Sequence record: MN187550.1
Length of the DNA: 39,293 bases
Direction: 5' to 3' (one strand)
Source: Escherichia phage phiv142-3
The position numbers were made by a program, and so were the translations under genes. The notes under the pieces were generated by a model. The model made no database searches. It was not told the origin of the DNA and was given only the letters and a program-made list of their open reading frames with translations. Of the stretch, positions 1 through 39,293 are shown piece by piece. Position 1 is the stretch's first letter; each line of letters starts with the position of its first letter.

Positions 1-17
1 AATCATTCCCACTCAAT
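1..17. repeat. 17-bp direct repeat AATCATTCCCACTCAAT (putative att core, left copy)
   Basis: Identical 17-mer at 39277-39293; the window ends inside the repeat so it may extend further; integrase gene lies next to the right copy. Confidence 0.6.
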
Positions 18-127
18 TATTTACGACACACATAACCAATTGAGTGATAACATTTTTCCAAAGATGAATTTTTCTCGTACCGTTTTATATACCGTCACCG
101 GAAATCAGTACCATGAAAAATGCCATG

Positions 128-610
128 CTATCTGGTCAGGGTGTCGTACTGTTTTTCGCAGACTCTTCCGGCTTCGGCTGCCCGGTCAGCATACTCTGCC
201 AGTTGTCTATTTCTCTCGAGAGATTTGCTGAACACGTCGGCAAGCAAAACTCCGGTGTCTGCGGCTGACGACCCAGCGCCGACAATGGCGTTATAGTGCC
301 TGAGCTGCTCACGGATGGCAACGAGCTGTTGCTGCAACCGGCCAGCGCGAGCGGCAGCATCAAGAGCATCATTGCGCGCCTGGTCGATCCTCTGCTGCGC
401 TTCACGTTCATTGATCGATTTCTCCTGTTCGTAGTGCTGACGAACTCTCTCATCTTCGGTTTTGCGGTCTTCTTTCGCCTGTGCATACCCAGCGTCGTAC
501 TGACGACTGCCGTGCACATTCCAGGCAACAACTCCTGATATGACCAGAACAGCAAGCACCGCCATGATAATCAACTGTTTACGGTATGCTTTTACGAATG
601 ACCAGATCAT
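128..610 (-). CDS. Rz-like i-spanin (inner-membrane spanin)
   Basis: 160 aa with N-terminal TM segment then charged coiled-coil-like region; directly downstream of endolysin with 4-bp overlap; a lipoprotein ORF is embedded in the +1 frame. Confidence 0.6.
136..411 (-). CDS. Rz1-like o-spanin (outer-membrane lipoprotein) embedded in the i-spanin gene
   Basis: Alternate frame within 136..555 encodes [26 protein letters not shown]: basic n-region, hydrophobic core, lipobox LAGC, then a Pro/Ser-rich mature part. Start at M49 chosen (M62 is the alternative). Confidence 0.5.
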   Translation of the reverse strand: MNVKRSRGSTRRAMMLLMLPLALAGCSNSSLPSVSSSGTITPLSALGRQPQTPEFCLPTCSANLSREIDNWQSMLTGQPKPEESAKNSTTP

Positions 611-1236
611 ACAGCCAGCACCTTACTGGCAGTGACGTACCGCGCGCGCCGGTCGTCGATGCCATTCCTGCCACCATTGATAATCAGAGTTACACGTGCA
701 ATATCGCCGGTATACTTCATGCAACCTTTGCTGGAGAAGAACCACGCCGCGCTACGAGCCGCGTATTCGTCCTGCGCCAACAGTTCAGGATTCTCCAGCA
801 GGTCCACTTTCAGGCCGTTTCCGCAATCACGATAGTTATTCAAACCGGTAATCTGGATAAGTCCGCGGCCACGGTAATTCCAGCCATCGCCGGGGGCATT
901 GTTCCCCATGCGTTTGCTGTACACCAGATTGGCAATCGCTCTCTGGCGCTCAAGTGGCAATGGTGGTTCGCCTGCGCGTCGCCCCAATGCGTTGGCCTGT
1001 CCCTGAGTGAGACGCCCAGCCCGAACAAAGTTAGCCAGACCGCTGACGCTGTAGTTGAAATTCTCCTGCAACCGGGTGAAGCCCCCAGACTCATGCCCGA
1101 CCTGAGCAATAAACATTGCCTGATCTTCTGCTTTGCTGATACCAAACTCTTTCATCGCAGAAGTTATATGCGAGAACCAGCGTGCGGCCAGCGACTCGCT
1201 AATACCAGCAGCTCGCTGGAATTGTTTAATCTCCAT
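607..1236 (-). CDS. endolysin, glycoside hydrolase family 19-like
   Basis: C-terminal 209 aa of ORF 607..1467 (start at MEIKQFQ...) carries the [12 protein letters not shown]...GRGLIQITG pattern typical of GH19-type phage lysins; the upstream extension in the track is hydrophobic and overlaps the preceding gene. Confidence 0.75.
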
Positions 1237-1534
1237 GTTTAGACCTCGATATTTTGAAAATCTGAACAACGTTACCGCGTGTTTTAATAACCGCGGCGAG
1301 CATGACAGCGTTGATAATGACCTCAGATAAATCCACAGCCATTGGCGTGCGTAACCAGATTGCATAGACGACACGAACAGGAATACTGGCCGCAGCAACA
1401 ATAAGGAAATAAGCAAGCCACCCTCCCCATCTTCGATGTTGAGAGCCGTTACGCCGGAATGTGACAACGCGAATTGCTATGCCAGTACAAATAACTGCAT
1501 TGGTGATAAGCAAAAAAAACTCATGCGTTACCAT
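1226..1534 (-). CDS. holin-like small membrane protein
   Basis: 102 aa with 2-3 predicted TM helices, immediately upstream of the endolysin with a short overlap; GGAG about 10 nt upstream of the ATG. Confidence 0.45.
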
Positions 1535-1925
1535 CGTCTTTTCTCCCCGGAATTAACTCGCGTGGATTATCGGAACGGTGATAGAGCCATATACCAATAC
1601 GCACAGCAACAATTGCTGACACGAATGCGCCAGCTGAGAAAACAATCCCTTTTTCAAAAGAGTCCTGCGTGATGGTAGGGATCAGGCTGGCTATGCCGAT
1701 AAGAATTGATGCTGCTGGTTTATAAAAAAGAAGGCCGCAGAGAAAGCTAAGCATCGACAAGAGTACACGACGACGAATAGGATACTCTACCGCAGAGGTA
1801 ACAAAAATTACCGCCCCAGCCAAAGCCCCCAAAGCAACCTCAGGAGGAACTCCTGCTATCACCGCCGCCAGAGAACTCATGCTAAGCCACTGATTTAAAG
1901 TTTCACTGGTTAGTTGAGCTGACAT
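1521..1925 (-). CDS. holin-like membrane protein (possible holin/antiholin partner)
   Basis: ORF 1521..1934; the ATG at 1925 (MSAQLTSE...) has a GGTGG RBS-like sequence just upstream, while the track start is GTG. Multiple hydrophobic segments. Confidence 0.45.
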   Translation of the reverse strand: MSAQLTSETLNQWLSMSSLAAVIAGVPPEVALGALAGAVIFVTSAVEYPIRRRVLLSMLSFLCGLLFYKPAASILIGIASLIPTITQDSFEKGIVFSAGAFVSAIVAVRIGIWLYHRSDNPRELIPGRKDDGNA

Positions 1926-2147
1926 GTTTTCCACCGTTTATATGCATAACTACCTCCTGAATAGTAAAGGCATTACGCATGATAAACCATTTATGGTTTT
2001 TTGTTACCCATGTATTGTCAATCCCCTTCCTTTCATGTCGATAATAAGGCTTGCCTTTTACATAACTCTGAAGAGATTGCAGTACAGAAATGATTCAAAA
2101 TATAGAGGATTAGTTGAATTCCGCACCATCAAATGGCGCGGTAGCAG

Positions 2148-2447
2148 TCAAATAGAGAAATAAACACAAAAACAAACAGTAACAGGAACAACAAAGTCAA
2201 ACAGGCTTCCAACATCCCATACGCGCGGATCAAAACCTCCCCACCACGGCATGTTGATACGTTTCCCTTTCCCAAACTTTTCTATCCAGCGATATTCTGC
2301 CTGGGTGTGTTCACGCGCAATGAAGAACGTACAACCGGCTATCGCACCGTAAGCCCAGTTTCCGGTAAAAAGACCGACCAGAACTTGTGCGACAACAGCG
2401 CAAAGTGCGTGAAGAATTGGTGTTATATCAACTTCTATATTCATCAT
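2148..2447 (-). CDS. small integral membrane protein (moron candidate)
   Basis: 99 aa, three hydrophobic segments; lies between tailspike and lysis genes in an AT-rich stretch; a TATATAAT -10-like sequence sits just after the tailspike stop. Confidence 0.5.
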   Translation of the reverse strand: MMNIEVDITPILHALCAVVAQVLVGLFTGNWAYGAIAGCTFFIAREHTQAEYRWIEKFGKGKRINMPWWGGFDPRVWDVGSLFDFVVPVTVCFCVYFSI

Positions 2448-2523
2448 AAATAACTCATTCGATTTTCACAAATAAGCCGCCAACAAGAAGACGGCATTAA
2501 CATTAAAATAATTATATATGATG

Positions 2524-4653
2524 CTATTCCTCAATACCTAACCTGCTTGAAACCTCCGGCATAACAGTAACCTGAAGGGTTTTTGATGAATCTGTGTTTT
2601 TAATTGCTATGCTGATATTGCCAGAAGTGCTGTTATTGTTTGACACTGTTATAGAGTTTGCATCCACCCCGAGTTTCGAATAAGCATCAGCAAAACTAAG
2701 ACCAACACTTCCACCAACAACTCTATATGAACCATCAATTCTGAATGACGATATATTGTTATTGCTAACATCTCTAATTAGAACCCATATAGAAACGCCC
2801 CTGAAAACAAGGCTTGCCCCTGATGGTATTTGAAGTGATACAGTTCCTGTGGAACCGGGGGGGATACTGCCAGTATATTTAGTTCCGTGCAGATATTTCC
2901 CCGGTAGGTCTAAATACGATGTGTCTGGATGTAATAAATTATGTATATGTCTGCTATCTATGCTTCCAGACAGAACCATAGAATCATTGCCATATTCAAT
3001 TATCCTTCCACCATCGTTACTTATTGTAAGTAATCCTTTGTTTCCTTTATTGTTTCTAACAGTTATATCAGAAGAATCCAGGCGGACAATTGATATATTT
3101 TTTTCTGATCCATGACAATAATTTGATGAAATTTCACCTGTAACAAGTGACGTACATAAAATGTCTGAACTTCCATCACTGTCGCCAGTAATAGTGTTGC
3201 AGGAAATTAATGCACCATATACCAGACCTGTCGGAGATTCTCCAAATTGCTCTATAGTAATCCGTTTTGTGGTATTTGCTGATATGGTTATATTATGAAC
3301 ATCGTCAGTTTGCGATGTTACTTTGATCCTTGATGAAACGGTATTTCCAGAAATAGTAACATTACTTGTATCATCCACCCATAAATATGACGAAAACGTA
3401 TTACCTGATATGACTGAGTTACTCACCATTGAGTTCTCAAGCTCACATGAACCATAGCTATTGTTATGGTCATAATTTCCTATAATCCTTACAAATCCAT
3501 TCTGGTTAATGAAGTTGTATGATGTTGCATTTTGTCCGCCATAAGTTGAGTTATGTGATGTTTCAGCATTTGTAACGCCTATATGTTGAAAATGACCGGC
3601 ATTTACAGAATCAGGAGCAACTGATGTACACCCTATTACTTTTGTGTTTTTGACAATTCTTGAATTAGGGTCATTCTCCAAATAATAGTTTTTTGCAACA
3701 AATGCCGTAGAGTAAAAGAAACCTTCAAATCTATTAAATAAAATCTGAATATCGTCATAATCTCTTTGGTCTTCATTTGCATAGCAATAAAATGCTCTTG
3801 AAGACTCGGAGTAATCCTTGCATTTCTGAACGCCAGATAAAAGTGTTCGGATTCTGCTAGATTTTATTCTAAATCCGTTGTGAATTAACGTTGCATCACC
3901 AACTAATGTTATTGGCTTAAACAATTCAACCTTATCAAAAACAAATTCACCACCATAAAATCCAAGTATAGCCCCTTCTGGTACTGCATTAATAGCATTT
4001 TGAATTGCTACAGTATCATCTGTTATGCCGTCTCCTTTTGCACCAAAATCACGAACACTAATGGTGTCTCTCATCTTATCCTGGAACGTTCGGTACACAG
4101 CCCCAGAACCATACTGAATAAACCAACCAAAACCACCAACAACCCCGGCGATTGCAGCATCGACATAATTACGCATTGAGCGATTATTTACAGCATCCTG
4201 CTCAAGTGATGGATCTGCAAGGTTAGAAATTCTGTTTTGCTTTGCATCGTAATATTTTGCAAGCAGAGAGGGCTTCATCAATGCACGTCTGAACCACCCA
4301 AAACATTGCTGGATCAGCATCGTCAGGTAGTCAAAGGCATCTTCATGCACTTCGGGGAAAAATTTTCCCTGATTGCGAAGGTCTGTCTCCTGCACTACAT
4401 CAAGCACACGATCTATCGTAATTCGCCATCCAGTAGCAAGCGGAGACAGAAGAACCACAGAACCGCCACTATAAGTGCCCGCCCCAGTTACCGTATAACC
4501 GGTATCCAGGACCAATTCTGTTACGTTCCCGTTCAGGTCAGACACCTGAACAACCAGGTCTGATTTTCTGAAAATTCGAAAAGTATACGGAAACGATGTC
4601 GTAACGCCGTTACCGGTGTATTCGTTGTGGTCAACTTCGGTTGAGACCGTCAT
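2524..4653 (-). CDS. tailspike / tail fibre with depolymerase-like C-terminal domain
   Basis: 709 aa. N-terminal ~200 aa resembles the conserved particle-attachment domain of T7 gp17-type podovirus tail fibres (YTGNGVTTSFPYTF...); from ...VRDFGAKGDGITDDT onward it looks like a pectate-lyase-type beta-helix. The C-terminal coding DNA is clearly AT-rich. Confidence 0.75.
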   Translation of the reverse strand: MTVSTEVDHNEYTGNGVTTSFPYTFRIFRKSDLVVQVSDLNGNVTELVLDTGYTVTGAGTYSGGSVVLLSPLATGWRITIDRVLDVVQETDLRNQGKFFPEVHEDAFDYLTMLIQQCFGWFRRALMKPSLLAKYYDAKQNRISNLADPSLEQDAVNNRSMRNYVDAAIAGVVGGFGWFIQYGSGAVYRTFQDKMRDTISVRDFGAKGDGITDDTVAIQNAINAVPEGAILGFYGGEFVFDKVELFKPITLVGDATLIHNGFRIKSSRIRTLLSGVQKCKDYSESSRAFYCYANEDQRDYDDIQILFNRFEGFFYSTAFVAKNYYLENDPNSRIVKNTKVIGCTSVAPDSVNAGHFQHIGVTNAETSHNSTYGGQNATSYNFINQNGFVRIIGNYDHNNSYGSCELENSMVSNSVISGNTFSSYLWVDDTSNVTISGNTVSSRIKVTSQTDDVHNITISANTTKRITIEQFGESPTGLVYGALISCNTITGDSDGSSDILCTSLVTGEISSNYCHGSEKNISIVRLDSSDITVRNNKGNKGLLTISNDGGRIIEYGNDSMVLSGSIDSRHIHNLLHPDTSYLDLPGKYLHGTKYTGSIPPGSTGTVSLQIPSGASLVFRGVSIWVLIRDVSNNNISSFRIDGSYRVVGGSVGLSFADAYSKLGVDANSITVSNNNSTSGNISIAIKNTDSSKTLQVTVMPEVSSRLGIEE

Positions 4654-4757
4654 GTTAAATCTCCAGATAGTCGCAGCACCCGTTGCGCCGCATATCTGGT
4701 TATTCTATTACCTGAAAAACCACATATGGATAGAAAGGCTGTAAATATGAATAGATA

Positions 4758-4772
4758 TTACCTTTCAGGTAA
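4758..4772. promoter_or_regulatory. operator-like palindrome TTACCTTTCAGGTAA (site S1)
   Basis: Perfect 5-bp inverted arms TTACC/GGTAA around a 5-bp centre, in the divergent region between tailspike and the small antirepressor-like gene; flanked by palindromic TTTGCAAA. Confidence 0.6.
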
Positions 4773-4809
4773 TTTGCAAAACGTGCTGGATAGCAAACAA
4801 ATTATTTGA

Positions 4810-4829
4810 TACTGTATAAATATACAGTT
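4810..4829. promoter_or_regulatory. LexA (SOS) box TACTGTATAAATATACAGTT
   Basis: CTGT-N8-ACAG with AT-rich centre, near-identical to the E. coli LexA consensus; sits about 20 bp upstream of the ATG at 4849, inside the spacer after a TTGATA -35-like hexamer. Confidence 0.6.
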
Positions 4830-4848
4830 ATTGCATGGAGAAGATAAG

Positions 4849-5106
4849 ATGCAGCAGTATCACTATCCACTGGAAGACGGATTTACCGAAAGGATTCACA
4901 CGCCGGGAGGCGTCAGGTCACTGGTGGAAGGATCGCACTTGATGAAATTACTCCGGGATCTCGATAAGGATGGATTTAATGTCGATGGCCCACTTGCCGA
5001 ACTGACTGCACTGATTAACTACGTCACCAGCTCACAGATGTCTATGCGGGATCTGCAAACACATCTCGACTATTGTGCCGAACAATTACGAAAACAAACC
5101 AGATAA
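4849..5106 (+). CDS. small protein paralogous to the C-terminal domain of the downstream antirepressor
   Basis: 85 aa from the ATG at 4849 (GGAG 8 nt upstream); the track starts at a TTG at 4831. Residues ...LMKLLRDLDKDGFNVDGPLAELTALINYV...RDLQTH align with ...[29 protein letters not shown]...RDIQTH of the 218-aa protein. Confidence 0.55.
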   Translation: MQQYHYPLEDGFTERIHTPGGVRSLVEGSHLMKLLRDLDKDGFNVDGPLAELTALINYVTSSQMSMRDLQTHLDYCAEQLRKQTR

Positions 5107-5109
5107 GGT

Positions 5110-5152
5110 TTGCAATTACCAAATGGAGTGCTTATATTTACCTTTGCGGTAA
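5110..5152 (+). promoter_or_regulatory. promoter (-35 TTGCAA, 17-bp spacer, -10 TATATT) fused to operator S2 TTACCTTTGCGGTAA (5138-5152)
   Basis: Sigma70-like hexamers read from sequence; the last T of the -10 is the first T of the palindrome. Confidence 0.5.
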
Positions 5153-5242
5153 ATTTACATCGCACTCCTCTTGTGCCATAGTAATCGGGCACTGGCAAAA
5201 TCCAGTGCCGGGATTGGTCTCCCGGATTACTAAGTGGCGCAT

Positions 5243-5265
5243 ACCACGCCAGACGTGGTTTTTTT
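5243..5265 (+). terminator. intrinsic terminator (ACCACG-loop-CGTGGT plus T7 tract) in the antirepressor leader
   Basis: GC-rich hairpin followed by TTTTTTT; preceded by two more hairpins (about 5188-5226); about 160 nt upstream of the antirepressor ATG. Confidence 0.5.
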
Positions 5266-5423
5266 ATGCGTATAGCACAGTCATGCCAGAATTATGGTGG
5301 GCTGAATGGGGGTCCGAAAGGACGCCGGTACCACTTAGGCCGGTAAGACCAACTCCGTTCAGTTCACCACCATCTGATTGGTCTCAGCGGTGGTGATGTA
5401 ATTCGCTAAGTGGAGACGCCATC

Positions 5424-6080
5424 ATGAACGCTCAACTCATCCCCGTATTCAACGGCACTATATCTAACGAAACAGCCCTACTTTGTAATGCCCGCGATCT
5501 GCACGCTTTTTTAGGTGTTAAAAAGGTGTTTGCAGCATGGATTACAAATCGCATATCAGAATACGAATTCATTGAAAATCAAGACTATATTTTGCTTTCC
5601 AATTTGGGAAAGCAAACATCTGGTAGAGGCGGCCACAACCGCAAAGAGTACCACCTCACCCTTGATACAGCCAAAGAGCTGGCGATGGTCGAGCGTAACG
5701 AAAAAGGTCGTCAGGTGCGACGCTACTTCATTGAATGCGAGAAACGTTTAAGACAACAAGAAACAAAAGTGGAGAAGGTCTTGTCAGGCTTCATGCCCGC
5801 CATTATGGAGGCGATCAAGCTGGAAGACAAAAAAGAATACAGCGCCCCACTGAAGCCCGGCTACCGCAGCCTGATTCATTCTCCGTCTGGTGTTCTCGGC
5901 CTGACGGAGAACTCACTGCTGATGAATCTGCTGAACAAGTTACAGGAAGACGGGCACGATGTATCGGGCGCGGCAGCGGAGCTGACCACCATGTTCTGCT
6001 ACATCGTCGGTGTGAGCAAATGCCTGCGTGATATCCAGACCCACGCGGAGTACATCAACGACAAGGCAGGGTTCTTCTGA
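5424..6080 (+). CDS. antirepressor (AntA-like N-terminal domain plus C-terminal domain)
   Basis: 218 aa; N-terminal region (...[10 protein letters not shown]...[17 protein letters not shown]...) resembles phage AntA/AntB antirepressor domains; GGAG RBS about 9 nt upstream. Confidence 0.7.
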
Positions 6081-6124
6081 CGGGCGGTGGCACAGGGATG
6101 TGCCTTTAAATAATTCTGTACAGA

Positions 6125-6167
6125 TTGCAGACTGTGGGTGAATAGCGTACTATTACCTTAAAGGTAA
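6125..6167 (+). promoter_or_regulatory. promoter (-35 TTGCAG, 17 bp, -10 TACTAT) fused to operator S3 TTACCTTAAAGGTAA (6153-6167)
   Basis: Same promoter-operator fusion as at 5110-5152; the operator is immediately followed by AGGAGG and the ATG at 6180. Confidence 0.55.
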
Positions 6168-6179
6168 AGGAGGCGCGAT

Positions 6180-6347
6180 ATGACAGCGTTGAAAAATCGT
6201 ACTCAGCACAATGAACAAGCCAAGCAATGCTGGGATGTCATTGGAAAAGTTATGCTTGGCCGCGCAAGCAAAGAGCGCGACAAGGATATGGTTTACCAGA
6301 CAGGAACATCTTTCAGCGACTTCAAGGCGGCATTTCGCTCCAAATAG
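6180..6347 (+). CDS. hypothetical 55-aa protein (below the ORF-track size cut-off)
   Basis: ATG with strong AAAGGAGG RBS 7 nt upstream; translation MTALKNRTQHNEQAKQCWDVIGKVMLGRASKERDKDMVYQTGTSFSDFKAAFRSK; first gene after the operator-controlled promoter. Confidence 0.5.
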   Translation: MTALKNRTQHNEQAKQCWDVIGKVMLGRASKERDKDMVYQTGTSFSDFKAAFRSK

Positions 6348-6367
6348 AAGCACATCAGGAGTTTTCC

Positions 6368-6808
6368 TTGAAGTTTAACATTAGAATATCTAATAGTTTT
6401 CTACATGGGGAAAGCAACACCCCTTTCGCTGTAGACGGACCTTTCCTTACTGATGATGAAATAAAAATCATACAAAGTTTTTTAGAGGATGTTGCCAATG
6501 GAAGGGCGCTTGTTGGAAAAAACAAGCCCTCGTGGGTTGATGATAACCATGATAAAATTCCCGGCTCAGACAATTATGAGCAAGAGAATTATTGGCATTA
6601 TCATTGTGGGCCAACATGGTATCCAAACACATTTAAGAATTATACCATTAACTTAAATTTCAACCCTGGCGGAAGGCATTCTAATGAATGCATTCATTAT
6701 GCAAAAAATGATAATGAAATTGTCATTGTTGGATTTTCAAGAGAACACATACCTTTCCTTTCATCAGATGGAAACAACAATCCGCTTTTTAATGATGAAG
6801 AAGAATAG
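6368..6808 (+). CDS. hypothetical AT-rich protein (~146 aa), probable TTG start
   Basis: Long open frame in strongly AT-rich DNA (part of ORF 6227..6808); no in-frame ATG after the upstream gene ends; AGGAG 6 nt upstream of the TTG at 6368; followed by an intrinsic terminator. Confidence 0.45.
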   Translation: MKFNIRISNSFLHGESNTPFAVDGPFLTDDEIKIIQSFLEDVANGRALVGKNKPSWVDDNHDKIPGSDNYEQENYWHYHCGPTWYPNTFKNYTINLNFNPGGRHSNECIHYAKNDNEIVIVGFSREHIPFLSSDGNNNPLFNDEEE

Positions 6809-6830
6809 CCCGCGCTGCGGGCTTTTTTGT
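6807..6830 (+). terminator. intrinsic terminator (GCCCGC-loop-GCGGGC plus T6)
   Basis: GC hairpin overlapping the stop codon, followed by TTTTTTGT. Confidence 0.6.
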
Positions 6831-6900
6831 GGACGAAACAAAAGTCAGTGCTACACTCATTGACGCCACATTGAGGTGGCTTATAGATGGAAATTTCACA

Positions 6901-7062
6901 ATGAAAAAAGCATTTGCTGCACTGTTCGTTTTGTTGTCTCTGGTAGCTTCAACTCAGGCCTTTGCCGGTCGTTGTCAGCACGACAGCGACACTGCCGCTG
7001 ACGGCTCCCGCTGCGGTGGGCGTTCTGCGGATTCCCGCCCGGGCGGCGGTGGCATTCGTTAA
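6901..7062 (+). CDS. small secreted protein (signal peptide plus ~30-aa Gly/Arg/Cys-containing mature peptide)
   Basis: Internal ATG of ORF 6829..7062: MKKAFAALFVLLSLVASTQAFA followed by GRCQHDSDTAADGSRCGGRSADSRPGGGGIR; own TTGACG-N17-ATAGAT promoter-like sequence at 6860-6888 with no TTACC-N5-GGTAA site. Confidence 0.45.
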   Translation: MKKAFAALFVLLSLVASTQAFAGRCQHDSDTAADGSRCGGRSADSRPGGGGIR

Positions 7063-7068
7063 AAACAA

Positions 7069-7097
7069 GGCCGCGAAAGCGGCCTGTGACATGTCAC
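7069..7097. terminator. hairpin GGCCGC-GAAA-GCGGCC plus adjacent palindrome GTGACATGTCAC at a convergent gene junction
   Basis: On the minus strand the hairpin is followed by TTGTTTTT, so it can terminate the long virion operon; the 12-bp palindrome (7086-7097) overlaps the stop codon of the membrane-protein gene. Confidence 0.5.
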
Positions 7098-7390
7098 GTC
7101 CCTTTTCTGAATGATAGCCATTCGAAAAATGATGACATTCCACCGCAGACAATAGCAAAGATGATCCCACCAAAGAAGAGAAGGCCAGCCTGCCACCACT
7201 CCCACCGCCATACATCCACAGCGCCAACCATACCAACAATCGCTCCAACAAATGGAATATAGCTCACGATGAAAGCAATGGGGGCTGCAATTATCCAGTG
7301 CAATCCCCACCATGATTCAAGCCCAGCCATAATTGCTGCCAACTGAAAAAGACCAACGACGATATAAACAATGAATCCTATAGCTTGCAT
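7094..7390 (-). CDS. small multi-TM membrane protein at the end of the virion operon
   Basis: 98 aa from the ATG at 7390 (AGGTGA RBS 4 nt upstream); the track ORF extends to a TTG at 7450; about 4 hydrophobic helices rich in Gly/Ala/Ile/Trp. Confidence 0.5.
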   Translation of the reverse strand: MQAIGFIVYIVVGLFQLAAIMAGLESWWGLHWIIAAPIAFIVSYIPFVGAIVGMVGAVDVWRWEWWQAGLLFFGGIIFAIVCGGMSSFFEWLSFRKGT

Positions 7391-7586
7391 GTAGTCACCT
7401 AATTTACCCAGTAAAAATAAGAGGCCTCCCCTCAATAAGGCTTGCAACAAGAACTACTCCCTGCACAACAAAGATGAACCAGCAAATAGCTTGAGTCTGA
7501 GGGTTAAGAAAATATTTGTAGCGGTCAATAAATAACAATACACCAGAAATTATCACACTCAAAATAATTAAAAACACAACACTTCC

Positions 7587-10061
7587 TTATTGCGGAGTGA
7601 CATCCTGTGGTCGCCACCAGTATGTCTGGTTAAACTCTTTCTTCGAACGTTGCTCCATTTTACGCAAATAACCTGGTGAAAAATACTCCTGCATCTGGTT
7701 AAAGATCATGTGATCGAGAGCCGCCTTTAAGTACCAGAGATTCGCACCTGGCATCAGACCTTTCCCCAGCTTAACCAGATCACCACCAGTCTGCTCATTC
7801 TTCCCTTCCACAGCATTTAACGGTATGCCCTGAGCAATCTTCACTACGTCATCAACCAGACCAGCTACCGGGCCAAGCATCGACGCCAGTGCGCCGCTTC
7901 CGTACCTAGTGTGATCTGACAATAAAAAGTCACCGTAAAGGCCAAGACCACCACCTTTCAGTAGAGCACCAAGCCAAAATTTAGCAGCATCTTCTCCTGT
8001 CATCTCGCGAGGATTACGACCAGACGCAAGGTCGTTAAGTTGCTGCGACAAAGCGCCAAGAATGGTCGTACTGGCAATAAACGTCGCAATATATGCCGCA
8101 CGCCCACCAGCAGATGGAATACCCATAGCGCGTGACCAGTGACGCATAACCACCGAGATAGGGAACGATTTAAACAGGAAAACACTTCTCGTTAATTCAC
8201 CTTTCCATGTTCCACGCTGAATACCAGAACCGGTTATCAGTTGCTCACGTGCTCCCGGTGTAATAACAGCCATATCAACTTCTTCAGTTACGGCACCGAG
8301 CAGTTTACGCATTGCCTCAAATTTCACGCGTTCAGGCTCACCAAGATGTTTAACTGCTGAATCAGGGATACGCATAATGCTTTCCGGTGTCAGCATCGTA
8401 TTATTGCCGTTCCCCCAGTCCTCCTGTTGAGCCAGCTTCCATACGCTCCAGTCTGTGTCAGTAATCCCTTTGCTTTTCAGGATACGAAAATCAGAATCAT
8501 CGAGGCTACGAAGGTCTGGTGTCCGTGACACTACTTCTCCCAGGCTTCCCATCATGGTTACGCCATAGGCGCGCTTGTGCGCATCTGACCATGCTGTAAG
8601 CCCACTGGCACGCATTACCGCCGTTGCAGCCCAACGAGACACAGACGGCCCCATATTATCCATCGCCCAGCGGTTAACGCTGCCAAGTAGAGATTCCATC
8701 GCTAGACCAGCGCGGCGCGCCCGCGCAAGTTCTGTACGGTTCGTTGGGTCCATAGCTTCAAGCTGGTTGCGGAATAACTGGTTCATTGGAAGGTTGGTCA
8801 CCTTCGCAGACAGATACATGGTTCCAAGATCAGAGAACGATGACAGCAACGCGGATCCGAGTCTGCTGGCAACCAGCCAGTTGCGGATATTGTCAGACCA
8901 TCGCGCGATGTGCGGATTCGCTACAGGCTGTGTCTTTCCGGAAATAAAGTTGTACAGATTCTCTGTGTTGTTCGCCAGCCGCTCGACTTTACCGGTTTTA
9001 CTCGGGTTAGCTGTTGCCGTTTCTGCCTTCACCTGATCAAGAAGAGAGCGGAAAACATGATCGGGGTTTGGGCCATATGTTTCCACCAGTGCAATATCTT
9101 TACTGATACCTTCCAGGTGACCGACCATGATTTCCCATAGAGAGCGATCGCCATAAAGTTGTTGATATTGCAGATAGGAATCTGCATCTTTGAAATGTAT
9201 CTGTCGTGATGCATTACCACGGTTAGCACGTGCGCCGGAAATTCGCATTCCGGTATCAGTAAGCTTATTCAGCCCACCAGTAGCGATCGTGTTATAAGCC
9301 TCTCCAAGAAATGAAGACAACTCGGCATCGTTCATCAGTTGTCCATCGGCTCGGATATAATATTTGCGATCCAGCTTACCTATAACATCGCTAACCCACT
9401 TATCCTTTGATACCGCCCCAACCTTTTCCATAGAATGATGTTGAGGGATCCCCCAGTTTTCGAGATAGCCAATGTCCCCACCAGCATCATTAAACCGGCG
9501 GCGCAGTAGCTCTGTCACTTCTCTCCACGCCTTAGCACCTTTTCTTGCTTTAGCATTGCCAGTATTTTGCCCTCGCATTTCATATACCAGGTCACGCACG
9601 CCAGCTTCATCTTCAAACAGGCCAAAAAAGCGAGGATCAACTGCTTCAAATGCCTCCTGCAATTGACTCAATGCATAATCACGAGTGGCTTTTGTTCTGG
9701 ATTCAACAGAGAGGAAATTCGATTTACCGTCTGCATTAAAAGCAATAGTACGGTTAAGAGCGCCAAGTTTCCCATCAGCCCCTTGATAGCTATTGATAAA
9801 TTTATCCAATCTCTGACGTGCGGCTATAGTGAGGGCCACACGACGTTTCTTTAATGCCGCTTCTCGCTGTAATTCTTCAGATGCCAATTGTGCTGCACGA
9901 TATAGCCGCTCTGATTCGGAAAGTTGTCTCCACGACATCGGGTCATCACGAGCAATGGAGCGCATATTTCGATAAATGCGGTCTTCAATGTTCTGTATTT
10001 CTCGCGCCGTTAACGTGCGCTGCGCCGCCTGCTGGACCGCTTGTATACATTCCTGTCTCAT
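7587..10061 (-). CDS. large internal virion / ejection protein (T7 gp16-like position, distal part)
   Basis: 824 aa; position and size within the podovirus-like structural operon; Gly-rich hydrophobic C-terminal region. Confidence 0.6.
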   Translation of the reverse strand: MRQECIQAVQQAAQRTLTAREIQNIEDRIYRNMRSIARDDPMSWRQLSESERLYRAAQLASEELQREAALKKRRVALTIAARQRLDKFINSYQGADGKLGALNRTIAFNADGKSNFLSVESRTKATRDYALSQLQEAFEAVDPRFFGLFEDEAGVRDLVYEMRGQNTGNAKARKGAKAWREVTELLRRRFNDAGGDIGYLENWGIPQHHSMEKVGAVSKDKWVSDVIGKLDRKYYIRADGQLMNDAELSSFLGEAYNTIATGGLNKLTDTGMRISGARANRGNASRQIHFKDADSYLQYQQLYGDRSLWEIMVGHLEGISKDIALVETYGPNPDHVFRSLLDQVKAETATANPSKTGKVERLANNTENLYNFISGKTQPVANPHIARWSDNIRNWLVASRLGSALLSSFSDLGTMYLSAKVTNLPMNQLFRNQLEAMDPTNRTELARARRAGLAMESLLGSVNRWAMDNMGPSVSRWAATAVMRASGLTAWSDAHKRAYGVTMMGSLGEVVSRTPDLRSLDDSDFRILKSKGITDTDWSVWKLAQQEDWGNGNNTMLTPESIMRIPDSAVKHLGEPERVKFEAMRKLLGAVTEEVDMAVITPGAREQLITGSGIQRGTWKGELTRSVFLFKSFPISVVMRHWSRAMGIPSAGGRAAYIATFIASTTILGALSQQLNDLASGRNPREMTGEDAAKFWLGALLKGGGLGLYGDFLLSDHTRYGSGALASMLGPVAGLVDDVVKIAQGIPLNAVEGKNEQTGGDLVKLGKGLMPGANLWYLKAALDHMIFNQMQEYFSPGYLRKMEQRSKKEFNQTYWWRPQDVTPQ

Positions 10062-10066
10062 TTAAT

Positions 10067-11869
10067 TTAACCTCTCAAGAAACACGCCACAGCGACATCA
10101 AACAGGCTGGAATCCTGTATTGCCTGCTCACTTTCCCTGTTCGCTTCATCCAGTACTTCACGCGCGCTGCGCGATTGTGGATTACCATCATCATCCAGCA
10201 CGGTGATTATCATGTCAGGTGATTCAAGCAGCGAGTCTTCAGCTATGCGCAGATCAATATCTCCTGCCTGATCCGCCATCATTTTTTGTTCTGCCTGTTG
10301 CAATATTTTATCAGGCTCAAAAGGAGCTACTTCGTCTGGCGTCCTGACCTCTGCTGTTTTATAGAATGAAACAGCCTGAGCATTAAGTTCACTTTCTGCC
10401 TGCTGTCTCCGAGCCAGTTCTGCTCGAGCTTCAAAAAACTGACCTCCAGGCTCGTGCGGTGCCAACGCGTTACGGGAAAATTCCAGGCGTTCTTGTGCCT
10501 GCCGGATTCGTTGATCAATATCGCGAAGTCTGGCCTGTTTATATGATCGAGCACGAGACAAAGCTTTACCGCTACCGGTTGGCTCTTCTGCAAGAATTTG
10601 TGCACGCTGTTCAGTGAGATTTTCAATAATTCGTTGGCTATTAGCGATTTCAGACTGGTAAACCTGTCTATCTCCACGCGGCAAAAGCTGCGCGGCCTGT
10701 TCTTCAAGCAACCGATTTTCTATAGCGCGCGCCGTTACTCCATCATCTACAGATGACAGAGCCTCATTAACTGCCTGAGACAGCAGACTCTTGCGCCCAG
10801 GAATTTCACTGAAAGATGCAGACTCAACAATGCTGGCAACGTCTACAGGTCTCCCCTGGCTAACATCAGACATAGCTTTTCGCAGAGCCTGAATGTGAGA
10901 ATTGCGCGAAAGCACGTTGATCGGCACGCCGGGCGCAATATCAATTTCAGCATGATGAGCGGCATTCGCCGCCAGTGCAGCATCGATATCAACTGGTGAA
11001 AAATTTGGTGCGTTTGTAGACTCGCCGCGAGAGTTAATAAATCTGCCGACACCACCAAACGCCACCCCAAGAACAGCATCAATAGCAATTGCCTGTCGAT
11101 CCAACACATCATACTGGTTAGCCATTTCGCTATAGCCACCATCACGAAGTGTTTTTGCAGTAAGCCCACGCTGTGCCATACCGAACGCAATATTTGTACC
11201 TGCTGCATAGGCAATATCTGGCGTTGCACGTACTGCTGTTGCTGCGGCGCGTCGCACTGAACTCTCACCCGTCCGCGCAAGCTGAGCCGCCACACCTTCC
11301 ACCAGCGCACCACCAGCACGTAACCCGAGGCTCATAGGGATCAGCGTTCCGGCACCAGCAGTAATGCCCTGCACTAATCCCGCTTCCTGCGCCGTCCTGA
11401 AATCAACACCCTGTGATGTAAGCCGTTCAAACTCAGAAAAACCCTGTAGAGAAGTTACCGCCGCAGCACCTCCGACCGGACCACCGAGCGTTGTACCGAC
11501 AACAGCCTGCCCGCCCATATCGAACAACCCATAAAGGACCTGCCCGGCGGTTCCGGTTGTCGCGGCATCAGGCGTCAGCCGCTTAACCTGCTGCTCTGCT
11601 AGTTTTCTCTGCTCAGCAATGTATGAAACTGAAGTGTCATTGATCGAGGTGTTTTCGTTAACAAACTGAGCAATCGGGGATACGATTTTATCCATCCCTG
11701 CCCATAGCAACTGATCTGGCTTTGCCACCAGCCCGGAGTACAAACCAGACAATGCCGCTCCTACAGCATTGTCGAAAAAACCAACATCGCTGTTAAAGCC
11801 AGCTGGATTTGATGCTGCTTCGTCAAGCTGCTGATTCTGGTTTACTGGATTAAGGCCAAAGTAACTCAT
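10067..11869 (-). CDS. internal virion / ejection protein (T7 gp16-like position, proximal part)
   Basis: 600 aa; separated from the next ORF by 5 nt and a frame change, so the pair may be a split gp16-like gene. Confidence 0.55.
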   Translation of the reverse strand: MSYFGLNPVNQNQQLDEAASNPAGFNSDVGFFDNAVGAALSGLYSGLVAKPDQLLWAGMDKIVSPIAQFVNENTSINDTSVSYIAEQRKLAEQQVKRLTPDAATTGTAGQVLYGLFDMGGQAVVGTTLGGPVGGAAAVTSLQGFSEFERLTSQGVDFRTAQEAGLVQGITAGAGTLIPMSLGLRAGGALVEGVAAQLARTGESSVRRAAATAVRATPDIAYAAGTNIAFGMAQRGLTAKTLRDGGYSEMANQYDVLDRQAIAIDAVLGVAFGGVGRFINSRGESTNAPNFSPVDIDAALAANAAHHAEIDIAPGVPINVLSRNSHIQALRKAMSDVSQGRPVDVASIVESASFSEIPGRKSLLSQAVNEALSSVDDGVTARAIENRLLEEQAAQLLPRGDRQVYQSEIANSQRIIENLTEQRAQILAEEPTGSGKALSRARSYKQARLRDIDQRIRQAQERLEFSRNALAPHEPGGQFFEARAELARRQQAESELNAQAVSFYKTAEVRTPDEVAPFEPDKILQQAEQKMMADQAGDIDLRIAEDSLLESPDMIITVLDDDGNPQSRSAREVLDEANRESEQAIQDSSLFDVAVACFLRG

Positions 11870-14379
11870 TGCGGAATATCTCCGGAGAATCTCTGACGCT
11901 TCTGTGTCAGATTAAGAACAACGGGAGAACCATCATCTTTCAGCAGATAACCAGTACCAAGTTTCACCAGGTACTGACTATCGCCGTAACTTTGCAAACC
12001 ATACTGACCAGGCGGTGTTTTTATCCCGGAGCCGACAACTTGTTCATTCCAAGCCTGATTAACCTGCTTATCGAATTGCTCTGCAGACATTCCCCACGGC
12101 AAAAGGACATTCCCCATTCCGTTATAGTCATGCACGCCACCTGTAGCTACGTTAACAGCCTGTTTCCAGACATCATTGTCAATTTCGCCTGATACCACGC
12201 CTTTTTTCGCCATCACACCAGCGTAATAATCCTTTGCGATCTCGTATGCCATTGATGCCCCCTGAGCGTCACCAGCAAATGCATCCTTCACCATGTCAGA
12301 AAACTCAAGGCGAAGATCAGCATCTTTAGGCATCGGAATACCTTTCGCATCATCAGTACTTTTACGAGCCGCCGCGCCAGCAAGAATTGTCTGCGCAGCG
12401 GTTTCAGGAGACACGGAAACATCCGGATTAAACCAGTTTTTTTCTGCCAAAATACCACCAGGCTTATCCATCAGTATCCCGGCAACGGCAGCAGATGGAG
12501 CGTTGGCACTGATCTGCTGTAGTGCTGACATATACACCTGCCCACCACCAGTGCTCTGCCTGATGGTATCGAGATATGCTGCCTGTTGGGAAACTGGAGC
12601 ATCACGAAAGAAAACACCGATCTGATTGGCCTCGTCTTTGGAAAAGAACGTCAGTGGAGTGCCATATGACTTAGCAAGGTCACTGACCTGAGCGGCACGC
12701 AAGGCAACGCTCTGTCCAAAGTTATCCTTATTGCTCATGTCGATAGGCTTTGCCTGTCCGGAGGCAAGAGAGAACTGCACAGGATCCGACTGCCGCTGCT
12801 TTATCACCTGATTTGCAGCCGAAACAACGTTGTCATAAAGAGCTGCGCGTGCCGCATACCCCTCCCCTGTCTCACCAGTATCCGGGCGTAATTGCTCAAC
12901 ATATGCTGTAATGCTGCTTGTCGGCATGTTGCGGAAAGAGCCTATATACTGTCCGGCGATTTGCGTATTTCTGAACTCGGTATATCGCAGGTTTCCTTCT
13001 CTTACTCCATAAGCTGCAATAAAATCAGCCTCACCAGGTGGGTTAGGAAATTCAACGCCACGCATATACGCAGCTGTCGCATCGCGAACCTGGCTGTCAA
13101 TCATCGTTTTATATTCAGCCTGCTGCTGCCGACGCAGTTGATCAGCCTGTCGCATAAAACTTGCCTGCGCCTCAGGAGATGCCGCATCGAATGCTGCATT
13201 ACCGGTATAGCGTTTGGTGTTGGTTGGAATTGTTGATAAACCAAGTGCTGCACTGACACCAGCAGTTAACTGCTGATCACTGTATGGCTGGCTACCGTTC
13301 TCATGATGGATAATGGCTGCACAAAGCGCCTTCAGGGTATCAGGATTAGATGCATCGAGAGGCTCATCAGCAGAAACGCCAAGTTGTTCGCACACTGCTT
13401 TGATATACGACATAGTGTCATTTTTATCAGTAGGCGGTGCCCAGCGATTAATTATCTCGCTGACGGTATCAATACCCTGCCTCTGATACGACATCAGGTT
13501 TCGCCCTAATGCACGAATCCCGTGTTCAGGTGTTTCGAATTTAGCAAATCGACCATCATCACCGGTCTGGCCTACCCACGGATTAGTTTTGCTGTATTCG
13601 AGATTTCCTGGGTTATTGTTGCGTATGCCACGGGCACGCTCGGAAGAGTCACTATCTGCTACAGCACGGCGAGCTCCAGCAGCAGTATCACTTAACTCGC
13701 CATTACTTTGGATGAATGCGGTCGCATTGTTTGCCGACCACTGGGACAATGCGGCATCAGCAACCTTCTCTTTAAACTCGACTTTCTTGGCCTGGATTTG
13801 CTCGTCGCTCCAGCCATGCGCAATGCCGTAATCCTCAATTTGCTGGAAAGTTTGCTTATTAGCCAATACGTATGCGGCGTTGTCGCCATACAATGCTGCG
13901 GCATTTTTACCATTGTTCAGCAGCGTAGCCTGAAACTGGCCTTCTTCGTAGGCGTTTATTTGCCCTATCTCGTGCCGCCAGGCCTGCGTAGTGAACTGAA
14001 TGCGCTGCTGCTGCGCCTGCTGCATGAAAGTATTACGAGCCTGTTCATCCGGCAGCGACATAGCCAGTTGTTCGACCTGAGCATCAAACTGCTGCGTATA
14101 CTCATGGCCTTTTCCAATAGCATTTTTCCCTTTCAGGTTAAGCAACCCTGTTTCAGGGTTATTCAGCAGATCGCTGCTTATCTGACTGAGGTTAAGAGAT
14201 GCCTCCTGAGCCAGAGCGATATTGGCACGCTGTTTTGCCTGACCAAAAACATCAATAGTCTCTGCCCCTGCCAGAACAAAAGCATCACCAATACCTGGCT
14301 GAGAAAACGTCTGCAAGCCTGCTGACTGAACTCCACGGCTCTCAACCTGACGTCCGGATACTGTTGGTACGACTGGCAT
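11866..14379 (-). CDS. internal virion protein (T7 gp15-like position) with a possible muralytic motif
   Basis: Start set at internal ATG (MPVVPTV...) which overlaps the upstream stop as TAATG and has a GGAGG RBS. Contains ...RNNNPGNLEY...FETPEHGIRALGRNL..., reminiscent of virion-associated peptidoglycan hydrolase domains (unverified). Confidence 0.6.
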   Translation of the reverse strand: MPVVPTVSGRQVESRGVQSAGLQTFSQPGIGDAFVLAGAETIDVFGQAKQRANIALAQEASLNLSQISSDLLNNPETGLLNLKGKNAIGKGHEYTQQFDAQVEQLAMSLPDEQARNTFMQQAQQQRIQFTTQAWRHEIGQINAYEEGQFQATLLNNGKNAAALYGDNAAYVLANKQTFQQIEDYGIAHGWSDEQIQAKKVEFKEKVADAALSQWSANNATAFIQSNGELSDTAAGARRAVADSDSSERARGIRNNNPGNLEYSKTNPWVGQTGDDGRFAKFETPEHGIRALGRNLMSYQRQGIDTVSEIINRWAPPTDKNDTMSYIKAVCEQLGVSADEPLDASNPDTLKALCAAIIHHENGSQPYSDQQLTAGVSAALGLSTIPTNTKRYTGNAAFDAASPEAQASFMRQADQLRRQQQAEYKTMIDSQVRDATAAYMRGVEFPNPPGEADFIAAYGVREGNLRYTEFRNTQIAGQYIGSFRNMPTSSITAYVEQLRPDTGETGEGYAARAALYDNVVSAANQVIKQRQSDPVQFSLASGQAKPIDMSNKDNFGQSVALRAAQVSDLAKSYGTPLTFFSKDEANQIGVFFRDAPVSQQAAYLDTIRQSTGGGQVYMSALQQISANAPSAAVAGILMDKPGGILAEKNWFNPDVSVSPETAAQTILAGAAARKSTDDAKGIPMPKDADLRLEFSDMVKDAFAGDAQGASMAYEIAKDYYAGVMAKKGVVSGEIDNDVWKQAVNVATGGVHDYNGMGNVLLPWGMSAEQFDKQVNQAWNEQVVGSGIKTPPGQYGLQSYGDSQYLVKLGTGYLLKDDGSPVVLNLTQKRQRFSGDIPQ

Positions 14380-14924
14380 TATAATCCTCCGGGTAATCTG
14401 GTTCCTGCTGCTGCCCCGATTGGCGCAGGAGTGCTTTGAGTAAACGGACTCCACGTCCCACCAAACATCTGGTACGCACCGTATGCCTTCAGAGGCGCAG
14501 TGAGCAATGTTGTTGCTGCTCCCACATTCCCCTGTTTACGGGCTGAACTGGCTTCTGCTTTATAGTTGGCAGCCTGAACCTGATAACCGTAAGCCTCGCG
14601 TTGCGCGTTATTCACCGTCGTCAGCGAATCAAGAGCGCCAAACTGGGCAGTGTCGCCAAATATATCCAGCGCGTTACCGGTAGATAAATCAGCGCCGGTA
14701 GCCCCCATTGTCGCCGCCTGTGTACCAAGCCGCTGTCTGGTCTCTCTGCGCCGTTGCTCAGCTTCAGCGTTACCTCTGTTTATTGCATCATTTGCCTGAG
14801 CAGTGGCTATATCTGCGTTCGCTTCTGCAACCTTCGAGGCATACTTTCCCTGTTGGTACTGGGTGTATGCCTGAATGCCACTCATGGCGAGCATTGCGCC
14901 ACCAGCAATAACCGGATCGCACAT
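14379..14924 (-). CDS. internal virion protein (T7 gp14-like position)
   Basis: 181 aa, Ala/Gly/Gln-rich; translationally coupled to neighbours. Confidence 0.55.
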   Translation of the reverse strand: MCDPVIAGGAMLAMSGIQAYTQYQQGKYASKVAEANADIATAQANDAINRGNAEAEQRRRETRQRLGTQAATMGATGADLSTGNALDIFGDTAQFGALDSLTTVNNAQREAYGYQVQAANYKAEASSARKQGNVGAATTLLTAPLKAYGAYQMFGGTWSPFTQSTPAPIGAAAGTRLPGGL

Positions 14925-15388
14925 TATTTTCTCTCCATGTGAAATCTGTGGAAATTAAGACCAAGAGCACCATAAGGCGCGGCTTCTTCAAGCCTGAATC
15001 CAAGCCAGTGCAGCCATGCTTTGGCAACATGGTTTCGCTCGTCGACGTAGTTTTCCAGGCGCGGATAAACTGCCAGCATCTGCTGCAATACAGGGCGGCA
15101 GTGGCGAAGAAATGTCTTCTGATATTTTTCAATACGGCTGGTTCCTACCAGCCAGGGCGTACCATTGCCACCGATCATTGACGCCGGAGATACGCCAAAC
15201 ATGGTTACCAGTTCTCCGTTCGCAAATCCTGACCAGGCCATAGTCGCAGTGCGAAGACCAACACGCAGCGCATCTTCGGTAGTCATCAGCGATACCGCAT
15301 ACAGTTCGTCAATATCAGCCTGACGAACATCCGGCAAAATCATCTGAAGATGCTCTTCGGTAGCGGGAACAATTCGAACATCGATCAT
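14924..15388 (-). CDS. internal virion protein (T7 gp13-like position)
   Basis: 154 aa; start overlaps the stop of the upstream tail gene. Confidence 0.5.
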   Translation of the reverse strand: MIDVRIVPATEEHLQMILPDVRQADIDELYAVSLMTTEDALRVGLRTATMAWSGFANGELVTMFGVSPASMIGGNGTPWLVGTSRIEKYQKTFLRHCRPVLQQMLAVYPRLENYVDERNHVAKAWLHWLGFRLEEAAPYGALGLNFHRFHMERK

Positions 15389-17859
15389 CAGAATCCCCCA
15401 ACAGTAAGGCGAGGAATAACGGCAAGAACAGACAGCGGCAACGGGTCAAGCTGACGGATTCTTACACGTCCGTTTTTGCCCCAGTTACTATCCAGTTTCA
15501 CTTCTACTTTTCCGGTAGCGTCATCAACAGGATCATCGTAGAACTCGAATTCACGCTGTGGATATTCGTACCATTTACCGCCGGGCGTAGTCGCCCAGAT
15601 GCCGCGGCTGGCATTCACAACCAGAGTAACGGATGGGTTCACCTGTTTTTTGTCCAGCAGCGTTTCCTGTCCGTTAATGTTGATATCCAGTGTTTCGAAT
15701 TCAGCAGTTATTGGCAGGCCGATGTGCACTACAGCCCCCGGTGATTCCAGTGTGACGGCACCTCCGGAAACAACTTTCTGTGGCTCAACATTCGCATCAG
15801 AAAGAATGTTTACGGTCTGGCCTTCAAGATGAGACAGGCCTCCAAATGTCCGGCGCGCCATCTGCCAGTTCGTGGTGGCCACATTCCTGAGGGATGGCGG
15901 GACGTTCCTGTTAGCACGAACCACTACAGCGGTATTGCTGGTTACAGAAATAATGTCGCAACGTAATTCTTTTGACACTTCATCGCCAGTATCAGGATCA
16001 GCTCCGGTATAAGGGAACTGTAGTTGCGCACCAACATCACTACTGGTGAAGTACGCACCACCAGAAACACTGATTGTATATTCCGCGTGGTAATCCCATT
16101 CACCAGAACCACCAGTGATGGTCATCGTTCTGTCAGACGTATTTCTTCCATCATAGCTAAGGCCAGAATCAACAAAGAAAGCATCTTCATCGCTGGTAAA
16201 TAAACGGCTGGACAGTCTCTCGATGTATCTCACTGTTTGCCCGTTAACGGTTCGGTTAATGACGAAATACACCGCATCTTCATTTCCTTCGCTGATACTG
16301 CATGTGCTTTCATATTTTCCGGTACTGGATTGTGGTGCCCATGCAAAAACCTGCTGATCACGCAAATAGGTCATCACCAGTAATTTACCGTCATCACGAA
16401 TGCAGAAGGCGCTGGAGTAAGGGACAATAGAGAAGCACCAGTCAACAATGCTGTGCTTCTGAAAAAGATGATTGGCAAGGATGGTCAGGTCGTTCCCCTG
16501 ATAGCCGTCAACATCGAATGAGTAGGCCAGATCACGGACAACACTGCCTTTCTCCTGGACGAACAGAGCAATATTCGCCACGGCAATTGGTGGGACATTG
16601 CTCGAGCCATTTGATCCCTGAGAGCTGAATGCAAATGATGATGGGGTTAACACTTTGTTCTGGTCGCCGGTGATGACGTACTCACCTCCGGAAGTCAGCG
16701 CCACCAGCGAACCAACATCAATCAGGTGGCGGATCTCATTAACCTGACGCCCGGCATAGGTGTAGATAATTCTATCGTCATCCTGCGTAGGATTGCTTTT
16801 GCCAAAATCCTTATAATCCCCAGTACGGCTGGCCCAGATAGTCTGAGGGAACGCAGTCGATGCGGCGAAGTAAAGACGCTGTTGATAATAAACAACAGTG
16901 CCAGGATAACCATTAACACTGTTCCAGGCATATTTAGCCCATTTATAGCTGGCATTATCCTCGCCAACGACCTGCGAAGGGATATAGGAAATCACCTCAG
17001 CAGTTGCAGTAGTGCCATTTGCAGCAGTGATACGGGCAATGCCAAAACCACTGTGCAGATACTCCCACTCAATGCCAGTATCATCATCACCGGAGCCGCC
17101 CCAGCCATCCCATGATGTGCCTTCTGTATGCGAAGGGCGCAAAGTACCTGTTTTGCCTGCTGTAACTGCGCGATAGTAGTTACTGTCTGCACGGCGAATA
17201 TCGCCAATCGACGTACTCTTACTGGTTTCCCATACCGGCACAGAATCCACTGCAGGCTGTTCCAGATAGAACAATTTGCCTACCTGCTCCGCGCCAAAAA
17301 TAGAGGCGCTTGCCGTTAACGTAATTGTCCCGGTGCTGGCGCTGGCATAAACCGTCACTGACTCGTCAATATTGATATCTTCAAATGGCCCGTTCTTCGT
17401 TACCACATCAACCAGTTGCCAGTTGTCATGCGCATAGCGGCGCAACTCTTTCGGCGGGTATGCCGGATGAACCAGCGTAAGCACGTCTGCGCTTTGCGTG
17501 AATTTAATTCGGAACAGATCGGCTTCAGTATATGGCGTGGCAATTTCATAAATAACATTGCTGCTGTTCAGCACCAACGCACCATCTTTGATAACGCGCA
17601 TGTACTGGTGTCCGAACTCCAGAGCATAAGTCTGAACCGTCGAGAACTGGAACGGGATCAGGCGGCATTTCCGATTTGGGTATTTGGCGGCACCGACAAA
17701 ACGCGTACCAGGTCGATTCTCAACGCCGCCATACTGCCGCACGATAAAGTTATCGCACTTGCGCAATGCCACCTGGTACTTCGCCATGTCAATACGCCCG
17801 TACAACGACGGTCCAATCTCACCACCGGCAAAGCTGGGCTGGATCCAACTGATAGCCAT
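15388..17859 (-). CDS. tail tubular protein B-like (nozzle)
   Basis: 823 aa; size and position match T7 gp12-type proteins. Confidence 0.6.
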   Translation of the reverse strand: MAISWIQPSFAGGEIGPSLYGRIDMAKYQVALRKCDNFIVRQYGGVENRPGTRFVGAAKYPNRKCRLIPFQFSTVQTYALEFGHQYMRVIKDGALVLNSSNVIYEIATPYTEADLFRIKFTQSADVLTLVHPAYPPKELRRYAHDNWQLVDVVTKNGPFEDINIDESVTVYASASTGTITLTASASIFGAEQVGKLFYLEQPAVDSVPVWETSKSTSIGDIRRADSNYYRAVTAGKTGTLRPSHTEGTSWDGWGGSGDDDTGIEWEYLHSGFGIARITAANGTTATAEVISYIPSQVVGEDNASYKWAKYAWNSVNGYPGTVVYYQQRLYFAASTAFPQTIWASRTGDYKDFGKSNPTQDDDRIIYTYAGRQVNEIRHLIDVGSLVALTSGGEYVITGDQNKVLTPSSFAFSSQGSNGSSNVPPIAVANIALFVQEKGSVVRDLAYSFDVDGYQGNDLTILANHLFQKHSIVDWCFSIVPYSSAFCIRDDGKLLVMTYLRDQQVFAWAPQSSTGKYESTCSISEGNEDAVYFVINRTVNGQTVRYIERLSSRLFTSDEDAFFVDSGLSYDGRNTSDRTMTITGGSGEWDYHAEYTISVSGGAYFTSSDVGAQLQFPYTGADPDTGDEVSKELRCDIISVTSNTAVVVRANRNVPPSLRNVATTNWQMARRTFGGLSHLEGQTVNILSDANVEPQKVVSGGAVTLESPGAVVHIGLPITAEFETLDININGQETLLDKKQVNPSVTLVVNASRGIWATTPGGKWYEYPQREFEFYDDPVDDATGKVEVKLDSNWGKNGRVRIRQLDPLPLSVLAVIPRLTVGGF

Positions 17860-18464
17860 CAGGACAACCTCGCAATGGTAAACTCATCAACCGGTGGCTG
17901 TGGTTCCTGTGATTCATTCTGGCTATGCGAGCCAGCACTAAGAATCACGCGATTGTACATATTGAGGGCAAACGTACCGAGGTCTGCATTCCCAGTCAGC
18001 GCCATGTTAATAGCTGCCGCAAGACGCCAGGCCAACGCCTCCATAAAAATGGCATCAAACATGTTCACATCTGAAACGCGAGATACATACTTGAGCCATG
18101 CCTGCGGCTGGTCTGTGTAGATCAACTTTCCTGTTCCGTTGGTGTCTGCACCAACTTCGTACTGAACGCGCATTGCTGCTGTTGGATTGCGTACACCAGG
18201 AAGCATAATTTCAGTAATGCGCAGACAATCTGACGGGTACTGATACGCATATTCCCAGTCAGGCGGTGGATTGCTCGTATCTGCAAGCGCCACGCGTTTT
18301 GTAGCAAAGTTCCAGTCAAAATCAGAAAGAACAGCATCACGGCAGGCCTCAAAGTGCAGCGAACATTCCCCCGCTTCCTTGCTGGCTTCCGTCAGGCTGT
18401 TAATGCTGCGGCTGTTGCCAATATTGGACAGCGCACGATTGCAGATCTCTACTACAGAGGCCAT
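17859..18464 (-). CDS. tail tubular protein A-like (adaptor)
   Basis: 201 aa; size and position match T7 gp11-type proteins. Confidence 0.55.
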   Translation of the reverse strand: MASVVEICNRALSNIGNSRSINSLTEASKEAGECSLHFEACRDAVLSDFDWNFATKRVALADTSNPPPDWEYAYQYPSDCLRITEIMLPGVRNPTAAMRVQYEVGADTNGTGKLIYTDQPQAWLKYVSRVSDVNMFDAIFMEALAWRLAAAINMALTGNADLGTFALNMYNRVILSAGSHSQNESQEPQPPVDEFTIARLS

Positions 18465-18793
18465 TACTCCCCCCCATTGCCGTACAGAGTTTCAGCCGCT
18501 GATTTTTCTACATCCCCGGAAACAGGAGCGATCGCCATATCCGTGATCTGCAGATCGGCGCTGCGATTAACACCATCGTCAGTTTCTCTGGCAGACAGGC
18601 CTCGAATAACAGCCTTTGCAGTTATCATCACTTCTGTTCCGACGCCCTGAGGTTGCGCCTTCAGCTTATTCAATGTGTCGTTATTAAGAGTGATGCACAG
18701 CCCCCACGGGTATTCATCGCGAGTTCTGGTTTCTCCGCTCTCATCCTGGTAGCTGTCAGTGCCGGTTTTGAGGTTTACGAGTTCCATATACAC
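18464..18793 (-). CDS. hypothetical virion protein
   Basis: 109-aa ORF in the structural operon. Confidence 0.45.
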   Translation of the reverse strand: MYMELVNLKTGTDSYQDESGETRTRDEYPWGLCITLNNDTLNKLKAQPQGVGTEVMITAKAVIRGLSARETDDGVNRSADLQITDMAIAPVSGDVEKSAAETLYGNGGE

Positions 18794-18837
18794 TCCTGCA
18801 ATAAAGGGGCCGAAGCCCCTTGTCTGATCCGCGAGGC

Positions 18838-19182
18838 TTACACGCCCAGTTCTTTACGCTTATCTGCGATCTTCTCGCGGAGCGTTTCGGCTTTGGCGTT
18901 ATGGTGTGGCTTCTCGTTAAAGAGCAATTCGTACTCTTCACGGAGCTTATCCAGTTCACCATCATCTGACACATCGTTGATGATTTTGGTGCTGGTTGCT
19001 GCCATAGACACCTTTCCTGCTACCTTTGCTTTTGCCTGTCTGGCTGCATCGTTAACAGGTTCCAGTGCGCTACCAGGCTCACCTTCGTATTCGATTTCTG
19101 CCCCCTCCGGCCACAGAGTGTTATGGATATGAGAGAGGCGCAGAACGCGGTATCTTGGTTTCTCACCTGACATCAATATCAC
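18838..19182 (-). CDS. hypothetical virion protein
   Basis: 114-aa ORF in the structural operon; charged C-terminus. Confidence 0.45.
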   Translation of the reverse strand: MILMSGEKPRYRVLRLSHIHNTLWPEGAEIEYEGEPGSALEPVNDAARQAKAKVAGKVSMAATSTKIINDVSDDGELDKLREEYELLFNEKPHHNAKAETLREKIADKRKELGV

Positions 19183-19183
19183 C

Positions 19184-19621
19184 TTAACCAGTTACTTTTG
19201 AGCGGATCGGATACGGCGTATTGGCATCAACATCAAGACTGATACCCGCAGTGAATTCGCCAGCCGTTAGTGGGCCAGTTGCGACGGAGTAGTTAACACG
19301 CAGATATCGCTGAACACCGGCAGGCACCTTTGCAGAAACAACTCGTTTACCTGCTGTCAGGGCGGTCTTTGCCAATGCGCCACTATCATAAATAGTGGTC
19401 CATGAGCTGTTATTCTCACTCGTCTGCAACTGGATGTTTACAGTTGCATCACCGCTTGCTGCGGCGGCTGTGTTAACCAGCGCCCAAAACTCAAGCGGGT
19501 AACCCACGCCGATATCACGACGTTTTCCGTCAATTGGACCGAGATCGATTACGTCAGTAGAAGCCGCGGTATTCGTAACCGCCTGAGCTTCGGAGAACAT
19601 CAACAGTTTGTCGGTGATCAT
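19184..19621 (-). CDS. putative capsid decoration / minor capsid protein
   Basis: 145 aa immediately downstream of the major capsid gene; Ala/Thr/Gly-rich. Confidence 0.45.
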   Translation of the reverse strand: MITDKLLMFSEAQAVTNTAASTDVIDLGPIDGKRRDIGVGYPLEFWALVNTAAAASGDATVNIQLQTSENNSSWTTIYDSGALAKTALTAGKRVVSAKVPAGVQRYLRVNYSVATGPLTAGEFTAGISLDVDANTPYPIRSKVTG

Positions 19622-19672
19622 CTTCTTTCTCCATTAGTGGGTCTGTTACGACCCACAGGTTAATAACAGGCG

Positions 19673-20665
19673 TTACACCACGCGGGCTTCTGTTTCCAGA
19701 AGCGCATCAGTTTCACGGATTGGTACACCACGGAATGAAGTCCACCACTCGCCTTCTGTCTCTTTTACGCTGATCGCCAGAGATGTTTTCTCCAGAGATT
19801 GCAGATCAAGAGCCTGGCCTACAGTGCGGTTCATGTAGAACACCGGGCGACCCATGCCACGGTTTGGAATGCGATGCAGTGCTTTAACCATCAACTTCGC
19901 AATATTTGCGGCAGAGGAAGGTTCTGAAAGATTGCTGACATCGATGTTTGCAATGCGAACAACATAACGCCAGTCACGCAGAGCAAGTCCGTTGTCCCAT
20001 TTGTAATGGGTACGGTAGCCTTCGTACTTGCCGCCATTAGCATCTTCCAGTGTCACCTGGCCTTTATCTTCCATCTGGATGCCAGCCTTCTGCCCTTTCG
20101 GGAAGATGCCATGCACGGTGTTTTCGCCCCACACCACTAACCAGATTGAGGTGTTATCTGTACCCGTGCCACCAGCATCAATGATGTTCTGAGCATTACC
20201 CGCAGACAGGCTGGAATAGCGGGAGGACAGTCCCATAAACTGCTGAGGGTTAACGCTGGAATCACCATAAAACAACGTCTGCGCCATCTGCTGATTCATC
20301 GCTTCAATAAATGCGCGGTCTTCAGACAGGCGGAATTCGGCGGTATTACCGTTCAGATCAGCCAGTGACTTATCGACTTCAGCATAGGTTTCCAGCATTC
20401 CAACGGAATCGGTGACCTGCACTGTGGTTGATTTGCTTGGCTGTACGCCATAGTTCAGCAAACGCCAGGTGGCTGAAGGTAAACCAGAACGAATGGTGGT
20501 TCGGTGTCCGGTAGGAAGGTTCCCTTCGACAAAAGGCATATCCTGAAGGATCGGGTTAGTTTGACCGAGAAGCTCGATAATCTTATCGACTTTCCCGTTT
20601 GGATCGACGCGCTTACCCCAGTCAGCCAGCGTTAGCGCAGTTAAGCCTTTAACAGCCATTGTCAT
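19673..20665 (-). CDS. major capsid protein
   Basis: 330 aa directly after the scaffold-like gene; size and position typical for podovirus coat proteins. Confidence 0.7.
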   Translation of the reverse strand: MTMAVKGLTALTLADWGKRVDPNGKVDKIIELLGQTNPILQDMPFVEGNLPTGHRTTIRSGLPSATWRLLNYGVQPSKSTTVQVTDSVGMLETYAEVDKSLADLNGNTAEFRLSEDRAFIEAMNQQMAQTLFYGDSSVNPQQFMGLSSRYSSLSAGNAQNIIDAGGTGTDNTSIWLVVWGENTVHGIFPKGQKAGIQMEDKGQVTLEDANGGKYEGYRTHYKWDNGLALRDWRYVVRIANIDVSNLSEPSSAANIAKLMVKALHRIPNRGMGRPVFYMNRTVGQALDLQSLEKTSLAISVKETEGEWWTSFRGVPIRETDALLETEARVV

Positions 20666-20673
20666 TTCCTCTC

Positions 20674-21375
20674 TTATTTGCCATAGAGCACTTCGGCCGC
20701 ACTACGCTGGCCTTCATTACCACCGGTGACCATGCCATCTTCAGACATCGCCTTTCCGATTTTCACGAACGTTTTGACCAGATCAGGGTGATTACCCAGC
20801 CCGGTGGTGTTCAGATATTCTTTGAGCTCAGGTGTCCCGAACTGGTCAAGCGCACGCTGTGCGGCGCTAAGGTTAGAAATCAACTTGTCGCCACCGATTT
20901 CTTTGTCAGCTTTTACATCCGCAGCCCACTGCTCGGTTGTTTTCTGCCAGGCTTCTGCCTGGCGCTGCTGAACACCTGCCAGAATCTTCGGATAAGCATC
21001 AACCAGCTTTTGCGCTTGCTCGTTGGTCAGGTTAAGTTCTCGCGCCACCGGCTCGAATTCCTTCAACGCTTCTGTATCCAGCTCTACGCCTTCGGCAGCC
21101 TGAAACTCGTACTTCTCAGGCGCACCCTCTGGTTTATTGCCGTCCTTTTTTTCATCCTGCTTATCGTTTTCAGGCTTTTTGTCATCAGCAGGTTTATCGC
21201 CATCAGCAACAGGTTGTGGCTTATCACCTTCCTGTTGTGATGGATCACCAACAGGAGCAGGGTTATCACCTGCAGGCGCTGACGGTTCTGACGCAGCCGG
21301 AGCTGCTCCACCATCGACTGGTTGCTCATTGCAAAGACGGCGATACAGCAAACGCTCAAATAAATTCATGATCAC
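20674..21375 (-). CDS. scaffolding protein
   Basis: 233 aa, low-complexity acidic Pro/Ala/Asp/Lys-rich N-terminus and helical charged C-terminus; between portal and capsid. Confidence 0.6.
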   Translation of the reverse strand: MIMNLFERLLYRRLCNEQPVDGGAAPAASEPSAPAGDNPAPVGDPSQQEGDKPQPVADGDKPADDKKPENDKQDEKKDGNKPEGAPEKYEFQAAEGVELDTEALKEFEPVARELNLTNEQAQKLVDAYPKILAGVQQRQAEAWQKTTEQWAADVKADKEIGGDKLISNLSAAQRALDQFGTPELKEYLNTTGLGNHPDLVKTFVKIGKAMSEDGMVTGGNEGQRSAAEVLYGK

Positions 21376-21668
21376 TCCTGTTCACTGGCCTCTTTGGCCA
21401 TCTTCAAATACTGTTCAGGGCAATGCGCTATAACGCGCTGAAACAGTTCCAGCGCCAGATTGCGTTGCCCCTCATTAAATGCCATTGCCATAGCGTCCAT
21501 CGGTGAGATAGCGGAAAACACACGGCCTTTCTCCAGCACCGACCAGACAACGCGACGCCCCTGTTCACTGCTCATGACAAAGCGAATGTCATCAATTTCA
21601 CGCTGCGCCATGTCACGTTGCTTACGGGCGTTTTCTTCTTTCAGTTGATCGTCTTCGTAATCTGTCAT
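21372..21668 (-). CDS. hypothetical protein between portal and scaffold
   Basis: 98 aa, charged; overlaps both neighbours by 4 bp. Confidence 0.5.
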   Translation of the reverse strand: MTDYEDDQLKEENARKQRDMAQREIDDIRFVMSSEQGRRVVWSVLEKGRVFSAISPMDAMAMAFNEGQRNLALELFQRVIAHCPEQYLKMAKEASEQE

Positions 21669-23344
21669 TGTGATTGCCCACCCTGACCACTAACTGCATT
21701 CGCCATAGCTGACAACACACTCGGATCTGAAGTTTTAGCTTCGCTTAGCGTCTTGGCACCCTGTGCCGCAGCCATCCCCATCGCCATCATTTGTTGCTGC
21801 TGTTGCTGCTGTGCCCGTTGCTGGCGAGCCTGCTCAACCTGTTCCTGCGGAACAATGACGGTTGGAGACACTCCAGACATATCAGCGAATGCATCGATCG
21901 CCTGATCAACGTTGAGTTTGTCGAGAGCTTCTGGTTTCGCTTGCGCAAGTTGACCAATGAAGTTGACCGTAGACGCCAGACTGGACAGGCCGATAGACTT
22001 CTGCGCCTGAGCCATGACGGAAATGTATTCGACCTTCAGGGGCATACCTTCCATCGCGTCAGGCGGTGGCGGCAGCATGTTTTTACGCACCATCATCGAG
22101 AAAGCGCGGTCAATGAGAGGATTAAGACATTCGTCGTTCAGACGCTCCAGAACCGGCCCCAACATCAGAAGTTTTTCTTCTTTCATTTCGATCACCGCTT
22201 CAACAGGCATCGAACGGGTATTGATGTTCTGCAACATCATGAACAGATCGACAAAGTAGGCGCTGTTAATGATTTGGCGAGTATCCTGAATGTCTGCTAC
22301 CAGATCTGCTGTACTTGGGTTAACCAGATAAGCAGGCCTGAAACCATCCTGACCAGTAATCTGATCGATATACGTGATGTCGCCAGGAAGAAGGGAGGCG
22401 CGCTGATTCTTGAGGGAAGTCGGAGCAACCATCGGCGGATTGGTGGCTTTATCAATCAACTGCGACTTGCGCTTCTGAAGAAGCTGCAATGCCTTAACAG
22501 GTCCAAGCGCCAGCATACCAGGGCATGATGATCCATAAACATCTTCGCCGTTAACTTCCCAGCGCGGAGCCATAATTGGAAACTCATCGAATCCGGACTC
22601 ACGCAACAACTTGTCGTTATCGCCACCAACCTCGTAATAAACCGATTTGAATGGCTTGTTCTTGCTATCCAGCTTCGATGTATCGCGGTCAATGTTCGGG
22701 TAAACCGAATGCATCACTTCAATCCACTTCTCGTAGGTACCGCTTTCCCACATGCTTTTTACGGATTCGCTGACGTTATTTAGCCCGAACTCCTGAACAA
22801 GCTGACGAACAGTCATAGAGAACTTGCGAAAACAGGTGTCCACACTGCCACGAGGTGAGTTAGCCAGATAGTAACTGCCTATCGGGAATGGCATTGTGCG
22901 AATGATGTCCTCGTCATCCTCCAGCACCGCCATTGCACCAGTGCTGTATGTGCCGAGGCTTCCGTATAACTGCGGAAGAGACTGGTAGAGATTCGACTTA
23001 TTGAACATATCGTTCATGCGGTTCTGCACCGCCTCAAGCCACAACTTAACAGGGCCATAATCCATCATTTCAGGATCTGGCGTAGCCAGGCGAAACCACG
23101 GACGCGCGGGGCTTGTGATGCCTGACATCATGCCGCTGGCGAGAGTGCGCGCCGCCATAGTCCCGGTCGAATCAATAATGCGTGTATTGCGTCGATCGTT
23201 ACGGTTGACCTCAGAAGTCAGAAAGCGGGAACCACGCGGGTTGATGTAATCACTCAACTCGCGCCAGTGCGGCTCGAACGACTGACGCTCGCTTTCAAGT
23301 TGTGCGAACTGTTTGTTCAATCGCTCTTTAGTTGTTTCCGCCAT
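21665..23344 (-). CDS. portal (head-to-tail connector) protein
   Basis: 559 aa; position after terminase; Gln/Ala-rich C-terminal tail. Confidence 0.75.
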   Translation of the reverse strand: MAETTKERLNKQFAQLESERQSFEPHWRELSDYINPRGSRFLTSEVNRNDRRNTRIIDSTGTMAARTLASGMMSGITSPARPWFRLATPDPEMMDYGPVKLWLEAVQNRMNDMFNKSNLYQSLPQLYGSLGTYSTGAMAVLEDDEDIIRTMPFPIGSYYLANSPRGSVDTCFRKFSMTVRQLVQEFGLNNVSESVKSMWESGTYEKWIEVMHSVYPNIDRDTSKLDSKNKPFKSVYYEVGGDNDKLLRESGFDEFPIMAPRWEVNGEDVYGSSCPGMLALGPVKALQLLQKRKSQLIDKATNPPMVAPTSLKNQRASLLPGDITYIDQITGQDGFRPAYLVNPSTADLVADIQDTRQIINSAYFVDLFMMLQNINTRSMPVEAVIEMKEEKLLMLGPVLERLNDECLNPLIDRAFSMMVRKNMLPPPPDAMEGMPLKVEYISVMAQAQKSIGLSSLASTVNFIGQLAQAKPEALDKLNVDQAIDAFADMSGVSPTVIVPQEQVEQARQQRAQQQQQQQMMAMGMAAAQGAKTLSEAKTSDPSVLSAMANAVSGQGGQSQ

Positions 23345-23358
23345 TTCAATGACTCCGG

Positions 23359-23565
23359 TTACTGACCAAGCAGCGTTTTACCGCTGGTATTAGCGGTTGA
23401 TGTGTCGCCCTGAGAACCGGTAAGCAGCGTAGAACTACGACCAGCAGCAGCGCGACGGCGACGAGTTTCTTCGTCGCGGGCATCAACAACGGCGGCATCC
23501 TGCTCCTGTGGTGCTGCCTGAACTTCTGGTGTTGCAGGCACTGACGGTGAGCTACCCATGCACAT
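23359..23565 (-). CDS. hypothetical small protein upstream of portal
   Basis: 68 aa; GGAG about 8 nt upstream of the ATG; low-complexity sequence, so coding status is uncertain. Confidence 0.3.
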   Translation of the reverse strand: MCMGSSPSVPATPEVQAAPQEQDAAVVDARDEETRRRRAAAGRSSTLLTGSQGDTSTANTSGKTLLGQ

Positions 23566-23655
23566 ATCAATGACTCCGTACGCAATTAAATTATTACCAA
23601 TTTAACCACATATGATTTATTTATCGTAGATAGTTGACATTTAACGCACGAATTA

Positions 23656-23670
23656 TTACCTTTCAGGTAA
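23656..23670. promoter_or_regulatory. operator-like palindrome TTACCTTTCAGGTAA (site S4, identical to S1)
   Basis: Perfect copy of the S1 15-mer in the non-coding region between portal and tRNA; a TTGACA hexamer lies 17 bp upstream. Confidence 0.55.
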
Positions 23671-23992
23671 GTAAAGGGTTCATTCCGGTTATTAACCTGA
23701 CTGGCTTATCGTTAAATTGAACAGGTGGAGTGAGCTTTTATTTTGAGCAGTACGGCGTATGGCACATGCGCCGATAGCGGTCTGGATACGTTTAAGGGGC
23801 ACCCTCCCTTGCTCGGGCAAACGAACCAGGTAGCCGGAATGTGCAAGTCGAGCGGTTTTATTCCGCGCACGGGGATTCACCATCCCGGCGATTCGGTGTG
23901 ACACCTCGGAAGAGACGAGGGTGCAACGATGAGAGCATTTATGGAGCCGCGACAAAGTGTGGCGCCTTAACAGGCTAAGTGCTCTCAGCGTT

Positions 23993-24069
23993 GTGGCATT
24001 AGCTCAGTTGGACAGAGCAACCGCCTTCTAAGCGGTTGGTCGCAGGTTCGAATCCTGCATGCCACGCCA
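23993..24069 (+). tRNA. tRNA-Arg (anticodon UCU)
   Basis: Hand-folded cloverleaf: 7-bp acceptor stem GTGGCAT/ATGCCAC, D-arm GCTC...GAGC, anticodon stem ACCGC/GCGGT with loop CTTCTAA, T-arm GCAGG-TTCGAATC-CTGC, discriminator G and encoded CCA. Confidence 0.85.
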
Positions 24070-24112
24070 GAATCACGCCTAAGGACCGTGATGCCAGAAG
24101 TTCCAGGTGCTT

Positions 24113-24257
24113 GGCGGTGATGGTTTCCCTTGAAGGACTATCACCGCCCTTTTTACAGCAGGACGCCATTGCGATGACTTCATGCTGTAAACCCGTACAG
24201 CCACGGAAGGCAGAACTCATTGCTTCCAGTTCGCCCGGTTCGCCGGGCATTTTTTTA
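24113..24257 (+). terminator. two terminator-like hairpins downstream of the tRNA
   Basis: GGCGGTGAT...ATCACCGCC followed by CTTTTT (24113-24164), and GCCCGG-TTCG-CCGGGC followed by ATTTTTTT (24233-24257). Confidence 0.55.
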
Positions 24258-24299
24258 AGGTGTGAATCATGAAATACGAATTCGATGGATTTTAATGTC

Positions 24300-24342
24300 G
24301 TGACACGTCACAAACAGCCAGCCGATGAGCTGGCTTTGTTTT
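24300..24342. terminator. palindrome GTGACACGTCAC followed by hairpin AGCCAGC-loop-GCTGGCT and T tract
   Basis: Second copy of the GTGACA(Y)GTCAC palindrome, 4 bp from a hairpin with TTGTTTT; lies just after the terL stop in the convergent junction with the tRNA island. Confidence 0.5.
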
Positions 24343-24385
24343 ATCCTCACCAGAGGATATCAGCAGCATTATCCCCTCCAGAGGA

Positions 24386-25861
24386 TTAAGCATAGGGATC
24401 GTAATCTGTAATGGCCTTGCCTTGCTGGTTCTGCTGCCCGGGAATTCGCAGGCGCTTTGACACCGGGAAAGCAAACGTCAGCAGTAGCGCATCGCCTTTA
24501 CCCGGCGAACGCCCAAGTCGCTCTTTGATATCTTCCTTCTGTTCGATAACGATTTTACCGTCCACGCGAACTTTGTACTCTGCCGTCGACAGGTCGTCCG
24601 CTGTTTCCTGGTCATCCAGCATCCCGCCCAGCCTCAGCCATGTCTTGCATGAGTTGAACATCTCCCCACGCTTGTTGAGCATCTGCGGGTCAGTAGACGC
24701 GCCACCGAACGGAACAAGTTGCCATGTACGACCCCAGCCGTCACCGATTGACTTCAGACCAGTTCCGTAACCGAAGTCGATGAACACTGCGTCAGCCTGG
24801 TACTGGTCTTCAAAGTCAGCGATACGCTTCGCCATTATCAGATCGTCAGTGGTCTTGTTGCCAGTCCACAGCACCTTACTGTGCAGCCCCTGCCGCAGGT
24901 ATATCACCGCGTCATCAACGCCTGAATATGCCGGGTCAACACCGATTATCACCGGAGCATGTGCCACCTGCGCAGCGGTTACCACCCGTTTCATTGCCTC
25001 ATCAGTAAGACCGGTAGGGATAAACTGCAATTCAGATGCATCAGGGAATATGCCGCGCACACGGATTTTAACGAAGTCGCTGTCTTCCCCGTAGTCATCA
25101 ACCCATTTCTGCAACTGCTGTTTGTTAGTACCTTCCACCGTCCGGCTGTCAATCTGCGCAGTTTTCCAGCGGTGTTTGTATTTGCGGAAACATTCGCGAA
25201 AACGCCCGGTATTACGTGTAGGGTTTCCGAACGCCACCCAGATAATCTCAGTGTCTTCGTCCGTAAGCGCACCCTCAGCAACTTCCCACACCAGATCCGC
25301 AATGTTCGACGCTTCATCGAATACCACGATGATGCGTTTGCGCTCGTTGTGTAGTCCGGCGAATGCCTCAGTGTTGTGCTCAGACCAGGGGATTGCGTCA
25401 GCTCGCCACCGCTTGTCGTGCCCAGGATCATTGCTGTACATCGCAGTAGCGGTACAGGTAAACCAGTCTTTCGTGATAGCAAGGTTCGACCACTTGATAA
25501 TTTCCGGCCAGGTCTTCGTTCGTAGCTGGTTGTCGGTGTTGGCGGTCACCACGACCTTACAATCCTCGCAAGTGGACATGCCCCAGTTGATCAGCATTGA
25601 GATGAATGCGGATTTACCAATACCGTGACCAGAAGCGCGTGCCAGCATAAGCGGCTGATAGCGCGTCTCTGGATTCTGCAGGTGATCACGTATCTCTCGG
25701 AACGCATCAGCCTGCCACTGACGTGGGCCGGTAGCATGTGCCAGTTCAGTCCCCTCTTCCCCCCACGGGAACGCATAGAGGGCATAGCCAAGCGGATCGT
25801 GAGTGAACCCTGCAATATCCTCGATCAACTGCTCTTCAGGAGATAACGCTGTATCTGTCAC
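24386..25861 (-). CDS. terminase large subunit
   Basis: 491 aa with a Walker A-like ...ASGHGIGKSAF... ATPase motif and nuclease-like acidic C-terminal region; downstream of the small-subunit gene with 4-bp overlap. Confidence 0.85.
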   Translation of the reverse strand: MTDTALSPEEQLIEDIAGFTHDPLGYALYAFPWGEEGTELAHATGPRQWQADAFREIRDHLQNPETRYQPLMLARASGHGIGKSAFISMLINWGMSTCEDCKVVVTANTDNQLRTKTWPEIIKWSNLAITKDWFTCTATAMYSNDPGHDKRWRADAIPWSEHNTEAFAGLHNERKRIIVVFDEASNIADLVWEVAEGALTDEDTEIIWVAFGNPTRNTGRFRECFRKYKHRWKTAQIDSRTVEGTNKQQLQKWVDDYGEDSDFVKIRVRGIFPDASELQFIPTGLTDEAMKRVVTAAQVAHAPVIIGVDPAYSGVDDAVIYLRQGLHSKVLWTGNKTTDDLIMAKRIADFEDQYQADAVFIDFGYGTGLKSIGDGWGRTWQLVPFGGASTDPQMLNKRGEMFNSCKTWLRLGGMLDDQETADDLSTAEYKVRVDGKIVIEQKEDIKERLGRSPGKGDALLLTFAFPVSKRLRIPGQQNQQGKAITDYDPYA

Positions 25862-26454
25862 TGATTACCATCCTGACGTTCTTTGAGTCGCTTCCTGGCT
25901 GCCGCTATGCGATCAGCAATTGTCACATTCACATTAACATCCAGGCGTTCTTTGAATGCATTGACGTCGACGTGCTTACCAATCAGTTCGAGGTTCTTCA
26001 CCTTGTCAGGCCATTTAATTTTTTTGAGAATTGTCTCTATCGAATCCTCGTTCATGTTCATGATGGTCGATGACAGATCAAAGCCACTAAGCGTAGTGCG
26101 CCAGATTTTCGGCCACTCGCGGATTGGCTTAAGGCTCCCATCGTCATTGAGGATATCAATCACGTCCATCTGGTCGATCTCCACCAGGCGCATGAGAACG
26201 TAATCGGCACTGACGCGCATTCGTTTGTTGCGCTCCTCCATCAACTCGGCAATCCGTTTTTGAATGCGTTCATCGCGCATCATGACACTGGCTTTAACTG
26301 CCGCTGTATTTGGGGAGAATCCTGCGTTAATCGCTGCCTGAGTCTGGTTTTCAGGCGTTTTGATGTATGACTGGCAATAAGCCTCCTGCATTGCGGTTAG
26401 TGGCTTAAATTGCGTTGATTTGCGTTTATAGGTTTTAGGTTCAGCAGGCATCAT
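25858..26454 (-). CDS. terminase small subunit
   Basis: ORF 25858..26532; start moved to an internal ATG (MMPAEPK...) preceded by GGTGG, because the N-terminal extension would cover operator site S11 and a terminator. Confidence 0.6.
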   Translation of the reverse strand: MMPAEPKTYKRKSTQFKPLTAMQEAYCQSYIKTPENQTQAAINAGFSPNTAAVKASVMMRDERIQKRIAELMEERNKRMRVSADYVLMRLVEIDQMDVIDILNDDGSLKPIREWPKIWRTTLSGFDLSSTIMNMNEDSIETILKKIKWPDKVKNLELIGKHVDVNAFKERLDVNVNVTIADRIAAARKRLKERQDGNQ

Positions 26455-26471
26455 AACCACCATGGTAATTG

Positions 26472-26486
26472 TTACCGTTGTGGTAA
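26472..26486. promoter_or_regulatory. operator-like palindrome TTACCGTTGTGGTAA (site S11) about 20 bp upstream of the terminase small-subunit start
   Basis: Perfect TTACC/GGTAA arms; between an intrinsic terminator and the terS RBS. Confidence 0.5.
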
Positions 26487-26496
26487 TAGCACCATG

Positions 26497-26523
26497 CAAA
26501 ATAAAGCCGCCATAGTTGGCGGC
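26497..26523 (-). terminator. intrinsic terminator in the late-operon leader (GCCGCC-loop-GGCGGC plus TTTATTTT on the minus strand)
   Basis: Hairpin and T tract read on the minus strand between the zinc-ribbon gene and terS. Confidence 0.55.
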
Positions 26524-26564
26524 AGTATTCAAAACCCATCAAATTCATCATGCATAATCTACTC

Positions 26565-26576
26565 GTGACATGTCAC
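26565..26576. promoter_or_regulatory. 12-bp palindrome GTGACATGTCAC (third copy) overlapping the stop of the zinc-ribbon gene
   Basis: Perfect palindrome about 40 bp upstream of the leader terminator. Confidence 0.45.
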
Positions 26577-26920
26577 ACTATTAATTTAGTTTCATGCCAG
26601 CCTTTAGTCACCCAGCATTGCGAGTCACCATTACACGGGCATGAATTAACGGGAACTTTCTCGCCGCACTTACCGCAACGTTTTCTGCTAATCGATTTTA
26701 TACGCCCGCGCACGCGTGCATCATCCTGGCGGATCAGTAACGCTATATACTCCCCAAATTCGTAAGGCGCACGCCCGGGGCGACGCGTGGCACAGTTACG
26801 CTCCAGCATTTCAATTTCCTGAGCATCAAGCACAATCTCCAGCTTACGCACACCAGATGCAGCTTGTCTTGCTCTCTGAGCGGCTTTGCGCTCTGCGGGG
26901 GATTTAGCCACGAATCGCAC
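26573..26920 (-). CDS. small zinc-ribbon protein, candidate late-gene regulator
   Basis: 115 aa with C-terminal Cys cluster CGKCGEKVPVNSCPC; GTG start in the track; directly upstream of the palindrome-terminator-terS leader. The regulatory role is inferred from position only. Confidence 0.45.
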   Translation of the reverse strand: MRFVAKSPAERKAAQRARQAASGVRKLEIVLDAQEIEMLERNCATRRPGRAPYEFGEYIALLIRQDDARVRGRIKSISRKRCGKCGEKVPVNSCPCNGDSQCWVTKGWHETKLIV

Positions 26921-26935
26921 TCCACGCCAGATTGA

Positions 26936-27025
26936 TTAATGACTCCCAGGCAATATAAACCCGGATACCAGCAGCCAGGCCGAAACCAATCACCATGGCA
27001 TAAAGCAGAGCGTTGCACTTGTTCA
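26936..27025 (-). CDS. possible 29-aa hydrophobic peptide
   Basis: MNKCNALLYAMVIGFGLAAGIRVYIAWESL; ATG follows the upstream stop with GGAGGTGA 4 nt upstream; not in the ORF track because of size. Confidence 0.25.
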
Positions 27026-27655
27026 TTACTTCACCTCCTGCGGCGGCTCCGGTAGCAGCATCCAGTGGGTTACACCGCCAATTGGCTCATCGTCGTCGTA
27101 CTCCAATGCGGCTATATAGAACCCGTCACGACGAGAATAAGAAATCCCTGACATTACAATGCCATCCGAAACAACAATAATGTCACCCGTTTCTTCCGGC
27201 ATTCGCTCACTACAGCTTATCCAACCATCCGGAATTACCGGAGAGTTGCCGGGTTCTTTAATGTGCAAGCGAGGCTCACCATCTTTTGGCTCAGGCCACT
27301 GGCGCTCCATGTTGATCTTCAATTTATCTTCCATAGCAGCGGTAATTTCAGCATCGCTGATGCCAGCACGGCGCTGTGCATCCCACAACAGAAACTGCAT
27401 ATCAGCCCACTCGCTAAGATCTTCTGGTTCGGCTGCGGCTTCCAGTGCCTCTTTTGAGAGGTGTTTCAGTGGACCAATGGGGCCAACGCAGCCAAATGTG
27501 GAGTCAGACCATTTGGCATGCTCGTGGCGAATCTGTTCGCGTTCCAGTGATGCCAGTGCAATTCGTGCCAGTTCCATTTGTTCGCCACGAGTAAGCCCGT
27601 TTTCAAGCGGATTTTTAATGAACAATTCAATACGTTCTTTGGTAATAGTGGTCAT
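27026..27655 (-). CDS. hypothetical early-region protein with acidic C-terminal domain
   Basis: 209 aa; no recognisable catalytic motif. Confidence 0.55.
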   Translation of the reverse strand: MTTITKERIELFIKNPLENGLTRGEQMELARIALASLEREQIRHEHAKWSDSTFGCVGPIGPLKHLSKEALEAAAEPEDLSEWADMQFLLWDAQRRAGISDAEITAAMEDKLKINMERQWPEPKDGEPRLHIKEPGNSPVIPDGWISCSERMPEETGDIIVVSDGIVMSGISYSRRDGFYIAALEYDDDEPIGGVTHWMLLPEPPQEVK

Positions 27656-27657
27656 GG

Positions 27658-27849
27658 CTATTTCACCTTAATCTCAACATTTCGCAGTTTTAGCTCCACT
27701 GGCAGGTCTGACTTTCCGGTTAAAGCTAATGCGAGATTTTCTGGAGTAATGAGAGCTGTTATTGTTTTCCCCATCGCCAGACGAATAATCATTCGTATTT
27801 CGCGATCGTCACATGCTCCTGGTCGAACAATTGATATCTGTCCGTTCAT
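27658..27849 (-). CDS. hypothetical small protein
   Basis: 63 aa from internal ATG (MNGQISIV...) with AGGAG RBS; coupled to the upstream stop. Confidence 0.4.
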   Translation of the reverse strand: MNGQISIVRPGACDDREIRMIIRLAMGKTITALITPENLALALTGKSDLPVELKLRNVEIKVK

Positions 27850-27850
27850 C

Positions 27851-28465
27851 TCACTCTCCTTTGATGCGAATGCCTGCGGCGCGTGGCACATTAACTTCCA
27901 CGATGCGCACAGTTGGTTTGTACATCTCAATCGCAGTCAGCCAGTCAGCGCCAGTCATGCGCTTTTCTGCATCGCCATTAGTCCACTTAACCGGTACACC
28001 AATAGCCTTCATCGCGATTTCTATTTCCCCGGCAATGGCGCTTTTTCCGCAACCAGTAAAACCAGATACAACGACCAGAACTTCACCTTTGGCTGGTTTT
28101 ATTTCCCGCTCCTCCAGTTCTGCTATGCGCTTACTTCCATCCGAGATAACACCTTCGTAATACTCACGCTGCTCGTTGAGTTTTGATTTTGCTTCCTCAA
28201 GTTCAACGCGCAGCTTCCCTACCGTTAGTGCAATATCCTCGTTCTCCTGGTCGCGGCGTTTTATGTATTGCTGGTTTCTTTCCCGTTCATCCAGCAGCGC
28301 CAGCACAATGTGTGGCGTTATCAAGGACTCAAATTCGGCAACAGCTTGCTCACCTCGCTTGTAATTCTTAATCCCACCTAAATCTTTCGCGTTCTGTGCC
28401 GCCTCACGCAGCGCCAGTGTGTCGATGTCGATGTCGATGTCGATGTCGATGTCGATGTTGCTCAT
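27851..28465 (-). CDS. Ead/Ea22-like early protein with N-terminal (Asp-Ile)6 repeat
   Basis: 204 aa starting MSNIDIDIDIDIDTL...; coiled-coil-like middle region; GGAGG RBS; ATGA overlap with the upstream gene. Confidence 0.55.
   Translation of the reverse strand: MSNIDIDIDIDIDIDTLALREAAQNAKDLGGIKNYKRGEQAVAEFESLITPHIVLALLDERERNQQYIKRRDQENEDIALTVGKLRVELEEAKSKLNEQREYYEGVISDGSKRIAELEEREIKPAKGEVLVVVSGFTGCGKSAIAGEIEIAMKAIGVPVKWTNGDAEKRMTGADWLTAIEMYKPTVRIVEVNVPRAAGIRIKGE
28421..28456. repeat. perfect hexanucleotide tandem repeat (GTCGAT)6
   Basis: Six exact tandem copies read directly; encodes the (DI)n tract at codons 4-15 of the Ead-like gene. Confidence 0.9.
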
Positions 28466-28695
28466 TGTGCCTCCTCGATTTCGTCCCATTCCACCCAGGC
28501 ATTCTCTCCATCAGCATCGATTTCACCTTTGTGACCGCATTTGGAACAAACGGCCTCATCACCCGCCCACAAAGAATCTTTGGTTACCGACCATCCTGTT
28601 ACCCTGGCTTTGCCGTGCTGGCACCTAGGGCAATCATCAAGCCATTCGACTTCGACCGTTGAAGGACCAAATCCATGTTCAGTTCGGATGCTCAT
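28462..28695 (-). CDS. small zinc-ribbon protein
   Basis: 77 aa from internal ATG (MSIRTEHG...); two CxxC pairs (CPRCQHG...CSKCGHKG). Confidence 0.5.
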   Translation of the reverse strand: MSIRTEHGFGPSTVEVEWLDDCPRCQHGKARVTGWSVTKDSLWAGDEAVCSKCGHKGEIDADGENAWVEWDEIEEAQ

Positions 28696-29492
28696 GACTG
28701 AACTCCTTTGCGAATCTGTTCCGCCCATTCTTCAAGGGATTTCTCCGCATATTCACCAGACAGGCCATCAATCGGATGCAGTTCATTAGCCAACTCTTCT
28801 TTCGCTGACAAAATCATGCGTGTAACGTCGAAAACTTCACGCAAAGACTTATTGATAAATCCGTGATTGAACGCAGCAGCAAGACGGCTTGCGGTATAGT
28901 TAATCCCCTCGTTGCGTGCTTCCGCACGTACTTCAGCAAGGAAGGCATCGGTGGCTGGGGTTTCGACATTAGGTCGAAGCTCATAATCACAAACTCTTTC
29001 AATCCATGGTGATACTCTGTCGCATTTCCTCTTCTTGCGTTCACCGACCTTGGTTGCCTGCTGAATAATTACCCCCCAGCAAATGCTTTCGACCTCTTCG
29101 CTCCATCCATCGCAAGCATCGCCTCTATAGTCGTCAATTGCAGCCTCAGCAGCAGCGATAGCCTCCTCAGCAGTTTTGTGACACTCGAAACTAAATTCAG
29201 AGCCATATGAGAAATACATAGCCCCGGCCTTCAGTCTTGCATTCTCCGCCGCCAACGCCGAAAACTTCTCGTGTGCCAACTTAACAGCCGAATCAGCCTG
29301 CTTAATTGACTCAGTCGCTCTCTGGTGGTCTTCGGCCAGCGCATTAGCACGCACCAGTTGCACTTCCAGTTGCGTTGCCAAATCGCTGATCAGCTTTGCC
29401 ACACTGCGCATATCAACGGCACCACATTCTGCTTTCAGTTCCGAAGCCATCTCATGCCCGGCGGCAACTAACCCTTTGATATTACTTTCCAT
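28692..29492 (-). CDS. hypothetical early protein (Ea22-like coiled-coil N-terminus)
   Basis: 266 aa; helical Ala/Glu-rich N-terminal region. Confidence 0.55.
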   Translation of the reverse strand: MESNIKGLVAAGHEMASELKAECGAVDMRSVAKLISDLATQLEVQLVRANALAEDHQRATESIKQADSAVKLAHEKFSALAAENARLKAGAMYFSYGSEFSFECHKTAEEAIAAAEAAIDDYRGDACDGWSEEVESICWGVIIQQATKVGERKKRKCDRVSPWIERVCDYELRPNVETPATDAFLAEVRAEARNEGINYTASRLAAAFNHGFINKSLREVFDVTRMILSAKEELANELHPIDGLSGEYAEKSLEEWAEQIRKGVQS

Positions 29493-29553
29493 CTTTACCC
29501 TCGCTTATCCACATAACTTATTGATTACATTGATAACTAAAAAGATCGTCGAT

Positions 29554-29898
29554 TCAGAAATCTTCGATGTTCCAGCCACCACCTGCTTTCTTTGGTTTAA
29601 CCGTTACCCCGATGATTCGGAACGGATACTGATCTGCGGCGACTTTGGTTTTCACCCTGGCGTCGTCGGTCCAGAAACCTTTCACTTCGTGCAGTTCCAT
29701 CTCGCCGGTGGCGAGCATCACAGCGAAATCTGGCGTATAGAACGTGTTATTAGCTAACCGCAGCTTGATACCCTCGAATCGATACCAGGCGATTTCCCCT
29801 GCACGTTTACGCTGCTCAAGGTGCTGGCAATACGCAGATTCTGTTTTGTTCATCTGGCCTGTTTTGAGTCGACCAAGAGCCTGCATCTGTTTTCTCAT
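29554..29898 (-). CDS. small PD-(D/E)xK-type nuclease-like protein
   Basis: 114 aa with ...YTPDFAV...ELHEVKG... matching the D...ExK nuclease signature; first gene after an operator-flanked promoter. Confidence 0.5.
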   Translation of the reverse strand: MRKQMQALGRLKTGQMNKTESAYCQHLEQRKRAGEIAWYRFEGIKLRLANNTFYTPDFAVMLATGEMELHEVKGFWTDDARVKTKVAADQYPFRIIGVTVKPKKAGGGWNIEDF

Positions 29899-29901
29899 GA
29901 T

Positions 29902-29978
29902 TTACCTCTGAGGTAATTAAAAACCACATAAGACACGAAATCAATAGAGTTTAGAATATTTTATTACCTGACGGGTAA
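29902..29978 (-). promoter_or_regulatory. minus-strand promoter (-35 TTGATT, 17 bp, -10 TTTAAT) bracketed by operators S5b TTACCTCTGAGGTAA (29902-29916) and S5 TTACCTGACGGGTAA (29964-29978)
   Basis: Hexamers read on the minus strand; the two palindromes are 62 bp centre-to-centre; S5b overlaps the -10/+1 and the RBS of the nuclease gene. Confidence 0.55.
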
Positions 29979-30015
29979 TTATTTGAGCGTAAAAAAATGC
30001 GCTATCGCGCTGGTA

Positions 30016-30816
30016 TTACTTGATAAATCCTGCCGCCTTTCCCCGCCTGTATTCCTCCATCAGCCACTGCGCCGGTGTTATTCCCCCAAGGGTGGCGGCG
30101 TTAGGCATGCACCCGAAACTTCGCCCTGGTGGATGGTAAACGTCTCTCCCTGTGTCCGGAGGTGTACTCATGGGTTCTGGCTTTGCCTGTATGCTGATCA
30201 CCGGATCGGGTATCTGCTGTCCGGAAGCCACCTTTTTCGCCCAATCATCGAGCAGCCTGCGCGCGTGTTTCTCAACCTCAATCTCGCTAAGCTGGCGCTG
30301 ATACATTGCACGGCGGGTATCACATACGACCCAGTACATAACCGGATGTCGCCACGGGAATCTTTCGGGACCACCAGGATATAAACTTTTTTCCTTGCTG
30401 TACCGGTGAAACTCCGCCATCACATCGTCAATGGTGACGCCAAGAACCATCTTGCTGTCTTTACACCACTTGATAAATTGCCCTGGCGACGGCCAGAACG
30501 GAGATTCACTGGCGCGGGCGTGGCGCATACCAGCAGAAACCTGTTCACGGGTTCGGATCCCCCCTTCGGCAAACGCAGCAATCCACTGCTGTTTTGCAGC
30601 AACTTCCTGCTCTGGCGTCTTCAGGTTGGTTGCCACTGCCGCCGGAAACAGTTGTTTCAGCTGTTTAAAAAGGGCATCAACAAGCCTCTCTGCTGACATG
30701 TTCACCACATTGTCATTGTTGACGTATTGATGCTCATAACCTGACATGCGAGAAAGGGCTTCTCCGTCACGGTTTTGTATCGCGGTAAAAACGTTGTTCA
30801 CAAGAAATCCTCCCAT
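30016..30816 (-). CDS. replication protein P-like (helicase loader)
   Basis: 266 aa; segment ...EQVSAGMRHARASESPFWPSPGQFIKWCKD... closely parallels lambda P ...EQVNAGMRVARRQNRPFLPSPGQFVAWCRE... (from memory). Confidence 0.75.
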   Translation of the reverse strand: MGGFLVNNVFTAIQNRDGEALSRMSGYEHQYVNNDNVVNMSAERLVDALFKQLKQLFPAAVATNLKTPEQEVAAKQQWIAAFAEGGIRTREQVSAGMRHARASESPFWPSPGQFIKWCKDSKMVLGVTIDDVMAEFHRYSKEKSLYPGGPERFPWRHPVMYWVVCDTRRAMYQRQLSEIEVEKHARRLLDDWAKKVASGQQIPDPVISIQAKPEPMSTPPDTGRDVYHPPGRSFGCMPNAATLGGITPAQWLMEEYRRGKAAGFIK

Positions 30817-31613
30817 GCTTCAGGGCTGTTCCAGTGCGGAACGTTGTTATCAGGTAATGTTGATTGCTTCTGTCTGCTAATCTGCAGCCGCCTTGCCAGC
30901 TTCTGCTCCCACTGTGCCTGATGGTATGCCTTACCCTCAGCCATCCAGTAAATTCTGAACTCTGCAAGTTCCTGTGCCGTTGGCAGACTGTCCAGGTAGA
31001 TCCCCTGCAATGAGCTTTTCCGAAGAAAGTCATCTGATGGCTGCCATTGTTCATGCATGACAAATTTGCCTAATTGCCCTGGCCCACCAGGAGGAACAAA
31101 GTTATTCATCACGGCGTTGTTTGCGCCTGGGTCATGATGCACAGAATCCCCGTTTTTTGTCCTGCTCTCCCTCTCTTGGTTAAATGACTGGTTATATGAC
31201 TGGTTCTGGATCCCGTTTTTGGGATCATTCAACATCCCGTTTTTGGGATCATTCAACATCCCGTTTTTGGGTATATTCCCGTTTTCGGTAACATTACCGT
31301 TTTCGGGTTCATTGCCCCCCTCTCGGTTGCCTTTAATGTTCCCGTTTTTGGTTATATTAAGAGAGAAAACCCGCACTCTTTTTGTCGCTCCCTTTCTCTC
31401 CCCGGTATCTGAAATAAGCCCCATTTTCATGAGCGATATAAGTCCGGCCTGCACGGTTTTTTTATTCAGGCAAGTGTCTTTAACGAGGCGTTCTATGCTG
31501 GGGTAGCAGAGGTTATATTCATCGGCTCTGTCAGCCATCGAGAGCAGTATGAGCTTTAATGACGAGCTACCTGGATCTGTCTCCCAGGCCCAATCTGTTG
31601 CATGTCTGCTCAT
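30798..31613 (-). CDS. replication initiator O-like protein
   Basis: 271 aa; N-terminal HTH-like region, central Asn/Gly-rich repeat (ENGNVTENGNIPKNGMLNDPKNGMLNDPKNG) encoded by DNA iterons, C-terminal domain preceding the P-like gene. Confidence 0.65.
   Translation of the reverse strand: MSRHATDWAWETDPGSSSLKLILLSMADRADEYNLCYPSIERLVKDTCLNKKTVQAGLISLMKMGLISDTGERKGATKRVRVFSLNITKNGNIKGNREGGNEPENGNVTENGNIPKNGMLNDPKNGMLNDPKNGIQNQSYNQSFNQERESRTKNGDSVHHDPGANNAVMNNFVPPGGPGQLGKFVMHEQWQPSDDFLRKSSLQGIYLDSLPTAQELAEFRIYWMAEGKAYHQAQWEQKLARRLQISRQKQSTLPDNNVPHWNSPEAWEDFL
31210..31358. repeat. replication-origin iterons inside the O-like gene
   Basis: Two perfect tandem 24-mers ATCCCGTTTTTGGGATCATTCAAC (31210-31257) plus 3-4 degenerate copies of CCCGTTTT(T/C)GG; each core is itself an inverted repeat (TCCC...GGGA). 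Confidence 0.65.
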
Positions 31614-31628
31614 GATTAATCTCCGCTA

Positions 31629-31829
31629 TCAGCTTGAATGTTGTGGGGAGGAATTAATCATGATCTGCTTAATCTCTGCCCTGATACGACGGTTTGATTC
31701 CATGGTGCACTCAACACAGTGTCCGTTGTAAACCCAGCGTTCACTGTCATGTCCGTGCTTACATGTTTTCCCGGTGTAGTAGCGTTTAAGTCCGCGCTTT
31801 GCGGCATCAATACGTGTAATGATTTCCAT
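31629..31829 (-). CDS. small Cys/His-containing protein at the cII-like position
   Basis: 66 aa from internal ATG (MEIITRID...); CxH...HCxxC pattern; follows a tR1-like terminator. Confidence 0.4.
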   Translation of the reverse strand: MEIITRIDAAKRGLKRYYTGKTCKHGHDSERWVYNGHCVECTMESNRRIRAEIKQIMINSSPQHSS

Positions 31830-31908
31830 GGTAAGCCCTGTTATTAGTATTGGGATTACGGTTATTTTGTGCTGACACAAAAAAAGATCAACCATATTTG
31901 GTTTTTTA

Positions 31909-31957
31909 TTACCTTTGAGGTACGAATAGATATGAAAAGACCGCCGGATGGCGGTCT
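31909..31957 (-). terminator. tR1-like intrinsic terminator after the cro-like gene, plus imperfect operator S6 (TTACCTTTGAGGTAC, 31909-31923)
   Basis: Hairpin AGACCGCC-loop-GGCGGTCT (31938-31957) followed on the minus strand by TTTTC; operator-like site 15 bp further downstream. Confidence 0.5.
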
Positions 31958-31978
31958 ACAGAGGGTTGTGGCTGGATA

Positions 31979-32209
31979 TCATGAGTAGAAGAAGTATGCC
32001 AGTTCTGCTTTTGAGCGCAGCCATTGTCTTGATTTACAGGCTTTAAAAAGCCCATCCATCAATACCTTACCTGGCATTTTGCGCTTACCTGTTAAGTGAG
32101 TCTGGATATAGTGACTCGTCGTTCCGGCTTCCTGTGCGAAGGCTTCACGCTCATCCGGAGTAAGTGCAAGCCAGTGCTTTTTGAAATCGAAATGTCCGTT
32201 ATCGCTCAT
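31979..32209 (-). CDS. Cro-like HTH regulator
   Basis: 76 aa with HTH-like segment ...REAFAQEAGTTSHYIQTHLTGKR...; divergent from the repressor gene across the operator cluster. Confidence 0.55.
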   Translation of the reverse strand: MSDNGHFDFKKHWLALTPDEREAFAQEAGTTSHYIQTHLTGKRKMPGKVLMDGLFKACKSRQWLRSKAELAYFFYS

Positions 32210-32234
32210 AGCTATTGCCTGATATTTATTTCAG

Positions 32235-32308
32235 ATAATAAATATTCACCTATAAGGTAACAAAAATCAAGGATAGTTACCCATGAGGTGCATTTACCTG
32301 TTGGGTAA
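32235..32308. promoter_or_regulatory. divergent switch region with three operator palindromes and the cro-side promoter
   Basis: O1 TCACCTATAAGGTAA (32246-32260), O2 TTACCCATGAGGTGC (32277-32291), O3 TTACCTGTTGGGTAA (32294-32308). Minus-strand promoter -35 TTGTTA (32263-32258) and -10 TATTAT (32240-32235) with O1 inside the spacer. Confidence 0.6.
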
Positions 32309-32363
32309 TATTGCTTTAAATTGAATCATCTTCTGATTCAGATATGAGGCGATTTTCCAGAAA

Positions 32364-32948
32364 ATGAAAAGTATCCAGGACGTCCGCAGGCAAAATCTCA
32401 ACGACTTGATCGACCGTGAATTCAATGGTGTTCAGACGCGGATGGCTGAAAAACTTGGAACTCAGGCAAATCTGGTAAACCGCTGGGCTCTTGGCAAGAA
32501 GGTTATCGGCGACCAGGTTGCGCGAAAAATTGAAGCTGCCGCCAATAAACCCCGTAACTGGCTTGATATCGATCGCTCGCTTTCTCAGGAAGGTTTTCAG
32601 CCTGTCGGCCCGAGTGATATAGGTCAGCTGGCTGCTCACAACCTGGAACGCTGGATGAGCGAAAGCCGCGACCTTTCAACGCAGGGAAAACTACACCGCG
32701 CATCCGGCGTCGCCCAGGTGACAATCAGCCGCCTGTTAAACAATGAGGTCAGCGTTTCCATTTCCACCCTGGAGAATGTTGCATCCGCATTCGGGCGTCA
32801 TGGCTATGAATTACTGATTCACCCGCACGACCCTGCGACTATCAACTATGACCGCTCGCGCTACGCATTGTTACCCGAAACCGAGAAAGCAAAGATCGAA
32901 AGTTACATTGAATTTGTCATCAACCAGAACGAAAAAAACAAACAATAA
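32364..32948 (+). CDS. immunity repressor, tandem-HTH type without a recognisable autopeptidase domain
   Basis: 194 aa; two XRE-like HTH segments (...QTRMAEKLGTQANLVNRWALGKK... and ...LHRASGVAQVTISRLLNNEV...); no Ala-Gly/Ser...Lys S24-like motifs seen; divergent from cro-like gene. Confidence 0.65.
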   Translation: MKSIQDVRRQNLNDLIDREFNGVQTRMAEKLGTQANLVNRWALGKKVIGDQVARKIEAAANKPRNWLDIDRSLSQEGFQPVGPSDIGQLAAHNLERWMSESRDLSTQGKLHRASGVAQVTISRLLNNEVSVSISTLENVASAFGRHGYELLIHPHDPATINYDRSRYALLPETEKAKIESYIEFVINQNEKNKQ

Positions 32949-32968
32949 AATCATATTTTTCAGTAAGT

Positions 32969-32993
32969 AAGCCGCCTTATGGCGGCTTTTTTA
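32969..32993 (+). terminator. intrinsic terminator after the repressor gene (AAGCCGCC-TTAT-GGCGGCTT plus T tract)
   Basis: Hairpin and T tract about 20 nt after the stop codon. Confidence 0.65.
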
Positions 32994-33005
32994 TTGCCTG
33001 TTTGA

Positions 33006-33082
33006 TTACCTAACGGGTAATTTTTTTAACTCATATCTATTGACACCAAACCAGATACGCATAATTATTACCTCAACGGTAA
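33006..33082 (+). promoter_or_regulatory. promoter (-35 TTGACA 33040-33045, -10 AATTAT) bracketed by operators S8 TTACCTAACGGGTAA (33006-33020) and S9 TTACCTCAACGGTAA (33068-33082)
   Basis: Consensus -35 hexamer; S9 fused to the -10; S8 and S9 are 62 bp centre-to-centre, the same spacing as S5/S5b. Confidence 0.6.
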
Positions 33083-33101
33083 CAGACCGAGGTAACAAAT
33101 T

Positions 33102-33263
33102 ATGCAGTGGAAAATCATCAACGGTTGGTACTGCGTTACTGCATGCGGATTCATGAGCTGGAAGTTCCGCACCTTACAGGAAGGCATTAAGTGGGCTTTC
33201 GTCAGCAAAGAAGCTCGCGATGTGGCCAACTATAACGAGATATGGGAGGAGGTTAGCAAATGA
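33102..33263 (+). CDS. hypothetical 53-aa protein, first gene of the rightward operon
   Basis: ATG with GAGGT RBS; MQWKIINGWYCVTACGF...; stop overlaps the next start (ATGA); below the ORF-track size cut-off. Confidence 0.4.
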   Translation: MQWKIINGWYCVTACGFMSWKFRTLQEGIKWAFVSKEARDVANYNEIWEEVSK

Positions 33264-34294
33264 GTGAATTATCAATCATCGAAATCACACCAGATATGGC
33301 ACCAAGAATTTACGTTGAAAAAGGACTGGAAAAGTTTCTCGAGCAGATCCGTGAAGGTGTTAATGAAGTGCCTGACATTAGCACAGACAAAGGCAGAAAG
33401 CGCATTGCATCTCTGGCTGCGAAGGTTTCAAGAAGTAAAACAGCGGTAGAAAAACCAGGACGTGATTATCTGAAACGCCTGAAAGAACAGCCGAAAGTAG
33501 TTGAAGCAGAGTTACGACGCTTCGTAACCGAATGCGATCGGCTTCGTGATGAAGTACGCCGCCCACTCACCGAGTGGGAAAATGCTGAGAAATTACGCAC
33601 TGAAGCACTGCAACAACGCCTGACAAATTTGCGAGCACTGGCTGACGTGATCGATCTCTCCGGAAACTACTTGCCATCAACTGATATTCAGGAACGAATT
33701 CAAGAGGCTAAATCAGTAGCACTTGATGAGAGTTGGCAGGAGTATGCAGCAGAAGCTGGAGTAGCCAAGGATTCAACCATCCAGAAACTGGAAGAATCAC
33801 TCGCAGTAGCTCAAAAACGCGAGCATGAAGCCGCTGAGCTGGAGAGACTTCGCAAAGAAGCGGAGGAAAAAGCGCGCATTGAGCGAGAAGAGAATATCCG
33901 CCGGGAAGCTGCTGAACAGGCCAGGCTCGAAGCTGAACAAAAAGCGAAAGCTGAAATTGATGCTGCGGCACGCCTGGCGGCGGAAGAGAAAGCACGTGCT
34001 GAAGTAGCAGAACGTCAGCGAATTGAAGCAGAGCAGCGTGCACGACGCGAAAAAGAAGAAGCCGTTGCCGAGGAACGCCGACGCCAAGAGGAGGCAGAAA
34101 AAGCCCGCATTGAAGAACAGAAGCGTATCGCCGACGAAGAAGCGCGCCGAGCTGCGGATAAAGAGCATCGCCGTACAGTTAACCGCAGAGTAATCGCAGA
34201 TCTGATAGCCCAAGGCATTCCCGAAGAATTCGCGCAGAAAGCAATGTTGGCTATCGCTGGCGGCAAAGTGCAGGACGCGTATATCAAATATTGA
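33260..34294 (+). CDS. conserved phage protein with long TolA-like charged coiled coil
   Basis: 344 aa; GGAGGAGG RBS; C-terminal half dominated by E/A/R/K heptad-like repeats; upstream of the exonuclease/RecT pair. Confidence 0.6.
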   Translation: MSELSIIEITPDMAPRIYVEKGLEKFLEQIREGVNEVPDISTDKGRKRIASLAAKVSRSKTAVEKPGRDYLKRLKEQPKVVEAELRRFVTECDRLRDEVRRPLTEWENAEKLRTEALQQRLTNLRALADVIDLSGNYLPSTDIQERIQEAKSVALDESWQEYAAEAGVAKDSTIQKLEESLAVAQKREHEAAELERLRKEAEEKARIEREENIRREAAEQARLEAEQKAKAEIDAAARLAAEEKARAEVAERQRIEAEQRARREKEEAVAEERRRQEEAEKARIEEQKRIADEEARRAADKEHRRTVNRRVIADLIAQGIPEEFAQKAMLAIAGGKVQDAYIKY

Positions 34295-34301
34295 GGTGGG
34301 T

Positions 34302-34601
34302 ATGAACGTTAATCAGCAGAAAAATCTTCAAAAAATCATGCTGGCATTCGACAAGGACTACCGCCTGTCAGAACAGCTATATGACCGACAAGTTGAACTG
34401 ATTGAGACCATCCGGCTTCATCAACTGGCCTCAACTTTTGACGCTGTAACAGGCAAAGGAGTTCGCCAGGAAGTGCTAGAGGCTGCTAAAGACAGCCCTG
34501 AGTTCGAAGAACTGATGGATGCCTACCGGCGCGAGGCAATGGCAATTATCGCCCGCTGGGATCTGGCGGATCGGATTGATGGGCAGAGGGAAGCGGCATG
34601 A
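34302..34601 (+). CDS. hypothetical protein
   Basis: 99 aa from the ATG at 34302 (GAGGTGGG RBS); the track ORF begins at a GTG at 34296. Confidence 0.45.
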   Translation: MNVNQQKNLQKIMLAFDKDYRLSEQLYDRQVELIETIRLHQLASTFDAVTGKGVRQEVLEAAKDSPEFEELMDAYRREAMAIIARWDLADRIDGQREAA

Positions 34602-35419
34602 AACCGGGAATTTATTTCGACATCAGCAACGAAGACTACCACGCCGGTGACGGCGTGAGTAAGTCGCAACTGGACATGGTTGCCAAGAATCCGGCGCTTC
34701 TTAAATGGGTTCAGGCAGCACCAGAAGACGAAGAGAAAAAGTCTGCACTGGATATGGGAACCGCATTGCACTGTCTGCTTCTGGAGCCTGGAGAATTCGA
34801 CAAACGCTTCATTGTTTCACCGAAGTTCGATCGTCGGACAAAACAAGGTAAAGCTGACGAAGAAGCATTTCTTCGTGATGTGGCGGATATGGGTATTACG
34901 GTACTTGATGTCGAGCAGTGGCGAAAACTGGAGCTGATGCGTGATAGCGCAATGGCTCACCCGGCGGCACGCTGGATGCTGGAAGCACCTGGTTACTGCG
35001 AAGCATCAATGTACTGGAACGATGAAGAGACGGGTGAGTTGTGCCGAATTCGTCCAGACAAATGGCTGAACGAGCACAACGTGATCGTCGACGTGAAAAA
35101 GGTTGCAGATATGGACCGTTTTGCACGCCACATCGAGGAATTCCGCTACCACGTGCAGGACGCAATGTACCGCGAAGGCGCAATGAGGGTTACTGGTCAG
35201 CCGCATGGTTTTTTCTTTCTTGCCGTGAGCGAAAGCATTGATTGTGGTCGGTATCCGGTACGCGTGTTCGAGCTGGATGCGCCAGATGTCGATGCCGGGC
35301 ACGCTCTGTTCCGCCGGGATCTGAATACCTATCACGAATGCCGCATCAACGATGAATGGGGCGGAGTGGAAATTATTAAACGCCCTGACTGGGCACGTAA
35401 ACAGGATATGTACGTATGA
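34598..35419 (+). CDS. PD-(D/E)xK-family exonuclease-like recombination protein
   Basis: 273 aa; ...CRIRPDKW...VIVDVKKV... fits a D...D/E-x-K nuclease core; translationally coupled to the downstream RecT-like gene. Confidence 0.55.
   Translation: MKPGIYFDISNEDYHAGDGVSKSQLDMVAKNPALLKWVQAAPEDEEKKSALDMGTALHCLLLEPGEFDKRFIVSPKFDRRTKQGKADEEAFLRDVADMGITVLDVEQWRKLELMRDSAMAHPAARWMLEAPGYCEASMYWNDEETGELCRIRPDKWLNEHNVIVDVKKVADMDRFARHIEEFRYHVQDAMYREGAMRVTGQPHGFFFLAVSESIDCGRYPVRVFELDAPDVDAGHALFRRDLNTYHECRINDEWGGVEIIKRPDWARKQDMYV

Positions 35420-39293: not shown

Follow-up and report, generated by a model that had tools for sequence, protein, structure and literature searches.

A widespread structured leader RNA beside a tRNA-Arg(UCU) gene in Escherichia phage phiv142-3 and its possible role in terminator read-through

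Introduction

The put element of phage HK022 is a cis-acting RNA of ~70 nt, folded into two stem-loops, that modifies RNA polymerase for processive antitermination (PMC9378689). The RNA family described here resembles put in that its conserved core, in lambdoid phages, lies just downstream of the leftward early promoter, at the place of lambda nutL and HK022 putL, with terminators next, and in that the operon has no N-like protein, an RNA-only logic. It differs from put in size and architecture (~180 nt and four helices, plus further domains) and in number, with one core copy per phage as against two for put, and read-through is a proposal here. Homology to putL/putR was rejected: a blastn comparison with HK022 (word size 7) gave one chance 13-mer inside nun, and the covariance model of the core, R1, found nothing in HK022, where the putL region is unrelated. 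In the put system, read-through in cis depends on the zinc-binding domain of the RNA polymerase β′ subunit.

The leader position after an early promoter is also that of the lambda nut sites, where a single-stranded boxA and a boxB hairpin serve Nus factors and the N protein with its arginine-rich motif, and of the boxB-boxA-boxC leaders of rrn operons. The 3′ arm of the hairpin that follows the core (hairpin B; GUGCUCUCAGCG) resembles boxA, and a few truncated variants (L092) carry the exact rrn-type UGCUCUUUAACAA. In copies of the L092 type, this boxA lies beside a terminator that serves a convergent gene, and the leader to which it belongs may be a rearranged one. Phage mEp460, one of the carriers, is named after the mEp collection, whose defining trait was Nus dependence (PMC11893012). 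In contrast to lambda nut, the boxA-like arm is engaged in the stem of hairpin B and variable in sequence (CGCCGUUUCCG, AGUCAUCUUCG), no N-like gene lies downstream, and the core greatly exceeds a nut site in size. Recruitment of Nus factors by a boxA in hairpin B was rejected because the arm is paired and not conserved as boxA, and is kept as a lead only.

GOLLD and ROOL are large structured RNAs that are associated with phages and lie close to tRNAs or surround them. Like these and the T4 species 1 and 2 RNAs, the present element is a multi-domain RNA of several hundred nucleotides in phages and prophages, with tRNAs adjacent or embedded; unlike GOLLD and ROOL, it has no Rfam match, was found in Enterobacterales only and forms an operon leader with terminators and a downstream cargo gene. 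The arrangement also recalls a moron, as the unit is inserted, in opposite orientation, between the terminase and the head genes and has a promoter-like site, terminators and cargo that varies among relatives. It departs from a moron in its 590-nt conserved RNA leader, in the two terminators upstream of the cargo and in the absence from phiv142-3 of the cargo gene that is present in phiV10 and epsilon15 (PF13876). The tRNA itself shows no difference from argN/argO of Stx phages or from the tRNA-Arg of SPC32H, SPN9TCW and the O157 typing phages, which share its anticodon and presumed AGA/AGG decoding; the gene is identical in close relatives.

Here we analyze the locus in phiv142-3, a phiV10/epsilon15-like phage (Uetakevirus). 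The window, that is, the whole stretch of DNA analyzed, comprises 39,293 nt (MN187550.1), and a preliminary description made from its letters alone had drawn attention to a tRNA island that interrupts the terminase-portal operon.

Results

The island and its putative operator

The island, 820 bp in length, separates terL from the gp3-portal genes; the tRNA is on the plus strand, and terL, gp3 and portal are on the minus strand (Table 1). The gp3-like ORF at its left boundary is homologous to phiV10p06 and epsilon15 gp3 (PHROG 831, E=2.4e-36). Upstream of this ORF, ~60 nt are nearly identical among phiv142-3, phiV10 and epsilon15, the coding DNA beside them being only ~80% identical to epsilon15, and the epsilon15 record annotates IHF and repressor sites in the equivalent DNA. 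A sigma-70 consensus scan of this segment found no promoter; the segment is presumed to be a regulatory or promoter region for the head genes. The island had been described as non-coding, which holds for phiv142-3 but not for phiV10 and epsilon15, in which a plus-strand PF13876 gene of 121–123 aa lies between terminators 2 and 3.

Both the operator copy and the TTGACA hexamer that the preliminary description placed in the upstream flank were recovered. The operator agrees at 16 of 17 positions with the palindrome ATTACC-N5-GGTAAT of epsilon15, the comparison being based on seven epsilon15 sites annotated as repressor binding sites, and TTACC-N5-GGTAA occurs in 10 copies in phiv142-3 against 0.02 expected; we regard the copy in the island as a putative Uetakevirus repressor operator. 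The hexamer (23634–23639), which taken alone is at chance level, recurs in epsilon15 with an unchanged distance to the operator and a different spacer sequence. Together with a weak −10 hexamer (TACCTT) located inside the operator it may form a promoter, although this candidate fails the sigma-70 consensus scan. The core starts ~80 nt past the operator-overlapped putative promoter, and the 5′ leader between them resembles the 3′ half of the long CAAC...GUUG-type hairpins of other copies. As judged from sequence, the island is best explained as a self-contained plus-strand transcription unit, which the phage repressor probably silences in the lysogen.

Table 1 Features of the island and its borders, with positions in the phiv142-3 window ('.' denotes no assigned strand).
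Feature	Position	Strand	Basis or remark
Portal	21665–23344	−	Next after gp3-like ORF
gp3-like small ORF, 68 aa	23359–23565	−	First gene of portal/head block; left boundary of island
AT-rich conserved intergenic DNA upstream of gp3	23566–23633	.	ATTACC half-site at 23593
Putative promoter, TTGACA / 17-nt spacer / TACCTT	23634–23662	+	Sequence reading; presumed function
Putative repressor operator, ATTACC-TTTCA-GGTAAG (ATTACCTTTCAGGTAAG)	23655–23671	.	Match to annotated epsilon15 sites
5′ leader, presumed transcription start to core	23669–23745	+	Sequence comparison
Conserved structured RNA core, ~180 nt, four helices	23746–23926	+	Covariance model R1 and covariation
Helix Ha	23753–23761/23765–23773	+	Supported by covariation
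Helix Hb	23780–23785/23826–23831	+	Core helix
Helix Hc	23872–23875/23883–23886	+	Core helix
Possible pseudoknot, CACC with GGUG	23878–23881/23895–23898	+	One covarying pair
Helix Hd	23904–23908/23916–23920	+	Core helix
Hairpin B, closing stem CAACGAUGAGAGCA / UGCUCUCAGCGUUG, variable interior	23924–23993	+	MFE fold and covariation
tRNA-Arg, anticodon UCU	23993–24069	+	ARAGORN and Rfam; fills slot C of leader
Hairpin D, AUCACG-N9-CGUGAU	24073–24093	+	Kept in 22 distinct relatives
Terminator T1, 14-bp stem and U5 tract	24113–24155	+	Scan (hairpin 24113–24148); about −22 kcal/mol
Hairpin E, UUUACAGC...GCUGUAAA	24152–24191	+	RNAalifold consensus, two covarying pairs
Hairpin F, GGAAG...CUUCC	24206–24227	+	Conserved block; pairing weakly supported
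Terminator T2, GCCCGG-UUCG-CCGGGC and U7	24233–24256	+	Scan (hairpin 24233–24248); directly adjoins RBS
RBS AAGGUG and cargo slot	24257–24295	+	Alignment with phiV10 and epsilon15
Hairpin T3	24316–24345	.	Plus-strand scan (24316–24335); in reverse serves terL end
terL	24386–25861	−	Right boundary of island

A conserved structured RNA core

The preliminary description had suggested that the structured flanks of the tRNA could hide further RNAs, and the upstream flank indeed belongs to a widespread structured RNA family. Model R1 found a single copy in phiv142-3, with a score of 150.5 bits. Across 31 diverse copies, 95.2% of the cells in the four core helices were paired, compared with 28–46% in slid controls, and 12 pairs exhibited compensatory changes; none of 500 shuffles attained the observed value. 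The supported helices contained 138 G-U/U-G combinations versus 2 A-C/C-A combinations; this excess places the core RNA on the plus strand. The fold of the whole 597-nt leader had a z value of −5.15. The core is an unannotated structured RNA family of the plus strand.

Comparison with Rfam 15 revealed no match of the core at E<=10; over positions 23300–24700 nothing besides the tRNA had E<0.1 (GOLLD, ROOL, C4/isrK, 6S, tmRNA and riboswitches included), and over the mEp460 leader nothing fell below E=1. A full-text search of the literature, with conserved sequence strings and for the tRNA of phiV10, epsilon15 and SPC32H, the P1 ban leader and prophage leader RNAs, returned no description of the element. 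The core also holds long invariant single-stranded stretches, e.g., GGCGAUNCGGUGUGAC. RNAalifold offered a long-range alternative in which GCACAU pairs with AUGUGC; because all of its columns are invariant, this pairing is neither supported nor excluded, and the local hairpin Ha covaries. A riboswitch reading of the leader was rejected, because 190 nt, including the whole tRNA, separate the core from T1 and no closing helix is linked to the terminator.

The tRNA-Arg(UCU) gene and codon use

A tRNA-Arg(UCU) on the strand opposite to terminase and portal, as proposed from the letters, was called by ARAGORN as the single tRNA of the whole phiv142-3 sequence and scored 73.3 bits with the Rfam tRNA model RF00005 (gathering score 29; E=2.4e-14). 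Its 3′ CCA is encoded (24068–24070), and the cmscan alignment together with the sequence gave an anticodon loop CUUCUAA and an A following G18-G19 in the D loop; A20 and C35 are identity elements for ArgRS. A tRNA-Arg is annotated at the matching gene in O157 typing phages 9 and 10, SPN9TCW and SPC32H, so that this ordinary tRNA is already known in the phage group. The phiV10 record has no tRNA annotation, and the antisense ORF p04 is annotated in its place. The tRNA is a passenger of the island, not part of its core: epsilon15 has the island but not the tRNA, and no tRNA adjoins ~70% of the homologous RNA elements found elsewhere.

The ORFs of phiv142-3 use AGA and AGG at 7.9 and 5.7 per 1000 codons, respectively. 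They cluster in the genes for the tailspike (15 AGA) and for tail and ejection proteins; the capsid, portal and terminase genes have almost none. As cargo of the leader, the tRNA would be freed by the normal tRNA-processing enzymes, presumably with RNase P, and would decode AGA in the tailspike, tail and ejection genes, which are rich in this codon; the likely benefit is translation of the tailspike and tail genes. In other phages, slot C is occupied by a 135-nt multi-hairpin closed by GUGGUG/CACCAC. A degenerate tRNA in slot C of the lambdoid copies was rejected, as ARAGORN with relaxed thresholds gave only noise on both strands; the cloverleaf-like topology of this slot in lambdoid copies is an MFE prediction only.

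Modules 3′ of the core

The leader is arranged in the order core, hairpin B, slot C, hairpin D, T1, hairpins E and F, T2, RBS and cargo-gene slot. The last G of hairpin B is position +1 of the tRNA. The arms of this hairpin covary, with 23 distinct versions that include GAGAGCA/UGCUCUC, GAGAGUA/UACUCUC, AAGCGCA/UGCGCUC and AAAGGCG/CGCCGUU; the pairs of hairpin D are nearly invariant and for this reason yield no covariation evidence. Compensatory changes occur in relatives both in the T1 stem and in T2, where GG/CC is replaced by AC/GU in a double change, and lambdoid phages have a T1-homologous terminator (GGCGGU...ACCGCYCUUUUUACA) after the element. Hairpin E takes the last three U of the T1 tract into its 5′ arm, and would therefore form only on transcripts that have passed T1.

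No sigma-70-like promoter was found between T1 and the cargo gene; since T2 also adjoins the cargo RBS, a cargo gene would be expressible only by read-through. The slot of phiv142-3 contains only an 8-codon ORF (MKYEFDGF-stop, 24269–24295), and this empty form is also present in several E. coli prophages; other relatives have other genes in the slot. The plus-strand scan detected four terminator-like hairpins, compared with 1.7 ± 1.5 in shuffles, among them the three successive ones of the preliminary description, and T1, T2 and T3 are predicted to be intrinsic (Rho-independent) terminators. The T3 hairpin is annotated in the phiV10 record as the terminator after terL.

Distribution and genomic contexts

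The core RNA was present, never annotated, in 1850 of 5426 complete E. coli genomes (about a third) and in many unrelated temperate phages, with Stx2c/Stx2k phages and the epsilon15 group also among the carriers; prophage e14 of E. coli K-12 has no copy. In 50 of 100 loci, the nearest upstream ORF on the same strand encodes a CI-type repressor (HTH+S24), and these repressors belong to at least six families. The mEp460 core begins ~30 nt past a putative operator-flanked promoter. In P1, the copy lies between trnI and ban in an operon headed by a perfect C1 operator pair; it starts ~10–25 nt past the 3′ end of a tRNA, in the middle of the operon and with no terminator close downstream. Analysis of the 600-nt windows downstream of the element revealed a terminator of −15 kcal/mol or stronger in 103 of 126 (82%), versus 265 of 1574 background windows. 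The first ORFs of the downstream operons are YfdQ-like, ParB-like and others, none of them N-like. A tRNA-Arg follows the element in 21 of 109 loci, and a tRNA(CAU) precedes it in 12 of 109.

Discussion

We propose, at a probability of roughly 0.4, that the leader is a cis-acting terminator read-through (antitermination) element, similar to HK022 put in action and unrelated to it. The product would be a multi-domain structured leader RNA of ~590 nt, extending from about 23669 to 24256, whose core would act in cis on the RNA polymerase that transcribes it; enzymes that started at the island promoter would then pass the strong T1 and T2 into the cargo-gene slot, and transcripts begun elsewhere would stop at the terminators. 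This proposal is favored by the maintenance through covariation of hairpin E, a structure past T1, by the homology of T1 between the Uetakevirus and lambdoid copies, and by the lack of an N-like protein at the start of the downstream operons; further points in its favor are the candidate promoter with its operator, the plus-strand structure of the core, its place after CI-type repressor genes, the terminators downstream of most copies and the T2-RBS junction. Against it count the dissimilarity of the core to HK022 putL in sequence or structure, the one copy per phage, as opposed to a left and a right one in put and nut systems, the mid-operon position in P1 away from any nearby downstream terminator, the weak −10 that fails the promoter scan, and the boxA-like arm of hairpin B that is not conserved as boxA. 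Moreover, with the cargo slot of phiv142-3 empty, polymerases that read through would have no evident gene to express and would continue into terL in the antisense direction. We give slightly less credence to the broader reading that the core and its modular 3′ domains constitute a new class of phage leader RNA, which would reprogram E. coli RNA polymerase, alone or with Nus factors, for processive read-through, as a second put-like system, structurally unrelated, with slots for tRNAs and cargo.

The main rival, which we consider less likely, is a processed trans-acting RNA: the leader would be the gene for a stable non-coding RNA that, early in the lytic cycle, binds or sequesters a conserved host factor such as a protein of defence or RNA metabolism. 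The primary transcript would normally end at T1, and RNase P, by cutting immediately before the tRNA or before the cloverleaf-like module of other phages, would free the core and hairpin B as an RNA of ~320 nt. The junctions fit such processing, as hairpin B adjoins tRNA position +1 exactly, the P1 core follows closely on the 3′ end of a tRNA, and the lambdoid junction GUU/GUGG opens the 135-nt module with its 9-bp closing stem and three arms. The strong terminator that comes next in 82% of loci and the predicted repressor control of the unit in three unrelated phage groups are likewise consistent with it, and long single-stranded stretches without variation, such as GGCGAUNCGGUGUGAC, point to a conserved partner. 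The T4 species 1 and 2 RNAs are co-transcribed with tRNAs, the P4 CI RNA is made by RNase P, and 3′ETS-leuZ is another precedent. However, hairpin E and the T2-RBS junction lie beyond T1 and are conserved, which indicates that transcripts passing T1 matter, and the P1 copies have no terminator of their own. The put RNA works also when untethered from its transcript (PMC9378689), and action in trans is therefore not exclusive of action in cis.

It is improbable that the flanks form no more than a scaffold for the processing and stability of a phage tRNA operon, derived in part from decayed tRNA genes and with no regulatory role, whose structure would guide maturation by RNase P, RNase E or RNase III and protect the tRNA and the downstream mRNA. 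The two arrangements in which tRNAs flank the element, the T-arm-like fragments (GGUUCGAUUCC or GGUUCAAUUCC) in hairpin B or slot C of other phages, and the RNase III site that the epsilon15 authors annotated in the equivalent region agree with a scaffold, but most copies (~70%) have no tRNA beside them and the core has no tRNA-like fold, relaxed ARAGORN giving noise on both strands. In addition, the conservation of the core is far above the need of a processing spacer, and a scaffold leaves the fixed position after CI repressor genes unexplained.

A function of the conserved structure on the minus strand, such as that of an RNase III site within the late terminase-to-portal transcript, is very improbable: the RNase III feature of epsilon15 is annotated on the late-gene strand of the homologous region and the minus strand folds well too (z = −2.83), but the G-U combinations would be mismatches on that strand, an asymmetry that largely refutes this reading, and the P1 and lambdoid elements are co-oriented with tRNAs and early genes. 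Hardly credible, and refuted for practical purposes by frames and lengths, is a degenerate protein-coding remnant in the upstream flank: mechanical ORFs exist at 23743–23901 (+) and 23692–23955 (−) and the element carries hypothetical-protein annotations in several database records, but these annotations fall on different strands in different records, no frame is open across homologues (in every frame, some homologue has a stop-free stretch of at most 19 codons, in agreement with the earlier view that no convincing ORF lies upstream), the lengths are not multiples of 3, and the substitutions in helices are compensatory.

Should the core prove to act in cis as an antiterminator, HK022 put would be the one other RNA-only, polymerase-modifying system known from phages, and the present one would be much more widespread, being common to lambdoid phages of many immunity types, P1-like plasmid prophages and epsilon15-like podoviruses. 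Such a system would explain how the leftward early operon of N-less lambdoid phages is expressed past a strong leader terminator, and how an expression cassette is reused by the insertion of cargo genes and tRNAs. Whatever the mechanism, this is a covariation-supported, unannotated RNA family of high prevalence in the best-studied bacterium and in P1, and its recognition corrects spurious ORF annotations, such as phiV10p04 and mEp460 gp36/gp37.

A conserved structured RNA in the upstream flank

The preliminary description saw no convincing ORF upstream of the tRNA and proposed that the structured flanks could hide RNA; both points were borne out: no frame stays open across homologues, and the sequence on that side of the tRNA proves to be a structured RNA that is conserved. 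In an alignment of 31 diverse cores (A3), the four core helices (Ha, Hb, Hc and Hd) had standard pairs in 95.2% of cells and compensatory changes in 12 of the 24 core pairs; none of 500 shuffles reached the observed helix values, and sliding the partners by 1–3 columns lowered pairing to 28–46%. Invariance of a 19-mer in the alignment is partly an artefact of its use as search pattern. Because the helices contain 138 G-U or U-G pairs versus 2 A-C or C-A, the core RNA is read from the plus strand, that of the tRNA. This asymmetry effectively excludes a minus-strand function, as does the absence of any conserved frame for coding remnants. The Hc loop CACC may form a pseudoknot with a downstream GGUG, with one covarying pair (C-G to A-U, 3 sequences). 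No model in Rfam 15 matched the core at E ≤ 10, and full-text literature searches for conserved strings of the RNA family and for the relevant phages gave no match. The ORFs that database records place over the structured RNA (phiV10p04; mEp460 gp36/gp37; phiSTEC1575 genes 14–16) differ in strand from record to record and are probably spurious.

A distant-mode search with the island matched unrelated temperate phages at 72–83% identity: P1, P7, D6, SJ46 and RCS47; the lambdoid phages mEp460, cdtI, Ayreon and 2H10; Stx2c- and Stx2k-converting phages; phages of Klebsiella, Enterobacter and Salmonella; and two phages labelled Stenotrophomonas phages. The annotation beneath these matches was nearly always none, or short 'hypothetical proteins' on either strand. 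The element was present in 1850 of 5426 complete E. coli genomes, at 1935 chromosomal and 554 plasmid places, with no annotated feature at the copies among the 40 records listed, and its 19-mer recovered at least 120 IMG/VR contigs. In a one-genome-per-species search with a different pattern, true matches, judged by covariance model, came only from Enterobacterales (Escherichia, Citrobacter, Enterobacter, Klebsiella, Kosakonia, Kluyvera, Phytobacter, Pseudescherichia, Pseudocitrobacter and Erwinia dacicola), plus one 1.7-kb contig binned as Bacillota. The covariance model from A3 found a single copy in the window, a 79-nt remnant in epsilon15 and no copy in HK022. Each phage carries one copy only.

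Positions of features in the window and in related loci.
Feature	Position	Strand	Basis or remark
Tailspike ORF	2524–4653	−	
Repressor-operator copies flanking isrK/C4	4758, 5138, 6153		
isrK	5189–5265	+	Rfam, 67.7 bits
C4 antisense RNA	5290–5374	+	Rfam, 61.2 bits
ORF after isrK/C4	5424–6080		Homologue of phiV10p23
Stretch compared for AGA/AGG	19184–26532	−	Capsid, protease, portal, terL, terS
Portal ('head-tail adaptor' in RefSeq)	21665–23344	−	phiV10/epsilon15 annotation
Small gp3-like gene	23359–23565	−	phiV10/epsilon15 annotation
Near-invariant stretch	23566–23633		
TTGACA hexamer	23634–23639		
Predicted operator copy ATTACCTTTCAGGTAAG	23655–23671		
Folded stretch (597 nt)	23666–24262		
Core RNA	23746–23926	+	Covariance model, 150.5 bits
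Match to unrelated temperate phages	23752–23990		Distant-mode search
Hb-enclosed loop	23790–23815		UUCCCUUGA-like motif
tRNA-Arg (anticodon TCT)	23993–24069	+	ARAGORN; Rfam
ORF antisense to tRNA	23999–24250	−	phiV10p04
Terminator-like hairpins	24113–24148, 24233–24248, 24316–24335	+	Scan
T1 loop	24122–24140		UUCCCUUGA-like motif
ORF MKYEFDGF*	24269–24295 (L003: 4085–4111)	+	
terL	24386–25861	−	phiV10/epsilon15 annotation
terS	25858–26532	−	phiV10/epsilon15 annotation; mechanical ORF
Operator copy in terS ORF	26472–26486		
ORFs overlapping RNA, locus L009	3443–3996		
ORFs overlapping RNA, locus L010	3426–3803		
C1 operator pair, P1 (L006)	434–461		End of dmt
Terminator, P1 (L006)	621–650	+	8-bp G+C-rich stem, 7-T run

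Modular leader architecture

As judged from about 25 representative copies, the whole island is one modular leader. It folded to −239.5 kcal/mol over 597 nt versus −203.7 ± 7.0 in shuffles (z = −5.15). After the core comes hairpin B. Its closing stem (CAAC.../...GUUG) is conserved, its arms covary strongly, and its interior is variable, with insertions or tRNA fragments in some phages. The next position, slot C, is occupied in the window by the tRNA, whose G+1 is the final base of hairpin B, and in lambdoid phages by a multi-hairpin of 135 nt; GUUGUGGUG/CACCACAAC closes the latter, and its minimum-free-energy topology is cloverleaf-like. Hairpin D (AUCACG...CGUGAU) is followed by the first terminator, T1, a stem GGCGGU.../...ACCGCC then CUUUUUACA, which is recognisably alike in Uetakevirus and lambdoid copies. 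Hairpin E covaries. Its 5' arm shares the final U residues with the T1 tract, which restricts its formation to transcripts that have read through T1. Hairpin F lies between E and the second terminator, T2, which shows a double compensatory change in relatives and has the ribosome-binding site of a cargo-gene slot directly 3'. The last hairpin, T3, doubles as terminator after terL. A scan recovered the three terminator-like hairpins noted after the tRNA.

Similar GUUCCCUUGAUGCU stretches occur in the Hb-enclosed loop and the T1 loop. Epsilon15 lacks the rest of the core, hairpin B, slot C and hairpin D, an arrangement that looks like a deletion between the two stretches. The UUCCCUUGA-like motif common to these loops (L008 and L003) could be a shared binding site, or merely a recombination substrate. 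In the IMG/VR loci L016, L043, L107, L080 and L101, tRNA fragments, e.g. T-arms GGUUCGAUUCC or GGUUCAAUUCC, lie in the hairpin B interior or slot C, and L101 has there a tRNA-like sequence with a long insertion; this suggests repeated tRNA gain and decay, or insertions, at these points. In three truncated IMG/VR variants, a hairpin follows the core just 3' of Hd, and after it comes an rrn-type boxA, exact or nearly so (UGCUCUUUAACAA in L092, AGCUCUUUAAUAA in L036, AGCUCUUUAAAAA in L049); the hairpin can also be read as terminating a convergent gene on the opposite strand. L100 and L011 ('Stenotrophomonas' phage BUCT708) carry GGAAAGACC and TGACCAGC repeat arrays 300–600 nt downstream of the core, after the leader. 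Some of these repeats are small hairpins like helix Hd (CCGG-GAAAGA-CCGG), and the arrays may be iteron-like sites in DNA or repeated protein-binding sites in RNA.

The island, its neighbours and its cargo

The island of the preliminary description is the 820 bp that separate terL from the gp3-like gene. phiV10 and relatives (genus Uetakevirus, epsilon15 group) match the island and flanks at 97–98% identity in reverse orientation; the island as a unit is already a known, though poorly annotated, feature of the genus. The upstream operator copy and TTGACA hexamer noted previously were both recovered, the former as a match to the seven annotated repressor-binding sites of the epsilon15 record (ATTACC-N5-GGTAAT). 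The operator core TTACC-N5-GGTAA occurs 10 times in the window versus 0.02 expected. A weak putative −10, TACCTT, lies 17 bases downstream of TTGACA inside the operator; a consensus promoter scan rejected this pair. In epsilon15, TTGACA and operator are conserved and the spacer between them differs. The near-invariant stretch before gp3 and the epsilon15 IHF/repressor annotations suggest that late terS-terL transcription may stop at T3 and restart upstream of gp3.

A further operator copy falls in the opening codons of the terS ORF as read from its TTG start. The phiV10 annotation has the same long form, and epsilon15 has a shorter terS with the equivalent operator upstream of it; the real start is probably downstream of the operator. 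Elsewhere in the window, adjoining isrK and C4 RNAs, flanked by three operator copies, are followed by a Bro-N antirepressor-like gene; the region resembles a c4-ant immunity module of the P1/P7 type, here in an epsilon15-like phage.

A 121–123-aa plus-strand gene of Pfam PF13876 (N4 gp49/Sf6 gp66 family) lies between the second and third terminators of phiV10 and epsilon15; in other relatives the genes at this point differ. From the window the PF13876 gene is cleanly missing, leaving the ribosome-binding site AAGGTG and only an 8-codon ORF, MKYEFDGF*, which is conserved with an epsilon15 counterpart (MKDEFDRF*) overlapping the cargo-gene stop codon. The palindrome GTGACACGTCAC and then T3 follow this ORF. 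Several E. coli prophages also have an empty slot.

tRNA-Arg and codon use

ARAGORN identified the proposed tRNA-Arg as the sole tRNA in 39 kb, and the Rfam tRNA model agreed (73.3 bits, E = 2.4e-14); CCA is encoded. This tRNA is already known, being annotated in E. coli O157 typing phages 9 and 10, SPN9TCW and SPC32H. The phiV10 record lacks the annotation and has antisense ORF p04 instead; epsilon15 keeps the island without the tRNA. The suggested codon check gave AGA 7.9 and AGG 5.7 per 1000 codons in a rough gene set from the window; in E. coli K-12 the values are about 2 and 1. The distribution was uneven: 15 AGA and 5 AGG in the 709 codons of the tailspike ORF, 3–8 AGA in each large tail or ejection gene, and almost none of either in the capsid, protease, portal, terL and terS genes. 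The usual codon-supply reading therefore applies to the tail end of the late genes and some early genes. The AGA/AGG concentration also fits a horizontally exchanged tailspike module.

Genomic contexts elsewhere

An HTH plus S24-peptidase (CI/LexA-type) repressor was the nearest same-strand upstream ORF in 50 of the 100 loci whose upstream DNA was long enough. At least six unrelated families are represented among these repressors, and HTH-only repressors occur at further loci. In mEp460, the core begins just past the repressor-gene terminator, about 30 nt downstream of a putative promoter with TTGCA-N5/6-GCAA palindromes on either side; nutL of lambda and putL of HK022 occupy this position. 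The first downstream genes were YfdQ-like, ParB-like and others; no N-like gene was among them. In P1, the core comes after tRNA(CAU) and before ban, with no nearby terminator downstream; the operon that contains it has a perfect C1 operator pair at its head. The P1 operator and its overlapping inverted partner are followed about 170 nt on by a strong terminator, both preceding tRNA-Asn, tRNA-Thr, tciABC, tRNA(CAU), the RNA element and ban. In 103 of 126 non-identical loci, the 600 nt after the core contained a terminator of −15 kcal/mol or stronger, versus 265 of 1574 background windows (same loci and strand). Among 109 IMG/VR loci, tRNA-Arg(UCU) directly followed hairpin B, as in the window, in 21, tRNA(CAU) directly preceded the core, as in P1, in 12, and 76 had no adjacent tRNA.

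Possible function of the leader

The structured RNA family lies in the leader of repressor-controlled early operons in three unrelated phage groups. By sequence comparison, a predicted repressor operator heads the plus-strand unit, strong, selectively maintained predicted terminators separate the core from the first downstream gene, and the predicted RNA structure is conserved past the first of them. From these four points we infer that cargo expression needs read-through of T1 and T2; a scan detected no promoter between T1 and the ribosome-binding site. Polymerases started at the putative island promoter would have to pass both terminators, and the conserved core is the obvious candidate device, with a cis action resembling that of HK022 put. 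The tRNA would mature from the same transcript, and the RNase P cut at its 5' end would also free the core and hairpin B. We assign this cis read-through leader with a co-transcribed tRNA a probability of roughly 40%. In the window, read-through would only run antisense into terL because the cargo slot is empty.

HK022 put is closest in logic, although the core RNA family failed the homology test; put RNA reportedly stays with the polymerase after being severed from the transcript (PMC9378689). A nut site is ruled out for the family, with no N and no conserved single-stranded boxA. What the family has in common with GOLLD, ROOL and the T4 species 1 and 2 RNAs is only the general tendency of large, structured RNAs of phages to accompany tRNAs.

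The main rival, somewhat unlikely, is that the freed RNA of about 320 nt (core plus hairpin B) is itself the product, acting in trans on a conserved host factor; it and cis read-through are mutually compatible. That the flanks are purely a processing or stability scaffold is improbable, as this leaves unexplained the ~70% of copies without a tRNA and the fixed position after repressor genes. The weight of the RNA family lies in its prevalence and its easy testability in P1 and E. coli.

What the first reader, a model, noticed from the sequence alone, without database searches (positions are those of the whole stretch)
31909..32363. Cro-like gene followed by a tR1-like terminator and an isolated operator copy
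About 22 nt after the cro-like stop there is a strong minus-strand hairpin plus U tract, then operator copy S6, before the replication genes. No N-like arginine-rich antiterminator is evident in the expected position (the first rightward-operon gene is a 53-aa non-basic protein). How transcription reaches the O-like and P-like genes is therefore unclear: leaky termination, a second promoter, or an unrecognised antitermination mechanism.
Basis: inference. Interest (0 to 1): 0.45.

Follow-up and report, generated by a model that had tools for sequence, protein, structure and literature searches.

The report
Terminator, then replication-gene promoter, in phiV10-like phage
In this phiV10/epsilon15-type temperate phage the small Cro-like gene ends at a conserved hairpin terminator, and the replication genes behind it most likely have their own conserved, repressor-guarded promoter, so no lambda-N-type antiterminator is needed; this is an ordinary feature of a known phage group.

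Summary
The window is a near-complete phiV10/epsilon15-like podophage (Uetakevirus), 98% identical to phiV10 here. On the minus strand a Cro-like gene (32209..31979) is followed after 21 nt by an 8-bp GC-rich hairpin plus UUUUC (31957..31930). The phiV10 GenBank record already annotates this as a putative rho-independent terminator. Fourteen nt further lies an operator copy (31909-31923, one mismatch to TTACC-N5-GGTAA).

No N-, Q-, nut- or put-like element was found. In 15 diverse relatives and 79 close ones, the terminator is followed by an almost invariant TTGAT(C/A), a 15-18 nt spacer that varies in sequence, and nAAAAT, 31-35 nt before the next gene. This is the footprint of a sigma-70 promoter ("P2").

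S6 sits about -59 from P2, where the upstream operator sits (about -62) in two other promoters of this genome, each flanked by two operators. Operators follow terminators at four module boundaries. The genome has 10 perfect operators against about 0.04 expected.

Best reading: terminator-insulated modules, each silenced directly by an SPC32H-type repressor. The second promoter is inferred, not shown. Low novelty.

The parts
32364..32948 (+). Repressor (Rep), 194 aa, two HTH domains; homolog of Salmonella phage SPC32H Rep
   Evidence: PDB 5D50 E=4e-42 over residues 1-190; Pfam HTH_3 and phrog_8
32246..32308 (.). OR-like operator cluster between rep and the cro-like gene: 32294-32308 (perfect), 32277-32291 (2 mismatches), 32246-32260 (1 mismatch)
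   Evidence: the same three-site layout is present in all 14 relatives
32235..32263 (-). PR-like promoter for the cro-like gene (TTGTTA-17-TATTAT), with operator 32246-32260 in its spacer
   Evidence: consensus scan; PWM 11.8 bits
31979..32209 (-). Cro-like 76-aa HTH protein (phiV10 p41 / epsilon15 gp39 family)
   Evidence: phrog_35 'transcriptional repressor' E=8.7e-13; AF2 model pLDDT 82, five helices; best but non-significant Foldseek hit is the YdaS N-terminal domain, TM 0.60; DNA binding not tested
31930..31957 (-). Intrinsic-type terminator: stem-loop 31957..31938 plus U-tract UUUCAUAU
   Evidence: annotated 'putative rho-independent terminator' in phiV10 DQ126339.2; a hairpin is present in 14/14 relatives, 42-48 nt before the -35
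31909..31923 (.). Operator copy S6 (minus-strand reading GTACCTCAAAGGTAA); centre about -59 relative to the inferred P2 start
   Evidence: positionally conserved in relatives, always imperfect: the promoter-proximal half GGTAA is invariant and the distal half varies
31890..31903 (.). Palindrome AACCAAATATGGTT abutting the -35; function unknown
   Evidence: outer CC/GG conserved, inner positions vary freely among close relatives
31864..31891 (-). Inferred sigma-70 promoter P2: -35 TTGATC (31891..31886), 16-nt spacer, -10 CAAAAT (31869..31864); expected start near 31857
   Evidence: -35 invariant and -10 nAAAAT in 15/15 diverse genomes, with a 15-17 nt spacer that varies in sequence; top PWM site at the same aligned position in 14/15; kept across the TL-2011b mosaic junction; 75 TTGATC + 4 TTGATA in IMG/VR relatives, spacer 16-18. 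No transcript data.
31629..31829 (-). 66-aa Zn-ribbon protein (phiV10 p42 / epsilon15 gp40 family), first gene of the replication unit
   Evidence: phrog_1081 E=1.8e-42; the domain also occurs inside genes annotated HNH/endonuclease VII in other phages
30016..31613 (-). Replication genes: O-like initiator (31613..30798, iterons about 31200-31350) and lambda-P-like helicase loader (30816..30016)
   Evidence: Pfam DnaT/HTH_36 and Phage_lambda_P E=9e-57; phrog_1032, phrog_109
29902..30010 (-). Next module boundary: weak hairpin GCGC-GAUA-GCGC + U7 (30010..29991), then promoter P3 (TTGATT-17-TTTAAT) flanked by perfect operators 29978..29964 and 29916..29902, then the DUF1064 gene
   Evidence: terminator annotated in phiV10; architecture conserved in 11 genomes
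32969..33082 (+). Plus-strand module boundary: rep terminator (32969-32988), then PL-like promoter TTGACA-17-AATTAT (33040-33068) flanked by perfect operators 33006-33020 and 33068-33082 (62 bp apart)
   Evidence: conserved in 14 genomes

Best explanation
The Cro-like gene is a one-gene transcription unit. It starts at the repressor-controlled PR-like promoter and ends at an intrinsic-type terminator 21 nt after its stop codon.

The replication unit (Zn-ribbon protein, O-like, P-like) is transcribed mainly from its own sigma-70 promoter, P2. P2 has -35 TTGATC at 31891..31886 and -10 CAAAAT at 31869..31864, and its -35 starts 46 bp downstream of the terminator stem. Operator copy S6 is the upstream Rep operator of P2, centred about -59. 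This matches the upstream operators (about -62) of the two other Rep-flanked promoters in this genome, PL-like and P3.

The SPC32H-type Rep tetramer would therefore silence each module directly in the lysogen. When the antirepressor removes Rep, the modules fire independently, so no N-like antiterminator is needed. Some read-through from the cro promoter probably adds to P2 transcription.

What is shown: the sequence elements, their conservation, the Rep homology, and the absence of detectable N/Q/nut/put. What is inferred: promoter activity of P2, termination efficiency, and Rep binding at S6 with its effect.
For: - The hairpin is conserved in all 15 diverse Uetakevirus genomes at a near-constant distance from the downstream block. 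Changes keep pairing: GCCGCC/GGCGGC becomes GCCACC/GGTGGC in L016, and only wobble-compatible stem changes occur among close relatives.
- Downstream, TTGATC and nAAAAT are invariant in 15/15, while the 15-17 nt between them varies in sequence and length.
- Among 79 IMG/VR relatives the spacer is 16-18 nt because of a variable T-run. Four carry TTGATA, a change toward the consensus.
- TL-2011b switches to a different replication module inside the spacer yet keeps TTGATC-16-CAAAAT.
- P2 is the top PWM site at the same aligned position in 14/15 genomes. Its score (9.1-10.3 bits) is similar to P3 (9.3).
- The layout 'operator, A/T-rich stretch, -35, 16-17 nt, -10, TACC' parallels PL-like and P3, which are conserved in relatives.
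- Operators follow terminators at four module boundaries: rep/PL-like, cro/P2, P/P3, and regulator/terS. A promoter-like site is identified at the first three but not at terS.
- There are 10 perfect operators genome-wide. The epsilon15 record annotates such sites as repressor-binding sites across the genome.
- Rep is a homolog of the solved SPC32H Rep, described as a DNA-binding tetramer (PMC9638917).
- No N/Q family hit in the proteins scanned: the early-region proteins in Pfam and PHROGs, with partly different sets in NCBIfam and a second PHROGs scan. No arginine-rich-motif ORF in a real gene, no boxA, no Rfam hit.
- No strong intrinsic terminator lies inside the PL-like operon or between P2 and the end of the P-like gene.
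Against: - No transcript-end or transcript-start data exist for any member.
- P2 is a modest promoter (4/6 + 4/6). Its PWM score alone is only about the 85th percentile of the best scores in random 215-nt windows of this genome, and it fell below the consensus-scan threshold. The case rests on conservation.
- Unlike PL-like and P3, P2 has no good promoter-proximal operator. The TACC/AACC after the -10 varies freely, so it is unclear how Rep at -59 alone would repress it.
- S6 is never a perfect operator, and its distal half is degenerate in BUCT554, Buttiauxella and Scandinavium.
- The T-run after the -35 and the CC-N6-GG palindrome before it are conserved, and a plain promoter model does not explain them.
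Confidence: 0.6

Rival explanations
1. Leaky termination is the main route. The hairpin is a partial terminator or attenuator, and the replication genes are expressed chiefly by read-through from the cro promoter. The conserved downstream block then serves something other than initiation.
For: The U-tract is short in this phage (UUUUC, then AUAUCU). It is poor in the Salmonella, Citrobacter and Klebsiella clade (UCCUUCC, UCCUGCC), where stems are also weaker at -9.8 to -11.3 kcal/mol. The epsilon15 record does not annotate a terminator here, although it annotates others. P2 is only a moderate consensus match.
Against: This does not explain why TTGAT(C/A) and nAAAAT stay invariant at promoter spacing while the spacer between them changes in sequence and length. 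It also does not explain their survival across a mosaic junction, or why an operator sits at the same relative position as in PL-like and P3.
Confidence: 0.2
2. S6 belongs to a plus-strand promoter that is antisense to cro. This would be a lambda-PRE-like establishment promoter reading through cro toward rep, with S6 as its -10-proximal operator, dependent on an unknown activator that binds the adjacent palindrome.
For: The composite 'CCAnATAnGG, 7 nt, TTACC operator' occurs at the -10-proximal operators of PL-like (33051/33068) and P3 (29924/29902). It also occurs at S6 when S6 is read on the plus strand (31892/31909) (repeat D2). In Klebsiella and Pseudocitrobacter relatives the hexamer in register is AATTAT, identical to the PL-like -10; in Tyrion it is AATAAT (derived). 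The location, downstream of cro and pointing at the repressor gene, is that of lambda PRE (established knowledge).
Against: There is no -35 (AAAAAG). The in-register -10 is TTTTAT in this phage and in 7/15 genomes, and the critical A at -11 is present in only 6/15. The PWM scan finds no conserved plus-strand site. The palindrome's inner bases vary freely among close relatives, and the motif is missing from the PL-like spacer of the Salmonella clade. No CII homolog was found.
Confidence: 0.1
3. An unrecognised antitermination system, either a protein without homology to N/Q or a cis-acting RNA, lets polymerase from the cro promoter pass this terminator.
For: Several early proteins have no known function: the 53 aa phrog_898, the 101 aa phrog_856, and the 344-aa coiled-coil ORF. 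A second terminator sits just before the late genes (26523..26506), right after a 115-aa 'transcriptional regulator'. Absence of homology is not absence of function.
Against: No N, Q, Nun, boxA/boxB or put-like signal was found in any search. A conserved promoter after the terminator makes antitermination unnecessary. The PL-like operon has no internal intrinsic terminator that would call for an N function.
Confidence: 0.07

Closest known systems
phiV10 (DQ126339.2) p41-terminator-p42 region and the epsilon15/SPC32H immunity region (genus Uetakevirus)
   Same: 98% DNA identity to phiV10 across 31500-33250. The gene order is the same: rep, divergent cro-like gene, hairpin, Zn-ribbon gene, replication genes. 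The very hairpin is annotated as a putative rho-independent terminator in phiV10. The TTACC-N5-GGTAA palindromes are annotated as repressor-binding sites around the epsilon15 genome. The repressor is homologous to the solved SPC32H Rep.
   Different: Neither record annotates the operator copy between the cro-like gene and the next gene, nor any promoter there. This window also carries a 344-aa ORF in the plus-strand early operon that phiV10 lacks.
Lambda pR-cro-nutR-tR1-cII-O-P early right operon
   Same: Same order of functions: repressor gene divergent from a small HTH 'cro', then a terminator, a small gene, and an initiator with internal iterons plus a lambda-P-family loader.
   Different: Lambda tR1 is Rho-dependent and is overcome by N acting at nutR (established knowledge). 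Here the terminator is an intrinsic-type hairpin. There is no N homolog, boxA or boxB. A separate promoter with its own operator follows the terminator. The repressor is a two-HTH, antirepressor-controlled tetramer rather than a LexA-like CI.
HK022 put-RNA (N-independent) antitermination
   Same: A lambdoid-style early region that lacks an N protein.
   Different: No put-like RNA was found by Rfam at gathering or permissive thresholds. The RNA between the cro promoter and the terminator is simply the cro coding sequence. The evidence favours re-initiation, not antitermination.

Membership tests
Intrinsic (Rho-independent) terminator | G+C-rich stem-loop directly followed by a U-rich tract on the transcribed strand | tested here: met
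   8-bp stem (6 G-C), tetraloop, dG -14.5 kcal/mol, tail UUUCAUAUCU; z = -3.3 against shuffles. The U-tract is short (four U counting the closing pair).
Intrinsic (Rho-independent) terminator | Placed just after a stop codon and conserved as a structure in relatives | tested here: met
   21 nt after the cro-like stop. A hairpin is present in 14/14 diverse relatives with pairing-preserving changes. The RNAalifold covariation term was negligible because the clades were misaligned by 1-2 columns.
Intrinsic (Rho-independent) terminator | Transcripts end there in vivo or in vitro | not testable with these tools
   Needs Term-seq or in vitro transcription.
Lambda tR1/nutR/N antitermination module | N-family protein (arginine-rich motif) encoded as the first gene of the opposite early operon | tested here: not met
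   The 53-aa first gene is phrog_898 (unknown function) and near-neutral. No N/Q hit in the proteins scanned with Pfam, PHROGs and NCBIfam. The only arginine-rich ORFs are out-of-frame artefacts.
Lambda tR1/nutR/N antitermination module | boxA/boxB nut site between promoter and terminator | tested here: not met
   boxA-like matches occur at chance frequency, and none lies in 31938-32235 (minus) or 33075-33300 (plus). No Rfam match.
Lambda tR1/nutR/N antitermination module | Rho-dependent termination | not testable with these tools
   The element has intrinsic-terminator anatomy. Rho dependence cannot be judged from sequence here.
SPC32H/epsilon15-type Rep operator | 15-bp palindrome TTACC-N5-GGTAA | tested here: met
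   S6 = TTACCTTTGAGGTAC, 9 of 10 specified bases. The family is far above chance: 10 perfect sites against about 0.04 expected.
SPC32H/epsilon15-type Rep operator | Cognate Rep encoded by the same genome | tested here: met
   The 194-aa protein matches PDB 5D50 at E=4e-42 over its full length.
SPC32H/epsilon15-type Rep operator | Positional conservation next to a promoter in relatives | tested here: met
   Exactly 17 nt separate GGTAA from the -35 in all 15 genomes. However, the distal half-site is degenerate in 3 of them.
SPC32H/epsilon15-type Rep operator | Bound by Rep | not testable with these tools
   Needs EMSA or footprinting. The primary SPC32H and epsilon15 papers were not available in the library.
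Sigma-70 promoter (P2) | -35 and -10 hexamers with 16-18 nt spacing | tested here: met
   TTGATC-16-CAAAAT, 4/6 + 4/6, with A at -11 and T at -7. PWM 9.1 bits, similar to P3 at 9.3. It is below the 9/12 threshold of the simple scan.
Sigma-70 promoter (P2) | Hexamers conserved while the spacer drifts (phylogenetic footprint) | tested here: met
   The PL-like and P3 promoters, used as controls, show the same pattern.
Sigma-70 promoter (P2) | A primary transcript 5' end about 7 nt downstream of the -10 | not testable with these tools
   No transcriptome data for this phage group were found in the library.
HK022 put RNA antitermination | Two-stem-loop put RNA downstream of the early promoters | tested here: not met
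   No Rfam match in 29800-33400 at E up to 5 other than chance-level hits to terminator hairpins.

The most novel reading that the evidence does not exclude
P2 may be more than a plain promoter. It could be a delayed-early, factor-dependent promoter. The conserved CC-N6-GG palindrome abutting its -35 also sits directly upstream of the -35 of the promoter-like site at 5109-5138 ahead of the isrK/C4-like RNAs and ant, and next to operators at 4720. This palindrome would be the binding site of a phage-encoded regulator, either the Cro-like protein or the Zn-ribbon protein. Rep bound at S6 would bridge to the OR operators through its tetramer. Under this reading, this phage group replaces the lambda N/Q antitermination cascade with a cascade of terminator-insulated, individually regulated promoters.
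Probability: 0.15. Interest if true: 0.45.

Novelty: new member of a known kind. Interest (0 to 1): 0.22.

Why it matters
It removes an apparent puzzle. A lambdoid-looking early region with a terminator but no N protein does not imply a hidden antitermination mechanism here. The sequence points to a modular design in which one antirepressor-controlled repressor guards a separate promoter after each terminator. For annotation of phiV10/epsilon15-like phages, which are used as reporter and biocontrol phages, it supplies a testable promoter for the replication genes and an unannotated operator. Otherwise it is routine phage regulatory anatomy.

Tried and rejected
1. N/Q/Nun-type proteins. Scans of the early-region proteins against Pfam and PHROGs, and of partly different protein sets against NCBIfam and a second PHROGs run, gave no antiterminator family. 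The arginine-rich-motif scan returned only out-of-frame ORFs.

2. nut- or put-like RNA. Rfam at gathering and at E up to 5 gave nothing relevant. boxA pattern matches were at chance level and none lay in the leaders.

3. Dam/SeqA control through the GATC inside the -35. This was weakened because four close relatives have TTGATA and GATC frequency in the genome is ordinary.

4. A second-regulator motif, CCAnATAnGG. It is enriched (19 against 7.7) and sits at fixed spacing to some operators. But its inner bases vary freely among near-identical phages, and it is absent from the PL-like spacer of the Salmonella clade. It is left as unexplained.

5. A plus-strand PRE-like promoter using S6. It is kept as a minor rival because the -10 is not conserved.

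6. IHF and DnaA boxes in the conserved block. By eye these are only partial matches, and I did not pursue them.

7. RNAalifold covariation for the hairpin. It was uninformative because the clades were misaligned, so I replaced it with per-sequence folding.

8. Primary literature on SPC32H Rep/Ant (PMC4983836, PMC3807360) and the epsilon15 genome (PMC2698709). None is held in the library. Anything I say about these papers beyond PMC9638917's summary comes from the GenBank annotations or from memory.

9. Sequence search of the PDB with the Cro-like and Zn-ribbon proteins gave no significant hits.

Full report
**What the window is.** The region 31500-33250 is 98% identical to Escherichia phage phiV10 and its close relatives. 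It is 76-78% identical to Enterobacter phages Tyrion and BUCT554. The window (39,293 bp) is essentially a whole genome of the genus Uetakevirus (the epsilon15/phiV10/SPC32H group).

**Gene layout around the finding.**
- Plus strand: a 194-aa two-HTH repressor (32364-32948), a strong terminator (32969-32988), and a promoter TTGACA-17-AATTAT (33040-33068).
- That promoter drives a 53-aa ORF, a 344-aa coiled-coil ORF, a 101-aa ORF, an exonuclease, RecT, an AlpA-like protein and a PerC-like activator.
- Minus strand: a promoter-like site (32263..32235), a 76-aa Cro-like HTH protein (32209..31979), the hairpin, the operator copy, a 66-aa Zn-ribbon protein (31829..31629), an O-like initiator with internal iterons (31613..30798), and a lambda-P-family loader (30816..30016).

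**Check of the observation.**
- The hairpin is AGACCGCC-AUCC-GGCGGUCU (31957..31938), followed by UUUCAUAUCU. It starts 21 nt after the stop codon.
- Its stem is -14.5 kcal/mol, and the 61-nt context folds better than shuffles (z = -3.3).
- The phiV10 GenBank record annotates exactly this element as a 'putative rho-independent terminator' between p41 and p42.
- Operator copy S6 (31909-31923) matches TTACC-N5-GGTAA with one mismatch.
- The window holds 10 perfect and 5 one-mismatch copies of this palindrome, against about 0.04 and about 1.2 expected (plus arithmetic). S6 is therefore not a chance match, but it is not 'isolated' either.
- Perfect copies are at 4758, 5138, 6153, 23656, 26472, 29902, 29964, 32294, 33006 and 33068.
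- The epsilon15 record already marks such palindromes as repressor-binding sites in front of terS, the portal region, the tailspike, the early-left operon and the gene after the replication module. It does not mark the site homologous to S6.

**The repressor and the 'cro'.**
- The repressor is a full-length homolog of the crystallised Rep of Salmonella phage SPC32H (PDB 5D50, E = 4e-42).
- SPC32H Rep is described as binding DNA as a tetramer and being disassembled by a tetrameric antirepressor (PMC9638917).
- The window also carries the matching Ant gene (5424-6080, phrog_377). Upstream of it are a LexA box and isrK/C4-like RNAs.
- The Cro-like protein hits phrog_35.
- Its single-sequence AlphaFold model (pLDDT 82) is a five-helix HTH. 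The best PDB match, which is not significant, is the YdaS N-terminal domain (TM 0.60).
- It is 'Cro' by position and fold only. Its DNA target is unknown.

**No antiterminator.**
- None of the early proteins scanned hits an N, Q or other antiterminator family (Pfam and PHROGs on the early-region proteins; NCBIfam and a second PHROGs scan on partly different sets).
- The only arginine-rich ORFs are out-of-frame artefacts.
- boxA-like strings occur at chance frequency and not in the relevant leaders.
- Rfam finds nothing put- or nut-like.
- The phiV10 and epsilon15 records list no antiterminator either.
- The plus-strand early operon contains no internal intrinsic terminator, and neither does the stretch from 31857 to the end of the P-like gene. 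An N function is therefore not called for.

**What follows the terminator.** I aligned the interval from the cro stop codon to the next gene in the window, six phages (Tyrion, BUCT554, epsilon15, SPN1S, Klebsiella BUCT711, TL-2011b) and eight prophages. The prophages come from Citrobacter, Pseudescherichia, Kluyvera, Buttiauxella, Pseudocitrobacter, Scandinavium and Klebsiella. Cro-like identity in this set falls as low as 58%.
- All have a hairpin (-9.8 to -15.4 kcal/mol) that ends 42-48 nt before an invariant TTGATC.
- Stem changes keep pairing, for example GCCGCC/GGCGGC to GCCACC/GGTGGC in Scandinavium.
- The U-tract is good in the E. coli and Enterobacter clade but poor (UCCUUCC, UCCUGCC) in the Salmonella, Citrobacter and Klebsiella clade.
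- After the hairpin, every genome has an operator-like site whose promoter-proximal half GGTAA is invariant.
- Exactly 17 nt separate that GGTAA from TTGATC.
- A 15-17 nt spacer follows, unconserved apart from a T-run next to the -35.
- Then comes nAAAAT, and the start codon lies 31-35 nt further on.
- TL-2011b diverges from the window inside the spacer, switching to a different replication module, yet keeps TTGATC-16-CAAAAT.

Among 79 usable IMG/VR relatives:
- 75 have TTGATC.
- 4 have TTGATA, which is closer to the consensus.
- The spacer is 16, 17 (most common) or 18 nt because of a variable T-run.

Further points from the scoring and the controls:
- A simple sigma-70 PWM puts its top site at this aligned position in 14 of 15 genomes, at 9.1-10.3 bits. 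P3 scores 9.3, PL-like 12.5 and the cro promoter 11.8.
- On its own the score is unremarkable, about the 85th percentile of the best scores in random 215-nt windows. The argument rests on the footprint: hexamers fixed, spacer free.
- The two control promoters, PL-like and P3, show the same footprint in the same genomes.

**Architecture shared with other promoters.**
- PL-like reads: operator, 19 nt A/T-rich, TTGACA, 17 nt, AATTAT, operator.
- P3 (minus strand, 29978..29902) reads: operator, 19 nt, TTGATT, 17 nt, TTTAAT, operator, then the start codon of the DUF1064 gene.
- In both, the operators are 62 bp apart, and this spacing is kept (62-63 bp, 61 in one prophage) in the relatives where both sites were found.
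- P2 reads: S6, 17 nt A/T-rich, TTGATC, 16 nt, CAAAAT, then (T/A)ACC.
- S6 thus occupies the upstream-operator position (about -59 against about -62), but the promoter-proximal operator is missing or degenerate.
- On the rightward (minus-strand) path the same boundary pattern recurs: cro, terminator, S6/P2; P-like gene, weak terminator, operators/P3; and a 115-aa regulator, terminator (26523..26506), two operators, terS.
- The plus strand has rep, terminator, operators/PL-like.
- I read this as terminator-insulated modules, each under direct Rep control. That explains why no antitermination cascade is visible.

**Rivals.**
- Leaky termination very likely contributes, particularly where the U-tract is poor. 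It does not explain the conserved promoter footprint.
- A plus-strand, PRE-like promoter using S6 as its -10-proximal operator is suggested by a composite 'CCAnATAnGG, 7 nt, operator' shared with PL-like and P3. Some relatives have AATTAT or AATAAT in register. However, there is no -35, the -11 A is present in only 6 of 15 genomes, and no conserved plus-strand PWM site exists.
- A hidden antitermination factor cannot be excluded by sequence, but nothing supports it.

**Unexplained residue.**
- The T-run after the -35 and the palindrome AACCAAATATGGTT before it are conserved in outline.
- The palindrome also abuts the -35 of the promoter-like site at 5109-5138 that precedes the isrK/C4-like RNAs and ant.
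- Its inner bases vary freely, so I cannot assign a binding factor.
- It is also unclear how Rep at -59 alone would repress P2. Bridging by the Rep tetramer to the OR operators (324-341 bp away in different genomes) is possible but untested.

**Verdict.** The terminator is already annotated in phiV10, the operator family is annotated in epsilon15, and the repressor family is structurally characterised. The useful new inferences are an unannotated operator copy and a conserved candidate promoter for the replication genes. Experimental mapping of transcript ends would settle it.

Noticed in passing
window 4700-6080: An immI-like antirepressor module. It contains a canonical LexA box TACTGTATAAATATACAGT (about 4810-4828) and a small ORF. 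It also contains Rfam isrK (5189-5265, 67.7 bits) and C4 antisense RNA (5290-5374, 61.2 bits), followed by Ant (5424-6080, phrog_377). Perfect Rep operators lie at 4758, 5138 and 6153. This combines SOS control, a P1/P7-type antisense RNA and Rep operators in one switch.
   Followed up: partly
window 26440-26590 (minus strand): Entry to the late genes. A promoter-like site GTGACA-18-CATGAT (26576..26547) overlaps a perfect 12-bp palindrome at the end of a 115-aa 'transcriptional regulator' (phrog_536). It is followed by a strong hairpin terminator (26523..26506), two adjacent Rep operators (26486..26454) and terS. I saw no good sigma-70 promoter between the operators and terS. The geometry recalls lambda pR'-tR', but there is no Q homolog. 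How late genes are turned on is not evident.
   Followed up: partly
window 37837-39086 (minus strand): The integrase appears split into two adjacent ORFs (122 aa at 39086..38718 and 294 aa at 38721..37837). Both hit phrog_1 integrase. In phiV10 it is a single 416-aa gene. This is a frameshift: either a pseudogene or a sequencing error.
   Followed up: no
window 33260-34294: A 344-aa ORF with a long Glu/Arg/Ala-rich coiled-coil (phrog_1376, unknown function) sits in the early-left operon. It is absent from phiV10, where the 53-aa gene homolog is followed directly by the 100-aa gene.
   Followed up: no
window 31200-31350 and 31886: Origin-type iterons inside the O-like gene (CCCGTTTTTGGGATCATTCAACAT repeats) carry GATC sites (31209, 31223, 31247). 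The -35 of P2 also contains GATC in most relatives (TTGATA in 4 of 79). A link to Dam/SeqA is possible but not supported.
   Followed up: partly
whole window: The tetranucleotide CTAG is almost absent: 7 observed against about 153 expected from base composition.
   Followed up: no
window 31938-31957, 32969-32988, 26506-26523: Three terminators at module boundaries use nearly the same stem (GCCGCC...GGCGGC) with different loops. This suggests duplication of a terminator cassette or a shared constraint.
   Followed up: no
window 31886 / L020 (TL-2011b) 2820-2840: The mosaic junction between two alternative replication modules falls inside the P2 spacer, immediately after TTGATC. The promoter therefore doubles as a recombination boundary between modules.
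   Followed up: partly
window 31629-31829: The 66-aa Zn-ribbon protein at the lambda-cII position is a domain that tblastn also finds inside genes annotated HNH endonuclease, endonuclease VII or homing endonuclease in many unrelated phages (184 records in all). Its role here is unknown.
   Followed up: partly
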